Assembly: GCA_028289345.1 (NCBI GenBank)
Contig: JANQQL010000005.1
Span: 291,012 to 355,011, forward strand
DNA length: 64,000 nt
DNA from: Planctomycetota bacterium
Lineage (GTDB): Bacteria; Planctomycetota; B15-G4; SIAN01
Reading direction: 5' to 3'
In this document: positions 1 through 64,000 of the stretch, piece after piece
Layout: each line of letters begins with the position of its first letter
Position numbering within the stretch: position 1 is the stretch's first letter
Position numbers and translations under genes: made by a program
The notes under the pieces: model-generated
Database searches by the model: none
What the model was told of the DNA's origin: nothing
What the model saw: only the letters and a program-made list of their open reading frames with translations

Positions 1-771
1 TCGCTTTTCCGGAGCATCGCTCATGCTCAGGCTGCGCGGGCGGCATTCCAATCGCCGGTCGCACTCGGGACAACGAAGAGTGCGTAGCACCCATGGCTCC
101 GGTTCGAACACCCGACGGCACTTGCGGCAGCTCAGGCACGTGCTGGCTTCCACATCACGCATCTCACGCTCGAAGCCGGCGCCCAGGAACTGCTCCTTCT
201 GGAGGATCTCCGGGATGGAGCGATTGGTTCCGGTGATCTTGTTGTTGCGATGAATGATCAGGATGCGGGCCAGGTCCCGACGCCCGACCCGGCCGGCCGA
301 AAACAGACTCATCAACGTCCAGCGATCGCGTCCCGCCACTCGCTGGCTGACCGGGCCGCTGACCTCGCGGGTTTCGGGCACCGTCGCCGGCGGCTTCCGG
401 CGCTTCGCAGGCACGGGTCGCGGTCGCGATTTCGAGGACCGCCCGGAACTTGGCGTCGACGTTCGCAAAGCCGACGACGATCCCTTGCGTCGACCGCGGC
501 TGTTGGAACCACTGCGCAGGGTCAGTCGGGTCTGGTCGAGCAGGGCCGATTGGCCGGGGCGCAGCTCCACCTTGGTGAGCACCCGGCTCCCGCAGCGGAG
601 ATGGCCGGTCTCGCCCACTTCCTCCAGCCGCACCCGGTCCGCACGAACGAACATCCGCAGACGAGCCCCCTCCCCCCCGTGCATGTGCGCCGAGGGGAAC
701 AGGAACACCCCGTCCCGCAGAGGGATCGTGACCGGCTCGCGGTCCGGTTGCTCAATCTCCAGAAACACCAT
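1..771 (-). CDS. hypothetical protein, 3'-partial (start ATG at 771-769, runs off the window start); globular N-terminal part, basic Ser/Arg/Pro-rich linker, C-terminal CxxC...CxxC zinc-ribbon
   Basis: Manual reverse-strand translation in the frame with codon starts at n=1 mod 3: MVFLEIEQPDREPVTIPLRDG...ILIIHRNNKITGTNRSIPEILQKEQFLGAGFEREMRDVEASTCLSCRKCRRVFEPEPWVLRTLRCPECDRRLECRP... Not in the ORF track because there is no stop inside the window. A TGA lies just upstream at 772-774. Confidence 0.35.
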   Translation of the reverse strand, partial: MVFLEIEQPDREPVTIPLRDGVFLFPSAHMHGGEGARLRMFVRADRVRLEEVGETGHLRCGSRVLTKVELRPGQSALLDQTRLTLRSGSNSRGRRKGSSSALRTSTPSSGRSSKSRPRPVPAKRRKPPATVPETREVSGPVSQRVAGRDRWTLMSLFSAGRVGRRDLARILIIHRNNKITGTNRSIPEILQKEQFLGAGFEREMRDVEASTCLSCRKCRRVFEPEPWVLRTLRCPECDRRLECRPRSLSMSDAPEKR

Positions 772-1308
772 TCAGGAGTCAGCTCCCGCCAGGAATCGAC
801 GAACAGGCGAACCGGACAAGGGGCGAACGGTTCCCCTCCGGCGAACAGATCCCGAACTCTCGATGTGTGGCTCTCGACGTTGCTGCGGCTCAGGCCTGCC
901 GCCAACCTTTCCAGCGAGCATCATGCCGCCCGGTTCGTCCCTGGTAAAGGCAGGCAATAGTTCGGAACTAGATCCAATGATCAAACGCTGCCCACTTCGA
1001 CTTGTGTTCGAAAACCAACGGGGAACAGGAGTTGGGCGAGTTCAGCTCTGAGTCGAGCGCATGCTCCCTCCGACACCGCGGGAATCTCCGCGTCGCCGCA
1101 AGGTCGCCAGAGTGCGCGGTTCTGAAACTGGAGCTGGTGTCGACGCACGGATCCTCTGGCGGAAAATCACGCCCGAGGAGATCCCTGTCCGGAAGTGTGA
1201 GGGGGCGGTTTCGCCGACGCGGCGTGGCCGAGGACAGTGAGGGGAAAGAAGGAGTGGTGAGGGAGAAGTTCGGGGATTCGCCAGGCCCGTGCTCTAGGAC
1301 AGATCCGA

Positions 1309-1324
1309 AACCGAAGCTTCGGTT
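1309..1324. promoter_or_regulatory. 16-bp perfect palindrome AACCGAAGCTTCGGTT in the intergenic region upstream of gltX
   Basis: Read directly: ...agatccgAAACCGAAGCTTCGGTTgccag... It is self-complementary over 16 nt and sits about 180 bp upstream of the gltX start. Confidence 0.25.
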
Positions 1325-1504
1325 GCCAGAGGAAGAGATCCTCCCTCACCACGGCAGGCGACGCTGAAAGCTCCGGCTTGCTCAGGGCCGGGCGAGGCAT
1401 CGCTTGCAGGAATCATTGCGTCATCCGCCGTCAGATCGGTCTGAGGTTTCGCTACACTCCCGCACTTTTTGCGATCGCCCCCCGTCCGGAAGGAAAACTG
1501 GCCC

Positions 1505-2971
1505 ATGCCCACCCCAGCACGCGTTCGCATCGCGCCAAGCCCCACGGGGGACCCCCATGTTGGCACGGCTTATACAGGGCTTTTCAACTGGATGCTGGCG
1601 CGCCAGACCGGCGGCCAGTTCATCCTTCGCATCGAAGACACCGACCGGCAGCGCAGCACCAACGAGTCCGAAGAAGCCATTCTCCGAAGTCTCCGATGGT
1701 TGGGACTGGAATACGACGAAGGACCGGACGTCGAGGGCCCCTACGGCCCCTACCGCCAATCCGAGCGGAGTGAGCTCTACCGCACCCACGTCCGAACCCT
1801 GATCGAGAACGGCAGCGCTTACCCTTGCTTCTGCACCGCCGAACGGCTTTCCGAAATGCGTGCTTTGCAGCGCAAGGAAAAGCGCGACCCGGGTTACGAC
1901 GGACAGTGCCGCAGCATCCCTGCCGACGAAGCTCAGCAACGCATGGACGCCAATGAACCCTACGTCATTCGCCTCAAAGTCGACAAGCAAGGGGCGACGG
2001 TGTTTCAAGACCACCTGCGAGGAGAGATCCGCATTGAGAACCGGACCATCGACGATCAGGTTCTGATGAAGTCCGACGGCTTTCCTACCTACCACCTCGC
2101 CAACGTGGTCGACGATCACCTGATGAAGATCACTCACGTTCTGCGGGCTGAAGAGTGGATCACCTCCACGCCGAAGCACGTGCTGCTGTATCAGGCGTTT
2201 GGCTGGGATCTTCCGGTGTTCTGCCACCTTCCGCTGCTGCGCAACTCGGACAAATCGAAGATCAGCAAGCGCAAGAACCCGACCTCCTTGGACCATTATC
2301 GAGAGAAGGGCTACTTGCCAGAAGCCATGTTGAACTTCCTTGCCCTCATGGGCTTTTCCCCTGCGGAAGGCGAAGGAGAGGAGGTTTTCACCCAGGACGA
2401 GCTGCGCCAAGTCTTTTCCTTGGATCGAATTTCTCTCGGCGGTCCGGTCTTCGACTTGACCAAGCTCGACTGGCTGAACGGCAACTGGATTCGTCGACTC
2501 GATCGAGACGACTTGACCAAGCGGATTCAAGCGGCGATCCCGGAAGGTCCCGCAACTGAAACCGGATTCATTCACTCGGTGTTGCCCCTGGTCCAAGAGC
2601 GAATGAAGACGATCCTCGACTATGCCGACTTGACCGACTTCTTCTTGGCTCCGTCGATTCACCTCACGAATGAATCGTTCCGTCGCGCGAAACTTCCCTC
2701 CGCCGACTTGGTCCGCGCCCTGGAACGTGCTCACGCAATCTTGAGCGAAGTCCCGGATCTAGATCCTGACCGAGATTCGGGACGTTTGCGTGAAGGAGCG
2801 GTGGATCTCGGCCTGAAAGTTGGTGGCTTCTTCATGGCCCTGCGCGTCGCCGTCACCGGAAAGTCTGCCACGCCACCGCTGATCGAATCCATGCAGGTGA
2901 TTGGACGGGATCAGAGCCTGGCGCGCATTCAATCCGCCATCGACTTCTTGCAGAGCGAGTCCGAGCTCTGA
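1505..2971 (+). CDS. gltX: glutamate--tRNA ligase (glutamyl-tRNA synthetase)
   Basis: Class I aaRS HIGH-type motif (PTGDPHVGTA) and KMSKS-like motif (KISKRK); full-length similarity pattern to GluRS. Start taken at the internal ATG 1505 (MPTPARVRIAPSPTG...), preceded by ggaagga. The track ORF begins at 1469. Confidence 0.93.
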   Translation: MPTPARVRIAPSPTGDPHVGTAYTGLFNWMLARQTGGQFILRIEDTDRQRSTNESEEAILRSLRWLGLEYDEGPDVEGPYGPYRQSERSELYRTHVRTLIENGSAYPCFCTAERLSEMRALQRKEKRDPGYDGQCRSIPADEAQQRMDANEPYVIRLKVDKQGATVFQDHLRGEIRIENRTIDDQVLMKSDGFPTYHLANVVDDHLMKITHVLRAEEWITSTPKHVLLYQAFGWDLPVFCHLPLLRNSDKSKISKRKNPTSLDHYREKGYLPEAMLNFLALMGFSPAEGEGEEVFTQDELRQVFSLDRISLGGPVFDLTKLDWLNGNWIRRLDRDDLTKRIQAAIPEGPATETGFIHSVLPLVQERMKTILDYADLTDFFLAPSIHLTNESFRRAKLPSADLVRALERAHAILSEVPDLDPDRDSGRLREGAVDLGLKVGGFFMALRVAVTGKSATPPLIESMQVIGRDQSLARIQSAIDFLQSESEL

Positions 2972-3264
2972 AGCTCCGCTGCCCTGGTTTCCGGCTTGCC
3001 ACCGGGAAATCCCTTCCCCCTCAGAATCCGCGGTAGGAAAAAGACCTGCGTTCCGTCGGGTTGCGCCACCCAGGCTTCAGGGACGGACCGGAGGACCCCG
3101 ATACCTTTCAACGGACCCGAAACGGGGCTCGTCGTGGGGTACGAGCAGTTCCGGGGGGCCATTGGGATTGGGGAAGGGCCACGGTGCGTCCGTTGCAGCC
3201 CGCACAAAAACCAAAGCACGGGGAACGCGCCTCTGGGTTCTCCGTGAGTCTGCGCGTCAAGGCG

Positions 3265-4821
3265 ATGGCATCGACCTTGATCGTGGTGGTTTCCATGTCG
3301 GCCGTGCTCGGCTTCATGGTGGAGAAGATCGCGTTCGACAGCGCGGCCCAATCCCAGATTGCGCGCATCGAGTTCACCCTGAATCAGATGGCAGTGGAAA
3401 ACAGCGACGCGTTCGTCGCTCCCGTCGATGCGGACGAGATCGCCCAGTGCCTCAACAAAGCGGTCGAAGCGCCGGGGGCCGTGTTTGCTGCGGCCTACGA
3501 CGACGGCGGCCAAGTGATTGCATCCGTGCGACGCTCCGGCTACGTCGGCAACCTCCGTCGTCATTTGTCGGAGTTTGGGAGGCACGGGGATCCCGATGTC
3601 TTCGACCCGATTCAAGGAAGTACCGGAATCTTGCTCGAGGAACGGAGGGTGTACGACTCGTCGGCGCAGGGGTCCCCGGCAGGAGCACCCACCGGGTCCG
3701 TCCTGATTGGACACACCCTCACTCCGGTCGAAGAACGGTTCGGCGTCGTTCGACGCAAGATCTGGTGCGTGATCGCTTTGGTCAGCGCGGTGGCTGCCTT
3801 ACTCGCCTGGCTCGCGAGTCAATCCTTGGTCGGCCCGATCCACGAACTCATCGCGGGAACGGTCCGAATCGCTCGCGGAGAGCACACCTACGTGGAGGTC
3901 AAGACCCGAGACGAGCTTCGCCACTTGGCCGACTCCTTCAACTCCATGAGTCGGGACCTGCGGAAATCCCGCTCCCAGCTCGCCGAGCAGAATCGAACCT
4001 TGGAGGACACGGTCCGTCAACGCACGCGCAAACTCAGCGAGGCCTACCAAGAACTCCAGGTCCTCGACAAGATGAAGGACGGTTTCTTGTCCTCGATCTC
4101 CCACGAGTTTCGCACGCCCCTCACCTCCATCCGTGCCTTCACCGAAATCCTCTTGGACCCCGAATTTGACGGCACCGATCGAGACGAGTTTTTGCGCATT
4201 GTCTTGAAGGAAGCGGAACGACTGGAGGGGCTGGTCAACGATGTGATGGATCTGGCCAAGATGGAATCCGGAGAAATGACCTTCCGGTTCAGCCCCACTT
4301 CTCCGGACAAGCCACTGCGAAGCGCTCTGGAATCCGTTCAGGAATTGGCGGCAACCCGCCAGGTCGAATTCGACGTCGAGTTGCCCGATCGACTCCCCGA
4401 TGCTCGCTGGGACTACGCGAAAGTGACCCGGGTCCTGCACGAGCTGTTGGAGAACTCCATTCGGTTCGCGCCATCGGGTTCGACGGTGGAGATCGAGATG
4501 AAGGACCTCGGCAATCGCGCTCGTTTCAGTTTTCGCGACTACGGTCCCGGAATCCCGGCGGACTCCCTGGAAAGCGTGTTTCAGAAGTTTCGGCAGGTGG
4601 GCGAAGGCATCACGGACAAACCCGAAGGTGCCGGACTGGGCCTTCCCATCTGCCGCAAGATCGCCGAGCAGCACGGAGGCTCCGTCCACGCGGAGCTTCC
4701 GGATGGCGTGGGAGCACGAGTCGTGCTTGTGCTCCCTTATGCCCCGCCTCTCCCGCCGGTCAGCAGCACGCACAAGGACTTCGTTCAAGAGGCGACGTCA
4801 CCGATCACCTCGTCTTCGTGA
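3265..4821 (+). CDS. sensor histidine kinase (TM segments, HAMP, HisKA, HATPase_c)
   Basis: H-box SISHEFRTPLTSIRAFTEIL. G-boxes (GPGIPADSLESVFQKF, GAGLGLPICRKIAEQHGG). N-terminal hydrophobic segments (MASTLIVVVSMSAVLGF; IWCVIALVSAVAALLAWLA). Start trimmed to the ATG at 3265. Confidence 0.88.
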   Translation: MASTLIVVVSMSAVLGFMVEKIAFDSAAQSQIARIEFTLNQMAVENSDAFVAPVDADEIAQCLNKAVEAPGAVFAAAYDDGGQVIASVRRSGYVGNLRRHLSEFGRHGDPDVFDPIQGSTGILLEERRVYDSSAQGSPAGAPTGSVLIGHTLTPVEERFGVVRRKIWCVIALVSAVAALLAWLASQSLVGPIHELIAGTVRIARGEHTYVEVKTRDELRHLADSFNSMSRDLRKSRSQLAEQNRTLEDTVRQRTRKLSEAYQELQVLDKMKDGFLSSISHEFRTPLTSIRAFTEILLDPEFDGTDRDEFLRIVLKEAERLEGLVNDVMDLAKMESGEMTFRFSPTSPDKPLRSALESVQELAATRQVEFDVELPDRLPDARWDYAKVTRVLHELLENSIRFAPSGSTVEIEMKDLGNRARFSFRDYGPGIPADSLESVFQKFRQVGEGITDKPEGAGLGLPICRKIAEQHGGSVHAELPDGVGARVVLVLPYAPPLPPVSSTHKDFVQEATSPITSSS

Positions 4822-4964
4822 GTCGGGTGTCCGAAAGATCCTTGCCACGTTGGCTCGCCCCTTCGCCGTTCCATCAAGAGGCCGAGTTGTAACCGCGGCG
4901 GCCCCGCAACGACATTCCTCCCATTCGTGGTCATTGCCGCTGGTTCCACGACCGGCGCTCGAAG

Positions 4965-5747
4965 ATGGAGGAAACCCCAATGCTTGGCCCCTTACTCTTG
5001 GCACTCACTACCTGGTTCGGTGTGGAAGACACGGAATCTGTCGGGGCGACCTCGCCTCCCAGTGCCAAGGCAGCTCTGCAGTCCGCCAGTCAAACGAAAC
5101 GCTCTTCCCACGGGAAGAAGGGCGAAGAAAAGCACGCCGTCTTGAAACAGGCCGCGGCGGAGTACGAAGCTGTGGCCAAGCAGTACCAAGGAACACCCGC
5201 TGCGGAAGCCTGGTTCCGAGCTGGCGAGATCCATCGCACCCTGCGTCAGGTGGAGCGTGCCTCCCATTGTTTCTCCCAAGCCGCCGGACAACGAGACTCC
5301 ACCGAGTTCGCGGCCCGAGCGTGCAACGAACTCGGCCATCTGGAGCGACGCACCAAGAACTATGACTCGGCACTTCAGCACTACGAAAACGTCGAGAAAG
5401 AGTTTCCGGATCAACGCAAAGAAGGAATTCGTTCATTGACTTGGCGAGGCAAGGTTCTGCTCCTGCAGGAGAAGACCGACGCTGCCACAGAGTTGCTCCT
5501 GTCGGTACGAACCCGGTATCCGGAGTTCCCCGTCGAGGCCGTACGCAACGTGGACCTGGTCGCAACCACGTGGATCAAAGCCGGACGGCTGTCAGAGGCT
5601 CGTCAGCTGGTCCAGGAGTGTCTCGAGTCTCTTGGCACCCCGCCGGAAGGCCAATCGGAAGTGGACGCGGAGGTTCAGCGTGCCCTCGATCGGATGAAGG
5701 CCACGGAGCAACTGGAAGCAGCATCGTCGGACTTGTCGCAGAACTGA
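4965..5747 (+). CDS. TPR-like repeat protein with N-terminal signal sequence
   Basis: Hydrophobic N-terminus (MLGPLLLALTTWF); helical TPR-like repeats (AEAWFRAGEIHRTLRQVERASHCFSQAA..., YDSALQHYENVEKEFP...). Confidence 0.55.
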   Translation: MEETPMLGPLLLALTTWFGVEDTESVGATSPPSAKAALQSASQTKRSSHGKKGEEKHAVLKQAAAEYEAVAKQYQGTPAAEAWFRAGEIHRTLRQVERASHCFSQAAGQRDSTEFAARACNELGHLERRTKNYDSALQHYENVEKEFPDQRKEGIRSLTWRGKVLLLQEKTDAATELLLSVRTRYPEFPVEAVRNVDLVATTWIKAGRLSEARQLVQECLESLGTPPEGQSEVDAEVQRALDRMKATEQLEAASSDLSQN

Positions 5748-5905
5748 TTCTCGTCCCCTGAGAACGCCCGCGGATCGGAGAGCCCTTCCCCGTTCCGCGG
5801 GTTATGCGACGGGTCTCCATGAAGTCCGGACCTCGAGTGTTGGACACTCGCAGACCGCGGAAGAAGACTCTCGGCGCTCTTTCGCAGGCCGCTGAAAATG
5901 GCCTG

Positions 5906-6451
5906 CTAGCGAACCATGCTGCGCAAATCCTCCGCAGGAGCGACGATTTGCTCAGGGGTGCCCGGGTCCACGACCAAGACCTCGGCTTGAGGATCTCCGA
6001 GAACCGCAATCAGACAATCTTCCACGGTCAGCACGACAAAAGTGGATCCGCGAGGGACGCGACTGGAGTCCGTGTGGGCCACGATGCTGCGCAGCTTCTT
6101 GACCCCCATTCGAACCGTGCCGTAGGAATAGGTGTGGTTGCCATCGTTCTCGACGGCTCCCGTCTCTCCCTGAAGGCGGGACAGCACTTTGGCGGTCAGC
6201 CCTTCATTGCTGCGAATGCGATCCACCAGGACATAGAGCTGCTTCCGCGGCCCCAAGGAGCGAAGCGCGGATCGACAGTCGACCACCGCGGGGCTCTCCG
6301 GTGGAGCAACGGTTTCCTGCTGCCCCAACGCATGGTCCAGGAAGCGAGGCACCCCGCTGGTGAGGACCCAATACCCCAGGCCGAGCGCGACCAGCGAAGC
6401 CACGGTTCCTTTGGCCGACATGACCTGGATCCTCCACGGGACGAGAGGCAC
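5906..6451 (-). CDS. hypothetical membrane-anchored protein (probable start at MSAKG, 6421)
   Basis: N-terminal TM-like segment VASLVALGLGYWVLTS; non-Arg-biased composition, unlike the overlapping + strand ORF; lies downstream of ugd on the same strand. Confidence 0.4.
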   Translation of the reverse strand: MPLVPWRIQVMSAKGTVASLVALGLGYWVLTSGVPRFLDHALGQQETVAPPESPAVVDCRSALRSLGPRKQLYVLVDRIRSNEGLTAKVLSRLQGETGAVENDGNHTYSYGTVRMGVKKLRSIVAHTDSSRVPRGSTFVVLTVEDCLIAVLGDPQAEVLVVDPGTPEQIVAPAEDLRSMVR

Positions 6452-6601
6452 GGTCCTACCGGATCATCCCGGCAGGGTTCTCCCTTTCCCGATCGACCAA
6501 ACCGATGCCCGACTTGACCGCCGTTCGGCGACCGTCAAGAGGATTGGTGGCTCCGAGGTGGCGAGACCCGGGAAGTGATTTCTCCCGAGACCCGGGTCGG
6601 A

Positions 6602-7909
6602 TCAGGGATTCTTGATCCCGATCCCGTAGTAGGCGAAGCCCTCGGAGCGCATGTGTGCGGGGTCGTACAGGTTGCGACCGTCGAACACGTTGGGAGCCCG
6701 CATCAGGGACTTCAGTTTGTCCAGATCCGGAACGCGGAACTCGTTCCAGTCGGTCACGACGCAGAGTGCGTCGGCACCTTCCACAGCGTCGTACATCTTC
6801 GCGTGGTAGGAAACCTTGTCTCCCAGCACGTCTCGGGTGGCATCGATCGCGATGGGGTCGCTGACCCGAACCGTCACTCCGGAATTCAGGAGCTGATCGA
6901 TCAATACCAGTGCCGGAGCTTCGCGAATGTCGTCGGTATTGGCTTTGAATGCCAATCCCCAGATGGCGACCGTTCGTCCCGAGAGATCTCCCGAGAAGTG
7001 CTTCTCCAGGAAGCGCATCAGGTGCATCTTCTGGTTTTCGTTGACCTCTTCGACGGCTTCCATGATGCGGAACTGGTAGCCGTATTCCCGGGCGGTGGAA
7101 ACCAACGCCTTGGAGTCCTTCGGGAAGCAGCTTCCTCCGTAGCCGACCCCCGGAAACAGGAACGAATGACCAATGCGCGCATCCGTACCAATGCCTTCCC
7201 GGACCTTGTTGACGTCGGCGCCGACCTTCTCGCAAATCTGGGCGATTTCGTTCATGAACGAGATTCGAGTCGCGAGCATCGCGTTGGCCGCATACTTGGT
7301 CAGCTCAGCGCTCAGCACGTCCATGATGATCATCGGATTGCCGGTGCGAACGAACGGCGAGTAAATGCGCTTCATGGTCTCGATGGCGTGGTCGTCGTCG
7401 GCTCCGATGACCACCCGGTCCGGCTTCAGGAAGTCGTTGACCGCCGCCCCCTCCTTGAGGAACTCGGGGTTGGACACCACCAGAATCGGGTGTTCAGAGT
7501 GCTCCTGGGCGGCTGCCTTGACCTTGGCCGCGGTGCCCACCGGCACGGTCGACTTGTCGACGATGATCTTTCGATCGTTGGCCGCCTTGCCAATGCTGCG
7601 GGCCGCTTCGAGGACGTACTGTAGATCGGCCGAACCGTCTTCCCCGGGAGGCGTGCCGACGGCGATGAAGATGACCTCGGATTCTTTCACCGCCTCCTCG
7701 AGGTTGGTGGTGAAGAACAGTCGCCCTTCCGAAGTGTTGCGGGCCACCAAGGTATCGAGACCCGGCTCGTAGATGGGAATCTCCCCCGCGTTCAGACGGC
7801 GGATCTTCTCTTCGACGATGTCCACGCAGGTCACGGTGTTTCCGGTCTCGGCGAGACAGGACCCGGCGACCAGACCGACGTAACCGGTCCCGACGACAGC
7901 AATCTTCAT
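6602..7909 (-). CDS. ugd: UDP-glucose 6-dehydrogenase family (UDP-glucose/GDP-mannose dehydrogenase)
   Basis: N-terminal Rossmann motif MKIAVVGTGYVGLVAG; catalytic GYGGSCFPKD motif. Start trimmed to MKIAV (7909). Confidence 0.88.
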   Translation of the reverse strand: MKIAVVGTGYVGLVAGSCLAETGNTVTCVDIVEEKIRRLNAGEIPIYEPGLDTLVARNTSEGRLFFTTNLEEAVKESEVIFIAVGTPPGEDGSADLQYVLEAARSIGKAANDRKIIVDKSTVPVGTAAKVKAAAQEHSEHPILVVSNPEFLKEGAAVNDFLKPDRVVIGADDDHAIETMKRIYSPFVRTGNPMIIMDVLSAELTKYAANAMLATRISFMNEIAQICEKVGADVNKVREGIGTDARIGHSFLFPGVGYGGSCFPKDSKALVSTAREYGYQFRIMEAVEEVNENQKMHLMRFLEKHFSGDLSGRTVAIWGLAFKANTDDIREAPALVLIDQLLNSGVTVRVSDPIAIDATRDVLGDKVSYHAKMYDAVEGADALCVVTDWNEFRVPDLDKLKSLMRAPNVFDGRNLYDPAHMRSEGFAYYGIGIKNP

Positions 7910-8456
7910 GCGACTTCCGTCCTTCCAGGGGCTTGGCGGCCCAGCAAGAGTCTTCGCCTCCCCAGGGGAGGCCACCACGTTGATGTCGGGAAAAAGGCCC
8001 CGAGAGGCTTAGCAGGCCGTTGAAAAAGTCTTCCGGCGGCGCCGTCAGTATCGAGGCCACCGACTCGCCTGCGGCCCGACTCCTCGACCCAAACGAAAAT
8101 CCCCCGGACGGTCACCCGAGGCCTCCTTTGACCGCCTGCGGACAGGCCGTTCCAAGAAGTCCTTCGGCTCAGGATCGGACGTTCTGGCCGATCTCGCCAC
8201 GGCTTTCCCGACAGCTTTCTCCGGGAGGCAGCGGACCTTCGCCGGCAAGACACCGCCAGCGAGGGGGAGCGAACCGCGATGTTCGGACACTCCCCGGAGA
8301 GGGGGACTGCGGCTTTATAGGAGCTGCCAGCCAGCGATTCCACTCCCGGTCGGCGGGCTCTCCTGCCCAGCCGCCGATTGCCGAAGAAAAGGGGATGTCC
8401 GGCTGCCGGGATACGATGCGCCGGACACCCCATTCTCGGCCCAAGGAGACCTGGTC

Positions 8457-9122
8457 ATGGCACGAGCGCTTGGTTCGCTTTCCTGGTTTGCCCCGTCGTC
8501 CCTCGCGGTTACTGCGTTGCTGGCCCCCGGATGCGCCTCGGCACCGCCAGAACCGGAACCGCAACCAGCCGCCACCATCGATCCACGAACGGAGCACGAA
8601 CTCGAGGTGACACGTGCTCTGGTCCAGAAGGCAGAAATGGAAGCCCGCAGCTTCGACGTGGAAGCGTCCCAGCGGGTGAGCCAAGCCAAAGCCAAGCTCG
8701 ACATGGCCAAACGCGAATTGAACGACTTCCTCGAACGCGCAGCCCCCCATCGGCTCGCCGAAGCACGACTTCGGTTGCAGGAAGCCAAAGACAGCGCTCA
8801 GGAAGCCGCCGAGGAACTGGAACAGATCGAGCTCATGTACGAGGGTCAGGATCTCGACGATCGGACCGCCGAGTTTGTCGTCCAACGCGGCCGACGGCAC
8901 GCCGAACGTCAGGCCGAGTGGCTGAAACTCGAAGAGCAGGCGCTCGTGTCCCTCGAACGCCACGAGCTGCCCCTCGACAAGATGAGCCTCGAGCTCGCGA
9001 TTCAAGAAGCCGAGTCCGAGTTTGCTGCGGCACAACGGGAACGGGAAATCGGCCAGTTGGAAAAGAAGATCGCGGTCTTAGAAGCCGAGGGAGAACTCGC
9101 GGAGCTCGGAGCGGCGAAATGA
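8457..9122 (+). CDS. coiled-coil lipoprotein, hypothetical
   Basis: Lipobox-like LLAPGCAS after a hydrophobic leader; the remainder is a long charged heptad-rich helix. Its stop overlaps the next gene start (ATGA at 9119-9122). Confidence 0.6.
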   Translation: MARALGSLSWFAPSSLAVTALLAPGCASAPPEPEPQPAATIDPRTEHELEVTRALVQKAEMEARSFDVEASQRVSQAKAKLDMAKRELNDFLERAAPHRLAEARLRLQEAKDSAQEAAEELEQIELMYEGQDLDDRTAEFVVQRGRRHAERQAEWLKLEEQALVSLERHELPLDKMSLELAIQEAESEFAAAQREREIGQLEKKIAVLEAEGELAELGAAK

Positions 9123-10270
9123 ACCGGGCGTGGGGCGCGATCCTGGTTGTCGCCTTCTGCGGCTCGCTCGGTTCCGTGTCAGTGGCTGCACCGGCCGAAG
9201 CCGATCCCGTGCGCACCGCGATGCAACGGGGCGTGAGCTACTTGCTCGAATCCCAGAACTCGGACGGCTCCTGGGGCGGGTTCCGGAACTCGACCTTCAC
9301 CAGCGGTTTCGCCAACCCGGCGACCTATCACTGCTGGCAGGTGGGAACCACGGCACTGGTGGCCCAGACGCTGATGAAGTGGGGAACCGGACACTCCGCA
9401 GACCATGCCTTGGACCGGGGACTTCACTACTTGGTGAATCACTCTCGATTGGTACGGCCCGCCGAGTGGGATGTCGACAACAACTGGGGCTTGCTGTACG
9501 GCTTGAACACCTTGGCCCTGGCGATGCAGGATCGACGCTACGCCGGTTCGTCCAAGTACGCGACCTTGCAGCGGGCCGCGCAAGACATGGTGTACCAGTT
9601 GCAACGCTACCAGTCGCCTCGCGGGGGCTGGGGCTACTACGCGTCCGCCCAAGCAGGATGGCGGCCTGACTGGGCCACCTCCTTCACGACCGCGGTGGGC
9701 GTCATCGCCCTGGTCCAGGCCAAGAAAGCCGGCTTGGAAGTGGACGAGAAAATGTTCGTCGCGGCCGTGCGTGCCGTCGAAAGCAGCCGACTCCCCAATG
9801 GGGCCTACGAATACGATGTGCGGGCCGTCCCTCGCCATCTGTCCGGAGAGTCCATCAATCAGGTGAAGGGCTCCCTGGGCCGAGTCCAAATTTGCAACTA
9901 TGCCCTGCTCCTCGCCAAAGGAAGGCTCGCCGAAGGAGTCCTGGCAACCGGCATGGAACAGTTCTTTCAGCACCACAAGTTCCTGGCCGTGGCACGCAAC
10001 AAGCCGATCCCCCACGAAGCCTACTACGGCAACGCGGCGTACTTCTATCTGTTCGGGCACTACTACGCGTCGCTGGCCCTGTCCGAGCTGCCGTTCGAGG
10101 AACGGCGTCGATGGACTTCCCGGCTGCAGGAGGCAGTGCTCGTGTGTCAGCAGTCCGACGGGTCGATGTGGGACTTCTGGCTCGCGAGCAACACCAAGCC
10201 CTACGGCACGGCGTTCGGAGTTCTCGCCCTAGGAAACACGTTGGCGCCGGCTTCCCCGGCGGCGGAATGA
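9119..10270 (+). CDS. secreted prenyltransferase/squalene-oxidase repeat protein (terpene cyclase-like alpha/alpha toroid)
   Basis: Signal peptide MNRAWGAILVVAFCGSLGSVSVAAP. Repeated xDGSWGG / GGWGYY motifs (QNSDGSWGGF, SPRGGWGYYA, QQSDGSMWDF) typical of SQHop-cyclase / prenyltransferase repeats. The 630-aa track ORF 8378..10270 is a read-through of two genes. Confidence 0.7.
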   Translation: MNRAWGAILVVAFCGSLGSVSVAAPAEADPVRTAMQRGVSYLLESQNSDGSWGGFRNSTFTSGFANPATYHCWQVGTTALVAQTLMKWGTGHSADHALDRGLHYLVNHSRLVRPAEWDVDNNWGLLYGLNTLALAMQDRRYAGSSKYATLQRAAQDMVYQLQRYQSPRGGWGYYASAQAGWRPDWATSFTTAVGVIALVQAKKAGLEVDEKMFVAAVRAVESSRLPNGAYEYDVRAVPRHLSGESINQVKGSLGRVQICNYALLLAKGRLAEGVLATGMEQFFQHHKFLAVARNKPIPHEAYYGNAAYFYLFGHYYASLALSELPFEERRRWTSRLQEAVLVCQQSDGSMWDFWLASNTKPYGTAFGVLALGNTLAPASPAAE

Positions 10271-10339
10271 CGCAGCTCCTTGGTTCGTCGCTGTTTGGGC
10301 AGGGACCGCGACTTCCGATCGACAGAGTGGTTTCCACGT

Positions 10340-11251
10340 TCAAGGTTTCTCTTCCTGCGTTGACTCACGCTCGTGATGCTTGACCATCAAAACAGGAGAG
10401 AACTCGCGCCGGATCACCCGCTCGGCAGTACTTCCCAAGAGCAGATGGCGGAACCCGGAACGTCCGGACACTCCGAGAACGACCAGGTCCGGCTTCACCT
10501 TTTCAAGGGATGAGAGGACTTCGAAACTCGGGTCGGTGTGCTCCCGTGTCACCAGTTCCCACGGCACCCCACAAGCGTCGAGACCGACGTCCTGGACGAG
10601 TCGCTGAATTCGGGGGAGATTCGAGGAGCCCTTCGAATCCGCGCGTCTCACAGAATTGAGGTTGAACCACGGCAGGCGATTCACGTGCAGGACTTTGAGC
10701 GCCGCCGACTCGATCCGCGCGAGGCGCGCCGCTTCCTGAAGGACTGTTCCCGAGACCGGTGACAAGTCCACGCAGGCGACAACCGTCGTCGCCGCCGCCG
10801 GCGCCGGCGACGGAACCAAGAGAACGCTGGCAGGTACCAGTGCGGCGGAACGGGTCGCCAAGCTTCCCACTCCATCGTCCGCCCGACCCCGACAACCCAA
10901 AACCACGAGATCCGCAGACACCATCCGCGAAACGGTCGCAATCTCTTGAATCGGAGCCCCGACGCGAACCTCCCAGTCGACGGCCTGCGGAAGATCCAGA
11001 CCTGCCGTGGCCTGCTCCAAGCACTGGATCATCTCTCGAGTCAAGAAATCTCGCATACTCGACTCGAGTGCTCCGGTCGAGCGGGCCACTTCACCAATCG
11101 CACTTTTGTCGATCACATGGACCACGTGCAACCGCGACTCGGCGTTTCTTGCCAAACGAACGGCCCAGTCAATGGCCACCTCGGAGCCCGGAGAGAAGTC
11201 GACTCCCACAAGGATGTTTCGAATTTGCTGCATGTTTGCGGATACCTCCAT
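10340..11251 (-). CDS. universal stress protein, tandem UspA domains
   Basis: Two Usp-like halves (ILVGVDFSPGS...HVVHVID...LVVLGCRGR ; VVACVDLSP...LVVLGVSGRSGFRHLLLGSTAERVIRR). Start at MEVSANMQQI (11251). Confidence 0.8.
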   Translation of the reverse strand: MEVSANMQQIRNILVGVDFSPGSEVAIDWAVRLARNAESRLHVVHVIDKSAIGEVARSTGALESSMRDFLTREMIQCLEQATAGLDLPQAVDWEVRVGAPIQEIATVSRMVSADLVVLGCRGRADDGVGSLATRSAALVPASVLLVPSPAPAAATTVVACVDLSPVSGTVLQEAARLARIESAALKVLHVNRLPWFNLNSVRRADSKGSSNLPRIQRLVQDVGLDACGVPWELVTREHTDPSFEVLSSLEKVKPDLVVLGVSGRSGFRHLLLGSTAERVIRREFSPVLMVKHHERESTQEEKP

Positions 11252-11449
11252 CCATTCCGCAGCAAGGCCAGTGCCAGCAACCGAGTTCGCAGGCAGGGCG
11301 AGGCGACCGGTCCCGCGAGCAATCCGCAATCCGCGGGGACTTTCCCAAAGCGCTGGGAATCGTTTCACGATTGCGGCTTCGGATCCTGGCCTCGAGACCG
11401 GCACGGCGAATGACTCTCGAAACGCCGAGTCGGAAGTTGGGTCGAGTCC

Positions 11450-13060
11450 TTAGCCGGCGGGACCTCGCCACGGCAACAGCAAACGGAACTCGGCTCCCCC
11501 CTCCATGCTGCGGGTGGCTTCCAGCGTTCCGTTGTGGGCTTGGGCGATTTCTCGGCAAACGGCGAGGCCCATGCCGGTTCCTTCCGGCTTCGTTGTTTCA
11601 AACATCTGGAACGGATCCAAGGAGGGATCAAGCCCGGGTCCCGAATCCCGAACAGTGATGCAAAGCGAACCAGCTTCTGCGAACGCACTCAACACAACCT
11701 TGCCGGATTCTTTCAAGGCTTCGAGGGCATTCTTGACCAAGTTGTCGAGCACTCGACGGAGCTTACTCACGTCCGCACGCAACTTGGGCATTCCTGGCTC
11801 GACCTCCACGGCCCACGCAGTGTTCTGCTGCTTTGCCACGCTTTCCCACTGACTCGCAACTTCGTCAAGGAACTGATCCACATCGACCTGACTCAACGAG
11901 AGGCGCTGACTCCGCAAGAAGTCGCGAAACTCCATCATCATGGCATCCAAATGCCGACCCGTCGCGAGAACGTTCTCCGCAGGCTCCAAAATCTCACTTG
12001 TCCCGCTTCGCTTTGCTCGACGAACGAGAAGTTGAGTCTGCATCAACAGACCGGCTAGAGGGTTGCCCAGGTCATGGACGATTTTTGCGGTGATCGCTCC
12101 AATGTCGGCCAGCCGGGACTGATCGTTCGCCGACTTCTCGAACTCCCGCAACTTTCGCTCGGCCAACGTCTCGCGAGTGACGTCGTGGACAAAGCCCTGA
12201 AGCGACATGGACTCGCCCCCCAAGGACGGCAATCCCACGCCTCGCTCCCAGACGATCTTCTCCTTGCCCCCGGCGGCAACAATCCGATAGCGCAACTCGA
12301 AAACATTGCCTCGCCCGATGGCAAGCTGAATCTCGTTCCAAACTCGCTCTTGGTCCTCCGGATGAATGACGTCTCGTCCATAGGAAACGCCTCGAGACAA
12401 AAATGTCGTCGAGCGATGACCAGTCAACTGCAAGCACCCATCGCTGACGAACTGCATCGTCCAATCCCGGTCATTCCAACAGCGATAGGCCATCCCCGGT
12501 AGATGGGAGAGGAGAGCGACCAGGACCTGATGGGTGTCGAGTTCTTCGCGCGCTGTCTCCAGCTCGCACTCAGCTGCCTTTCGCGCCCGGACGTCGCGAA
12601 CCGCGCACAGGGCATAGGTTTGCCCGGAGATGGTCACGGGACTCAAACTGATCTCGACCGCGACTTCCACGTTGTCTTTGCGAACGGCGAACAGCGTGAG
12701 GCCTCCCCCCATGGGACGCAAAGTCGGCTGCTTGAAATACATCTTCCGGTGATCCATGTGCTCCGAGCGAAAGCGGGGGGCGACGAGTCGCTCGACCAAC
12801 TCCCCGACGAGTTCGTCTCTCGTGTAGCCGAACAATGACTCCGCGTGCTGGTTGGTCAGAGCGATCACCCCCTCCGCATCGACCAACAACAGGGCATCGG
12901 GAACCGCCTCGAAGAAAGACAGAAAATCTCGGTCCTGCCAGGAGGGGGTTGGAGAGTCGAGTGAGGCCATCTTGATCGATCCGCTCCTCGGGAAATCGTT
13001 CCCATCTCGAGGCAAATTTACCATCCCATTCGCGGCACGCGTCGCAAGCTGGGGAGCCAT
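11450..13060 (-). CDS. PAS-domain sensor histidine kinase (cytoplasmic)
   Basis: PAS-like segments (LLLVDAEGVIALTNQHAESLFGYTRDELVG...). H-box region HDLGNPLAGLLMQTQLL; HATPase motifs (DNLVKNALEAL, RDSGPGLDP, GTGMGLAVCREIAQAHNG). No TM segment seen. Confidence 0.85.
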   Translation of the reverse strand: MAPQLATRAANGMVNLPRDGNDFPRSGSIKMASLDSPTPSWQDRDFLSFFEAVPDALLLVDAEGVIALTNQHAESLFGYTRDELVGELVERLVAPRFRSEHMDHRKMYFKQPTLRPMGGGLTLFAVRKDNVEVAVEISLSPVTISGQTYALCAVRDVRARKAAECELETAREELDTHQVLVALLSHLPGMAYRCWNDRDWTMQFVSDGCLQLTGHRSTTFLSRGVSYGRDVIHPEDQERVWNEIQLAIGRGNVFELRYRIVAAGGKEKIVWERGVGLPSLGGESMSLQGFVHDVTRETLAERKLREFEKSANDQSRLADIGAITAKIVHDLGNPLAGLLMQTQLLVRRAKRSGTSEILEPAENVLATGRHLDAMMMEFRDFLRSQRLSLSQVDVDQFLDEVASQWESVAKQQNTAWAVEVEPGMPKLRADVSKLRRVLDNLVKNALEALKESGKVVLSAFAEAGSLCITVRDSGPGLDPSLDPFQMFETTKPEGTGMGLAVCREIAQAHNGTLEATRSMEGGAEFRLLLPWRGPAG

Positions 13061-13173
13061 TGGGCCCAGCTTCCCTCACCGCGCGCCCGCGGGCACCTCT
13101 TTTGCGCAGGAATCCACCATCCAGTGAACTGCTTTCAAGAGTCATGCGAGTCCATCGCAAAGGAGAAACCGGG

Positions 13174-14085
13174 ATGTCCTCTCAGATCTTGCTTCCCACG
13201 GATTTGTCCGATCTTTCCTGGAAAGCGCTTCCCCACGCGGTCGATCTGACCGAACGACTCGGCGCCCAGCTACACGTAATCGCCGTCATTGAAGAGATGC
13301 GAGGGGGAGCGTTCCATCCCTACCCGGCGATGGAGATTCCCGCGTACACCCAGTACCTCGAGGATTTGCGTGGATCAACACTGGCGGCCGTTCACGAGAA
13401 GCTCGGGAGTTTTTCAGAAAACTGCACCATCTCCGTCCGCGACGCAGTCAGCGCCGCGAAAGACATCGTGCAGTACACTCAAGAATGCAACGTCGACATG
13501 GTCGTCATGGCGACCCATGGCCGGACTGGCCTGCAGCGGTTCTTGTTGGGAAGTACGACGGAACAGGTGCTGCGAACCTGCCCCGTTCCTGTGCTCTCAA
13601 TCCCGGCAAGAAGTCCCGATCCGGAACGCCCCCTCGGGATTCAGCGAGTTTTGTTCCCAACGGACCGTTCCGAAGCTTCTTGGTCCGCGTTCCCGAAAGC
13701 CCTCGATCTGGCGAAAACCTACGACGCCCAACTCACTGTCCTCTCGGTGATCGAGGAACCCTATTACCTCGCCCCGATGGGACCCACCGCAACCAGACCG
13801 GAACTCCTGAAAGAAGTCCGCCCCAGGGTTCTGAAGTCCATCCACGAGAAGCTGGAGCAGATGAACTTGCCGGGAGAGGTACCGGTCGAGATCGTCCAGT
13901 CGACCCAACCCGCCGAAGCAGTGGTCCAGTTCGCCGAAGAACGGGACATCGGACTCATGGTGATGGCCACCCAGGGGAGGACTGGGTTCGATCGAATGCT
14001 CATCGGCAGCACTGCCGAACGCATCGTGCGACTCTCAGAGATCCCCGTGCTGACGGTCCGAGGCCAGAAGGAATCGAAATCATGA
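13174..14085 (+). CDS. universal stress protein, tandem UspA domains
   Basis: MSSQILLPTDLSDLS...VVMATHGRTGLQRFLLGSTTEQVLRTCPVPVL, then a second copy ...MVMATQGRTGFDRMLIGSTAERIVR. ATG at 13174 preceded by aggagaaacc. Confidence 0.85.
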   Translation: MSSQILLPTDLSDLSWKALPHAVDLTERLGAQLHVIAVIEEMRGGAFHPYPAMEIPAYTQYLEDLRGSTLAAVHEKLGSFSENCTISVRDAVSAAKDIVQYTQECNVDMVVMATHGRTGLQRFLLGSTTEQVLRTCPVPVLSIPARSPDPERPLGIQRVLFPTDRSEASWSAFPKALDLAKTYDAQLTVLSVIEEPYYLAPMGPTATRPELLKEVRPRVLKSIHEKLEQMNLPGEVPVEIVQSTQPAEAVVQFAEERDIGLMVMATQGRTGFDRMLIGSTAERIVRLSEIPVLTVRGQKESKS

Positions 14086-14522
14086 TTCTCCGACACATTC
14101 TTCTGACGACCGACCTTTCTCCGCAAGCCGAGCAAGCCTTCGATCCGGTCGCCTCGCTGGCTCGGCGGATGGAAGCGAAAGTGACGTTGATCTACGCAGT
14201 CCCGGAGCTTGACGTGGCGCCTCACGGAGAGGTGATGGATGAATCGACCCCCCGCGTGGCCCACAAGATCACGGAAGCCACGGCCGCCCTCGAAGCGGTC
14301 AAGAAGAAGCTGTCTGAGAGTCTGGAAGTCGAAGTCATCGCTGTCCCGGCCCAACATGCAGCGAAAGCAATCGTCGACTACGCGAAGCAGCACGATGTAG
14401 ACCTGATCGCCATGGCAACCCACGGCCGCGGTGCAATCGGACGGACATTCCTGGGAAGCGTCGCGACCGAGGTCCTCAAGTCAGCGAACGCTCCCGTGCT
14501 CTGCTTTCCTCCGAAGTCGTGA
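14082..14522 (+). CDS. universal stress protein, single UspA domain
   Basis: MILRHILLTTDLSPQAE...LIAMATHGRGAIGRTFLGSVATEVLKSANAPVL. Start overlaps the preceding stop (ATGA at 14082-14085). Confidence 0.8.
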   Translation: MILRHILLTTDLSPQAEQAFDPVASLARRMEAKVTLIYAVPELDVAPHGEVMDESTPRVAHKITEATAALEAVKKKLSESLEVEVIAVPAQHAAKAIVDYAKQHDVDLIAMATHGRGAIGRTFLGSVATEVLKSANAPVLCFPPKS

Positions 14523-16408
14523 CGACCAATCCTCCCCAACAAAAGCGCCCCCGGCGAATCTTCCCGTTTCGCAGGTGGTGGGCCCTCCTCATCGCGATTT
14601 GGGCAGTGTGGCTGATGCAGTCCGTGACCAACGGCGCCGCGGACCGGGTGATCCCCTACAACGAGTTCAAACAACACTTGAGCGAGGGCTCGATCCAGCG
14701 CTGCACCATCGAAGAGGGTCGAATCCGAGGCTGGATCCGGGGCGATGAAGAAACCTCGGCCATTGAAGAGTCGTCGGCAGACGACCAGGGAACTCCTTTC
14801 GAAACCGTTCGACTCGAGGACCCAGACCTCGTCCGCGAGCTTCAGGACGCAGGCGTCGAGTACCGAGCGATTCCTCCCGATCCTTGGGGAGCGTTGTGGG
14901 TCTGGATTCTCCCGGTGGGCTTGATCTTCGCCTGGATCTTCTTGCTCCGATCGATGGGGGGACCGGGCACCCAGGCGGCGACGTTCGGCAAGAGCAAGGC
15001 CCGGATTGTTCCTGAGAAAAGCATCTCCGTGAACTTCAACGACGTCGCGGGGTGCGAAGAGGCCAAGTCCGACCTCAAAGAGATCGTGGACTTCTTGCAG
15101 TCACCCAAACGCTTCACCGCTTTGGGCGCGAGAATCCCCAAAGGGGTGTTGCTGGTTGGCCCTCCGGGAACGGGCAAGACACTCCTGGCTCGTGCCGTGG
15201 CCGGCCAGGCGTCCGTCCCTTTCTTCTCGATCAGCGGGAGCGAGTTCGTGGAGATGTTTGTGGGCGTCGGTGCTGCCCGAGTCCGTGATCTCTTCGAGAA
15301 GGCCAAGGCGAAGGCACCCTGTCTCATTTTTGTGGACGAACTTGACGCCATTGGCCGCCAACGGGGGGTGCAATTCGGCGCGGTCAACGACGAACGCGAG
15401 CAGACGCTGAATCAACTCTTGGTCGAGCTGGATGGGTTCGAAGCGAATTCCGGCGTCATCCTCTTGGCCGCAACGAACCGCCCTGACGTGCTCGATCGAG
15501 CCCTCCTGCGCCCCGGTCGTTTCGATCGACAAGTGATCTTGGACACCCCGGATCTCTCGGGACGCGAGGCGATCCTGGTGGTCCATGCCGCCGGCAAACC
15601 GATGGCGAGCGACGTCGACCTCCAGCGAGTGGCAAGGGCGACCCCAGGCTTCACCGGTGCAGACCTGGCGAACACGATCAACGAAGCGGCGCTGCTCGCA
15701 GCCAGGCGATCTCACCAAGAGATCTCTGCGGCAGACCTGGATGACGCGATCGAGAAAGTCGTGGCCGGTCCCGAGCGCAAGAGTCGACGTCTTTCGGAAC
15801 GGGAGAAGCGTCGGGTCGCTTACCACGAAGCCGGACACGCCCTCGTCGCCATTCACTCGAAACACCCGGACCCCGTCCGCAAGATCAGTATCGTGCCGAG
15901 GGGCAAGGCGGCCCTGGGCTACACCCTGCAAACCCCGGAATCAGAAGCCTTCCTCCAAACTCGCTCCGAGATCCTGACCCGAGTCCAGGGACTACTCGGC
16001 GGCCGCGCGGCGGAAGAACTACTCGCGGGAGATGTTTCCACCGGGGCTCAGAACGACCTCGAGCGAGCCACGGCGCTGATTCGCCAAATGATCGGTGTCC
16101 ATGGAATGGGCAGCCGAGTGGGCTTGCTCCACTGCGCTCGCCCCGATCATCCAAGGTACCTCACTCCGACGGGGGTCGGGTGGACCCGAGACTGCTCCGA
16201 GGCAACGGCTCGTGCCATCGACCAAGAGGCCTCCGAGCTTCTCCAGGAGGCCTACGAGGCCGCCCGGGAACTCCTGACCGCGCACCAAGAAGAACTGGAA
16301 GCCCTTGCTCGCGACCTCCTCGAGACCGAAACCCTGGACCGCGAACGAATCGACGAGATCCTGTCCGCCGCAACGAACCGTGGCAGCGTTCGAGACGGCA
16401 TCTGCTGA
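14519..16408 (+). CDS. ftsH: ATP-dependent zinc metalloprotease FtsH
   Basis: N-terminal TMs; AAA Walker [17 protein letters not shown]; Walker [10 protein letters not shown]; second region of homology; zinc site HEAGHAL. GTG start at 14519 overlaps the Usp stop (GTGA). Confidence 0.93.
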
Positions 16409-16578
16409 GACCTTCCCGGCGACGCGGGAAACCCTCCCCGCTTGCGAGGAACATTCCTCGCAGAGTGCTCGCAGTCGCCGATGAGCTTGGGAGGCCTCGG
16501 ACGAGAAGAGAGGACGGAACGACGTTTGCGGATGTCACTTCCGTATGGAAATCACCAACCTTCCCGAGGAGGTGTGTC

Positions 16579-17070
16579 ATGAAGACGGTTCCATTCGAAC
16601 AGGTGCGAGTCAAGGACGTGATGACCCCGGCACCAATCTGCGTGACCGGTCCCACCGATCTTCAGGAACTTGCAAGCATCTTCGAGGACAACGGCATTTC
16701 CGGCGCTCCCGTATTGGACACGCAGAATCAGGTGGTAGGCGTCGTCTCGAAGACGGATCTGATCACTCGCTGCCTGGAACACACGGCGGGCGTTGCGGCC
16801 GGCGATACTCTTTCGGTCTTCTCGGGCCTTGCCGCGGGAACCGGCTCTTCCCTGGACCCCGAAAGCCTCGGCAGTGTCCAGGATTTCATGACCACGGATC
16901 CCGTCACGGCAACCGCTGACGAAGCAGTCGTTGAAGTCGCAAGGCGCATGGCTGCGGAGCGTGTTCACCGTGTCGTTGTGGTGGACGACCGACAACGGGC
17001 CATTGGGATCGTCACCACACTCGACGTGTTGGACGCCGTTCCTGCCTGCGTGACCTCGGAAACCGAGTGA
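16579..17070 (+). CDS. CBS-domain pair protein
   Basis: Two CBS-like repeats (VKDVMTPAPICVTGPTDLQELASIFEDNGISGAPVLD ; VQDFMTTDPVTATADEAVVEVARRMAAERVHRVVVVDD). ATG at 16579 after gaggaggtg. Confidence 0.85.
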   Translation: MKTVPFEQVRVKDVMTPAPICVTGPTDLQELASIFEDNGISGAPVLDTQNQVVGVVSKTDLITRCLEHTAGVAAGDTLSVFSGLAAGTGSSLDPESLGSVQDFMTTDPVTATADEAVVEVARRMAAERVHRVVVVDDRQRAIGIVTTLDVLDAVPACVTSETE

Positions 17071-17082
17071 GGTTCGAGTTCG

Positions 17083-17694
17083 ATGAGCTCTTCGCAACGG
17101 TCGTTCTCCGCTGTGAAGCAGTCTGGCGAGGGTGCCGCACGAATGCTGCAAGGCCGCGCTGCCAGGAGGTTTGGAGCCGCGGAACGGAGCCGCGTCACGG
17201 CGGTGAACAGTCACCATCACGTGCTTGGCACCCTCGCCCCCGTCGGGGCAAAGCGACTGCAGCAAGGGGATCGCTGCCACGAATTCGTTTGCGGTACTCC
17301 GACGCCCTGTTCCCAGTGTCCGGTTGGGAAGTGTGGTCGAGAGGAGTTACTCCGGGGACCCGGAACCTACGCGTTTCTGGATCGCGTCAGACCACAAGTC
17401 TATGACCTGGTGGAAGTATCGACCGCCTCAGCGATGGGTGCAGACCAACAATTCGTTTGCTCGCGATCACGATTGAACGAAATCACCGGACAGTTGCTCG
17501 AAGACCTCACACACAGGGCTTTTGCGTCTCGGGTTGGAATTCACTTGGAAACGGTGGCCAACAAACTCCAAGGAGTTTCCTGCCTCTTGGACACAGCCCG
17601 CACCCAGCCCATTCCTGCCGAGAAGCGGGGGGTGGCGCAACGAGATCTTCGCAGGGCTTGGGACCTGCTCACCCACCTCACTCGGACTCCTTGA
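17083..17694 (+). CDS. hypothetical Cys/His-containing protein
   Basis: ORF 13 nt downstream of the CBS gene, same strand. Contains HHHV...CHEFVCGTPTPCSQCPVGKCG. No recognisable family. Confidence 0.35.
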   Translation: MSSSQRSFSAVKQSGEGAARMLQGRAARRFGAAERSRVTAVNSHHHVLGTLAPVGAKRLQQGDRCHEFVCGTPTPCSQCPVGKCGREELLRGPGTYAFLDRVRPQVYDLVEVSTASAMGADQQFVCSRSRLNEITGQLLEDLTHRAFASRVGIHLETVANKLQGVSCLLDTARTQPIPAEKRGVAQRDLRRAWDLLTHLTRTP

Positions 17695-17766
17695 ATTCAA
17701 CCCACGGCCCGATGGTCAGTGGATGAGTTTCGCACGGAGTCGTTGTTCGAAGTGGCGAACGATCCG

Positions 17767-19215
17767 TCAATCGGATCCGGATGCCTCCGCGGCGGACGAG
17801 TTCGACTTCTTCCGAGTGCGAATCCATCGAGTCAAGCCGTACTTCTTGACCCAGTAGCGCACTTGGTCGCGATGGATGCCGAGCATGCTGGCAGCACCGC
17901 TCTTGTTGCCGGCGCACTTCACCAAAGCCTGATCCAGAAGGTCCTTGATCAGGTCTTCGAGAATCAAACCCTGATCGGGAATGGTCAGCAGGTGTTCCCC
18001 CGAACCAGCTTGGGAGACTCGGGGGGCTCCGCGAATCTCGCGCGGCAGATCTCCCACCCCCAGCCGCTCGTTCCTGGCCAAGAGGACCGCTCGTTCGACG
18101 CAGTTGCGCAGCTCGCGAACATTGCCAGGCCAGTCGTATCGGCCCAGTAATGTCATCGCTTCGGCGTCGAACCCACGGCTCACTTTGCGCAACTCGGTGG
18201 CAAAGTACTCGGTGAAGTGGGAGACCAAATCACGCACGTCCTCGCGTCGCTCACGCAATGGCGGGATCTCGATCGGGATCACGTTCAACCGGTAGTAAAG
18301 GTCGCTGCGGAACGTGCCTTCCTCAATGGCCTTGGAAAGATCGCGGTTGGTCGCGGCGATGACGCGCACGTCCACTTGAATCTCCCGCAGTCCACCAACC
18401 CGACGAAACGTCTTCGATTCCAGGAACCGCAATAGCTTGCCCTGCAAGCTTTGTGGCATGTCCCCGATCTCGTCGAGAAAGATGGTGCCTCCCTGCGCTT
18501 CCTCAAATAACCCACGCTTGGCTTGTTTGGCGTCGGTGAACGCTCCTTTTTCGTGACCGAACAGCTCGCTTTCCAGCAACGCTTCCGGGAGCGCCGTGCA
18601 GGTGATATTGAGGAACGGGGCGTCGGTCTCTGGACTCGCAAAGTGAATTGCGCGCGCCACCAAGTCTTTGCCGGTCCCGCTCTCGCCCCGGATCAGAATG
18701 GTCTGGGCACCACTTCGGGACACCCGCTCCAGGAAGTCGCGGAGCTCGTTCATGGCCGGACTGCCACCGATGAGGTTGTCGATGCCGGAGCTGGCTCGGT
18801 CCTTGGCGCGAACCCGGGCCATTTGAGAGCGCAACGACACGTTCTCCAGGACTCGATCGGCGAGCAGCACCATCTCGTCCAGGTCGAACGGTTTGATCAG
18901 ATAGTCGGCAGCGCCGGCCTTCATGGCCCGAACGGCGTCTTCGATCGAAGCAAACGCCGTCATCATGATGACCGCCGCCGGGGACTGGTTCTTTCGGAGT
19001 TCCTCGAGAAGGGCCAGCCCCGTTCCATCCCCCAACCGATGGTCGAGAAGGATCAGCGCGAAGTCTGTTTCCGCGATGCGCTTGCGAGCGACCCCCACCC
19101 CATCGGCGGTGGTGACGCGAACGCCCTCTTCCGCGAATCGCTCCTGCAAAGCGCTTCGGATCGACAGCTCGTCGTCGACGATCAGGACCGGGCGACCTTT
19201 CAGGTGCTTGCTCAT
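17767..19215 (-). CDS. sigma-54-dependent Fis-family response regulator (REC + AAA+ sigma54 activator + HTH)
   Basis: REC LIVDDELSIRSALQERF...LILLDHRLGDGTGL. Walker A GESGTGKDLVARAIH. GAFTDA; ESELFGHEKGAFT region. C-terminal Fis-type HTH (AASMLGIHRDQVRYWVKKYG). Confidence 0.9.
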   Translation of the reverse strand: MSKHLKGRPVLIVDDELSIRSALQERFAEEGVRVTTADGVGVARKRIAETDFALILLDHRLGDGTGLALLEELRKNQSPAAVIMMTAFASIEDAVRAMKAGAADYLIKPFDLDEMVLLADRVLENVSLRSQMARVRAKDRASSGIDNLIGGSPAMNELRDFLERVSRSGAQTILIRGESGTGKDLVARAIHFASPETDAPFLNITCTALPEALLESELFGHEKGAFTDAKQAKRGLFEEAQGGTIFLDEIGDMPQSLQGKLLRFLESKTFRRVGGLREIQVDVRVIAATNRDLSKAIEEGTFRSDLYYRLNVIPIEIPPLRERREDVRDLVSHFTEYFATELRKVSRGFDAEAMTLLGRYDWPGNVRELRNCVERAVLLARNERLGVGDLPREIRGAPRVSQAGSGEHLLTIPDQGLILEDLIKDLLDQALVKCAGNKSGAASMLGIHRDQVRYWVKKYGLTRWIRTRKKSNSSAAEASGSD

Positions 19216-19275
19216 GGCAACGAGTCTCCTCGATAAGTGCGGATTCCAAGCATTAGCGGGGGAGATCTACCACCG

Positions 19276-19299
19276 AGAGTGGGAAATATACCCCACTCT
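19276..19299. promoter_or_regulatory. inverted repeat AGAGTGGG-(aaatatac)-CCCACTCT in the divergent intergenic region between the sigma-54 activator and the secreted-protein/ECF operon
   Basis: Read directly: 8-bp perfect arms around an 8-nt A/T-rich spacer; the only A/T-rich patch in a 283-bp GC-rich intergenic region. Confidence 0.3.
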
Positions 19300-19498
19300 C
19301 CAGCCGGCAGACCGGTGCTCAACCCGGCGCTTCCTGATGAAAAGCAAGTGCCGATCCCGGACGTCTCGCCCACGCAAATTCCTGGCGGATTTCTTCGGAA
19401 ACTTGGCCGCCGCCGGAAAGACAGGAGCAGATGTCAGCACCGGTGCCTGATTCGGTCACACGCTCCCTCTCTCTTCTTCTCCTTTCGAGGATTCGACC

Positions 19499-20740
19499 AT
19501 GCGCCCCTGGACCTCCGTCTCCCTGGCCCTGACCCTCCTTGCCATCGCCCCTGAGAGCTGGGGACAACTCAGCATCGACAACCGTTGCAAGGCGTATCGC
19601 GGTCACAACTCGATCGAGTTCATCGCCCCGATGCCCACGGAAGAGGTGCCGGTGTTCCATGGGCCCATGCCCGCTGCCTGGCACGTCATTCTGGAAATGG
19701 CACTCGAGCAAGACGTCGTGATGCCGACTCGGATCTTCGAAGGCCAGTACCTTCCGTCCCCGGGCATCAGCGTTGCAGTTCCCACCGACCTGAATGGCAA
19801 CGGAACTCTCGGCGACCGCCACCCGGCATTTCCCGACTTGGTTCTGTCAATGGATGACGACCTGATGGTCGCTGGCGTGGTCCTGCCAGGGGGAACGAAC
19901 CTGGCCAGCTTTGTCGAGCTGATCGGCAGCGAGATCGAGCACGGTGGCGAACAAAGCACCACGGTTTCCTGGATCGTCGACGCCGGCTTCACCATCATCG
20001 ACACCAACGGAGACGGCGCCACGGTTTTGTTTGCAGCCGTCGGAAATGCAAGGGACACGGTCACGGTCACCCACGGCTTTGACCCGGTGTACCAACCTTG
20101 CAGCCTTCCAAGCACTCCGACCACGACCCTGTTCACCGCCGACTGGATCAGCACCATTGACCGGGACGTGCTGACCTCCGACGGGCGAGAGGCTTTCTTC
20201 GTCGGCTACGAGGTCCGCATTCCCTGCTACTTCGATTCGAGCACGACGCCCCCCACTCCGATCCCCTTGGATCCGATTCCCGGGCCGGGTTTTGGGGGGA
20301 TGGTCGTCACCGGAAACTTTCCCCTGGTGCCGGGTCCGGGCCCCCACCCGTCGTGGCCCACGGTCTACCTCACGTTCAGTGACGACTACTTCGACGTGGC
20401 CACGGGTTCCGGGGTCGGCGGCGGCATCGTCACGGGGGGAACCTGCGCAACGATCTATGGGGTCACGGGGCCGAACCTGGCCTTCGCCTTCGAGCAGGCC
20501 AGCGTTTCCGCGTGGTACGGCGTCGATGGGGTGCCGAACCTGGCCCCGGGAACCGTGGCGGATGATCAGCTCATCTACCGGTTCACCATGATCGGCGACG
20601 GCATGATCATCGATTCCGACATCCTGCCCCGCGAAATGATGATCACGGCGACGGTGGAGACCGAGTGCAATCTGTTCTCGATCACCAACACCCGGGTCAA
20701 GCACAAGCGCAAGATCCAAACTCCGAATCCCAATCCCTGA
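19499..20740 (+). CDS. secreted hypothetical protein (Gly/Pro/Thr-rich, no recognised domain)
   Basis: Signal peptide MRPWTSVSLALTLLAIAPESWGQ; 43 nt upstream of the ECF sigma gene on the same strand. Confidence 0.6.
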   Translation: MRPWTSVSLALTLLAIAPESWGQLSIDNRCKAYRGHNSIEFIAPMPTEEVPVFHGPMPAAWHVILEMALEQDVVMPTRIFEGQYLPSPGISVAVPTDLNGNGTLGDRHPAFPDLVLSMDDDLMVAGVVLPGGTNLASFVELIGSEIEHGGEQSTTVSWIVDAGFTIIDTNGDGATVLFAAVGNARDTVTVTHGFDPVYQPCSLPSTPTTTLFTADWISTIDRDVLTSDGREAFFVGYEVRIPCYFDSSTTPPTPIPLDPIPGPGFGGMVVTGNFPLVPGPGPHPSWPTVYLTFSDDYFDVATGSGVGGGIVTGGTCATIYGVTGPNLAFAFEQASVSAWYGVDGVPNLAPGTVADDQLIYRFTMIGDGMIIDSDILPREMMITATVETECNLFSITNTRVKHKRKIQTPNPNP

Positions 20741-20782
20741 TCCGAGCGAAGCACCCCCGGGGGATTGAGCTATTGACGCTCC

Positions 20783-21277
20783 ATGACCCTGGACTGGCAA
20801 TCGTTCTTGAAGCGCTACGGCCCCCTGGCTCGCAACATGGCTCGGGGACTGGGCTGCCGGGAGGAGGATGCCGACGATCTGATCCAGGAGGCGTGTGCCA
20901 GTTTGTGGCGCGTGCTCGAGGAGACGCCCTCCCGGATCGAGGGGGAGAGTCACATGCGCAACTACTTTTTGAAAGCCGTCAGGAACCTCTCCCTCCGCAT
21001 TCGGCGTCGCCCGACACCCGCCAACATGGACGATCTTGCGGCCCCCTCGCCCCCGACCCACGACGAACCTCCCCCGTGGGAATCCATGGCCCAAGCCATC
21101 CAACGACTCTCCGCCAAGGAGCAGGACCTGCTCCGACGCCGCTACAGCCGCAGCCAAACCTTCGCCGAGATCGAACGAGAACTCGGCATCCCCGTGTCCA
21201 CCTTGCATTCCCGCCAAGAGCGCATCCTTTCGAAACTTCGTCGAGCGCTGAATCGATGTCAGGAGGCGGACCCGTGA
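20783..21277 (+). CDS. ECF (sigma-70 family, group IV) RNA polymerase sigma factor
   Basis: Region 2 (DADDLIQEACASLWR) and region 4 HTH (QTFAEIERELGIPVSTLHSRQERILSKLRRAL). Confidence 0.85.
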   Translation: MTLDWQSFLKRYGPLARNMARGLGCREEDADDLIQEACASLWRVLEETPSRIEGESHMRNYFLKAVRNLSLRIRRRPTPANMDDLAAPSPPTHDEPPPWESMAQAIQRLSAKEQDLLRRRYSRSQTFAEIERELGIPVSTLHSRQERILSKLRRALNRCQEADP

Positions 21278-21978
21278 ACACCCACTTGGAACGGGACTCT
21301 CTATCGCGCCTCGCCGCGGGGGAACTCGATGCCGAAGAGTCGATGATCGCTCTGAAGCACGTGGAAACGTGCTCCGAGTGTGCCCGAGAACTCGACTTCT
21401 TGGCAGACCTGGTGGCAGCAGTCGATGACCAGTCTCAGTCCGGGACCTCGGCCATCGAGGCCAGGGAACCGACGACACACTCCCGAATGCTGGTCCCGGC
21501 GTTGGCGCTGTTCGTGGTGGTCATCGCGGCTCGGCTGGTCTTGAGAATTCCCGAACCCGTGCTGCCCTCGGTGCACCCCGAGGCGCCGGCCTACTACAGA
21601 GTCGCCCTCCTGGCCGACGACGATTCGCCGAAGGCTCGACTCGATCGAGCCATGACGCCGTATCGAGAAGCAGATTTTGTGACCGCCGTGAAGACATTGA
21701 CGGAATTCTTGGTCCAAGAGCCAGGACACGCACTGGCGCGTTTCTACCGCGGCGTTTGTCACCAGCAATTGCACGACTACAGCTCAGCCCGACGGGATTT
21801 CTTGGCAGCTCAGGAAACCAGCGAGGGATTTCTCCAACGCCACGCCCGATGGCGTCTCGCCCAGGTGGCGATTCAACAAGACGATCCCGATCGGGCTCGA
21901 GAATTGTTGGGGCAACTCGTTCAAGAAGGTCGAGAATTCTCTCTGAATGCGGAGCAGCTTCTTCAAGACCTCCCGTGA
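21274..21978 (+). CDS. anti-sigma factor, ZAS-type (HxxxCxxC) with one TM helix and an extracytoplasmic TPR-like domain
   Basis: GTG 21274 overlaps the sigma stop (GTGA). Motif KHVETCSECAREL; TM MLVPALALFVVVIAARLVL; C-terminal helical repeat region. An alternative start at the internal ATG (MIALKH...) is possible. Confidence 0.65.
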   Translation: MNTHLERDSLSRLAAGELDAEESMIALKHVETCSECARELDFLADLVAAVDDQSQSGTSAIEAREPTTHSRMLVPALALFVVVIAARLVLRIPEPVLPSVHPEAPAYYRVALLADDDSPKARLDRAMTPYREADFVTAVKTLTEFLVQEPGHALARFYRGVCHQQLHDYSSARRDFLAAQETSEGFLQRHARWRLAQVAIQQDDPDRARELLGQLVQEGREFSLNAEQLLQDLP

Positions 21979-24965
21979 TGGACCCAATCGGCCTCGGCTC
22001 CTTCCTTGTCATTGCGCTGCAGACTCCCGCGGACGCTCTCGCGGCGGTCTCCGTCGAGGAGATGATCCGACAGCGCTCTTGCGACTCTTTGCAACGTTGG
22101 GCCGAGAATCGCCCTTGGGATGTGGCGGATCTGTGCGCCAGCCGGGTACGCGGAATTCTCCAAGCGGCCGCTGACCGAGACTCCTTCGTCGAAGATGCAT
22201 TTCGCGAGCAGGCCTGGTTCCTGATCGACTGCTTGACCGAAGCCCCGGCCCCCGAATGGCTGGCTCTGACCCTGGAATGGGACGACGATCAGCTCCGCGA
22301 GGTGCATGAACTTGGTCGCCAACTTCCCGGCTTGGACCACCAGACACTCGCCGGGTGGCAGGAACGGGCGGAGTCCTTGAACGCACTGCCGCTATTCGAG
22401 TACCGACTGAGTCGGTTGGCCAACCGACTGTTCCAAGAAGGACACCGGTCTCTCGCTGACGAACTGGCCGAACAACTGCTGTTCGTCGCGGAAGACGTCG
22501 AAAGCGGATTGACCCTCGCGTGGAGTTTGCATTGGCTGGCCCGGGTCTCCTGGCGACGCGGTGATTTCGAGGAGTCCCAAGAACGATTTCAACGCTCGCG
22601 CTCGCTGTGGCAGGCTCTCGACGACGACCGGGAGGCCTGCTTGGTGTTGCAAGAGCTGTCGTCACTGCAGTTGGTCACCGGGGACCTGACAGGAGCGCTG
22701 CAGTCGTCCCAGGATGCGCTGCAGGAGGCCCATCGCTTGACCGATTGGGACACCCTTCAGCGAGCGGTGGAGATTCAAGCCTCCATCCTGCAGGAGCTGG
22801 GGGAACCCGCTGCGGCTTATCGAGCGCTGCTGTCTCTCGACGAGGTGGGCCAAGGTCGGGAGTCCGAGCCAGAAACACGAGCGCGCCGAGAGCTGATGCG
22901 CGGCACGATTCTCTCCGACCTGGGTCAAGAGACCTTGGCGGAACAAGCGCTGCAACGGGCGGCCGCGGCCGCGGCTCATCCCTCCGCGGTGAACGCCGCT
23001 CCCGAACTCGCCTGGGAAGTTCAGCTTTCGCTCGGCCTCCTCCTCGGAGATCTGGGACACACCGAGGCGGCTCTCTCTACCCTGCAAACCGCCGAGAAAG
23101 GGTTCCTGGCCGGAGAAGACCCCCGGGGCGCCGCATGGGCCTGGAAGAACCGCGGCTGGGTCCTGCAGCGAGCGGGGCGATTCGAGGAAGCCATGGAGTG
23201 GTTCGCCCGAGCCACGGATTACGGCAAAGAGCACTCGCTGCCCTTCCTGGAAGGCTGGTGTGCCTTGGGCCAGGCCGAATGCGCCGTGGATCTTGGCGAG
23301 CTTCCAGAGTCCTTTGGCCCGTGGCTGCAAGTCGCGCAGGAACGCGGCCGGCAACTCGATGACAATCATTTGCGATGGCGCACGTCGGCGGCATTCGCCG
23401 AAGGCTGCCTTCTCCGAGGGGATCTCGAGGAAGCTCTGATCCATCTCCGCTTGGCGGTGAAGCGTCTCGAATCGCTGCGACAGAACCTCGAAGTTCCGAC
23501 CCTCATGACCCACTTTTTGCGACATCGCGCCGATCCCTACCGACGGGCCGCGTCGGTGGCCGCAAGACTCGGCTCCCACCAGGAGTCGTTTCGCTACGCG
23601 GACTTGCTGTGCGGAAGAATCCTCGCGGAAAGCCGGTCCCGGCAGGAATCTCCGGTCTCATTCTCGAAAGCTGTCTCCCAACTGAGACGCCAAGAGAAGG
23701 AGCTCGTGGCCAAGCGCCGCGACCCGGCGACGGACCAAGGGGCGCTCGACTCCGAACTGGTCACGATCCGACATGCTCTCCGAGAAGCTCTGGTCCGCGA
23801 CGAACTCCAAGCCCCTCGCCAATTCGCGCTCCGAGGACTCTCGGTCCATTCGGTGGACTGCTCCCGACTCCAAGAACGGATTGGTGAACTCCCTTTCGAA
23901 ACACTCATCGAATACTTGGTTCTTGATGACAAGACTCTGGTCTACGAAGTCCGCGAGGACGACTTTCGCGTCCACACCTTGGACATTGGTCGAACCGAGC
24001 TGAAACGGCTGGTGGCGCGCTTGCGAGAACCGATCGAGAAATTGCGTGCCGGACAGATTGACCTGGCCCACTTGGGTTTCGATGGGCAGGCTGCTCGCGA
24101 ACTCTACGAACGCCTGGTCGGTCCCTTGCGCGAACGATGGGGCTCTCGCGTGGCCATCGTTCCTGACGGTCCCCTATGGTCCGTTCCCTTCGATGCACTC
24201 GTCACAGCGGGAAAGCCAGGCCCCCTCGAAATCCGTCGACCATTCTCCCATTTGCAGCCCCTGCAGTTCCTGGCCGAAGAACTCGTGATCTCCATCGTTC
24301 CTGCGGCCGCCGTGCTGGCTTGGCCACCGTCAACCCCGCCTGTTCCGCCACAGACGGTGCCCCCTTCCACGGCGAGACGAAACACGATCGGGTATTCGTC
24401 CAGCCACCGGCAGCCGACACTGCCGCCCCTTGTCCCATCGACGGAGGCTTCTTTCTCGCCACCAGTCCTTCACTTCGCACCGGCGACGAGGCAGGACATT
24501 CTTGGCACCGCCGGTCAGGCTCGTGTCCTGCACTTCTTCGCTCACGGTTTCATCGATCGAGACGTGCCACAGAACTCTCACCTCCTGTTTAGGGATGAAC
24601 AAGGTCGACCGGACCCACTTCGGTCCTGGGAGATCGAGCGACTGCCACTGACGGCGGACTTGACGATCCTGTCCGCTTGTCACAGCGGCGAAGGGGCTTA
24701 TCTGCCGGGAGAAGGCCTCTTGGGATTGACTCGAAGTTTTCTCCTGGCGGGATCTCGGAGAGTGGTTGCAAGCCTGTGGGCCGTGGAAGAAGAGTCGACG
24801 CTGCGTCTCCTGGAACTCTTCCAAGAGGCCCTCGCCAGGGGCATGGAACCTGGGCAAGCACTTCAGCGCGCCAAGCTCGAGCTGCGTCGAACCATGGATC
24901 CGCGGGGCTTCTCTCTGGCTCACCCCTATTTCTGGGCGGGCTGGGTGCTGCACACCGCCGGTTGA
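21978..24965 (+). CDS. TPR-repeat / CHAT-domain (caspase-like protease) protein
   Basis: ATG 21978 overlaps the anti-sigma stop (TGATG). Long N-terminal TPR-like helical array; C-terminal CHAT signature with His (ARVLHFFAHGFID, about 24521-24550) and Cys (LTILSACHSGEGAY, about 24671-24696). The 5' part of the 1069-aa track ORF is out of context, since it overlaps the anti-sigma gene. Confidence 0.85.
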   Translation: MDPIGLGSFLVIALQTPADALAAVSVEEMIRQRSCDSLQRWAENRPWDVADLCASRVRGILQAAADRDSFVEDAFREQAWFLIDCLTEAPAPEWLALTLEWDDDQLREVHELGRQLPGLDHQTLAGWQERAESLNALPLFEYRLSRLANRLFQEGHRSLADELAEQLLFVAEDVESGLTLAWSLHWLARVSWRRGDFEESQERFQRSRSLWQALDDDREACLVLQELSSLQLVTGDLTGALQSSQDALQEAHRLTDWDTLQRAVEIQASILQELGEPAAAYRALLSLDEVGQGRESEPETRARRELMRGTILSDLGQETLAEQALQRAAAAAAHPSAVNAAPELAWEVQLSLGLLLGDLGHTEAALSTLQTAEKGFLAGEDPRGAAWAWKNRGWVLQRAGRFEEAMEWFARATDYGKEHSLPFLEGWCALGQAECAVDLGELPESFGPWLQVAQERGRQLDDNHLRWRTSAAFAEGCLLRGDLEEALIHLRLAVKRLESLRQNLEVPTLMTHFLRHRADPYRRAASVAARLGSHQESFRYADLLCGRILAESRSRQESPVSFSKAVSQLRRQEKELVAKRRDPATDQGALDSELVTIRHALREALVRDELQAPRQFALRGLSVHSVDCSRLQERIGELPFETLIEYLVLDDKTLVYEVREDDFRVHTLDIGRTELKRLVARLREPIEKLRAGQIDLAHLGFDGQAARELYERLVGPLRERWGSRVAIVPDGPLWSVPFDALVTAGKPGPLEIRRPFSHLQPLQFLAEELVISIVPAAAVLAWPPSTPPVPPQTVPPSTARRNTIGYSSSHRQPTLPPLVPSTEASFSPPVLHFAPATRQDILGTAGQARVLHFFAHGFIDRDVPQNSHLLFRDEQGRPDPLRSWEIERLPLTADLTILSACHSGEGAYLPGEGLLGLTRSFLLAGSRRVVASLWAVEEESTLRLLELFQEALARGMEPGQALQRAKLELRRTMDPRGFSLAHPYFWAGWVLHTAG

Positions 24966-25076
24966 TGCCACCCCAGGCACCTGGCGGAATGACAAGACCG
25001 CCGCCGCTGGTTAGCCTCTCCATTCGCGGCAGAATGCCGATCACCCGAGCCAAGAAGTGTCCTCAGGAAACCGGAT

Positions 25077-25868
25077 TTGCAAATCACCCGAAGTCGTCCG
25101 GAGCGGGGCAACAAACTCTTGATGCTGTTGGGGAGTGAACGGACCGGTTCGAACCTCCTCGAGAGCTTGCTCAACAACCACCCGGACATCCTTTGCCTGG
25201 GCGAGGTGTTCAAGTTTGGAGCCGGTCGGAGCGCCGTCCGTTTCAAGAAACTCGCCGCCTTGGAGCCGGCGCCGGCGATTCAGGGAGCCCTTCTTCAGGA
25301 CCCGCGTCTGGGATTGGACGACCCGTTTCAATTCATTCGCGTGGCCCGGGCGGAAGACGCAGGTCCTCTCCAGGTTGTGGGATTTCGGGTGTTCTACAAC
25401 CATCTCCCGGGAAGGATGCCGTGGTTCAAGCTGCGCTTTCAACCGGGTCTCCACGTGGTTCACCTCGTGCGCCACAATCTGCTTGCACAGCTTTATTCAC
25501 TCCAGCGAGCGTTGAAAACTCAGGTCTGGGTCGTTCGCGAAAGCCCTCAGGGAACGGTCCCCGTCGAGATCCCCTATGACAAATGTCGTCGGTTTTTTGA
25601 AAAGCGCTCGCGAGAGGTGAGTCTGTTCCGACGCTTGTTCGCGGGCCGGCGCTACTTCGAGCTTTCTTTCGAGCACCTGGTGAACCCGGAGAAACAGCCA
25701 GCTCGACTCGAGGCCCTGCAGCAATTCCTTGGCCTCTCCGCCAAACCGCTGGTTTCCTCGCACCGTCGCTTGAACACCACCCCTTTGCCGCGGTGCATCG
25801 CCAACTACGACGAGCTGCGCGCACGCTTTCAGGGAACCCGCTGGGCGGAGTTGTTTCCCGCCGAGTGA
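25077..25868 (+). CDS. sulfotransferase-family protein
   Basis: PAPS-binding 5'-PSB-like motif LGSERTGSNLLESLLNNHP near the N-terminus, resembling a bacterial sulfotransferase; about 260 aa. Confidence 0.65.
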   Translation: MQITRSRPERGNKLLMLLGSERTGSNLLESLLNNHPDILCLGEVFKFGAGRSAVRFKKLAALEPAPAIQGALLQDPRLGLDDPFQFIRVARAEDAGPLQVVGFRVFYNHLPGRMPWFKLRFQPGLHVVHLVRHNLLAQLYSLQRALKTQVWVVRESPQGTVPVEIPYDKCRRFFEKRSREVSLFRRLFAGRRYFELSFEHLVNPEKQPARLEALQQFLGLSAKPLVSSHRRLNTTPLPRCIANYDELRARFQGTRWAELFPAE

Positions 25869-25990
25869 CGGCGGCGCCCGTTCCGGGGGAAGACGCCGGC
25901 GGCAGCGGCGGTCGATCCGGGGTAACGTGCGCTGGGCGGCCTCAGACTCGAGCTCGCGGACCCCGAGCGACGGAGGATGCGGTGGCGGAC

Positions 25991-26416
25991 AACAAAACCA
26001 AGAAAAACCGCAAGAGCGTTCGCAAGTTCCTGGACGCGGTCGAGCCCGAGCATCGCCGCAAGGACGCCTGGGAACTCTGCAAGCTCATGGAGAGCCTGAC
26101 GGGGGAAAAGCCTTGCCTGTGGGGTGACAGCATCGTCGGCTTCGGTGACTACCACTACGAGTACCAAAGCGGACGAAAAGGAGAGTGGTTTCTTTCCGGA
26201 TTCTCCCCCCGCAAAGCCAGCTTGACTCTGTACATCATGGCCGGCTTCTCCCTTTACGATGACCTCATGGATAAGCTGGGCAAGTTCAAGACAGGCCGGT
26301 CCTGTCTCTACGTCAATCGCCTGAATGACATCGACCGCAAAGTGCTGCGCCGCCTGATCAAGGCCTCGGTGAGCCAGATGCGGAAGCTCGACAAGAAGAA
26401 TCGAGGAGGAAGGTAA
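25991..26416 (+). CDS. DUF1801 (YdhG-like) domain protein
   Basis: ...VRKFLDAVEPEHRRKDAWELCKLMESLTGEKPCLWGDSIVGFGDYHYEY...ASLTLYIMAGF pattern. No in-frame ATG upstream, so the start is taken at the GTG at 25991. Confidence 0.6.
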   Translation, partial: NKTKKNRKSVRKFLDAVEPEHRRKDAWELCKLMESLTGEKPCLWGDSIVGFGDYHYEYQSGRKGEWFLSGFSPRKASLTLYIMAGFSLYDDLMDKLGKFKTGRSCLYVNRLNDIDRKVLRRLIKASVSQMRKLDKKNRGGR

Positions 26417-26419
26417 GCA

Positions 26420-27028
26420 ATGAAGGAATGGAATGGATGGGCGGTGGCCCTGCTGTCGGCGGGATGCCTCCTGGGCTGTCAGACGACCCAGGAGCCCGCG
26501 GCCGCGCCGGAAATGTCCATGGAAGAGATGCAGGCCATGATGATGGAGCTCGCCGCTCCGAGTTCCGGTCACGACCGCCTGAAGTCCATGGCGGGTTCAT
26601 TCGCGGCGAAAACCAAGATGTGGATGGTCCCCGGAGCCCCGGTCCAGGAAAGCGAAGGCACGATGACCAGCGAGTGGATCCTCGGCGGCCGCTTCTTACA
26701 AAGCAAGTTCGAAGGCACCATGATGGGCATGGGATTCGAGGGAGTGTCCTTGCTGGGTTACAACAACGGCACCGGGAACTACGAGGGGGTCTGGGTGGAC
26801 TCGGCCGGCACCGTCATGATGCCGCGCAGCATCGGCACCGCGGATGTCTCCGGCAAAGTGATCACCTTCTCCCGAGAGGTCGACAACATGGTGCCTGGCC
26901 AGACCGAAACCATGCGCGAGGTCATGACCGTCATTGATCACGACAACCACAAATTCGAGATGTTCCGGATCGGCCCCGATGGATCCGAATTCAAGACACT
27001 CGAGATCCAGTACACCCGCAACCCCTGA
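26420..27028 (+). CDS. DUF1579-family lipoprotein
   Basis: Lipobox LLSAGCLLGC; Met-rich; WILGGRFLQSKFEG...GYNNGTGNYEGVWVDSAG pattern of DUF1579. Confidence 0.7.
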   Translation: MKEWNGWAVALLSAGCLLGCQTTQEPAAAPEMSMEEMQAMMMELAAPSSGHDRLKSMAGSFAAKTKMWMVPGAPVQESEGTMTSEWILGGRFLQSKFEGTMMGMGFEGVSLLGYNNGTGNYEGVWVDSAGTVMMPRSIGTADVSGKVITFSREVDNMVPGQTETMREVMTVIDHDNHKFEMFRIGPDGSEFKTLEIQYTRNP

Positions 27029-27119
27029 ACTCGCACGAAGCCTGCCGGTCCCATGAGTGGGCGGCACGTTTCCAAAACCCTCATGGGGCAACCATGCGCC
27101 CCAATCAAGGAGAGACCCG

Positions 27120-27566
27120 ATGAAGAAGCTGTTTCTCTTGGCCCCCGCGTTGGTCTTCGTGGCTTTCGCCCTGCCGCGTGTCGGTAGCGACGAGAAAGCC
27201 GTCCACCAAGCCGTCCTCGACTACGTCGAAGGCGTGTACGACTGCAAGCCCGAGCGCATGGAGCGCGCCGTTCATGAGAAGCTCCACAAGTTCGGCTTCG
27301 CCCAGCGTGGGGAAGACAAGACCTACCGCGAACTTCCCATGACCTACGAAGAGCTGGTCCATCTCTGCAAGGATTACAACAAGGACGGCCGCATCCCTGC
27401 CGACGCCCCCAAGGAGATCGAAATCCTCGATCTCCTTGACCAAACGGCGGCTGTCAAACTCACCGCCTTCTGGGGAATCGACTACATGCACCTCGCCAAG
27501 TACGACGGTCAGTGGAAGATCGTCCAGGTCCTGTGGCAAACCGTTCCGAAGTCGTCGGCGGAGTAG
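27120..27566 (+). CDS. secreted NTF2-like / SnoaL-like small protein
   Basis: Signal peptide MKKLFLLAPALVFVAFA; about 130-aa body (VHQAVLDYVEGVYDC...FWGIDYMHLAKYDGQWKIVQVLW). ATG 27120 after aaggagag. Confidence 0.6.
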   Translation: MKKLFLLAPALVFVAFALPRVGSDEKAVHQAVLDYVEGVYDCKPERMERAVHEKLHKFGFAQRGEDKTYRELPMTYEELVHLCKDYNKDGRIPADAPKEIEILDLLDQTAAVKLTAFWGIDYMHLAKYDGQWKIVQVLWQTVPKSSAE

Positions 27567-27890
27567 TTGCAAACACGCCGGCTCATCGAGAGCCGTCGAC
27601 AACGAAGCGTTTCGGGTCGCTTCTTCGCAACAATCTCAGCCCCGGGCTGCCTCATGCAGCTCGGGGCTGTTTCTTTGGCGCACGGATTTCGTCGATCCAG
27701 GAGACCCACGGAAGCCATTGCCAGGCGGGATCCATTGGAACAAGTCATCCTCGTCGTCGCGAGCGCCTCGGGGCTCTGACACCACCTGGCCGCCAGAGCG
27801 TCTGCGACCGGTTCCGTCCACAACCGTAAGTTCGTCAATGGTCGGCAAACCGGCGGGATCTGGCATGCCCGAAAAAGCTAAGATCCGGGC

Positions 27891-30494
27891 ATGCGATCGA
27901 TTCGCACACTCCCTAGGGCGAGGTCCTGGCTCGCGCGCGCTCTGATCGCGATGAGTTTGATGGGGACGCCGGTCCACGCCCAGCAAGCAGTGGTGGAAGA
28001 CACCGATCGCCGGCTGCAACAAATCGAGCAGCCAAGCGTCGAACAGCTGGACCTGCTCCTCGACAAGTGCTGGGCGCTACTTTCGGTCAACGTTCCCGAC
28101 GCGATTGAGCTCTCCCGTCACACCGCCCAGCTGGCCGCCAGCATGGATCACCCGGATCGCCAGGCGATCGCCGTGGCCTGCGAAGCTCGAGGGATCGTCA
28201 AGCGGTCGGGTCGGGAGGCAGCCGACATTTTGATGCGCCAAGCCGACCAGCTCATGCCAACCGACGCTTCGGCGGCGGCTCGCTGTCGGCTTTCCCTTCT
28301 CAAAGTCGGACTGCTTCACATCAACAGCGAGTACGGAGAGTCGGCCGCAGAGTTGGCCGCCGCCCGCTCCCTCGCGGAAGAGTCTGGAGATTCCACTCTG
28401 CGAGCGCGGTCCCTCATCGAGCTGGCAGAACTCATCCATGCTTCCGATCTGAGCATTCCTCCCGAGGAATCCCTGGACCTGATCGAGGGCCTCCTGGAGG
28501 TGGCGAACTCCGCCGAGTGTCGGCTTTGGCTGCAGACCCAACGCGCCTATCAACTCGATGTGGGAGGTCACGAAGCCAAGGCCCTCGATCTTCAGCACCA
28601 GTCACTCACCGAGGCCCAACGAATCGGCGATCGAATCGCGACCCTCAGCATCTTGCACTGGTTCCTCGGACGCAGCTGGCACTACTCCGATTACGAGGAA
28701 GCCCTGCGCTACGCCAACGATTACCTCGCGTGCGCGCAGCGGCTCGAAGACCGCGAGTTCATCGCCGTCGGCTACGACTCCGTCGCTTGGACCTACCTCA
28801 TGGCCGGCGAGCATGAGAAGGCGGAGACCTACGTCAACCTCGCCCTGGAGACGGCCACGAAGCTCGGGCTCATCGAGTTGGAACTCACGATTCGCGAGTC
28901 GGCGCTGGAACTCGCCACCGCTCGCGGCAACGAATCAGACCTCTTGCACCATTCCCAGCGATACTCAGAGCTCCGCTCCCACTTCACCACGGGAGTTGGG
29001 TCCCACGAAAACGAGCGCGCCCGCGCATTGTTGACGGATCTCCGATCGCAGATCCGGAACCGACTTGACCAATCTCTCGCCCGCGAAGAGGCTCTCCGCA
29101 AAGACAAGGAGTCCAGTGAGAAGCGCGCGCGGCTCTTTGCTCGCATCGCGGCGATCGCCGCGTTCTTCACGATTTCGGGGATCTCCCTGCTGCTCTACCT
29201 CGGCAAGCGACGCGCGGAACGCATGCACCAGCGGCTCCAGGAGGAAATCCTCAAGAACCAGCAGCACGAAGATGCTCGACGGTCCCTGGAACAGCGCATG
29301 GGACAGTTGGAACGCCTCGAGAGCGTCGGCCTGTTGGCAGCCGGGATCGCCCACGACTTCAACAACATTCTCTCGGCGATCGGGGGAAACGCGGAACTCC
29401 TGCGCGAGGTGGTCGCCCCGGGGACGACCGAGCGAGAGGCGCTGGACTGCATCACTGCGTCGTCCCAACGCGCGGCGGCACTCTGCAGCAAGATGCTGGA
29501 CTACTCCGCCAAGGCTCCGCTCGACAAAGCCCCCTGCGAGCTGAACAGTCTGGTCGCGGACGCCTTCGTTCTGATGAAAGCAGGAGTCAGTGACTCCGTC
29601 CACTTGGAGTTCGTGCCGTCCCCAGCCCCCGTGATGGTGGAAGTGGATCGGGCGACGATCGAACAAGTCCTCGTCAATCTGGTCACCAATGCTCGCGACA
29701 CCGGGGAGGCTTCGAACATCAGCGTTCGCGTTGGTCGACAAACGGTGACGGCGCGATCCATGGCTGACGGGTTTTGGTCCGGTTCCTTGCGTCATCCCGG
29801 CAGTCACGCCTTTCTCGAAGTCACCGACAATGGACCGGGCATCTCCGAAGAGCAGCTCTCAAGGATCTTCGACCCGTTCTTCACCACCAAGTTTGCCGGT
29901 CGTGGCCTGGGGCTCTCTGCGGCGTACGGCATTGTCACCGGACACCAAGGCGTCATTCAGGTCGAGAGCCAGTCGGGTCAAGGGTCGACCTTTCGAGTTT
30001 TCTTGCCGGAGAACTCCCGAGAGGAACGCCGATCTTCCGAGGAGCAGGCCCCGCTTCCTTCGGCTCCTCCCCCCGAAATGCGACCGGGAACGGCATTGAT
30101 CGTGGACGATGAAGAAAGCGTCTTGCGTTTCCTGACCCTCGCTTTGAAGCGGCGGCACTGGGAAGTCGCCAGCGCACGCTCTGCCGCAGAAGCAATGCAG
30201 ACCCTGTCCGAGTCGAGCCAGCCCATCGACCTGCTACTGCTTGACTTGAGCATGCCTGAGCACGACGGACTGGAAGTCCTCCAGCACTTGCACCAACAGA
30301 CCGAGAGGCCACACGTGGTCTTGATGAGCGGTCACGGAGATCGCGTGATTCGCGAGCGACTGAACGGCGAACCGGTCGACGGAATTCTCCGCAAGCCATT
30401 CACCCTAGAGCACCTGGACCGAGCCATCGCCTCGGCCCGGGCCCCTCGACACGACACCGAAGAGTCGCTTCCGGTCGCTCCTTCCCATTCGTAG
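27891..30494 (+). CDS. hybrid sensor histidine kinase / response regulator with large extracytoplasmic helical (TPR-like) sensor
   Basis: Signal peptide, about 400-aa helical region, TM (LFARIAAIAAFFTISGISLLLYLG), HisKA (GIAHDFNNILSAIGG), HATPase (DNGPGISEEQLSRIFDPFFTTK; GRGLGLSAAYGIVTGHQG), C-terminal REC (ALIVDDEESVLRFL...DLLLLDLSMPEHDG). Confidence 0.9.
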   Translation: MRSIRTLPRARSWLARALIAMSLMGTPVHAQQAVVEDTDRRLQQIEQPSVEQLDLLLDKCWALLSVNVPDAIELSRHTAQLAASMDHPDRQAIAVACEARGIVKRSGREAADILMRQADQLMPTDASAAARCRLSLLKVGLLHINSEYGESAAELAAARSLAEESGDSTLRARSLIELAELIHASDLSIPPEESLDLIEGLLEVANSAECRLWLQTQRAYQLDVGGHEAKALDLQHQSLTEAQRIGDRIATLSILHWFLGRSWHYSDYEEALRYANDYLACAQRLEDREFIAVGYDSVAWTYLMAGEHEKAETYVNLALETATKLGLIELELTIRESALELATARGNESDLLHHSQRYSELRSHFTTGVGSHENERARALLTDLRSQIRNRLDQSLAREEALRKDKESSEKRARLFARIAAIAAFFTISGISLLLYLGKRRAERMHQRLQEEILKNQQHEDARRSLEQRMGQLERLESVGLLAAGIAHDFNNILSAIGGNAELLREVVAPGTTEREALDCITASSQRAAALCSKMLDYSAKAPLDKAPCELNSLVADAFVLMKAGVSDSVHLEFVPSPAPVMVEVDRATIEQVLVNLVTNARDTGEASNISVRVGRQTVTARSMADGFWSGSLRHPGSHAFLEVTDNGPGISEEQLSRIFDPFFTTKFAGRGLGLSAAYGIVTGHQGVIQVESQSGQGSTFRVFLPENSREERRSSEEQAPLPSAPPPEMRPGTALIVDDEESVLRFLTLALKRRHWEVASARSAAEAMQTLSESSQPIDLLLLDLSMPEHDGLEVLQHLHQQTERPHVVLMSGHGDRVIRERLNGEPVDGILRKPFTLEHLDRAIASARAPRHDTEESLPVAPSHS

Positions 30495-30524
30495 CAGCTC
30501 CACCGCGCTCCGAGAACCTGTTCC

Positions 30525-32531
30525 ATGAAAGACGTCTTCGCGCGATTTGCCACCGCGGTCACCGCCGCAGGACTTCAACTCGGAATCGGACTTCTCCTCC
30601 TCTTCCCGATCCTGCATGAGTCAGCCACGACGAGCTTTGACGTGCTCCTCACCGGAGCCGCTCTCCTGGTCACTGGGATTGGCTCACGCTGGAATCCGAG
30701 CCGTCGAACCGCCATTCGTGTTTTGGCGGGAACCCTGCTTGCCTTCGTGTCGGTCCAGCTCTTGGTGGTGACCAACCACACCTGCGAAATGGCCAACGAC
30801 TTCAGCATCCAGTGGCGGACGGCGGTGACCTTCGCCACCAAGGGGGCGAGTCTTCCCAACCTTCTCCAGGAACAACGCGCCCTGCCCTTCTACTACCCCC
30901 TCGCTTCCATTTTCGGAGGCAGCGACGCGGTCTTCCAGACAGCCAACGTCGTCATGACCACTCTGACCTGGCTGATGACCGTCTGGATTGCCCGGCGCCT
31001 GTTTGGTTGGAGCGGCGCGGCAAAGACGGGGATCCTTCTGACTTTCGCTTTCGAGCCCTACGTGGCCAACAACATTGCCACTCACGATCTTCTGGGCGCT
31101 TGGGGAATCCTCCTGTTCCTTCTCCTACTCACTGAGTTCGATCATGCGAAGAGCAAAGGAACAATCTCTCTTGCGAAGACCCTCGTTCTGGCCATCTCCG
31201 CCGCGCTTGTGGTGTCTTGGACCCATTGGCAACGAGGAACAGGCCTCTACGGAATCGGTATCTTGGCCCTGTACGGCCTCGGGGGAGTCATTCCCGTCTC
31301 GCCCCACCGCCGCTCGCGAATCGTGTTCGCCAGCCTTTCACTCTTTTTCGTTTTCGTCACTCTGGGAGCCATCGATCGGGCCGGATGGAACGCACCCAGA
31401 ACCAACACGAAGACTCTGTTGTCGTTCAGCGGCTACGACGGAGGAGGACGCTTCCGCGACAAGATCCTCGCGTCGCGGGCGATCAACGCGCTGAGACCAG
31501 AGGATGCCGAACGGCTCAGCAAGGTCCTTTTTCTCGAGACGCTCCGCACGGGACCGGTCGACAAGTACGAGAACTACCTGGGCGCCGCCACCCATTTGCT
31601 TCGTTTCGGCAAAGAAAGCAACTGGTACCTGACCACCGAGGACTCAGGGCGACACCTTTCGGTCCGTTCGCTTCGTACTGTTTATGACGGTGTCCGATCG
31701 GTGATGACACCGACTCTTTGGGCACTGCTGATCCTTGCCTCTGTCCTCGTGCTGAAGAATCCGAGGAATGCTCTCGAGGGTCGATGGATGCCCTACTGGG
31801 TGGTGGCACTCCACTTGTTTCTTCTGGGCGCTTTGGCAGAGAACCAACCTCGGTACTCCTACTTCGTGGTCTTCCTCGCCGCGATCTATGTTGGTTGTCC
31901 CTGGATGGCAGAACTGTTCTCGAAAAAGGCGGACATTCCGGACTCGCCACGAAGCGACCTGCGAATCGCCACGCCTCGCTGGCTCCTCGCCTCCCTCACC
32001 GTGGTCCTGCTCGTTTTCGTCGGCCATCGGACCGCGAGCGCCCTCCACGACGTGTCCCTGGTGAACTTTCACCGGCTGACCATCTCCACGGATCCTTCGA
32101 TGCCACGGGATCTGGACGCCGTCGAACGTTTCGGAGTGGTGGTTCGTCAGAACTCCTTGAGAGTTCGACACCCGTCGGACACGAGCCCAGAGCAGCCCCT
32201 CGTCTTCTCCGGAGAGGTGCTCGCGAAATCGGACCACCACTCCCAACTGCGATTCCTTGTCGAAACCGGGCCGAGACGAAATCGTTTTGGCAAGCGGATG
32301 GATTTGAAGGGAGAACCGTTTCAGAACTCACCCGGCCGATCGATGCAGCTAGTTCTCGATGGTCAGGTGCGCAAGACCATCGATCTCTCCGGCGAGTTTT
32401 CCAACGACCGGATCGTCGTGAACGACGTCACCCCCGGCAGCCACGAGTTCGAACTCCGTTTCCAGTTTGGAACGATGACCAGCGATCCGGACAGCGTGGA
32501 AACCGTGATTTCCTTCCTGGGGATCTACTGA
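30525..32531 (+). CDS. large polytopic membrane protein (at least 10 predicted TM helices) with C-terminal soluble domain; possible GT-C-type glycosyltransferase
   Basis: Successive hydrophobic segments across the first about 450 aa; no confident family call. Confidence 0.55.
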   Translation: MKDVFARFATAVTAAGLQLGIGLLLLFPILHESATTSFDVLLTGAALLVTGIGSRWNPSRRTAIRVLAGTLLAFVSVQLLVVTNHTCEMANDFSIQWRTAVTFATKGASLPNLLQEQRALPFYYPLASIFGGSDAVFQTANVVMTTLTWLMTVWIARRLFGWSGAAKTGILLTFAFEPYVANNIATHDLLGAWGILLFLLLLTEFDHAKSKGTISLAKTLVLAISAALVVSWTHWQRGTGLYGIGILALYGLGGVIPVSPHRRSRIVFASLSLFFVFVTLGAIDRAGWNAPRTNTKTLLSFSGYDGGGRFRDKILASRAINALRPEDAERLSKVLFLETLRTGPVDKYENYLGAATHLLRFGKESNWYLTTEDSGRHLSVRSLRTVYDGVRSVMTPTLWALLILASVLVLKNPRNALEGRWMPYWVVALHLFLLGALAENQPRYSYFVVFLAAIYVGCPWMAELFSKKADIPDSPRSDLRIATPRWLLASLTVVLLVFVGHRTASALHDVSLVNFHRLTISTDPSMPRDLDAVERFGVVVRQNSLRVRHPSDTSPEQPLVFSGEVLAKSDHHSQLRFLVETGPRRNRFGKRMDLKGEPFQNSPGRSMQLVLDGQVRKTIDLSGEFSNDRIVVNDVTPGSHEFELRFQFGTMTSDPDSVETVISFLGIY

Positions 32532-32570
32532 ACGATCAGGACAGTCCGAGCCCTCCCATCCACGGCTCAT

Positions 32571-34124
32571 TCAGCGCTTCCGCGGCCGAACCTCTGCCCA
32601 ATCGAGCACGCGATTCTCTTCCGCCCAGCGCTCGTAGAGCTCGACGAGCTGGGCGACTCGTTCCGGGTTCTCGGACGCAAGATCGCGACGCTCCGTGGGA
32701 TCAAGTGCCAGATCGTAGAGATGCCAGTCCTTGCGAAAGGGAGCCACCAGTTTCCACCGGCCGAATCGCACCGCACGATTCCCTTCGTGCTCCCAGAACA
32801 GCGGCTCGTTCCGCGAGAAAGACTGCCCGCCGAAGAGGGGCCTCAGGCTTTGACCCGGCTCTTCCCCGGGATCTGCCCCCGCCGCCTCGAACAATGTCGG
32901 CGCCAAATCGATGAGGTGGACCGGAGCGCGTACCAGTCGGCCCGGTTCCTGGATTCCCGCCGGCCAATGCATGATGCACGGCGTTGCAATCCCTCCCTCG
33001 AACACCTGGTGCTTGAAACCGCGAAAGGGGGTGTTGGAAACACTTGCCCACCGACCTCCGTAGCTGGCGAACAGATCGGGGGAACCCAACGCCCCCTCCC
33101 CCCGCGTGATTCCATTCGCCCCACCCTCCGCACTGGCACCGTTGTCCGAGAGAAACATGACAAGGGTGTTTTCGAGAATGCCTTGCTTCTCGAAGCTCTC
33201 GATGAGCCGGCCGATCTGTTGGTCCAGTTCGTGGACCTGGGCCGCGTAGTACGCCATGCGAAGCCCGTGGTCTTCCGAGTCTTCGGCCTCCAAATGAGAA
33301 GGCTCCAGAGGGCTCGGCTCGGTGTCCTTCGGGACCAGACCCAGCTCTTTCAACCGTTCCATTCGGGCACTCCGAACCGCAAGCCATCCCTTCTGATAGG
33401 TCGTCGAGTACAGGTCCACGTGGTCAGCTTGGGCCTGCAGAGGCCAGTGGGGAGCGGAGTAAGCCACGTACAAGAAGAATGGTCGAGCTTCCTGGACACA
33501 CTCCTCGACAAGTTCCAAGGCCACGTCTGTGAACTGCTCGGTGGCCCACCACTCTCCTTCGTGCAAGACCGGTTCGCCGTCGAACTCGAAGCCGCTGGCC
33601 GCTCGATGTCCGTGAGGGCCGGCTCGCGTCCCGAAGAAACGATCGAAACCGTGGCTGCAAGGGTCCGTGCGCAGATGCCACTTGCCCACCAACATCGTGG
33701 AGTAACCCTGGGCTCGCAGGCCCTTCGGAATCGTGGGGGTCGACTTGTTCAGACGGCCGCGATACCCCGACGGCGTGAGGCTCCGGACCGTCCAGCCCAC
33801 CCCCACTTCGTGGGGATACTGGCCAGTGATCAATGACGCGCGAGTCGGCGAACAGCGGCCACAGTTGTAGAAGTTGGTGAAACGAAGTCCCTGGCCTGCC
33901 AGGCGATCGAGATTCGGAGTCTGGATTTCTCCCCCGTAGCAACCAAGGTCCGAGTATCCGAGGTCATCCGCGAGCAACACCACGAAGTTCGGCTTTGAAG
34001 GGGAGCTGCCGTATGCCAGAGACGAACAAACCACAGAAAGAGCAAGGAGAGCCTGGACAGCTCGTGGAGCAGTCCGCGACCCTCGACGGCGGATCTCGGC
34101 TGAATCCCTCGCTGTCTCGCTCAT
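32571..34124 (-). CDS. arylsulfatase (sulfatase family, formylglycine-dependent)
   Basis: VVLLADDLGYSDLGCYGG; CSPTRASLITGQYPHEVG (C-x-P-x-R sulfatase signature); signal-like leader RTAPRAVQALLALSVVCSSLAYG. Start trimmed to MSETAR (34124). Confidence 0.85.
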   Translation of the reverse strand: MSETARDSAEIRRRGSRTAPRAVQALLALSVVCSSLAYGSSPSKPNFVVLLADDLGYSDLGCYGGEIQTPNLDRLAGQGLRFTNFYNCGRCSPTRASLITGQYPHEVGVGWTVRSLTPSGYRGRLNKSTPTIPKGLRAQGYSTMLVGKWHLRTDPCSHGFDRFFGTRAGPHGHRAASGFEFDGEPVLHEGEWWATEQFTDVALELVEECVQEARPFFLYVAYSAPHWPLQAQADHVDLYSTTYQKGWLAVRSARMERLKELGLVPKDTEPSPLEPSHLEAEDSEDHGLRMAYYAAQVHELDQQIGRLIESFEKQGILENTLVMFLSDNGASAEGGANGITRGEGALGSPDLFASYGGRWASVSNTPFRGFKHQVFEGGIATPCIMHWPAGIQEPGRLVRAPVHLIDLAPTLFEAAGADPGEEPGQSLRPLFGGQSFSRNEPLFWEHEGNRAVRFGRWKLVAPFRKDWHLYDLALDPTERRDLASENPERVAQLVELYERWAEENRVLDWAEVRPRKR

Positions 34125-34267
34125 CGATCCCTTCTCCTGATCGGGATGGCCCGCGGTTCTTGACGACTTGGCAGGAGCCAGACGGGAATTCCGAATCGCT
34201 GGCTGGCGCTGGACAGGATATCGAAGAAACTGTTCGACTCCGATCATCTGCCGACAGGAGGCCTGAG

Positions 34268-34813
34268 ATGCGGAAACGACCAATTGTGGGAGTGATGGGA
34301 TCTGGCTCTCTCAGTCACGATGCCGCTGCTTCGGAGTTGGGGAGCTTCCTGGCCACCCGCGCAGTCCACTTGCTGACGGGAGGAGGGGGTGGGGTCATGA
34401 CCAGCGTGAGCAAGGCGTTCTCCCTTTGCAAACCGCGCCTCGGCTGCGTGATCGGCGTGCTGCCATGCGCCAGTCAAGAACAACCGACCATGCCGAAACC
34501 GGGATACCCCAATGACTGGATCGAAATCCCCATCCACACCCACCTGCCTCTGAGCGGCCTTCAGGGAAGAGACTTGGCGTCTCGAAATCACATCAACGTC
34601 TTGTCCTCAGACGTCGTCATCTCGCTTCCCGGCAGTGAAGGCACGCGAAGCGAGATTGATCTTGCGTTGGACTACGGACGGCCAGTCATTGCCTATCTGC
34701 CCCACGACCTGGAGTTTCCCAAGCTTCCCTCCAAGGTGTCCGTGGCCACCGATCTCCCCTCGCTCGAGCGATTCCTCGATGAGCACTTGCCACAGCCTCA
34801 GGATGGGCAGTGA
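34268..34813 (+). CDS. SLOG/LOG-like Rossmann-fold protein (TIGR00725-type, lysine-decarboxylase-like family)
   Basis: PIVGVMGSGS...HLLTGGGGGVMTSVSKAF...ISLPGSEGTRSEIDLAL matches the GGGxGxM and PGGxGTxxE signatures of LOG/TIGR00725. ATG 34268 after aggagg; divergent from the sulfatase. Confidence 0.65.
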   Translation: MRKRPIVGVMGSGSLSHDAAASELGSFLATRAVHLLTGGGGGVMTSVSKAFSLCKPRLGCVIGVLPCASQEQPTMPKPGYPNDWIEIPIHTHLPLSGLQGRDLASRNHINVLSSDVVISLPGSEGTRSEIDLALDYGRPVIAYLPHDLEFPKLPSKVSVATDLPSLERFLDEHLPQPQDGQ

Positions 34814-34921
34814 CGCTTCCACCTTGATTGCCAAGGAGTCGCCGGACGTTGCAATTTCTCACATTGTGCGTCGCTTCATTGGTGACTACTCTCTGCCCAT
34901 GTCAGCCCAAAGGGAGATGTC

Positions 34922-37900
34922 ATGGATTGGATAGCCAAGCAGATTCAATCAGTCCGAGACGGGGCGAGTACCAGACTCGATCTATGGGACGAAGAGCTGA
35001 CAGAGCTGCCGAATGAAGTACTGTCTCTCCACAAGCTCGAATATCTCAGGGTAAGGTCGGGCAAGCTTCGCACGATTCCCTCTGAGCTAGCAAAGCTCCC
35101 CAATCTCAAGAGTGTCGACCTATTCGGCAACCCCATCGAGTCTCTGGTCGATCTCCCGGGGTTACACCTGGATGTCGAGCCCTATCTCTCCTGCGTTTCG
35201 AGCATCTCTCCAGAAAATGTGCACGGGCTGTGGCTCGGCCCGTCTCCTTTCATTAGTTACAGTCTTCTCGAGAAGCTTGCCAACCTCCGACGACTCGACC
35301 TAAGCCGGCGGGATCGGTTCGCGTACAAGACCGGCCTCAACAAACCCGGCCCTTTGCGAAAGTTGTTCGCTTGGCTGAAATCCGCGAACGAGATCCTCAG
35401 CCGCCTCGAAACTTTGGAGATCGCGTACGCGAAACTCGATCGTCTTCCCCTAGTCATCCGGCAATTAAGCCAACTAAAGAAGCTCAACTTAGACGGCAAT
35501 CCTCTTCACCGGTTTCCAAACATCTCGAGGCTTCGAGAACTGTTCGCCTTGCGTCTCTCCGACACCGGGATCAGAGAGGTGCCGGACAAGCTGTGCCGTC
35601 TCACGGAACTTCGAAATCTTGACCTCTCCTTCAACGACCTAGTCAAACTTCCAAACGACATCGGTCGGCTAACCAAACTCTCGAGTCTGGTCCTCGAATC
35701 CAACAACCTCGAGAGAATCCCCAGCTCAGTTCGGAAGCTCAAGAAACTCACATTCCTGGATCTTTCCGACAACCCACTAGCGGAATTTCCGCGGGAGATA
35801 TTTTCTCTCAGTAACCTTCGCGCCTTGAACATGACATGCGGTCTTGACGACTCGACCTGCCAACGTGGCACTTATCCCTTCGTGCGGACCCGACCGTCTC
35901 AAGCGTCGTTTCAGGAGATCCCACCCCGCATTCTCGAGCTCAAGCAACTCGAAGAGCTGCGTGTTTCCGGACAGCCGATTGAGACGCCACCCCCAGAGGT
36001 CGTCGACCGAGGCCTTGAGGCGATCAAGGACTATTGGAGGCAGCGGGGGGACTCGGGGACCGACTATCTTTGCGAGGCCAAACTGCTGGTCGTCGGCGAA
36101 GGGGGGGCTGGCAAGACCTCCCTCGCCAAGAAAGTCAAAGCTCCGGAAACCAACCTCGACGCAGAAGAGGAGTCGACGGAAGGAATTGAAGTTCTCGAGT
36201 GGACATTCCCCACGGCGCTAAGGGTCACAGAGAACGGCCAACTCAAAACCGTGGAGCGCGACTTCCGGGTCCACATCTGGGATTTCGGGGGTCAGGAGAT
36301 CTACCACGCGACCCATCAGTTTTTCCTGACCCGTCGATCTCTCTACGCCCTTGTCGCCGACAACCGCAAGGAAGACACCGACTTCAACTACTGGCTCAAC
36401 ATTGTCGAGCTATTGAGTGACGGAAGCCCGTTGGTCATCGTCAAGAACGAACGCCAAGACCGACAAAGAGACATTGATGAGGGATCTCTTCATGGCCGGT
36501 TCCGCAATCTCACCCAAGTCGTGGCGACGAACCTGAAAACCAACCGGGGGCTCGACGGCGTCCTCCAACGGTTCCGCGAAGAACTCGAGAAGCTGTCCCA
36601 CGTCGGCACTCCCCTTCCGGCAACGTGGAAGCGGGTGCGAGACGCTCTCGAGAAAGACCCCCGCAACTACATCGAACTCGACGAGTATCTCAGGATCTGC
36701 GAGGTTCATGGGTTCACCCGTCTGGACGACAAGCTTCAGTTGAGTGGATACCTCCACGACCTAGGCATCTTCCTCCACTTCCAAGACGATCCCCTGCTGA
36801 AACGAATCGTCATTCTTCAGCCAAAATGGGGAACGGATGCCGTCTATCGCGTCCTTGACAACGACACGGTCCTTCGAAGACACGGCAGGGTGAGCCGCAA
36901 CGACCTAGAGAACATCTGGGACGAAGAAGCTTACGCATCCATGCGCGACGAGCTGCTGCAACTCATGATGCGATTTCAGCTCCTTTACCCACTTCCCTCG
37001 AAGAACGAGTTCATCGCCCCTCAACTGTTAGGATCCGCACAGCCTGAGTACCCATGGCCGGGGACGGGCAACCTCGTCATTCGCTACCGCTACGAGTTCA
37101 TGCCGAAAGGACTCCTGACGCGGCTCATCGTGGCCGTCCACGACATGATTCAAAGCGAAGGTTTCGTCTGGAAGACGGGAGTCCTCGTCGAGCGAGATGG
37201 GACACGCGCGGAGATCGTCGAGCACTACTCCCAGCGATGCATCGTGGTTCGAATTCACGGGGCTTTTCAACAAGAGCTCGCTGCGGTGATTGACCGAGAG
37301 CTCGAACAGATCCACCGTTCCTTTCCTCCACTCAAGTACGACACTCTCGTCCCCTGCGGATGCACCTTGTGCTCTTCGAGCCCAGACCCCCACCCACACT
37401 CCTACAAGACGCTACGAAAGTTTGCTTGGGATGGACAACCGATCCAGTGCCCCATTAGCTACGAGATGATTGAACCGCGGTCGATCCTCGACCACAAATT
37501 CGTGCGCAACCGCAAGCTGGACATAATCCTCGACACGATCGAAGGCACACTCCGACCGCAACAAGCAGAGCCGGCCGCGGCTGAGTCCCGCGAGGTGCTC
37601 CTGTCCTATGCCTGGAACGGAGGATGTGACACCTTGATCGAAAAACTCGAAAAGTCGTTCCGAGAGCGCGGAATCGAGCTGATCCGCGACCGAAGCGAGA
37701 TGACCTACAAGGACTCGATCCGAGGTTTCATGAAGCGCATCGGCACAGGAAAATGTGTTGTCATCGTCATCAGCAAAGAGTACCTGGAGTCCCCCAACTG
37801 CATGTTCGAACTTACCGAGATCGCCAAACACGGCGAGTTTCGTGATCGAGTGTTTCCCATCGTCCTCTCGGACGCGAAGCTGTTCCATCCGGTCAGTCGG

Positions 37901-38140
37901 TTGAAGTACATCAAGCATTGGGAGTTGCAGATCGCGGACCTTGACGAGGCAATGAAGGAAGTCGAGCAGACAAACTTGGACTCCATTCAGGAAGAGATCA
38001 ATCATTATCGGGAAATCCGGACGACCATTGCCGACCTCACAAATGTGCTTCGCGACATGAATAGCCTCACGACAGAGGATCACATCGACACCGAGTTCGA
38101 AGCACTTCTCAATGCGGTCGACTCGCGGTTACGAACCTGA
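34922..38140 (+). CDS. ROCO-type protein with C-terminal TIR domain: LRR - Roc (Ras-like GTPase) - COR - TIR
   Basis: At least 12 LRRs (LxxLxxLxLxxNxL, e.g. LTELRNLDLSFNDLVKLPNDIGRLTKLSSLVLESNNLERIPSSV). Roc G1 LLVVGEGGAGKTSLAKKV (about 36091-36123) and G3 WDFGGQEIY. COR (LSGYLHDLGIFLHFQDDPLLKRIVILQPKWGTDAVYRVLD). C-terminal TIR (VLLSYAWNGG...KCVVIVISKEYLESPNCMFELTEIAK; Glu codons at 37808-37810 and 37817-37819). GC about 43-55% versus about 65% in flanking regions. Confidence 0.85.
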   Translation: MDWIAKQIQSVRDGASTRLDLWDEELTELPNEVLSLHKLEYLRVRSGKLRTIPSELAKLPNLKSVDLFGNPIESLVDLPGLHLDVEPYLSCVSSISPENVHGLWLGPSPFISYSLLEKLANLRRLDLSRRDRFAYKTGLNKPGPLRKLFAWLKSANEILSRLETLEIAYAKLDRLPLVIRQLSQLKKLNLDGNPLHRFPNISRLRELFALRLSDTGIREVPDKLCRLTELRNLDLSFNDLVKLPNDIGRLTKLSSLVLESNNLERIPSSVRKLKKLTFLDLSDNPLAEFPREIFSLSNLRALNMTCGLDDSTCQRGTYPFVRTRPSQASFQEIPPRILELKQLEELRVSGQPIETPPPEVVDRGLEAIKDYWRQRGDSGTDYLCEAKLLVVGEGGAGKTSLAKKVKAPETNLDAEEESTEGIEVLEWTFPTALRVTENGQLKTVERDFRVHIWDFGGQEIYHATHQFFLTRRSLYALVADNRKEDTDFNYWLNIVELLSDGSPLVIVKNERQDRQRDIDEGSLHGRFRNLTQVVATNLKTNRGLDGVLQRFREELEKLSHVGTPLPATWKRVRDALEKDPRNYIELDEYLRICEVHGFTRLDDKLQLSGYLHDLGIFLHFQDDPLLKRIVILQPKWGTDAVYRVLDNDTVLRRHGRVSRNDLENIWDEEAYASMRDELLQLMMRFQLLYPLPSKNEFIAPQLLGSAQPEYPWPGTGNLVIRYRYEFMPKGLLTRLIVAVHDMIQSEGFVWKTGVLVERDGTRAEIVEHYSQRCIVVRIHGAFQQELAAVIDRELEQIHRSFPPLKYDTLVPCGCTLCSSSPDPHPHSYKTLRKFAWDGQPIQCPISYEMIEPRSILDHKFVRNRKLDIILDTIEGTLRPQQAEPAAAESREVLLSYAWNGGCDTLIEKLEKSFRERGIELIRDRSEMTYKDSIRGFMKRIGTGKCVVIVISKEYLESPNCMFELTEIAKHGEFRDRVFPIVLSDAKLFHPVSRLKYIKHWELQIADLDEAMKEVEQTNLDSIQEEINHYREIRTTIADLTNVLRDMNSLTTEDHIDTEFEALLNAVDSRLRT

Positions 38141-38147
38141 CATTCCT

Positions 38148-39452
38148 TTAGTTGTTCTGATTGTCGAACAAGAAGGCCGTCCCTTCTGCAACGCGCCGAA
38201 GCTGAGCATTCGACCAACTCACGTAGTCCACCAGACCACCACGCTTGTCCAGAAGTGACAGGTTGCCGCCGGAGTTGGGTAAGCGCAGCTTGCCGAGAGT
38301 GGAGCCCTTGAGCCGCAGAGCCCCCCCCGACTCGATCGATCCTTCAACCGTGACTTCCCGACCTTGGCCATCGATGAGCCGCCAGCCGGTGACCGACGTC
38401 TTGCGGTCTCCCCGGTTGTGCAGTGACACCCATTCCCCCGAGGCCTCGGTTCCCTTCGGGTTGATCATGGCGGAAATGATCACAATGCGCCGGGACGCAA
38501 GACCCTCCACTTCGGGTCGATCCTCCGCACTTTCGGTGATCACCGAGTTGCTGGGAACCACCGGAATTCGCTCTGGCAGCGAATGGGCGGTTCGTCGGTT
38601 CGCGGGTACGTTTCGATACAGCAGCGGATTCGCATCGTACAGGGCTTTGCCGAAGTGGATGCCCGTCAGATCCTGCAACTCGCTGATGGTCACCTGGTAG
38701 TTTTGATTGGTCTTGACCTGTTTTCCACCTTTCTTGTCCCGCAACACCTCCGCATCTTGAAAGATCGCAAAGGCCATGACCCCCAACGGCTCTCCCGCGG
38801 GCGCCTCTTTCCGAGCGTAGCAGATCACTTTGAAGAACCCCGACGGCACCCGCGCGGAGTCACTGTCCGAAAGGTTGATGTGTCGGTCCAAGTCTCCATA
38901 GATCGGCCCCGTGAACACCGACAGGCGGTCGTTTGCGTCATCCTTGAACTCCCGCACGATGTCCAGCTCCAATGCTTTCCACTCATCGCGGTTCAGGTTC
39001 TCGTGCTGAAGTGACGAGTTCGTATAGATGAATGTCGCCTTCCCCGCTTTGTCGGACTCGGTGTTGTCCACCCCCCACATGTTGTTGAAACGCATGACCA
39101 TGTGCCCACGGTCGTAGGGATTGGGAATCTTTGCTCCCGATGGGGTCTTTCGGTCCTTGTAGTAGTCATTGTCCAGCTGATGATGACGACCAACATTGGG
39201 ATCATTGCGCCAGCCTCGTTCCCCGTTGCCGGGTGGCTTGGGTTTGAAACGGGACTGATCGATGTTGTAAGCGGAATAGATCAGCTGCCGAGTGTGCTCA
39301 TTCATCAGCACGCTGAAATGCACGTGGTCGGAGTACCGCTCGTCTCTCAAGGAAGCGCTTTTCAGCACGGAGCGTCCGAGCGTGGCATTGACTGTTGGCA
39401 AAGGAACGCGCAGCCCTCCACCAATGAACTCCGGGTCATATCCAATTTGCAT
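38148..39452 (-). CDS. DNA/RNA non-specific endonuclease (Endonuclease_NS, DRGH motif) fused to a C-terminal lamin-tail domain (LTD)
   Basis: HFSVLMNEHTRQLIYSAYNID...; catalytic NPYDRGHMVMRFNN. C-terminus EWVSLHNRGDRKTSVTGWRLIDGQGREVTV...GGNLSLLDKRGGLVDYVSW has the LTD pattern. No signal peptide seen. Convergent with the ROCO-TIR gene, stop-to-stop gap of 7 nt. Confidence 0.8.
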   Translation of the reverse strand: MQIGYDPEFIGGGLRVPLPTVNATLGRSVLKSASLRDERYSDHVHFSVLMNEHTRQLIYSAYNIDQSRFKPKPPGNGERGWRNDPNVGRHHQLDNDYYKDRKTPSGAKIPNPYDRGHMVMRFNNMWGVDNTESDKAGKATFIYTNSSLQHENLNRDEWKALELDIVREFKDDANDRLSVFTGPIYGDLDRHINLSDSDSARVPSGFFKVICYARKEAPAGEPLGVMAFAIFQDAEVLRDKKGGKQVKTNQNYQVTISELQDLTGIHFGKALYDANPLLYRNVPANRRTAHSLPERIPVVPSNSVITESAEDRPEVEGLASRRIVIISAMINPKGTEASGEWVSLHNRGDRKTSVTGWRLIDGQGREVTVEGSIESGGALRLKGSTLGKLRLPNSGGNLSLLDKRGGLVDYVSWSNAQLRRVAEGTAFLFDNQNN

Positions 39453-39778
39453 GACATTCCCTCTCCAGAGGACATGGACTCGCCAGATCCTATCCCCTGC
39501 TCGATTGCAATCGTAGACTTCGCCTTGTCGAGGAGCCGCTCGTCAAGCCATCCGCAACTCATGGTCCTCGCGCCCCCCGACTTCGGCTCGCCCTTGAGTT
39601 CCGACTTGAGGTGACTGCCACCGATTGTAGGGACCCTTTCCGAGCACCCACGTGACGAAGGACATCCGCGTCCACCGTCTGATGGGGCAATGGCCGGAAT
39701 CGCTTTCTTGAGTCCCGATCTGTTGGACGAACTCGAGTACAATCTCCACCGCCCACCATCTTCCACGAAGGATCCCCG

Positions 39779-40912
39779 ATGACGCGTTGCGCTTGGCTGT
39801 TGTCTCTCATGCTCTTCCCGACTGGAGGTTGCCAGGTGTCGCCGGACGTCGAACCACAATGGCTGGGCTTTCGGGGCGGCCCGACTCACCCAGGACGGAG
39901 TGCGAATGCACAACCTCTGGACACGCCGCAGCTCGCGTGGGAGTTCGACACGGGGGGAACGGTCGAGTCCTCGCCGACCATTGTCGAGGGAATCCTCTAC
40001 TGCGGCACCTTTGCCGACCATCTCTTCGCGCTCGATGCGGAGCACGGAACCGAGCGCTGGCGTTTTCCCGTGAAGGGACTGGTGCGTGCTTCCCCTTCGG
40101 TCGCCCATGGCATGGTGTACTTCGGAGCCGATGACAACCGCTTCTACGCCCTCGATGCCCAGACCGGTGCTCTCCGTTGGTCAGTGGAGCTAGGAGGCGG
40201 CGGAGAACAGTCCTCCCCGGCTCTGGTCGATGGCATTTGCTACTTCGGAGCCTTCGATCACGCGGTGTATGCGGTCGACGCTCGCACCGGCGAGCTTCGT
40301 TGGAAGACCATGACAGGCGGGGAAATCCTCTCGTCGCCCGCAGTCGCCGATGGCTTGCTCGCCATTGGATCGCGGGATGGATCGATCTACGGCTTGGACA
40401 CCGCGACCGGGGCCGAACGATTCCGGTTCGTCACGAACGACACCGTCTGGTGTTCGCCGGCGATCGTGAGCGACTTGGTGGTGTGCGGTTCGGATGATGG
40501 CAATGTCTACGGCATCGATGCCCATTCAGGAGCGGAGCGATGGCGTTTTGCAACCGGGGGCACCGTGTTCTCGTCTCCGGCGATCTCCCCGGAGGACGAC
40601 ACGCTCTACATCGGCTCGGACGATCACCACGTCTACGCACTTTCCCTGGCCGATGGGCAGGAGCGCTGGCGCTGCGATCTGGAAGGCCGCGTGCTCGGCA
40701 CTCCCGCCATTGTCGGCAATCACGTCTATGTCGGGGGTGAAGGATCCGGCGGCCCGAAACCCGGAGCACTGTTCGCCATCGACCGGACGAATGGCTCCGT
40801 GGTCTGGCGCTACGAAGTGGGAGCCACGGTTTGGAGCTCTCCCACCGTCATCGGAGACTCCCTTTGGTTTGGCGCCCACGACGGCAAGATTCGCCGGCTC
40901 GTGAACAGGTGA
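39779..40912 (+). CDS. PQQ-like beta-propeller repeat lipoprotein (BamB-like fold)
   Basis: Leader MTRCAWLLSLMLFPTGGC; at least 7 repeats of the GxxYxGxxDxxxYALDAxTGxxRW type. Confidence 0.8.
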   Translation: MTRCAWLLSLMLFPTGGCQVSPDVEPQWLGFRGGPTHPGRSANAQPLDTPQLAWEFDTGGTVESSPTIVEGILYCGTFADHLFALDAEHGTERWRFPVKGLVRASPSVAHGMVYFGADDNRFYALDAQTGALRWSVELGGGGEQSSPALVDGICYFGAFDHAVYAVDARTGELRWKTMTGGEILSSPAVADGLLAIGSRDGSIYGLDTATGAERFRFVTNDTVWCSPAIVSDLVVCGSDDGNVYGIDAHSGAERWRFATGGTVFSSPAISPEDDTLYIGSDDHHVYALSLADGQERWRCDLEGRVLGTPAIVGNHVYVGGEGSGGPKPGALFAIDRTNGSVVWRYEVGATVWSSPTVIGDSLWFGAHDGKIRRLVNR

Positions 40913-41084
40913 CGAACTCGCCTCGACTCCTTCCTTGGAGTTCACGGCCCCTGTGTTCCGAACCGAAACTCCTTGGGTGCTTGTTGGGAATCCCCAAGAA
41001 CAGAGCTCTCACCCGAGATCCACGGACCGAGCCTCGCTGGAGCCGGGGAGCCGTCCCACCCATCACGAAGCCGGACATTTTCCT

Positions 41085-44000
41085 CTACGGTTGAACCACG
41101 GTGAGCGTCAAAGACGATGCTCCAAAACTGGCCTGCAGCTCTAACCCGCCACCCAAGACCAATCCGTTGTAGGTCGAGAAGTCTCCTGAGCGCGACCCGT
41201 AAGTCATGATTTCGAAACTGTCACCGAGCTGGGGCGAGAAACCGTTGATAAGCGTCACATTCAGCGTCCCGTCCAGGGTGACCGTACCGCCGACGACCAG
41301 AACATCGAAGTCTGTCCCGGCGGTCAATCCTCCAATCTCGACCTCCATCTGGGCGCTGGAGGATTGGCTGTAATCACCCGTGAACTCAAGCGTTCCCGGG
41401 GAAAGACCAATGTCCGTGGTCCCCTCGACGTCGCCGCTTCCGGTCACTACGCCAGCCCCCCGAAGGGTCCCGGATTGGATGTCGAGGACGAAACTCCCCA
41501 CATCAAAGTTGCCCCCGTTCAGGAACGTCGTGCCCGCGGTTTGGGTGTAGCCGCCCTGAAGCACCAGGGTGCCAGTTTGGACCTCGACGTCGCCGTCGTT
41601 GCGAAACACGACATTGCTCGGAAACACGGTGTCGCCACTGTCAACGGAACGAAGGAAAGTGCCCGAGTTGTTGAAGGTCGAGCTGCTCCCGGACGCGAAT
41701 CCGAAGTCCGCATCACTCTGCACGTCGAAGGTGGCCCCGGCCAGATTGTTGAACACGGAGCCGTTATTGAGGAACAGATCTCCCGAGCCGGTCATGGTGC
41801 TCGCTCCGGAGTTGTTGAGTGTGCGACCGGTCATGACCTTGTTTTGGCTTCCACCGATGGACAGGTTGCCCGAGGAGGGAATGGTCGTGGTCCCGACCTC
41901 GAGCATGAATCCCCCGTTCCAAATGACCGAGTTTTGGGCACTGATCTCTCCGGTTCCTAGGATGGATCCACCGCTTTGGGTGAGGGTGTTGGTGATGACG
42001 ATGCCATCGATGTCCGTCTCGCCCCCGACCACCTGGAATCCCTCCACGGTGAGATTCACTCCGGCTTCGATCTCGAAGGTCCCCCCAATGGTCCGCCAGT
42101 CACCCAAACCGGAAGCCGAGGTCCCCGGCTGCAAAGTTGCCACAGGATTGACCGAGTTGAACTCAATCGCTGCTCCGGAAGACACGTCGACCCCCCCGGT
42201 GTTGATCCCACCTCCGCGGAGACGGAAAGTGCCAGACTGGATCTCCAAGTTTCCATCGCTGTTGAAAACCAGACTCGCGTCCACTTCGGTCACGTCGGTC
42301 CCCCCGGACTTCCGCACTGTGCCGTCATTGTTGAACGTGGAGGGGGTGCCGGTGAAGAACTCCAGGTCAGCATCGGTCTGAACGTCGAAGGTGGCTCCCG
42401 CGAGATTGTTGAAGACCGCCCCATTGTCGATGAACAGAGAACCGTCTCCAGGAACAGCGACGGTCGCCGAGTTGTTGAACGTCCGTCCACCCCGCAGGAT
42501 CTTCGATCCGGACCCGCCCAAAGTCGCCGCAGACCCTGCGGGCACCGTGGTCGTGCCGGGACCACTCTGAGTTCCGCCGGTCCAGTTCATCGACGACGTC
42601 ACCCGCAGCTCGCCAGCTCCCGAAAGAGTGCCCAAGCTCTGTTCGAAGTTTTCTACATCGACCGGTGTCCCTGTCACGTCCAGGGTTCCGCCGATCAGTC
42701 GACCGTTGCCGTCCCCGCTGATGCTGCTCCCATTGGTCAGTGTGGACGTCCCCGCGGCAAACTCCATTGCGGTCCCGGAGTCGAGGGCGAACGACCCCGA
42801 GTTGCTGCCGCCACCTCGAATCTGAAGGCTCCCGGTTTGCACCTGCACCGTTCCGTCATTGTTAAAGGTGAGATTCACGTCGAAGGAATTGGTTCCCGCA
42901 CCTGCGGACTTGACGAAAGTCCCCGCGTTGTTGAAAGCTCCCGGGGCCCCGGTGAAATGCTCGAACGAGGCGTCGCTTTGGACGTCGAAGGAGGCTCCAG
43001 CCAAGTTGTTGAAGACCGCACCCGAAGAGATGAACAAGTCGCCGCTATCAGTCAGTGTCGCCGAGCCTCCGTGATTGATGGTTCGGCCGGAAGTCAAGTT
43101 CTTGGCTCCGGTGCCGCGGATGGTCAACGTGGCCCCCCCCGAAATGGAGGTCGTCCCGGGACCCGCTTGCTCGCCCCCGGTCCATTCCATGGAATCGTTG
43201 ACGATGAGATTGCCATCGCCCTGGAGTTTCCCTGAAGACTGACGGAACGTATCAACGACCGTACTGCCGTCGTCCGCAAGATTCCCGGCCTCGAGGATCA
43301 ACTGCGTGATCAACAAATCGACGCCACTCGAGACTTCCAAGGTCCCGGAATTCACCCGATACTCCCCGTCTCCGTTGCAGGTCGTGGAGGGGTTGAAGAC
43401 GTACGTCGGGTTCGCAGAAGCAAATTCAATCGCCGTCCCCGTGTCGGAAGTGAAGGACCCCGTGCTGGCCCCTCCTCCGGTGAAACGAAACGAGCCGGAC
43501 TGGACCTGCACCGTCCCATCGTTGTTGAACCTCAGGCCGGCGTCCACATTGGTCGTGTCCGCGCCCGCGGATTTCACCAAGGATCCGCGGTTGTCGAAGG
43601 TCGAGGGCGCCCCGGTGAAGAACTCGAGATCCGCATCGCCCTGAATGTCAAAGGTTGCCCCGGCCAGGTTGTTGAACACCGCTCCGTCGTCGATGAACAA
43701 GCTCCCGGAATCGCTCAGCGTCGTCGTTCCCGAGTTGTCCATGGTCCGCCCGCCTCGAAGAACCTTGGGGGAAGATCCGGAAACGAACAGGTCCGCATCA
43801 CTGCCGATCGTCGTCTTCCCGGACCCGTTTTGCATTCCTCCCGTCCAATTCATGCGATTGCTGATGAGCAGCTCGCCGTTGCCGGTTACGGTTCCCGTGG
43901 ACTGCGAGAAGCTCTCGAACGTGACCGGGTTCCCGGCCACATCCAAGGTGCCTCCGCTGAGCAGAGCCTCGCCGTCACCACTGACGCTTGCTCCGGTGTC

Positions 44001-45005
44001 GAGAATGGAAGTGCCCGAGGCGAAGTCCACCGACGATGAGGAGGAAATCGAAAACATCCCAGAAGAGGTTCCCCCTCCGATCAACTGCAGCGTTCCGCTC
44101 TGGACTTGGACGGTTCCGTCATTGTTGAACGCCAGGTTGACGTCGAACGAGGTATTCGTCCCGCTGGACTTGACGAAGTTCCCCTCGTTGTTGAACTCCC
44201 CAGGAACTCCCGTGAAGTGTTCAAATGCCGCGTCGGATTGCACGTCGAAGCTGGCTCCGGCGAGGTTGTTGAACGTGGCGCCCTCCGAGATGAAGAGAGA
44301 CCCGGTGTCCGTGAGGGTGGTCGAACCCCGGTTGTTCATGGTTCGGCCTCCGGTCAGGTTCTTCGCGGACGAGCTACTCATCTGAAGCGTGGCGGACTCC
44401 CCGATGTTGGTCCGTCCGTTTCCGGTTTGCTCTCCCCCGGTCCAGTTCGCTTGCACGGTGACCAACAAACGATTGCCGCCGGTCACGACCCCTCCGGATT
44501 GGGTGAAGTATTCGACATCGAGTTTCTTGTCAACCAGCAGAGTCCCTTGGGACACACACAGATTGCGGATGGTGGAGACACTCTTCTTGACTTCCAGCTC
44601 CCCCCCGGCGAGTTCGATCGTCTCCGTGCATAGGATCTTGCCCGGTTCCGCCGTGCCCGAAGAGAGAGTGACCGTGACGTCCGCACTGGAACGGTCAATG
44701 ATGACGGTTTGCCCCGGCAGCGGCGGCCCTCCCGTACTCCAATTGCTGCCGTCTTCCCAGATGCCGCTGGAGTTGCTGATCCAAATCGCATCGCCCGAAG
44801 GATCTGGCTCGATCCCGATTCGCGGTTTCTCGATCTGAGATCGGGCCGTGGAACTCCAAGCCAACACGAGAGCGAGCCCCAAGAACCGGGAAGCTCCCTC
44901 GGAGAGAAAACGCTTCAAGCCTCGACGCAACGCGATTGCCACTCTGACCATTTCGAAACCCTCATCCCTTTGCCCTCCGGTCCAGAGCCGTCCCGATGCC
45001 TTCAT
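41085..45005 (-). CDS. giant secreted beta-strand-repeat protein (autotransporter-associated / PATR-type repeats), 1306 aa
   Basis: Signal peptide; about 5 tandem units of about 210 aa, each containing NWTGG...GRT(M/I)N(N/H)xGxxTLTDSGxLFIxxGAVFNNLAGA(S/T)FDVQSDA...FNNDGTVQVQ(S/T)GxL. Confidence 0.8.
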   Translation of the reverse strand: MKASGRLWTGGQRDEGFEMVRVAIALRRGLKRFLSEGASRFLGLALVLAWSSTARSQIEKPRIGIEPDPSGDAIWISNSSGIWEDGSNWSTGGPPLPGQTVIIDRSSADVTVTLSSGTAEPGKILCTETIELAGGELEVKKSVSTIRNLCVSQGTLLVDKKLDVEYFTQSGGVVTGGNRLLVTVQANWTGGEQTGNGRTNIGESATLQMSSSSAKNLTGGRTMNNRGSTTLTDTGSLFISEGATFNNLAGASFDVQSDAAFEHFTGVPGEFNNEGNFVKSSGTNTSFDVNLAFNNDGTVQVQSGTLQLIGGGTSSGMFSISSSSSVDFASGTSILDTGASVSGDGEALLSGGTLDVAGNPVTFESFSQSTGTVTGNGELLISNRMNWTGGMQNGSGKTTIGSDADLFVSGSSPKVLRGGRTMDNSGTTTLSDSGSLFIDDGAVFNNLAGATFDIQGDADLEFFTGAPSTFDNRGSLVKSAGADTTNVDAGLRFNNDGTVQVQSGSFRFTGGGASTGSFTSDTGTAIEFASANPTYVFNPSTTCNGDGEYRVNSGTLEVSSGVDLLITQLILEAGNLADDGSTVVDTFRQSSGKLQGDGNLIVNDSMEWTGGEQAGPGTTSISGGATLTIRGTGAKNLTSGRTINHGGSATLTDSGDLFISSGAVFNNLAGASFDVQSDASFEHFTGAPGAFNNAGTFVKSAGAGTNSFDVNLTFNNDGTVQVQTGSLQIRGGGSNSGSFALDSGTAMEFAAGTSTLTNGSSISGDGNGRLIGGTLDVTGTPVDVENFEQSLGTLSGAGELRVTSSMNWTGGTQSGPGTTTVPAGSAATLGGSGSKILRGGRTFNNSATVAVPGDGSLFIDNGAVFNNLAGATFDVQTDADLEFFTGTPSTFNNDGTVRKSGGTDVTEVDASLVFNSDGNLEIQSGTFRLRGGGINTGGVDVSSGAAIEFNSVNPVATLQPGTSASGLGDWRTIGGTFEIEAGVNLTVEGFQVVGGETDIDGIVITNTLTQSGGSILGTGEISAQNSVIWNGGFMLEVGTTTIPSSGNLSIGGSQNKVMTGRTLNNSGASTMTGSGDLFLNNGSVFNNLAGATFDVQSDADFGFASGSSSTFNNSGTFLRSVDSGDTVFPSNVVFRNDGDVEVQTGTLVLQGGYTQTAGTTFLNGGNFDVGSFVLDIQSGTLRGAGVVTGSGDVEGTTDIGLSPGTLEFTGDYSQSSSAQMEVEIGGLTAGTDFDVLVVGGTVTLDGTLNVTLINGFSPQLGDSFEIMTYGSRSGDFSTYNGLVLGGGLELQASFGASSLTLTVVQP
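41405..44555 (-). repeat. intragenic tandem repeat array (about 5 x about 630 bp) inside the giant repeat protein gene
   Basis: Periodicity seen at the protein level (NWTGG at about aa 188, 400, 615, 830, 1050). DNA-level identity not computed. Confidence 0.6.
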
Positions 45006-45401
45006 TCATCAATGAGCGGACAGGCTCCATCGTCCGAAGGGAACTCGACCCAGCCCGGCACTTACGGACGTCCCGCGCCAATGGATTCCCGTTTCTGAGA
45101 AATCTCCGAGGAATGGACGAGAGCCCAAGGAGGGGTGGCAGCGGGTCGACCAGGGGATCTTCTTGGGAACTCAGACCGCCGGCGAATCAGAGACTTCAAC
45201 GACGAATGCCGGGGCGCAAAGAAACGATCGAGCGCCCAAGGCCCCTTGACCGCTTGTCTAGCAGGCCGGCGACAACGGCCTTGGATCGCCGATCGAGAGA
45301 GCTTTTCGCCTCCGTCAAGGAGTCGAACCCCAGGCGAATCCGTCGCTTCGACGAGGACGCAAGAAGACCCCATCGAGCGCCGGAGGACTGATTGACGGCT
45401 G

Positions 45402-46115
45402 CTAGGCCAGCTCGTCGGAAAGCGAGGAAACAAGGAACAGCAGGCACCCCTTGGTCGTGCTCTGGACTGGGTGATGGCTACCAGCCGCAGCTCGCTGATA
45501 GTCGCCCGCGTGCATCACTTCTTCTCCGACTCTCAGATCGCCTTCCAGCACGAAGCACTCTTCGGGGCCCCCGTGACGGTGGCGCGGATAGGAAGTGCCC
45601 GGCGCCATGCGCACCAGCATCGTGGTTTGGTCACGTTCTCGATCCACGAACAAGCGCCGCGTTTCGACCCCATCGATCCCCGTCGGCTCCCAAGATTGCT
45701 CGCCGCCGCGAACCAAGAACATGGGGTCGGACGCTTGGTCGCCACTCCACTGCTTCCAAACCTGGGGGTTCGGACCATTCTTCGCGCTCCCCAACTCGGG
45801 GCCGGAGCCCGCCGATTCCGACGTCTCCGAATCGGCAACCGACGGCTCCGAGGCCGCAATCTCTGCAAGGAGCCGCTCCTTGATGCGAGGCGGAACGTTG
45901 GTTTCTGGGGTCAGCTCGAGCAACGCCTGAGCCGCCGAGTCGAGCTCCGCGATCGCTTTCCGCATCGCCGAGTCTCCGGAGGCAAGGCGGCGTTCAACGT
46001 CTTGGGCTTGCTCCGGCGACAACCCGCCAGCGACGTACAAGGCTGCCAGCTCTTCGACATCCGGATGCTTTGGCTGGTCGTTCATTTCCCCGGACTCATT
46101 TCGAAGAGACTCCAT
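45402..46115 (-). CDS. anti-sigma factor, ChrR-like with C-terminal cupin domain
   Basis: N-terminal anti-sigma helix (LAALYVAGGLSPEQAQDVERRLASGDSAMRKAIAEL); C-terminal cupin (TTMLVRMAPGTSYPRHRHGGPEECFVLEGDLRVGEEV). The likely start is the internal MNDQ (46085), which removes the overlap with the sigma gene. Confidence 0.75.
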   Translation of the reverse strand: MESLRNESGEMNDQPKHPDVEELAALYVAGGLSPEQAQDVERRLASGDSAMRKAIAELDSAAQALLELTPETNVPPRIKERLLAEIAASEPSVADSETSESAGSGPELGSAKNGPNPQVWKQWSGDQASDPMFLVRGGEQSWEPTGIDGVETRRLFVDRERDQTTMLVRMAPGTSYPRHRHGGPEECFVLEGDLRVGEEVMHAGDYQRAAAGSHHPVQSTTKGCLLFLVSSLSDELA

Positions 46116-46650
46116 CCACCTTGGTCATCGAACCTCGGAGCCGCTGCATACCGCGGCGGATGCGTGTTTTGACGGTTCCCAAGGGTAGGTTTGTTTGACA
46201 AGCAATGTCTTCGTGGGTCAGCCCTCCGAAGTAGGCCGCCAAGATGGCACTTCGTTGCTCTTCGGTCAGCGAGTCCAGGGCCCGATGAGCCGCCGCCGCA
46301 CGCTCCTTCTGTTCGAGCCTCGGGGCGAAATCTCCGACCTTCGCGAGCTGATCCATGCTGTCTGTGGAACCGGGCGCTCGGCTCCGCCGTCGGTGATTGT
46401 CCCGCGCCCGCGATCGAGCGAGTAGTGTCAGCCACCCTCGCACCGAGGCTCGAGCGGGATCGAACTGGCGGGCCCGCTTCCACGCTTCGAGGAAAACGTC
46501 CTGCAACACGTCTTCGGCGGCCTGGTGATCCCTCAACATCCCAACGAGAAGCCCGAACACACGTCGCGAATGGCGATCGTACAGTTGAGAAAACGACGCC
46601 CGGTCGCCCTTCGCCATGCATCGGATCAAGTCTTCGTCGGGTGTGCTCAC
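46096..46650 (-). CDS. ECF RNA polymerase sigma factor
   Basis: Region 2 (AEDVLQDVFLEAWKRARQFD); region 4 HTH (LTHEDIACQTNLPLGTVKTRIRRGMQRLR). Confidence 0.85.
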   Translation of the reverse strand: MSTPDEDLIRCMAKGDRASFSQLYDRHSRRVFGLLVGMLRDHQAAEDVLQDVFLEAWKRARQFDPARASVRGWLTLLARSRARDNHRRRSRAPGSTDSMDQLAKVGDFAPRLEQKERAAAAHRALDSLTEEQRSAILAAYFGGLTHEDIACQTNLPLGTVKTRIRRGMQRLRGSMTKVDGVSSK

Positions 46651-47041
46651 CGAGGGACTCCCAGGGCATGCTCATTCCGGCGGCCCTCGCTCCGGGCCAA
46701 GAACAGCAGGCCACGGGCAACGAGACTGGTCAGAAAGCATAGCCAAGGGGTCTCACGAAGAGCACGAATTGCGGAAACGGCTCTCTCCGGATGGATCGCT
46801 TCCAAGCACCCATGGAGAGGCCACGCGAGGTACGAACGGGCGGCCGGAATGGATTCACCCTTGCCGACTTTTCTCCGATTCTCGCGCGGCTCCCCGGCCG
46901 GCGACTCGCTAGGGAGCCCCGGTTTCAGGGACTCCCAGGCAAGATTGGGAGGCGCGCCTCTCGGCCGGATGATTCATGAAGGCTGTCGGGAGAATGAGTC
47001 AAAGTTGTTTCTGGCGAGGACTTCTGGCGACTTTCACGGAG

Positions 47042-47066
47042 CCGCTCGCCCCCATCGGGCGAGCGG
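47042..47066 (-). terminator. GC-rich hairpin (10-bp stem CCGCTCGCCC / GGGCGAGCGG, 5-nt loop) about 130 nt downstream of the flotillin stop; no U-tract
   Basis: Read directly at 47042-47066; there is no T-rich tract after it. Confidence 0.25.
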
Positions 47067-47198
47067 TGCCTCTGACAATCCGTTGAGGATGGAGCGCATC
47101 GTAAGGACGAAGCCAGAGGCGATGCGCGATTCGTGACCCAACCGTGCTGGCGAACGCAAGCCATTGATCAGGAACCGGGTGACCGTACGAACGTTCTC

Positions 47199-48854
47199 TC
47201 AACGACCTGACTGTTCGTCGGGGCGAGGCTTGTTCTTCTTGCGCGATTCGTCCTTTGGGGGTTCGCCCTTGTCCGCCGCTTCCGCGGAGGAACTGACAGG
47301 CGCGAGCTCCTTCTTGTCCTCGTCCTCGACGCCCACCAACTTGCCGAAGAACTCCGGCATCTCGACTCCGCCGACATCCTTCATCATGCTGAGCATCGGC
47401 GGCAGCGAACCCGCCAGGCCGTTGAGAAATCCGGCAGTCGCGCTGCCCTTCCCGTTCCCATTCCCATTGCCACCGTCCCACACCACCACCTTGTCGAACT
47501 TGATGTTGGAGATCGCCTTGGCCGCGTTCTCAGACAGGGTGTTGAGGTGCTCCAGCATGAGGAGCTGGAAGGCTTCCTGCGATCCGCCGCAGCCTTCCAC
47601 GATCTGCTTCAAACCTTCGGCTTTCTTGGCAAGGATCTCGTACTGCCCCTTCGCCTCCGCTTCGAGTCGAGCAAAGATCGCCTGAGCTTCCCCTTCGGCT
47701 TCGATGCGACGTCGTTCCGCTTCCGCTTCGGCATCCACGATCTGCTTGGCCTTGCTCGCTTTGGCAACGGCTTCGAGTTCGGCACGCTTCTCATGCTCGA
47801 TCTTCGCAGACAACGCCTCGGCCGCCCGAGCGTCTGCCTGGTATTGCGCTTCGCGAACAGCAGCTTCCGCCTCCCGATGGCGGGTTTCCCCCGCCTGATA
47901 GGCATCGGCCTCCTTGATGCGCAAGGTCGCGTTGACTTCGGCGACCTTGGCCTTCGCGAGGTTTTCGCCGGTGACCGCCGAGGCGTTGGCATCCGCCACG
48001 GCGATTCGCATGGATTGCTCTGCTTGCTTGATCTGAGCTTCTCGCTCCAGCGCCGCGGTCTCCTGGCCGACCACCTTTTCCTTTTCGAGCTCGGCCACTC
48101 GCACCGCTTGTTCGCGGTTTGCTTGGGTGGTACCGATTTCCCGGAACTTGTTGGCATTGGCGACTTCCACCGCCCGTTCCTTTTCGGCATCCGCCACACC
48201 AATGGCGCCGCGCTTCTGCTGTTCGGCGACGTCGATCTCGGCCTGCTGGATCGCCTCCGAGGCGGCTTTGCGTCCAATGGCTTCGATGTAACCCGACTCA
48301 TCGGTGATGTCCGTGATGTTCACATTGATGAGCACCAGGCCGATCTTCTCAAGTTCGGGCTCCAGAGACTTTTGCACGGCTTCGAGGAACTTGTCGCGAT
48401 CGCGATTGATGTCCTCGATGCCCATGGAGGCGATCACCTGACGGAGTTGACCAAAGATGATGTCTTCGGCCTGCTTCATGATCTCTTTGGTTTCGAGACC
48501 CAGGAGACGGATCGCTGCGTTCTGCATCGCCACACCGTCCGTGCCCACCGCCACAGTGAACACACTCGGAACGTTGACCCGGATGTTCTCGATGGAAAGC
48601 GCGCCCTTCAGAGGAATCTCGATCTGGATGGGATCCAAGGACAGGTAAGCGAAGTCTTGGAACAGGGGAATGACGAAGGCACCACCACCATGAAGGCAGC
48701 GTGCCGATTGTCCCTGACGGACCTTTCCGTAGATGACCAGGATGCGATTGCTGGGACAGCGCTTGTATCGCTTGATGATGAAAACAAGGAAACCGAGCAG
48801 GACAAGCGTGAGCGCAATGACAATGAGGACGTTGGGGTTCTCAAGCAGAGGCAT
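47199..48854 (-). CDS. flotillin / SPFH (band 7) family protein
   Basis: N-terminal TM (VLIVIALTLVLLGFLVFII), SPFH core, long Ala/Glu/Lys-rich flotillin helical region (EAEAERRRIEAEGEAQAIFARLEAEAKGQYEILAKKAEG), C-terminal GNGNGNGKG tail. Start trimmed to MPLLEN (48854). Confidence 0.9.
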   Translation of the reverse strand: MPLLENPNVLIVIALTLVLLGFLVFIIKRYKRCPSNRILVIYGKVRQGQSARCLHGGGAFVIPLFQDFAYLSLDPIQIEIPLKGALSIENIRVNVPSVFTVAVGTDGVAMQNAAIRLLGLETKEIMKQAEDIIFGQLRQVIASMGIEDINRDRDKFLEAVQKSLEPELEKIGLVLINVNITDITDESGYIEAIGRKAASEAIQQAEIDVAEQQKRGAIGVADAEKERAVEVANANKFREIGTTQANREQAVRVAELEKEKVVGQETAALEREAQIKQAEQSMRIAVADANASAVTGENLAKAKVAEVNATLRIKEADAYQAGETRHREAEAAVREAQYQADARAAEALSAKIEHEKRAELEAVAKASKAKQIVDAEAEAERRRIEAEGEAQAIFARLEAEAKGQYEILAKKAEGLKQIVEGCGGSQEAFQLLMLEHLNTLSENAAKAISNIKFDKVVVWDGGNGNGNGKGSATAGFLNGLAGSLPPMLSMMKDVGGVEMPEFFGKLVGVEDEDKKELAPVSSSAEAADKGEPPKDESRKKNKPRPDEQSGR

Positions 48855-49425
48855 GGATTGACTCGCCTTTCTCCGTGGCAACAACTTCCACGGTCCGGGG
48901 ACCTCGAACGCCGATGATCTGGACCTCTTCGCCCGTCGCGATCTCGGATCCCACCGTGACCGCCCGACATTCGATCGAGCGGCCCTGGACGGCGACGGTC
49001 ACCTTGCCGGCGCCCTTCTTCTGCGCAGGAATGCGGAGGTAGACCCGCGCGGTCGAGCCCACCGCATTCTGCAGCTCGACGTTGCCTTTTCCTTGGAGAG
49101 CCGTCAGCAGAGCCATCAGGTATCCGACCAAGGCGAACGCCGTCAAGCCCGAGGCGATCGCGATGATCAAGGACAGGGTGGAATTGAGCTCCCCGCGACG
49201 GCACGCCATTCCCGCCAGACCAAAGAACGTGAGGAACGCAACGAAGGTCTGAAACGTGAGAGCCTTGGCAAACACATTGCCATGCCCAAAGTCGCCCGGA
49301 TCCACATCCGAGAAATCCGCCCCCGCGTCCGCATCGACGTCCCCGATCCCCAGGATCAGCAACACCGTCTGCGCCACGAGAATGGTGCCCCCCACCACCG
49401 AACACCAGAAAAAGAGCGACTCCAT
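48841..49425 (-). CDS. NfeD-family membrane protein (flotillin partner, YqiJ-like)
   Basis: MESLFFWCSVVGGTILVAQTVLLILGIG...; TM segments plus C-terminal beta domain (GKVTVAVQGRSIECRAVT...EEVQIIGV). Start 49425 after aaggagag; overlaps the flotillin start by 14 nt. Confidence 0.75.
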   Translation of the reverse strand: MESLFFWCSVVGGTILVAQTVLLILGIGDVDADAGADFSDVDPGDFGHGNVFAKALTFQTFVAFLTFFGLAGMACRRGELNSTLSLIIAIASGLTAFALVGYLMALLTALQGKGNVELQNAVGSTARVYLRIPAQKKGAGKVTVAVQGRSIECRAVTVGSEIATGEEVQIIGVRGPRTVEVVATEKGESIHASA

Positions 49426-49828
49426 GGGCTCTCCTTTCCGACTGACATTGGTCCCCCCGATGAACAGCGGGAGTCTCCCCGCAGGCCTCGGAGAGAGCGG
49501 ACCTTCCACGGTCATCCTACGCCCTGGGGTCGGCGGATATTCGAAGGGAAAGGGGGAAATCTGCCCCCTCTGCGTCCTCCCCCCTCTCCTTCCAATCCGA
49601 ACGCAAGTCGACCATCCACACGGCCCTTTCGAGACTCCCGAGGTTGTTGCGGCCCGGGAACCCAACGCTCCAAGGACGCTGTTCCCAAATCTCGACTTTT
49701 CTTGTTCATTCGGGAGCGCGAGGGAGCACGTGCCTGCCGGCGAACGCTGTTTCGCTGGCTCTCCGGACGCTCGGCGCCCGTGACGCCTTGGATCTCGTCG
49801 AGAACCGATCAAGGATGGGAGACTCACC

Positions 49829-51073
49829 ATGGTTCGTTTCGCGTGGACCTGCTGCATGCTCGCCTTTTCAACAACGGTTTCCGCTCAGGTGCACCTGGTC
49901 ACCACAGATGGGAGCGGAGACTTCTCCAACCTTCAGGTGGCGATCGACTCCGTCGGTCCCGGAGCAACCTTGCTCATTGGCTCTGACTTCGAGATCGACG
50001 GAACGTACCGGATCCGATCGTCACTTCAGCTACTGGCCGCCGACGGTGTCTCGCCGACGATCACCGGAGGGCACTCGCGAGAAGTGCCTGGCAAGAACCA
50101 AACGTCGGTGTTCTCCGTCCAGGCGACTCCGGATTCCACGGTGGTCTTCAGCGGGCTCACCATCGTGGGTCGCGACCGCTACGGCCACGGCTTCGGCACC
50201 GATGGCGTCACGGTGTTGACGGCCCGAGAAGTGCTGTTCGATGAAGTTCGCGTCCGAGGTGGGTCGTTGTTTCTCGACTCCTGTGAGATGGGAATCCGAA
50301 CTGGTGACGGCGTCAACTCTTCGAACAACGTGGACCAGTTGATCTTCATGGAGTCGAGCATCTATGCCGGCAGTCCCGCGGCGACGTACGCGAGTGGCTG
50401 CTGTCCCGAGATCCGAGGGGTCGCCGGTGGCACCGCCATTCGCGCAACTGTGGACGTCGACATCCATCACTGGTTCACCGACGCTTTCGCTGGACGCGGC
50501 GGCGATATCTTCTGGGAAGATGGGCTCTGCGGCGGGGCTCTGCCGGGCCCGGAGTACCAAGCCGGCGATGGCGGGCAGATCTGGACCGGCCACGTAATCA
50601 AGGACGAGCCGAGCCTCGGCAGCCACCCCAGCGCCGGGCTCTTGGAGGTCGGAGAAGGCGGGATTCGCCATTGGGATGCCATCGATCACCGCATCGGTCG
50701 CGACGGTCGAGAGGGAGACACCAACTCCGGCCTCTTCACGTTCATCGATCAAAGTTTCTACGTCGACCCTCTCCACGTCGGCGAAGAATTCGTGATGTCC
50801 GAGTTCACCCAGTTCCCATTCGAAGAAGCGGTGATCTACGCCTCGACGGGAATCCAACCCCCCATTCGCGGATACACGAATCCCTGGTTTCTCGGATTCC
50901 TCGGATTCGAATTCGTCGGTCGCTACCCCGTCGACGAGTGGCGTGGCGGGACCGTGTTCTTCACCGCCTCCCTTCCGGATGACCCGTTTCTCGTGGGATC
51001 GACGATGGCGCTGCAGGCGATCATTGATGACGACTACGTGACGAATCCGGTGATGCGGGTGATTCGGGAATGA
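49829..51073 (+). CDS. secreted right-handed parallel beta-helix (pectin-lyase-fold) protein, hypothetical
   Basis: Signal peptide MVRFAWTCCMLAFSTTVSAQ; GSGDFSNLQVAIDSVGPGATLLIGSDF... pattern typical of the PbH1/pectate-lyase fold. Confidence 0.6.
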   Translation: MVRFAWTCCMLAFSTTVSAQVHLVTTDGSGDFSNLQVAIDSVGPGATLLIGSDFEIDGTYRIRSSLQLLAADGVSPTITGGHSREVPGKNQTSVFSVQATPDSTVVFSGLTIVGRDRYGHGFGTDGVTVLTAREVLFDEVRVRGGSLFLDSCEMGIRTGDGVNSSNNVDQLIFMESSIYAGSPAATYASGCCPEIRGVAGGTAIRATVDVDIHHWFTDAFAGRGGDIFWEDGLCGGALPGPEYQAGDGGQIWTGHVIKDEPSLGSHPSAGLLEVGEGGIRHWDAIDHRIGRDGREGDTNSGLFTFIDQSFYVDPLHVGEEFVMSEFTQFPFEEAVIYASTGIQPPIRGYTNPWFLGFLGFEFVGRYPVDEWRGGTVFFTASLPDDPFLVGSTMALQAIIDDDYVTNPVMRVIRE

Positions 51074-51327
51074 TTCGGGGTGGCAGGAAGAGGCAGCCGA
51101 CGGCAGCCCGATTCCATGCTTCGAGAAATGTTGATCAAGGCCAATGGCCGGGTCATACCGACACCTGACCGGTCCTCTTTGTAACGCCGATCGCTGGGGG
51201 GCGATGCGCCCTCCGGCGATCTTTCAAAGTCAATCATCTGGAAGCAACGGGTGGGCAAGGATTCCTGGTTCATCGGCACCGACGCCGATCAACGAAGTCT
51301 CTCAACAGCCCTCAAAAACCCAAACGA

Positions 51328-51818
51328 TCACCATTGCCGGGATTCGCCTCTTTCCGTCAATCGCGCGCCAGCAGAGGCGTCCGAAACGATGAGGGTGGCA
51401 TGAGGAGCGGGATTGCCGGACGTGAGATTCGGCCCGCCGGCCCACACGAAGATCGCGCCGGAATCCGTGTTCGCCGCATCCGCGAGGATGCTCGGGCCGA
51501 CGATGTCGTCGACACCGTCGGCATTGACATCGCCGAACTGCAGGGGGGCGAGAGTGTTGGTCCCACCGAGTCTCATGCTCGCCTCCGGAGCAACGGAAAG
51601 CTCTCCGTCCGGAGCCACGTCCCCGGCAAGACCGGGCCCGCACTCCAGAGAGAGACTGCACCCGCGTTTTGCATCCCACCGCGATCTGCAAGGGAGGCTT
51701 CCAGAATGATCTCGAGCTGCCCATCTCCGGTGAGATCATGAAACGGAATGCCGCTTGTGCCGAGCTGATCGGACGGGACCGCTCCCACAGAATCGTCCTC
51801 GGCCAAAAGAGCGAACAT
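51328..51818 (-). pseudogene. FG-GAP repeat protein remnant, frameshifted (two overlapping ORFs in different frames)
   Basis: ORF 51573..51818 (FHDLTGDGQLEII...GAVSLW) and ORF 51328..51618 (FGDVNADGVDDIV...GAIFVW) each carry an FG-GAP-like repeat in different frames, with no start or signal for the second. Confidence 0.4.
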
Positions 51819-51827
51819 TTGCCTCCG

Positions 51828-52544
51828 CTAAAGAGGAAGACTCAGCACCTGCGGACGAATCTGTTCGTAGAGCTCGTCGACCCAAGGCACCGGTGCCGCG
51901 AGGTCGCTCGGCATCTCCGACTGACGAAAGTCCACCGGGCTGATGATCACCGGCACCCCCCTCCACCCGGCGTCGGCCGCAAGAACGAACAGCTCCTCGA
52001 CCACCTCATCTCCCATCGCCAGGCAACCAATGGACACCTGATCTCCGTGAATCATGATGTCGCCGCCCAAGTCTTGTCTGCCGTCTCGCCCCCCTTGCTG
52101 CCGATCGAATGCGTTGGGATAACTCACACGCAAGGACAGGTGGAAGCGACTGTTCGGGTTGAGGGATTCGATCTCGTAGATTCCTTCCGGAACCTGGCGG
52201 TCGCCTTCTCGGAGTTTGGGACCGAGCGCTCCACTGGCGGCAAGAATGGGATAGGTCAGAGTCCGTCGCCATGACCCGGACGTGTTGGCGGCGTAGACTT
52301 GGAGTTCACGCTCGCTCTTGAACGCCGCAAGAAGAAGTCGATCCGGAGGGTAGTCCACTTCCGCCGCTGCGAAGTGCCCAGCCATTCGCCCGCGAGCGTC
52401 CCGGCCGAACTCGGCGACCCGCGCCGAAACTGTCGATCTTCCCAGAAGTCTCACCTTCACCGTGTGAACCAGGCCCGGTCGTGCGACAAGAACGAGTGTC
52501 CCGATCAGCACGCCGGCGCCGATTGCATACCGTCCGTAAGGCAT
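51828..52544 (-). CDS. L,D-transpeptidase (YkuD/ErfK family), membrane-anchored
   Basis: N-terminal TM (IGAGVLIGTLVLVA); catalytic IMIHGDQVSIGCLAMGD (conserved His and Cys). Start trimmed to MPYGRY (52544). Confidence 0.8.
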   Translation of the reverse strand: MPYGRYAIGAGVLIGTLVLVARPGLVHTVKVRLLGRSTVSARVAEFGRDARGRMAGHFAAAEVDYPPDRLLLAAFKSERELQVYAANTSGSWRRTLTYPILAASGALGPKLREGDRQVPEGIYEIESLNPNSRFHLSLRVSYPNAFDRQQGGRDGRQDLGGDIMIHGDQVSIGCLAMGDEVVEELFVLAADAGWRGVPVIISPVDFRQSEMPSDLAAPVPWVDELYEQIRPQVLSLPL

Positions 52545-52801
52545 AGGCACCTGCTTCGAGCTGAGCTGCGGACGGCGGCAGTTTACGCGGTTTCGGCGAG
52601 AGTCTGATGCGGCGCTGGCTCGCTCCGGGATTCCCTCCCCCTCCCCGAAGTCCCGAGGCCGGCAAGGCCAGAGCTTCCCGAGAAACCGAGGGCACCCAAG
52701 GTCCCCCCTTCCCCACCTGGTAGGCCAGCAACTTTTTCCCCCCTCGATAACCTCCAGCCCCGTCCCCGGTTGAATCGACAGTACGTCCGAAAGGACGTCT
52801 G

Positions 52802-53650
52802 ATGAGCTACCGTCGCGAGGACTACCCGGAAGTCGAGTCCGTTCCTTGGCTCGACCGGCCCGATGCACTCCAGTGCATTGACGAACGATTCAACGCGGGA
52901 GAGATCACCGCGGAGCAAGCAGAGGTGTGCCGCCACTTCCATTTGGAAGGATATGCGACTCTCGGAAGGGTCGTGCCCACGGAAACCTGCGAAGAGATCA
53001 ACACGGACGTCCAGCGGGTGTTCGACCAGTGGAAGCACCTGCCCTTCCAGGAACTTCGTTTCAAATTCCAAGACATGTACCACGAGTCCCCCGCGTCGGT
53101 TCGCGCGTTGAAGCACCCGGATCTGTTGGCTTGGCTGGACCTGCTCCTGGGCCGGCGCATGATCCCGTTCCAAACCCTGAACATGCCGATCAGCTCGCAG
53201 CAAGGCGCCCACTCCGACGCGATTCTCATGAGCACTCAGCCGCCGAACTTCATGTCTGCGGCTTGGATCGCCCTGGAAGACGTGCAGAAGGATGCGGGCC
53301 CCGTCGCGGTCGTGCCCCGCAGCCATCGCTTGCCCTACATCAGTGCCAAAGACATCGGCATCCCCCGAGGCGCCAGCGACGAAGAAGCCGGGGTGATCTA
53401 CGACGAGAAGTACTACGACTTCATGAGCGAGCGTTTCCAGAAAGCCGGACTCTCGCCGGTGCCCTACCTGGGCAAGCAGGGCGAAGTTTTGATCTGGCAC
53501 TCGAACCTCGTGCATGGGGCTTACCACTGCGAACGGGAAGGCACGACTCGGAACAGCTTGATCGTGCACTACTTCGCCGAAGGCGTCGAAACCTACTCAG
53601 ACCTGTGGGAACGCAAGCTCGAGTTCCCCGACGCTCTTGCTCGGGATTGA
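52802..53650 (+). CDS. phytanoyl-CoA dioxygenase (PhyH) family Fe(II)/2-oxoglutarate oxygenase
   Basis: HSD...H pattern (GAHSDAIL ... HSNLVHGAYH) and overall PhyH-like length and context. Confidence 0.75.
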   Translation: MSYRREDYPEVESVPWLDRPDALQCIDERFNAGEITAEQAEVCRHFHLEGYATLGRVVPTETCEEINTDVQRVFDQWKHLPFQELRFKFQDMYHESPASVRALKHPDLLAWLDLLLGRRMIPFQTLNMPISSQQGAHSDAILMSTQPPNFMSAAWIALEDVQKDAGPVAVVPRSHRLPYISAKDIGIPRGASDEEAGVIYDEKYYDFMSERFQKAGLSPVPYLGKQGEVLIWHSNLVHGAYHCEREGTTRNSLIVHYFAEGVETYSDLWERKLEFPDALARD

Positions 53651-53672
53651 CCACCACCACCGACCATCAGAG

Positions 53673-54491
53673 TTACGGCAAGCCCGTCAGCAAGTCCGAA
53701 AGGCGATGCTCACTCCTCAGAAACTGGGTGGGCGAGGTGCCGGTGAATGAGCGAAACTCGCGGACCAGATGAGCCTGGTCGTAACAGCCCACCGCCTGAG
53801 CCACTTGTGACCACCGGGGCTTGGGATTGCTGCGCAAGTGATCAAGGATCCGTTGGAAGCGCACCTGACGGCTGAAGAGCTTGGGAGTCAAGCCGACGCT
53901 CTGGGCGAAGCTGCGGTCCAGGGTTCGGCGACTGGTGGAAAGCTGGCGGGTGAGATCTCCCAATGACATCTGACCGCCGCTGCGACGAATCACTTGCACG
54001 GCAGCCTCTGCCAATCCGTCGATGGGGCCTACCCGATCGCGTTGCTGCAACAACACGGTGTCGGCGATCTTGACCCGCGATGACGCATCCATGGCTTCGG
54101 GAAGCCTTGTTTCCAACTCGTTCAGGACTGGCCGTGCCGACAGCTCCCCGACCTCGACACATTGATCCGTGAGCGGATGCATCGCGTCCCGCAACCATGG
54201 CGAGCATCCAGAGGGGCGAAATCGAATGGCAAACACCGAGATCGGACCGGTGGGCGCGACCCGCATGGCGGCGCGAAGCTGACCGACGACAAAGGTCCGC
54301 GGCTGATGGAGGAGCCCCCCCGACGAGCTGATCTGCTGGTAGGGCGTCCCTAGCTGGAAAATCCACTCTGCGCACCCGTCCGGCACGATGGTCTCGACGT
54401 TGCCAGGCTCCGGCTGGGGATCTTCGAGCACCCAGTAGCACTGGATGTACCGGGCGAGATGCAGACTGGGGGCAAACTCTCGATAGTCCAT
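53673..54491 (-). CDS. AraC-family transcriptional regulator
   Basis: C-terminal double HTH (TRQLSTSRRTLDRSFAQSVGLTPKLFSRQVRFQ...HLVREFRSFTGTSPTQFLRS). Confidence 0.85.
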   Translation of the reverse strand: MDYREFAPSLHLARYIQCYWVLEDPQPEPGNVETIVPDGCAEWIFQLGTPYQQISSSGGLLHQPRTFVVGQLRAAMRVAPTGPISVFAIRFRPSGCSPWLRDAMHPLTDQCVEVGELSARPVLNELETRLPEAMDASSRVKIADTVLLQQRDRVGPIDGLAEAAVQVIRRSGGQMSLGDLTRQLSTSRRTLDRSFAQSVGLTPKLFSRQVRFQRILDHLRSNPKPRWSQVAQAVGCYDQAHLVREFRSFTGTSPTQFLRSEHRLSDLLTGLP

Positions 54492-54683
54492 GGAGCCTCA
54501 GAGATAGGAACCGGCGACGCGACCATGATAGCCCGCGATCCCTCGCAGGGTGGATCTCACCAGGGTGCGGATTGACCGGGTTCGAAGCAGTTGTGGCGCG
54601 TTTTTCCAAGCGCACCTGCCGGGGGTGACCTACTCTTTTCGCCGCTAGAGAGTCTCTCGAAACCCCGATCCCGAAAGCACTTC

Positions 54684-55226
54684 ATGAAGACCCGCTTCCG
54701 CCTCTTGATCCTCGGCCTGTCGTCCAGCTTCCTGGCATTCGCGGGGACCCTGCAATTGTTTCCCAGTGCCATCGCCAACCCGGCCTCATTCAACGCCGAC
54801 TCGGTTCCGGCCAGCGTCGACGACCTCGCCTGGATGAGCGGTCGCTGGATCCGCGAGGACAAAGGCCAGTTCCTCGAAGAAACCTGGACCGAACCAGAAG
54901 GGGACGCTTTGGTCGGCATGTTTCGTTGGGCTCGCCAAGGCAAGTTCTGGTTGTACGAGCTGATGTCCATCGAAGAGGAGAACGGTTCCTTGGTGTTCCG
55001 GCTGCGCCACTTCAATCGTGGCCTGGAACCATGGGCCTCGGAAGCCTCGGGTCCGCTCACCTACCCACTCGCTTCTCTCGAAGAGAACAAAGTGGTGTTC
55101 GAGAACCCGGAACGCGACTCCCCCCGCCGCTTCGTCTATGAGCGCAACGATGAACAACTCACCATCAAGATGCAGGGCGAGTCCGAGGCTGGTGGTGACG
55201 TCTTCCGTTTCGATCTGGTGCCGTAG
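54684..55226 (+). CDS. secreted hypothetical protein (lipocalin-like / DUF6265-type)
   Basis: Signal peptide MKTRFRLLILGLSSSFLAFAG; about 155-aa body; divergent from the AraC gene. Confidence 0.5.
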   Translation: MKTRFRLLILGLSSSFLAFAGTLQLFPSAIANPASFNADSVPASVDDLAWMSGRWIREDKGQFLEETWTEPEGDALVGMFRWARQGKFWLYELMSIEEENGSLVFRLRHFNRGLEPWASEASGPLTYPLASLEENKVVFENPERDSPRRFVYERNDEQLTIKMQGESEAGGDVFRFDLVP

Positions 55227-55232
55227 CCGAAA

Positions 55233-56477
55233 TCATCCATCGACCCACTCGGTCTTTGGTCTCGCATCCTCAGGAAGGGCTGGGTTTGTAAGGACGCCCA
55301 CATCCGCTGGCGTCTCGCCGCCCCACGGAGGCAGGGTGAACGAGAAGGTGCTCCCTTTTCCGACCACGCTGGTCGCCTGAACGCGGCCCCCATGGGCTTC
55401 CACCAAACGGCGCACGACGGCGAGCCCCAGACCGGCACCACCCGTGAGACGATCGCGGGCTCGATCGCGGCGATAGAAGCGTTCGAAGATCCTCGTCAGA
55501 TCCTGGGAGGGAATTCCCGAACCGGTGTCTGCAACGGAGACCTTTACAAAGTCTCCCACCATTCTTCCGGTGACGGTGATCTCCCCCTCCGGCGGGGTGT
55601 GGTGCCACGCGTTCTCGATCAGGTTGCCCAGAACCTGGCGGAGACGAGCGGGATCGGCATCCACCCGCGGTACTTTCCCGTATGCCAACCGAACTCTTGC
55701 CCGAGTCGCTCCGCGAATCTCCAAAGAAGCCAGCAGAGCGTCGGTCTCTCGCTCCAGATCGAGCGGCATTCGATTCAAGCGCAGCTCTCCTGCGTCGGCC
55801 AGTGCCACATCTTGCAGGTCTTGAACAATGTTCTCGAGTTGTCGGAGGTTGTCGTGCAGATGGGAAAGGGTCTGTGGCGAGGCTGCCAACAGCCCGTCTT
55901 GCATCGCTTCGGTTTGAGCACGAAGAGCCGTCAACGGCGTACGTAGCTCGTGAGACACGTCACTCAAGAGATGGCGGCGTCGTTTCTCTTGGCTCGCCAG
56001 CTGCTGGACGAGCTGCTGGAATGACAACTCCAACTCGGCCACTTCCGAGATTCCTCCCACTTGCAGGCGCGGGAGAGGCTCTCCGCGACGCAGGCGTCGG
56101 GTTGCCACGGTGAGATGGTGCAACGGATCAACGATTCCACGAGACAACCAAACGGTGGCGAGGCCGGCCAGGATCAAGATTCCAAACAGAGAAATGCCTA
56201 GCGTTTGGTCGAACTTCCACTGGGCTTCCTCGTGGCGATGCAATGGCTCCAACGCCGGGGGATTGAGCGAGAGACTCTCCTCGGTTTCCCGATGCCAGCG
56301 ATCTCCGGCAACCAGAAACGAGAATCCTTCGGACGCCGCGCGGCGCGACACCCAGGCCACAGTTCCCGCGACCACAACACAGCAGAGTCCGATGGTCAGG
56401 AACAATCGTGTCCGAAGACTCAAAGCCCGAGAAGGGCCACCCAGCCATTCGGTGATCTTCCTGAGACGAGACATCAC
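55233..56477 (-). CDS. sensor histidine kinase (two TM, HAMP, HisKA, HATPase)
   Basis: H-box LSDVSHELRTPLTALRAQTE; N-box GNLIENAWHH; G-boxes (DTGSGIPSQDLTRIFERFYR; GGAGLGLAVVRRLVEAHGG). Confidence 0.9.
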   Translation of the reverse strand: MMSRLRKITEWLGGPSRALSLRTRLFLTIGLCCVVVAGTVAWVSRRAASEGFSFLVAGDRWHRETEESLSLNPPALEPLHRHEEAQWKFDQTLGISLFGILILAGLATVWLSRGIVDPLHHLTVATRRLRRGEPLPRLQVGGISEVAELELSFQQLVQQLASQEKRRRHLLSDVSHELRTPLTALRAQTEAMQDGLLAASPQTLSHLHDNLRQLENIVQDLQDVALADAGELRLNRMPLDLERETDALLASLEIRGATRARVRLAYGKVPRVDADPARLRQVLGNLIENAWHHTPPEGEITVTGRMVGDFVKVSVADTGSGIPSQDLTRIFERFYRRDRARDRLTGGAGLGLAVVRRLVEAHGGRVQATSVVGKGSTFSFTLPPWGGETPADVGVLTNPALPEDARPKTEWVDG

Positions 56478-57163
56478 GGCCGAGTCAATCGATAACCGAA
56501 GCCGACGACAGTATGCACGTAGTGATCTTGGACTCCTGCAGCGGCGAGCTTGCGGCGCAAGTTGCCGACGTGCGCATCCACGGTTCTTAGATTTCCGTCA
56601 AAGCGCCGGCTCATCCCGTCCACCAGTTGGTCTCGACTGAAGACGCGGAGGGGCTGCCTCATCAAGGACTCGAGGATCCGAAACTCGGTTGCCGTGAGTG
56701 GAACCGGTCGACCCGCCACCCGCAACGATCGGGAATCCAGGTCCATTTCGAGTTCACCGACCCTCCAAGACCGGGAATCGACCACGGGCCGCACACGCCT
56801 CCACAGGGCTTGCACCCTTCGGACGACCTCCCGAGGACTGAACGGCTTGCAAACGTAATCATCCGCTCCCAAGTCAAACCCTTGAATGCGATCCTCTTCC
56901 AGGGTTCTCGCACTGAGGAGAAGAATCGGCACCCGGGACGTTTCGCGGAGCCGTCGACAGACGGTCCACCCATCCATGCCCGGCAACATCAAATCTAACA
57001 GCACCACATCGGGGCATCGTCGAGTCGCAAGGTCTAGGCCGTCATCACCTCGACGCGCCTCCAAAACTTCAAAGCCCTTTTCTTCCAGATACAAACGCAG
57101 CACACGGCGAGTCTCGCAGTGGTCCTCAACCAAGAGAACTCGGGGAGCGGGGGCATTCTTCAT
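56474..57163 (-). CDS. OmpR-family response regulator (REC + winged helix)
   Basis: VLLVEDHCETRRVL...VVLLDLMLPGMDG...; C-terminal wHTH (TATEFRILESLMRQPLRVFSRDQL). 4-nt overlap with the downstream HK gene. Confidence 0.9.
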   Translation of the reverse strand: MKNAPAPRVLLVEDHCETRRVLRLYLEEKGFEVLEARRGDDGLDLATRRCPDVVLLDLMLPGMDGWTVCRRLRETSRVPILLLSARTLEEDRIQGFDLGADDYVCKPFSPREVVRRVQALWRRVRPVVDSRSWRVGELEMDLDSRSLRVAGRPVPLTATEFRILESLMRQPLRVFSRDQLVDGMSRRFDGNLRTVDAHVGNLRRKLAAAGVQDHYVHTVVGFGYRLTRP

Positions 57164-57208
57164 GACAAATTGGGTACGGACCTCCTGGCTCTGCGTTGGA
57201 GGAAGGGA

Positions 57209-58735
57209 TTACTCGGGAAGAAAAGCGATCCGTCGTCGAGAGTAGTCGAACACCAGGTCATACAGTCGTAGCAGCCCCCCTCCAATCAATCCGGTCGTCG
57301 CCGGATCGTCCTCGCCGTCGTCCCCGAGTCCAAAGACCGTCGGAGAATCGCGAAAGCCATCGCCGGCGACCTCAAACCAGTCGAGGGGCGCCACCGTGTG
57401 GGTGAAGCTGCCCCCCGCCCCCTCGCTTGTCGTCCCCTTCACTTGGCGCTCCGCGAGCAGGCCAAGCCTCCGAGTCGCTCCCGCGAAGAAGAACACCGGC
57501 ATCCCGGCCGCACCCGTATCGACCATGAACAAGCCCTCTCGATCGCCGGTGAAGCGCGCCTTGATCCAGGGGACGTGTTGATGGAGCCACAGTCGCTCCC
57601 AATCGAGCCCCTCTCGCGAGTATTCGTCGAAGTCGTAGAGGGCGACTTTGCCTTCCCGTGGATCGAGTTCGACCAAGCAGCGAATGAGCACGTCCCAACC
57701 AATCACACCAACGACCTCTTCCATGTCGCGGTCGAATGGCTCGCGATCAGGAGTCTCGGTCAACCAGAAGTTTTCGATGGAGAGAGGCCCCAGCTGAAAT
57801 GTCGACGCTTGGCGAAACCTGGTCTCGGTCACCTCTCCGCCAAGTCCTGTGAAGCCCGTCTTCCCTGCCGCCGTCAGCTTCAAACGCTCCGCCACGGAAG
57901 CCGACAGACCGGTAAACCCGGCGCCCGTGTCGAACAAGAACAGGCCGACGTCCTCTCCGTTGATCAAGGGGCGCACATAGAGGCGCTTGGAACGAGACAT
58001 CACCACCTCGACCGAGGGATCCATCACCGGATCGACGAAGCTGTCATCGAGGGGTGCGGGCATGTCAAGGGACAACGACTTCCATTCGGTGATCTCGGCG
58101 GAGCCGGAGGAAAGTTCATAGCCATGGCCGGCGGAAAGCTGGGAGCGAATGGAAGTGGCAATGGTCACACCGTCAACGACCACGTAGTCGGCATACTCCA
58201 CCACGAGCTCCCCCGTCCCATCGGGGATACGCAACCTCCGCGGCAAAAAGTCGGTCGGATCGAGTTCGACTCGGACCACAAGACTTCCGTTCTCACAGCG
58301 AACAGTGACGATCTTGGCAAGGTCTCCCGGAGAGGAGACTTCGAGATGGACCGGAGCTTCGGGATGGAGCCAGTACCCGGAGTGCACCCAGGCCCGAAGC
58401 AGCAAAGACTCTTTCCCCGAAAGCTGCACCGGGTATGGCCCGGAGCGAAAGTCTCTCTGCCACACTTCTGACCCGTCGAAAACCGTTTCCAGCGACAGCG
58501 GGGCGCGGCACATCGCGCGAAATGTGCCGTCAGAGCCATGCATGAACAGAAACTCTGCTTTCTCCCCTTGGGACACGCCATGCCCAGTGACTTGCAGCAC
58601 CCTGTCAGACGATAGGGAAGAGAACCCGCTACTTTCGCGGGCTCGGGAAACCAGGACCTCGGAATCGGCAAGGGCTGCGGAGGCCCATCCCAACAAAAGC
58701 CACGGCAAGCAGAGGGAAATCTTTCGAAGTCTCAT
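57209..58735 (-). CDS. secreted protein with two retropepsin-like aspartyl protease domains
   Basis: Signal peptide MRLRKISLCLPWLLLGWASAALA; two D-T-G-A active-site motifs (LFLFDTGAGFTGLS ; LFMVDTGAAGMPVFF). Confidence 0.6.
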   Translation of the reverse strand: MRLRKISLCLPWLLLGWASAALADSEVLVSRARESSGFSSLSSDRVLQVTGHGVSQGEKAEFLFMHGSDGTFRAMCRAPLSLETVFDGSEVWQRDFRSGPYPVQLSGKESLLLRAWVHSGYWLHPEAPVHLEVSSPGDLAKIVTVRCENGSLVVRVELDPTDFLPRRLRIPDGTGELVVEYADYVVVDGVTIATSIRSQLSAGHGYELSSGSAEITEWKSLSLDMPAPLDDSFVDPVMDPSVEVVMSRSKRLYVRPLINGEDVGLFLFDTGAGFTGLSASVAERLKLTAAGKTGFTGLGGEVTETRFRQASTFQLGPLSIENFWLTETPDREPFDRDMEEVVGVIGWDVLIRCLVELDPREGKVALYDFDEYSREGLDWERLWLHQHVPWIKARFTGDREGLFMVDTGAAGMPVFFFAGATRRLGLLAERQVKGTTSEGAGGSFTHTVAPLDWFEVAGDGFRDSPTVFGLGDDGEDDPATTGLIGGGLLRLYDLVFDYSRRRIAFLPE

Positions 58736-58895
58736 TGTTCTCTCCGGTTCGGGATATCCACGGCAGCAGCCGTCCTAACCCACCGGTTCGAAGATCCTTC
58801 GAAGACCTTTCGGGACACCAGAATTCGTTGCGGGTAGACCCCGGGGACATCAGCAAGAAACGCGCCGCAGGGTTGACAAGCGAGAATCGCGGCAA

Positions 58896-59120
58896 TCACC
58901 GACCGCGAGCGGCACCATCCTCCGGACGACACTCCCCGGACTTCGACTCGCCCTCAACCACGTATCCTTCACATTGAACCACTGGCTGGTGCGGGTAGCG
59001 AGAGTACTTCGGGTCCGTCCGCGAGGCCTGGCACAACAGGAATCGTGACCCCGTCCCGGACACCACCTCCTGCTTGTGCGCGCAGCTCTCGCAAAGGCTG
59101 GAGCGAAATCCGAAGTTCAT
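58896..59120 (-). CDS. small Cys-rich protein (CxxC...C...C), hypothetical; translationally coupled to the upstream CPXCG gene
   Basis: MNFGFRSSLCESCAHKQEV...FLLCQ...VVQCEGYV; the start ATG overlaps the upstream stop (ATGA at 59120-59117 on the reverse strand). Confidence 0.4.
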   Translation of the reverse strand: MNFGFRSSLCESCAHKQEVVSGTGSRFLLCQASRTDPKYSRYPHQPVVQCEGYVVEGESKSGECRPEDGAARGR

Positions 59121-59299
59121 TCCAGCTCCGCCCAGACGCGGGGTCCGTGGGCTTCGTCCATGGCGACATGCACCACATGGGCCCGACAGCACACGGGGCA
59201 GTCTTCGACGTACTCCTGCTCGTTGCCCGCGGAGAGATCGAGGGGAATCACGATCTCCTCTCCGCAAGACTCACAAACGTAGCTGGCTTCGTCGTTCAT
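59117..59299 (-). CDS. CPXCG-motif zinc-ribbon small protein
   Basis: MNDEASYVCESCGEEIVIPLDLSAGNEQEYVEDCPVCCRAHVVHV; two Cys pairs (CESCG ... CPVCC). Confidence 0.55.
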   Translation of the reverse strand: MNDEASYVCESCGEEIVIPLDLSAGNEQEYVEDCPVCCRAHVVHVAMDEAHGPRVWAELE

Positions 59300-59330
59300 C
59301 AGCGCAACGTCAAATCCGCGAGGGCCCGGC

Positions 59331-59774
59331 TCACTTTTCATAGAGCTCGATGGTGTTGCCATCGGGATCGCGGCAGGCACCGTGCACTCGACCCTCTTGG
59401 TCCGACAGCTCCCCTTCCTGGCGCCCGCCCAAAGAGGTGGCCAGGTCGATCACATCCTGGACGTCCTCGACCACGATGCCGAGCTGATGGGATGGAAAGT
59501 CCTCGAAATCCACTTCCTTGCGCAGCGGAACGAACTTCAGGGTCAGATCCCCAAGTTCTCCGAATCGCGACTCGAGGCCGAAGGTGTCGACTTCTCGGAA
59601 TGAAACCCCGAAGGCCTGGGAGTAGAAATTCACCATCGCGTCCATTCGATGCACGCGGAAGGCGACGGTCGTGACCTCCGAAACACTTGCCTCCGGCTTC
59701 TCCCCGTCCGCCCTCGACTGGTACGCCAAGAACAGGACAGCAACGAGCGTGGGAAGGAGTAGCGCTTTGCCCAT
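59331..59774 (-). CDS. VOC-family (glyoxalase/bleomycin-resistance fold) protein with signal peptide
   Basis: MGKALLLPTLVAVLFLAYQSRA; ...AFRVHRMDAMVNFYSQAFGVSF...GIVVEDVQDVIDLATSLGG...RDPDGNTIELYE. Confidence 0.7.
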   Translation of the reverse strand: MGKALLLPTLVAVLFLAYQSRADGEKPEASVSEVTTVAFRVHRMDAMVNFYSQAFGVSFREVDTFGLESRFGELGDLTLKFVPLRKEVDFEDFPSHQLGIVVEDVQDVIDLATSLGGRQEGELSDQEGRVHGACRDPDGNTIELYEK

Positions 59775-60020
59775 GATCTCTCTCCACAAGACTTCGATGA
59801 CACGAACGGGCCTGGAAAACCCACCAGGGCTCCACCGACGTTCCCCGAGGACTTCGAAGCCGGTGGAATCTCTCGGGGTCCGTTTCGACGAAGTCCTTCG
59901 CCTGCGGCTTTTCCCGGGACCTCGAAGCAACGATGATAGCGGCGCGACGAGACGCGAGGAGCAGGGCACGGCAATCCCACGGCCGGTGCGCTTGTCGAAC
60001 GCGTACCCTTGTGAGAGTCC

Positions 60021-61091
60021 TTGTCGATGACCGGACTCCACGCCGACCCCCTTTCTGGCAGCCAAAGAATGGAACTCTCCCGCCCCACCATGTCCTGCAC
60101 GCCTCCGGTCTGGGCCCGGGGAGGGCACTCCCAGACGCTCCTCGGTCACCTCCTGCCAAGCTCGACCCCGCAGCTGCGATCCGTCCCTCAGCAACTGCAC
60201 CGAATCCGCTTGCCGGACGGGGACTCGCTCGTCGCCTGGCACTGCCGCGGAAAGAGCAACGTACAAGTGCTGCTGCTTCACGGATTGGGTGGTGACGCGC
60301 GGTCGGACTACATCCGCCGCACGGCGGATGCCTGCCTGCAAGAAGGACACTCGGTCCTGGCTCTGAATCATCGCGGCTGCGGAGCCGGACACGGGCTGGC
60401 CCGCGGCGCCTATCACTCGGGCCGTGCCGACGACGTTTCGGCCGCGCTCGCATTCGGCCGACAGCTCGAACCCGAATCCCGTCAGCTGGCCATCGGCTTC
60501 TCGTTGAGTGGCAACGCGGTTTTGCTGCTGCTCGGCAAGCACATGCAACCGGCACCCGACTTCGCCATCGCGGTCAATCCTCCCATCGACCTGGCTCGTT
60601 GCTCCGAACGCATCTCTTGGTGGAGCAACCGAATGTATGACCTACGCTTCGTCTACCGATGCCGGCGCGCTTTGGAAGAACGAGTGAGCGCGGGGTTGGT
60701 TAAGCCCGGCACTCGAATTCCGCCGCTCGCCACTTTGCGCGATGTCGACGAACTCTACACGGCTCCGGCTGGTGGCTTTGCCGACGCCAACGACTACTAT
60801 CGCCGCTGTTCCGCCAAACCCCTTCTCTCGAAGATCAACACTCCAACGGTCATCCTCACCGCAAAAGACGACCCCTTCGTGCCCGTCGAAGATTTCGAAA
60901 CCGCCGATCTCTCCAGCCAGGTGTTTCTGCACATGGAGCCAACCGGGGGTCATATGGGCTACCTGTCGAAACACTCCACCCCTCTCGGCACCCGGCGCTG
61001 GTTGGACTACGCGCTGATCTCGTACGTTCGACAACTGGTCGCTCAAGAGTCCCCCCAGGAATTGGCGGCCGCAGCGGCAGCGGGCTCGTAG
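60021..61091 (+). CDS. alpha/beta-fold hydrolase (YheT-like)
   Basis: VLLLHGLGGDARSDY...; nucleophile elbow AIGFSLSGNAV; the C-terminal part carries the Asp and His positions. Confidence 0.8.
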   Translation: MSMTGLHADPLSGSQRMELSRPTMSCTPPVWARGGHSQTLLGHLLPSSTPQLRSVPQQLHRIRLPDGDSLVAWHCRGKSNVQVLLLHGLGGDARSDYIRRTADACLQEGHSVLALNHRGCGAGHGLARGAYHSGRADDVSAALAFGRQLEPESRQLAIGFSLSGNAVLLLLGKHMQPAPDFAIAVNPPIDLARCSERISWWSNRMYDLRFVYRCRRALEERVSAGLVKPGTRIPPLATLRDVDELYTAPAGGFADANDYYRRCSAKPLLSKINTPTVILTAKDDPFVPVEDFETADLSSQVFLHMEPTGGHMGYLSKHSTPLGTRRWLDYALISYVRQLVAQESPQELAAAAAAGS

Positions 61092-61096
61092 CCGCC

Positions 61097-62053
61097 ATGC
61101 GAATCGCCAGCCTGCTTCCTTCCGCAACAGAGATGGTCTGCGCCGTCGGAGCACGCGATCATCTGGTGGGTGTGTCCCACGAGTGCGACTTTCCACCCGG
61201 ATTGGATGGCGTTCCGTCCCTGACCCGACCGCGCTCAACCATGCCCCAAGGAAGTGGCGCGATCGATCAGGCGGTGCGAGAGATCCTGAAGAACGCCGTG
61301 TCCGTGTACGAGGTCGACGTGGACCGCTTGCGGGCTGCAAAGCCGGACCTCATCGTCACCCAAACTCTTTGCGAGGTGTGTGCCGTCTCGACCCATGACG
61401 TGCAGCGAGCGTTGCGGGAACTGGCAGGAGAAGACGTCGCCGTGGTGAGCCTCGAACCCACTCGACTCGCCGACGTCTGGCAAGACCTGCGGCGCGTGGG
61501 AGAAGCCACCGACCGCCTCGAGGCCGGAAACGCGGCGGCGGAGCAGCTCGAGGAACGAGTGGCCCACATCGGACGCCGATCCCAAGCAACCAACCCGGGC
61601 CGTCCGGGAGTGCTGACGATCGAGTGGCTCGACCCGGTGATGATTGGGGGCCTTTGGATGCCCGAACTCGTGGAACTGGCAGGCGGCAGCCCTTTGGTCA
61701 CCGAGACCGGACAACACGCGCCGACCCTCGACCGCGAGGCGCTGGAATCGCTGGACCCCGAGGTCGTCCTGATCAAACCCTGTGGTTACTCCCTGGACCA
61801 AACTCAGCGGGAGCTCCCGCTGCTACGTGCCGCGTTGCCGCCCCACTGGCGCGCCGTGACCGAAGGCCACGTCTTTCTCACCGACGGCAACGCCTACTTC
61901 AATCGCCCGGGACCGCGACTCGTGGAGTCTCTCGAAATCCTCGCGGCATGCGTGCACCCAGACGCCTTTCCCGACCTCGTCGATCGCCACCGCGAGGCAC
62001 TGCGGGTCCTGGATCCTCAAGGCCAGATCCAAGACTTTCCCCCTCCCCGCTGA
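61097..62053 (+). CDS. periplasmic substrate-binding protein, cobalamin/siderophore (BtuF-like, class III) family
   Basis: MRIASLLPSATEMVCAVGARDHLVGVSHECDFPP...PDLIVTQTLCEVC...VVLIKPCGY pattern of B12-binding PBPs. No permease or ATPase adjacent. Confidence 0.7.
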   Translation: MRIASLLPSATEMVCAVGARDHLVGVSHECDFPPGLDGVPSLTRPRSTMPQGSGAIDQAVREILKNAVSVYEVDVDRLRAAKPDLIVTQTLCEVCAVSTHDVQRALRELAGEDVAVVSLEPTRLADVWQDLRRVGEATDRLEAGNAAAEQLEERVAHIGRRSQATNPGRPGVLTIEWLDPVMIGGLWMPELVELAGGSPLVTETGQHAPTLDREALESLDPEVVLIKPCGYSLDQTQRELPLLRAALPPHWRAVTEGHVFLTDGNAYFNRPGPRLVESLEILAACVHPDAFPDLVDRHREALRVLDPQGQIQDFPPPR

Positions 62054-62068
62054 GAACCCGCGGGCCGG

Positions 62069-62782
62069 TTACTTTCCGGCGGGGGTTTCGTTTTCCTCCT
62101 GGCAATCCCCGGCACGCAGAGCGCCCAGTTTGCTCCAGACTTCGTGATCGAATGGTTGTGGGGACAACAACACGAACCAAGCCGTCCGATCCGAGTCCGA
62201 ACAAAGCCAACTCGCCGCTTTCCAGTTCAGCTTGACCGGCTTCTGAGTGACGAACGGGTCGACCCAGTCCACGACCCCGTGATAGTGGCGCGCATCCTCT
62301 CCGGATTCCGGGACCCACGCGCCGCGGCGATCGGGGAGATCCTCGACGGCGTCCACTTCTTCCAACGCGACCGAGACCTCCGCTTCCCCGCTGGCCTCCT
62401 TCTCGGCAACCGCCTGGTACAACCCCGCGAAGTAGTCGATCAGGTCTTCGCGCAGGCTCTCCGGTTCGAGCTCGGGACTCTCGTCCAACCACCAGACGAA
62501 AGCGTAGGTGAAGTACATCTCCGAGTCGGCGTCGTACATGCCCGGGGAGAACCGCAGCTCTTCTCGTCCGCGGTAGGGAATCTCTGGGGCGAAGCCAAGC
62601 GGGAACGGAATGACTTCTGGTCGCCAGTCCTCGGGCGCTTCCTGGAACAGGGTCGCAGGAGCGGCCACTTCCTCGGCCTTTTCCTGCGCCGCCATCAAGC
62701 TCGACCAGCAGTAGGTCCACAAAATCCATGAGGTCATCGAGACACGCTCCTCGGGGGAGACGAAAATTCCTCCATTGGCCAT
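62069..62782 (-). CDS. hypothetical acidic protein (probable start MTSWILW at 62737)
   Basis: ORF with non-biased, Asp/Glu/Trp-rich composition; no family recognised. Confidence 0.45.
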   Translation of the reverse strand: MANGGIFVSPEERVSMTSWILWTYCWSSLMAAQEKAEEVAAPATLFQEAPEDWRPEVIPFPLGFAPEIPYRGREELRFSPGMYDADSEMYFTYAFVWWLDESPELEPESLREDLIDYFAGLYQAVAEKEASGEAEVSVALEEVDAVEDLPDRRGAWVPESGEDARHYHGVVDWVDPFVTQKPVKLNWKAASWLCSDSDRTAWFVLLSPQPFDHEVWSKLGALRAGDCQEENETPAGK

Positions 62783-62897
62783 CCGAGGCCTATTTCAACG
62801 GCCGACTAGTGTATCTTCCGAGAGTCGATCCTCCGATGTCACCCGACTTTTCCGAACTGCTTCCCCGACCGCTCGAGACTCGCCGGACCATGGCTTC

Positions 62898-64000
62898 ATG
62901 AAAACCGAAGGAGGAGAACCCTCCCCAGTCGACCGGTCCGCGGATCCGCTCCTCGACTACGCGCGGCTGGAGCGATCATTGCGGGATCTGACCGACAGCA
63001 ATGTCCTGGGCGGAGCCGAGGGTCACTACGCCGAGGCGCAGCAAGCGGCGCAGAGCCTGTTCCACAATCCGGCTGTCTGCGGCAACCGCGCTCTCGAAAC
63101 TCCGTTGGCGGCCACTCTCGATCACATCGAGAGCGAGGCGCGCGAGTTGTTCGACGTCGCGACAGAAGAAGCCGAAGGAACGGGGGCACGGCTCATTCAC
63201 TTGCGATTCTGCTCGCGTCTCCTGCGTCGTTTGACGCGAGTGGTGTCGGGCCGCACGCTGCGCGACGAGACCCCGTTCCTCCTGGCCGAGATCCAGAATC
63301 TCGAAAGCACTTTGCCCGGCGCGGAGGACCAGGAAGAAGAAACCGCGGTCACCAAAGACGACTTACAAGATCGGGGCACTCGGCTGCGACTTCAGGTCAT
63401 GAACGGGGCAGTGGAGCGCAAGCTTCGCGAAGCTCGCCGCATCCAGCAGGTCACCCTGGCCTCGGCTCCGGCGGCCTATCGAGTCGCCTGCCGGCTGCGG
63501 GTCACGCGCCACAAGATCGACACCCAGAAGCGCTCTGCTTCCGACGAAACCATCGCCCAGATCGATCCGGTGCTGGGGGAACTGGATTCCGAACGACGGC
63601 GCCTGGAACACCTTGCCTTTTCCCAAATCGAAGCTGGCGCACCCCAAGAGACCCTACGTGCGCTGGTCGAGATGGCGCGGCCACTCATTCGGGAACTCGA
63701 TGAAGCACGGATCGCGTCCTTCGAAACTCGTGAGGTCGCAGAGCTGGAGTTCCTCTCCCAGCTCGCGGACGAGGGCCATCGCCTTCGCTTGACATTGAAA
63801 GCGTGGCGCAAAAAAGCTGCGGGCGACAAAACCGGGGATGACCAATCCGATCTCGCCACCGAAGCACGACGAGTGCATCGGCGGCTGCGCCGGCACACTC
63901 GCAGAGTCCGCAACCTGGTCTCGGACCGAACCTTGGCCCGGCGCCTGGATCGCCTGTTCGGACCGCGCATGGTGCGTTGGTGGGAGTCGTTCGTCTTTTG
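62898..64000 (+). CDS. hypothetical alpha-helical, Arg/His-rich protein, 3'-partial (possibly CHAD-like)
   Basis: Manual translation from ATG 62898 stays open to the window end: MKTEGGEPSPVDRSADPLLDYARLERSLRDL...VHRRLRRHTRRVRNLVSDRTLARRLDRLFGPRMVRWWESFVF. Absent from the ORF track because there is no stop in the window. The family call is weak. Confidence 0.4.
   Translation, partial: MKTEGGEPSPVDRSADPLLDYARLERSLRDLTDSNVLGGAEGHYAEAQQAAQSLFHNPAVCGNRALETPLAATLDHIESEARELFDVATEEAEGTGARLIHLRFCSRLLRRLTRVVSGRTLRDETPFLLAEIQNLESTLPGAEDQEEETAVTKDDLQDRGTRLRLQVMNGAVERKLREARRIQQVTLASAPAAYRVACRLRVTRHKIDTQKRSASDETIAQIDPVLGELDSERRRLEHLAFSQIEAGAPQETLRALVEMARPLIRELDEARIASFETREVAELEFLSQLADEGHRLRLTLKAWRKKAAGDKTGDDQSDLATEARRVHRRLRRHTRRVRNLVSDRTLARRLDRLFGPRMVRWWESFVF

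Follow-up and report, generated by a model that had tools for sequence, protein, structure and literature searches.

A leaderless nuclease–lamin-tail gene convergent on a ROCO-TIR gene, most likely as an independent neighbour

The characterised DRGH ββα-Me nucleases include two secreted enzymes, Anabaena NucA and the Serratia nuclease, and two that mitochondria import, EndoG and EXOG. Bacterial nucleases carrying a lamin-tail domain (LTD) include ExeM and Xds, whose catalytic domains are of the endonuclease/exonuclease/phosphatase type. LTDs are typical of secreted nucleases, such as ExeM and halotolerant DNases, and have been proposed to bind DNA (PMC6085458, PMC4486849); both lamin-tail DNases tabulated in PMC4486849 have signal peptides, and the LTD enzymes described there belong to the DNase I family. 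NucA domains fused to trypsin form the 'System 3' group of predicted conflict systems (Kaur, Burroughs, Iyer & Aravind 2020, eLife, PMC7159879), and the AP-GTPase (ROCO) conflict proteins combine LRR, Roc and COR with variable C-terminal effectors, TIR being among at least 24 effector domains listed at the ROCO C-terminus (Kaur et al. 2021, eLife, PMC8195603).

Here, we analyzed a 64-kb window (the whole stretch of DNA under study) in which a gene encoding a non-specific nuclease with a C-terminal LTD, hereafter nuclease-LTD, converges on a ROCO-TIR gene. If truly paired, the two would make up a new two-gene defence system, the ROCO GTPase-TIR protein being the sensor and the nuclease the effector. 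Judged by sequence comparison, they are most likely independent neighbours, whose adjacency was encountered only in this genome among the loci examined. Overall, the locus is ordinary, and its modestly interesting part is the uncharacterised family of leaderless nuclease-LTD proteins.

The nuclease-LTD protein

The features of the gene pair are as follows.

34922..38140, plus strand: LRR-Roc-COR-A/COR-B-TIR_2 gene (ROCO-TIR, an AP-GTPase conflict protein), 1072 aa, domains by Pfam
38141..38147, no strand: stop-to-stop spacer of the convergent pair, 7 nt
38148..39452, minus strand: nuclease-LTD gene, ATG-started ORF, 434 aa, leaderless, Pfam Endonuclease_NS and LTD
38211..38495, minus strand: lamin-tail domain (LTD), residues 320-414, Pfam E 7.6e-9
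38492..38636, minus strand: conserved inter-domain linker, residues 273-320, with NPL at 275-277 and PERIP at 293-297
38637..39338, minus strand: Endonuclease_NS (ββα-Me, DRGH) catalytic domain, residues 39-272, Pfam E 5e-32
39096..39122, minus strand: NPYDRGHMV catalytic motif, residues 111-119 (D114, H117), read off the sequence

The original prediction of an Endonuclease_NS domain joined to an LTD holds, as both Pfam profiles score above their cutoffs (PF01223, 111.7 bits against 23, covering profile positions 17-221 of 223; PF00932, 36.4 bits against 34.3), and the NPYDRGHMV motif that it had reported lies intact at residues 111-119. Pfam recognized no domain besides these two and PADLOC gave no match; a signal-sensing domain of the SLOG, Macro, SAVED or CARF type was likewise not detected by Pfam or PADLOC, and no known defence model in PADLOC or NCBIfam matched the protein. 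The AlphaFold2 model (pLDDT 90.3, pTM 0.89) places residues 323-414 in an all-beta arrangement composed of strands only, and the linker is ordered in it (pLDDT 81-85). Among solved structures, the best fold matches are EXOG, EndoG and CPS-6, and the closest sequence is Anabaena NucA, at an E-value of 0.003 only.

An alignment of 109 nuclease-LTD sequences showed D114, H117, N145, Q149, N154, W158 and E162 to be invariant and E157 to be conserved in at least 90% of them. The invariant residues align with the active-site segment of NucA, with H117, N154 and E162 falling opposite what we take to be H124, N155 and E163 in NucA numbering. Conservation extends into the linker, where N275, P276, L277 and P293 are invariant and E294, I296, P297, R312 and L318 are at least 90% conserved; across the same set, just one cysteine is conserved. 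Taken together, domains and conserved residues predict an apparently active enzyme that cuts DNA and RNA. In the mechanism we propose, H117 of the DRGH motif would serve as general base and N154 as metal ligand in a Mg2+-dependent, sugar-non-specific cleavage, and the C-terminal lamin-tail beta-sandwich, joined to the catalytic domain through the conserved, ordered linker, may together with that linker restrain or target the catalytic domain, or perhaps do both; an autoinhibitory role of linker or LTD is something we only infer.

The protein had also been noted to lack a signal peptide, and the hydropathy test agrees with this: the highest Kyte-Doolittle mean over 10 residues was 1.64, compared to 2.71 for the signal peptide of the Serratia nuclease used as control, and by this test neither the protein nor any of the 109 family members has a hydrophobic N-terminus or a transmembrane segment. 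Whether the host is Gram-negative, actinobacterial or a member of the Bacteroidota, the N-terminus is never of the Sec, Tat or lipoprotein type and the C-terminus never forms a membrane anchor (0 of the 109 members). In the same frame, a stop codon occurs 30 codons ahead of the ATG, which is directly preceded by the Shine-Dalgarno-like sequence GGAGAGGGA, and such sequences also stand directly before the start codons of the homologs. The N-terminus itself, GYDPxFIG, is conserved in the family; the motif YDPDFL also marks the start, at residue 773, of a NucA domain lying inside a trypsin fusion (locus L177) and thus belongs to the fold rather than to an export signal. Since all 109 members are leaderless, secretion is unsupported, and we infer an intracellular site of action. 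The original prediction had allowed for a secreted nuclease linked to ROCO-TIR by coincidence; the linkage does look coincidental, and the secretion part finds no support in the 109 leaderless sequences.

The ROCO-TIR neighbour and the convergent junction

The nuclease-LTD gene is flanked by ROCO-TIR on one side and by a PQQ beta-propeller gene on the other, and a SLOG gene is located just upstream of ROCO-TIR. Homologs of ROCO-TIR number 4912 at E<=1e-20, and in 40 of them the P-loop residues G392-K398 and the putative TIR catalytic glutamate E963 (window 37808-37810) are invariant. The protein has the same LRR + Roc + COR + TIR layout as the AP-GTPase proteins described previously (PMC8195603), with nothing notable setting it apart: it is an ordinary self-contained protein that unites sensor (LRR), switch (Roc-COR) and effector (TIR) within a single chain, and no separate effector gene is needed. 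Because it is self-contained in this way (PMC8195603), it is not expected to form a sensor-effector system with nuclease-LTD, and we judged it to lie outside the nuclease-LTD unit.

The TGA of ROCO-TIR (38138-38140, plus strand) and the TAA of nuclease-LTD (38148-38150, minus strand) are separated by positions 38141-38147, which confirms the 7-nt gap reported earlier. A gap of this size is not unusual, as others of 6-22 nt occur in the window: a DUF6265 gene and a histidine kinase gene converge with a 6-nt gap at 55226/55233, and a PhyH and an AraC-type gene with a 22-nt gap. Comparably tight convergent junctions are also found at ROCO-TIR 3' ends elsewhere, with unrelated genes as partners. 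No terminator-like hairpin was found at the nuclease/ROCO-TIR junction, and folding of positions 38090-38210 revealed no significant structure (z-score 0.34).

Both genes were further said to share a low GC content, which is the case (57.5% for nuclease-LTD and 55.7% for ROCO-TIR, compared to 61.2% for the window). Their GC3 values (0.715 and 0.69) are akin to those of the neighbouring genes (0.70-0.75), so that the low GC is real but gives no sign of foreign codon usage; it stems from amino-acid composition, and GC3 is host-like. In GC-rich hosts, the nuclease-LTD gene likewise lies 3-5% below the GC of its own flanks. Given the host-like GC3 and this general offset, acquisition of both genes together as one island was rejected. 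The 64-kb window contains no tRNA gene.

Nuclease family and gene neighbourhoods

The nuclease-LTD family comprises 109 full-length members with 45-74% identity, distributed over several phyla, many of the named members coming from marine taxa (Hyphomonas, Tateyamaria, Granulosicoccus, Pelagibius, Flagellimonas). It is strongly conserved, horizontally spread, found largely in marine bacteria and without a fixed partner gene. At 12 independent nuclease-LTD loci, no ROCO, TIR or SLOG neighbour was present, and an all-against-all comparison of ORFs yielded no common neighbour, the sole matches being antisense shadow ORFs within the nuclease gene itself. Conversely, the family HMM detected no member at 15 independent ROCO-TIR loci, nor at about 65 TIR-less ROCO loci, and the neighbours of ROCO-TIR genes differ between all loci examined. 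A tblastn search with the ROCO-TIR, SLOG, PQQ and sulfatase proteins of the window against all nuclease-homolog loci matched the window's own contig only, and phmmer with the SLOG protein found no match among the ROCO loci. In the sampled loci, the two families thus never co-occur, an outcome that the original prediction had itself named as speaking against it, and the role originally proposed for the nuclease, that of an abortive-infection effector of ROCO-TIR, is not borne out (adjacency at 0/12 nuclease-LTD and 0/15 ROCO-TIR loci). These samples are modest in size, and as the nearest available relatives share only 74% identity (nuclease) and about 50% (ROCO-TIR), a coupling of the pair specific to this lineage is conceivable. 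With the comparative evidence standing against the pairing, we advise against listing the locus as a system.

Most nuclease-LTD genes reside in housekeeping or metabolic contexts. Few are defence-like, namely those with VapBC (locus L103), Gabija (L105) and a Y1 transposase (L011), and in three loci DNA-repair genes lie 1-3 genes away (MutY in Hyphomonas, PolB in L001, DinB in L007). Within the 12 loci, no peptidase adjoins the nuclease; inhibitor or immunity genes beside it and conserved secretion-system genes near it were not found either, and the upstream regions of 11 loci contained no LexA-box or Pho-box pattern. A role as polymorphic toxin or secretion-system effector finds no support, given that the loci have no conserved neighbour of any kind and the protein starts at the nuclease domain, with no trafficking domain ahead of it.

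Within the nuclease clade, the 80 nearest representatives of clusters formed at 50% identity carry an LTD in 49 cases (best E 1e-12) and a trypsin domain in 27. The trypsin-fused representatives are about 33-43% identical to the nuclease domain of the window, compared to about 20% for EndoG/EXOG. By sequence, the NucA domains that are fused to trypsin-like peptidases in predicted conflict systems are the closest relatives of this domain apart from those with an LTD. Plasmid-borne relatives reach 36.6% identity at most, with a caspase gene, S8 peptidase genes and methyltransferases among their contexts; the leaderless ones adjoin the caspase gene or the S8 peptidase genes, and these peptidase contexts match System 3 (PMC7159879). 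A phage collection and IMG/VR yielded only distant nuclease-only relatives (26-36% identity), none of them with an LTD, and our search of the literature on cytoplasmic bacterial NS nucleases found nothing relevant.

Possible roles and comparison with described systems

Membership in one clade with trypsin-fused NucA domains suggests that nuclease-LTD is a conditionally deployed degrader of nucleic acids, and a conflict-type role of this kind is plausible. The reading that we favour, with moderate confidence, is that of an autonomous intracellular Mg2+-dependent ββα-Me nuclease which acts independently of ROCO-TIR and is presumably deployed under certain conditions only. As ROCO-TIR genes elsewhere often sit among conflict-type genes, and the nuclease clade itself has conflict relatives, a loose association of the two at the level of an island is plausible.

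Several observations run counter to parts of this picture. Defence-like contexts are few among the nuclease-LTD loci, most being housekeeping or metabolic, no PADLOC or NCBIfam model matches the family, and LTDs otherwise typify nucleases that are secreted (PMC6085458, PMC4486849). The nuclease-LTD sequence is highly conserved and not diversifying, which is unusual for conflict effectors. In addition, an unrestrained non-specific nuclease in the cytoplasm should be toxic, yet no inhibitor gene was found.

An alternative, which we regard as unlikely, would have the enzyme work inside the cell as a housekeeping nuclease that serves DNA repair or the turnover of nucleic acids, similar to mitochondrial EXOG/EndoG, with the LTD as an accessory that selects substrates in the manner of the EXOG wing domain. 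EXOG and EndoG being the best fold matches, the predominance of housekeeping contexts with repair genes nearby in three loci (MutY, PolB, DinB), strong purifying selection with host-like codon usage, and the absence of an immunity gene are all in line with such a function. However, the patchy distribution shaped by horizontal transfer is unlike that of a core gene, the gamma- and alphaproteobacterial copies have no LexA-box-like motif upstream, the proximity to repair genes is not conserved and may be due to chance, and the nearest relatives are conflict-type NucA-trypsin fusions.

It appears improbable that the enzyme is a nutritional nuclease scavenging extracellular DNA, or a competence nuclease, which would be exported non-classically and kept on DNA or the cell surface by its LTD, the linkage to ROCO-TIR being coincidental. 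The LTD is a typical feature of nucleases that act outside the cell, ExeM among them (PMC6085458, PMC4486849), many named nuclease-LTD members are marine, and the spread over phyla at 45-74% identity suggests an ecologically useful, transferable trait; however, an export signal or anchor of the types considered is present in 0/109 members, secretion-system genes are not conserved nearby, an upstream Pho-box-like motif was not found, and with a single conserved cysteine no conserved disulfide is evident.

Equally doubtful, in our estimation, is a more specific proposal, according to which leaderless NucA-LTD proteins would be unrecognised single-gene conflict or suicide nucleases, in which the LTD and the PERIP linker replace regulation by trypsin and keep the enzyme inactive until a cue of infection or damage is received; at the present locus, this cue might even be the collapse of NAD+ brought about by ROCO-TIR.

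Very unlikely is a dedicated abortive-infection effector that ROCO-TIR would activate, either directly or through a TIR-made signal, with expression coupled by the overlapping 3' ends: while the two genes adjoin with a 7-nt gap, ROCO-TIR has a SLOG gene just ahead of it, a Trypsin_2-PLDc_2 gene converges on ROCO-TIR with a 3-nt gap in loci L021/L022 and the L177 island holds Trypsin_2-Endonuclease_NS and Trypsin_2-Exo_endo_phos genes near ROCO-TIR, adjacency is missing from 12/12 nuclease-LTD and 15/15 ROCO-TIR loci, nuclease-LTD carries the LTD only and no recognised nucleotide-signal sensor domain, ROCO-TIR has its own effector domain in a family known for variable C-terminal effectors (PMC8195603), genes that converge cannot be co-transcribed, junctions just as tight are found between unrelated genes, and GC3 bears no sign of joint acquisition. 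A Thoeris-like pair, with nuclease-LTD responding to a TIR signal, finds no support in the same comparative counts (association absent from 12/12 and 15/15 loci).

The autonomous nuclease that we favour would represent a large, well-conserved and uncharacterised family of non-specific nucleases with neither export signal nor inhibitor partner, and how cells tolerate it could reveal new ways of regulating such enzymes as well as the role of bacterial lamin-tail domains.

Compared to described enzymes, nuclease-LTD has its fold and catalytic residues in common with Anabaena NucA, the Serratia nuclease and EndoG/EXOG, although sequence similarity to NucA is remote (E 0.003). Unlike NucA, the Serratia nuclease, EndoG and EXOG, it is devoid of any targeting signal, and no gene for a NuiA- or EndoGI-type inhibitor lies near it. 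EXOG likewise possesses an extra C-terminal domain, which, going by the titles of structure entries, changes its handling of substrates. Shewanella ExeM, Vibrio Xds and the lamin-tail DNase I-family enzymes resemble nuclease-LTD in combining a nuclease with an LTD and in being often marine or halotolerant; in contrast to the ExeM/Xds type, nuclease-LTD has an Endonuclease_NS catalytic domain and no signal peptide.

With regard to the NucA-trypsin proteins of System 3, nuclease-LTD differs in that it has no peptidase of the trypsin, S8 or caspase type, either fused or adjoining, in that an EAD or STAND partner is absent, and in that its C-terminus is formed by an LTD, a domain unmentioned in PMC7159879. 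It resembles them in its leaderless NucA/Endonuclease_NS domain, in belonging to the same sequence clade and in the YDPxFL start of the domain.

The nuclease–LTD gene and its junction with ROCO-TIR

The nuclease gene and the convergent ROCO-TIR gene have the following features:

38148..39452, minus strand: nuclease–LTD ORF, ATG start, 434 aa
Residues 39-272 of this ORF: nearly full-length Endonuclease_NS domain (Pfam, E 5e-32)
Residues 320-414: lamin-tail domain, LTD (Pfam, 36.4 bits; cutoff 34.3)
Residues 111-119: NPYDRGHMV motif, read in the ORF
34922..38140, plus strand: ROCO-TIR ORF, 1072 aa, with Pfam LRR, Roc, COR-A, COR-B and TIR_2 domains

Both nuclease-gene domains and the motif were recovered as originally described, and so was the 7-nt gap between the stops, the ROCO-TIR TGA ending at 38140 and the nuclease TAA occupying 38148-38150. 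No terminator-like hairpin or unusual structure was found at this junction. The use of the gap as a sign of pairing did not hold up, since comparable gaps separate other convergent pairs of the window (DUF6265/histidine kinase, 6 nt; PhyH/AraC regulator, 22 nt) and, in other loci, ROCO-TIR homologs from convergent genes of unrelated function (-12, -4, 3, 21 and 48 nt). The shared low GC content is real (nuclease gene 57.5%, ROCO-TIR 55.7%, whole window 61.2%), but it lends no support to a pairing, as GC3 is host-like (0.715 and 0.69, respectively, with 0.70-0.75 in the genes around); the low GC is therefore attributed to amino-acid composition and not to joint recent acquisition. In GC-rich hosts, the nuclease gene similarly lies 3-5% below its flanks in GC while its GC3 tracks the host. 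No tRNA genes were found in the window. Long antisense ORFs at window 38245-39614 (plus strand), and at the same position in the homolog loci L001-L007, were rejected as genes, their BLAST "conservation" being a shadow of the conserved GC-rich nuclease gene.

Further genes observed in the window are:

34268-34813, plus strand: SLOG protein, 181 aa, co-oriented with ROCO-TIR and 108 nt upstream of it (Pfam LDcluster4, E 4e-28; TIGR00725-like, below cutoff)
21756-24965, plus strand: conflict-type TPR-CHAT protein (caspase-like peptidase), 1069 aa, about 10 kb upstream
20783-21277, plus strand: ECF-type sigma factor, preceding the TPR-CHAT gene
41085-45005, minus strand: repeat protein, 1306 aa, with several long internal repeats

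The repeat units of the last recur as '...NLAGASFDVQSDA...FNNDGTVQVQSG...', a hydrophobic stretch follows its N-terminus, and no Pfam family is on record for it. TIR together with SLOG follows the signal-and-sensor logic of Thoeris; no homolog of the window SLOG protein was present in the 15 other ROCO-TIR loci, and only the Planctomycetes locus L177 has a TIR-LD_cluster2 fusion nearby.

Neighbours of the two genes in other genomes

The LRR-Roc-COR-TIR family is very large (4912 matches at E<=1e-20), and pairing was assessed from its side at 15 independent TIR-containing loci plus about 65 more ROCO loci that lack TIR. The nuclease–LTD family HMM gave zero matches across all of these loci, as did a phmmer search of the ROCO loci with the window SLOG protein. 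From the nuclease side, tblastn of the window ROCO-TIR, SLOG, PQQ and sulfatase proteins against 12 independent nuclease–LTD loci matched the window's own contig only, and an all-against-all comparison of flanking ORFs revealed not one common neighbour. The contexts encountered are heterogeneous:

Hyphomonas: MutY and a radical-SAM gene
One locus: Rieske oxygenase, P450 and PolB
One locus: citrate synthase and DinB
Elsewhere: TRAP transporter
Elsewhere: MFS transporters
Acidimicrobiales MAG: VapBC
One further genome: Y1 transposase

In one genome (L105, 4942-11726), a Tle1-like (DUF2235) hydrolase gene precedes the nuclease–LTD gene by 12 nt, and genes for Gabija-like GajA (AAA_15 and OLD TOPRIM) and GajB (UvrD helicase) follow it.

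ROCO-TIR neighbours also vary by locus and include methyltransferase, DUF4440, HipA, ABC ATPase, dehydrogenase and DUF362 genes, a Y1 transposase-like gene, NB-ARC-TPR STAND proteins and a TIR protein. In two Thermoanaerobaculia loci (L021, 6001-12027; L022, 4102-10128), a 940-aa Trypsin_2-PLDc_2 gene is convergent with ROCO-TIR at a stop gap of 3 nt, a second tight tail-to-tail nuclease-domain neighbour, although of a nuclease family unrelated to that of the window. L177 (1-22461; MAG JACRIP010000601.1) carries a ROCO-TIR ortholog (46% identity) inside a dense island of pentapeptide-TIR, TIR-SLOG (TIR-LD_cluster2), Trypsin_2, S8, two TIR_2, Trypsin_2-Endonuclease_NS and Trypsin_2-Exo_endo_phos genes. 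The NucA domain of this trypsin fusion has DRGR in place of DRGH; having lost the catalytic His, it may be inactive. ROCO-TIR genes thus often lie among genes of conflict type, without a fixed partner.

The window ROCO-TIR belongs exactly to the AP-GTPase class of Kaur et al. 2021 (PMC8195603), which combines rapidly evolving LRRs, AP-GTPase and COR with a variable C-terminal effector, TIR being one of at least 24 domains that occupy this place. Invariance of E963 in its TIR domain fits an active effector, and a separate effector gene is not needed. Adjacency of the two genes, conservation of which was to be checked in other genomes, was absent from both locus sets, and a two-gene system is not supported; the nuclease is very probably functionally independent of ROCO-TIR.

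A leaderless nuclease–LTD family

Searching with the protein gave 150 homologs at E<=1e-5, and 109 near-full-length sequences among the best 120 (431-467 aa, 45-74% identity) were aligned. Named source organisms include Gamma- and Alphaproteobacteria, Acidimicrobiales and Bacteroidota, with marine taxa frequent. D114, H117, N145, Q149, N154, W158 and E162 are invariant in all 109. The closest solved sequence is Anabaena NucA, at E 0.003 only; upon alignment, H117, N154 and E162 line up with its catalytic His, the Asn that binds Mg2+ and a conserved Glu. Among solved structures, the fold is matched best by human EXOG, EndoG and CPS-6.

The lack of a signal peptide, noted earlier, was borne out as judged by hydropathy and alignment: none of the 109 members has an N-terminal hydrophobic stretch or membrane segment (top 10-residue hydropathy 1.64, whereas the signal peptide of the Serratia nuclease reaches 2.71). 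All aligned members carry a GYDPxFIG motif within a few residues of the start, with Shine-Dalgarno-like sequences immediately upstream. Since YDPDFL also stands at the beginning of a NucA domain that lies within an L177 trypsin fusion (residue 773), this motif is a feature of the fold rather than an export signal.

The AlphaFold2 model built from the 109-sequence alignment (pLDDT 90.3, pTM 0.89) has an ordered linker with conserved NPL (275-277) and PERIP (293-297) motifs, which implies a predicted defined arrangement of nuclease, linker and beta-sandwich. In Flagellimonas onchidii (L008, 10001-11307), the homolog is broken near residue 345 into two frames, either as a pseudogene with a frameshift or through an error in sequencing; the database protein P0105 has 358 aa and no LTD.

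Possible roles and relation to known systems

The gene encodes an intact DRGH ββα-Me nuclease with an LTD and without an export signal, strongly conserved and without a partner gene. Such an enzyme would be intracellular and act on DNA and/or RNA, H117 serving as putative general base and N154 binding Mg2+; the conserved linker and LTD may either hold the catalytic domain back or steer it to its substrate, presumably without dependence on ROCO-TIR. Taken whole, this explanation is on balance probably correct.

A conditionally deployed, conflict-type role is tentatively preferred because of the nuclease's clade. With the nuclease domain as the only query, an exhaustive search without a profile gave 941 cluster representatives at E<=1e-10; the nearest 80 all have Endonuclease_NS, 49 an LTD, 27 Trypsin and a few M4 or S8 peptidases. 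Trypsin-fused representatives share about 33-43% identity with the domain, EndoG and EXOG about 20%. Among leaderless plasmid relatives (32-37% identity), the Sinorhizobium copy adjoins a caspase-family gene, that of Bacillus thuringiensis lies between S8 peptidase genes, and that of Vibrio pSEA2 lies among methyltransferase genes.

An EXOG-like repair or turnover enzyme, suggested by housekeeping contexts and the occasional repair-gene neighbour although LexA boxes were not found, appears unlikely. Somewhat less likely still is a scavenging nuclease that leaves the cell by a non-classical route: the marine distribution and the company LTDs usually keep (PMC4486849) would suit it, whereas 109 of 109 members are leaderless and linked secretion genes are absent. 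The original prediction of a dedicated abortive-infection effector of ROCO-TIR is highly improbable, there being no co-occurrence across 12 nuclease and 15 ROCO-TIR loci. A lineage-specific coupling is possible, as the nearest homologs, none from a close relative of the source organism, are only 74% (nuclease) and about 50% (ROCO-TIR) identical.

Phage collections held only distant, LTD-less nuclease relatives, and no PADLOC or NCBIfam model matches the protein. The gene is a non-specific nuclease of known kind; the leaderless LTD-bearing family is uncharacterised and merits modest interest of its own, apart from ROCO-TIR. As to the preferred conflict-type role, the clade and the plasmid peptidase neighbours match the System 3 that Kaur et al. 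described in 2020 (PMC7159879), where NucA-type endonucleases are linked with trypsin-like peptidases and proteolysis is proposed to deploy them; the LTD goes unmentioned in that paper. However, the window nuclease lacks an associated peptidase, the defining feature of System 3, and is therefore its nearest relative rather than a member.
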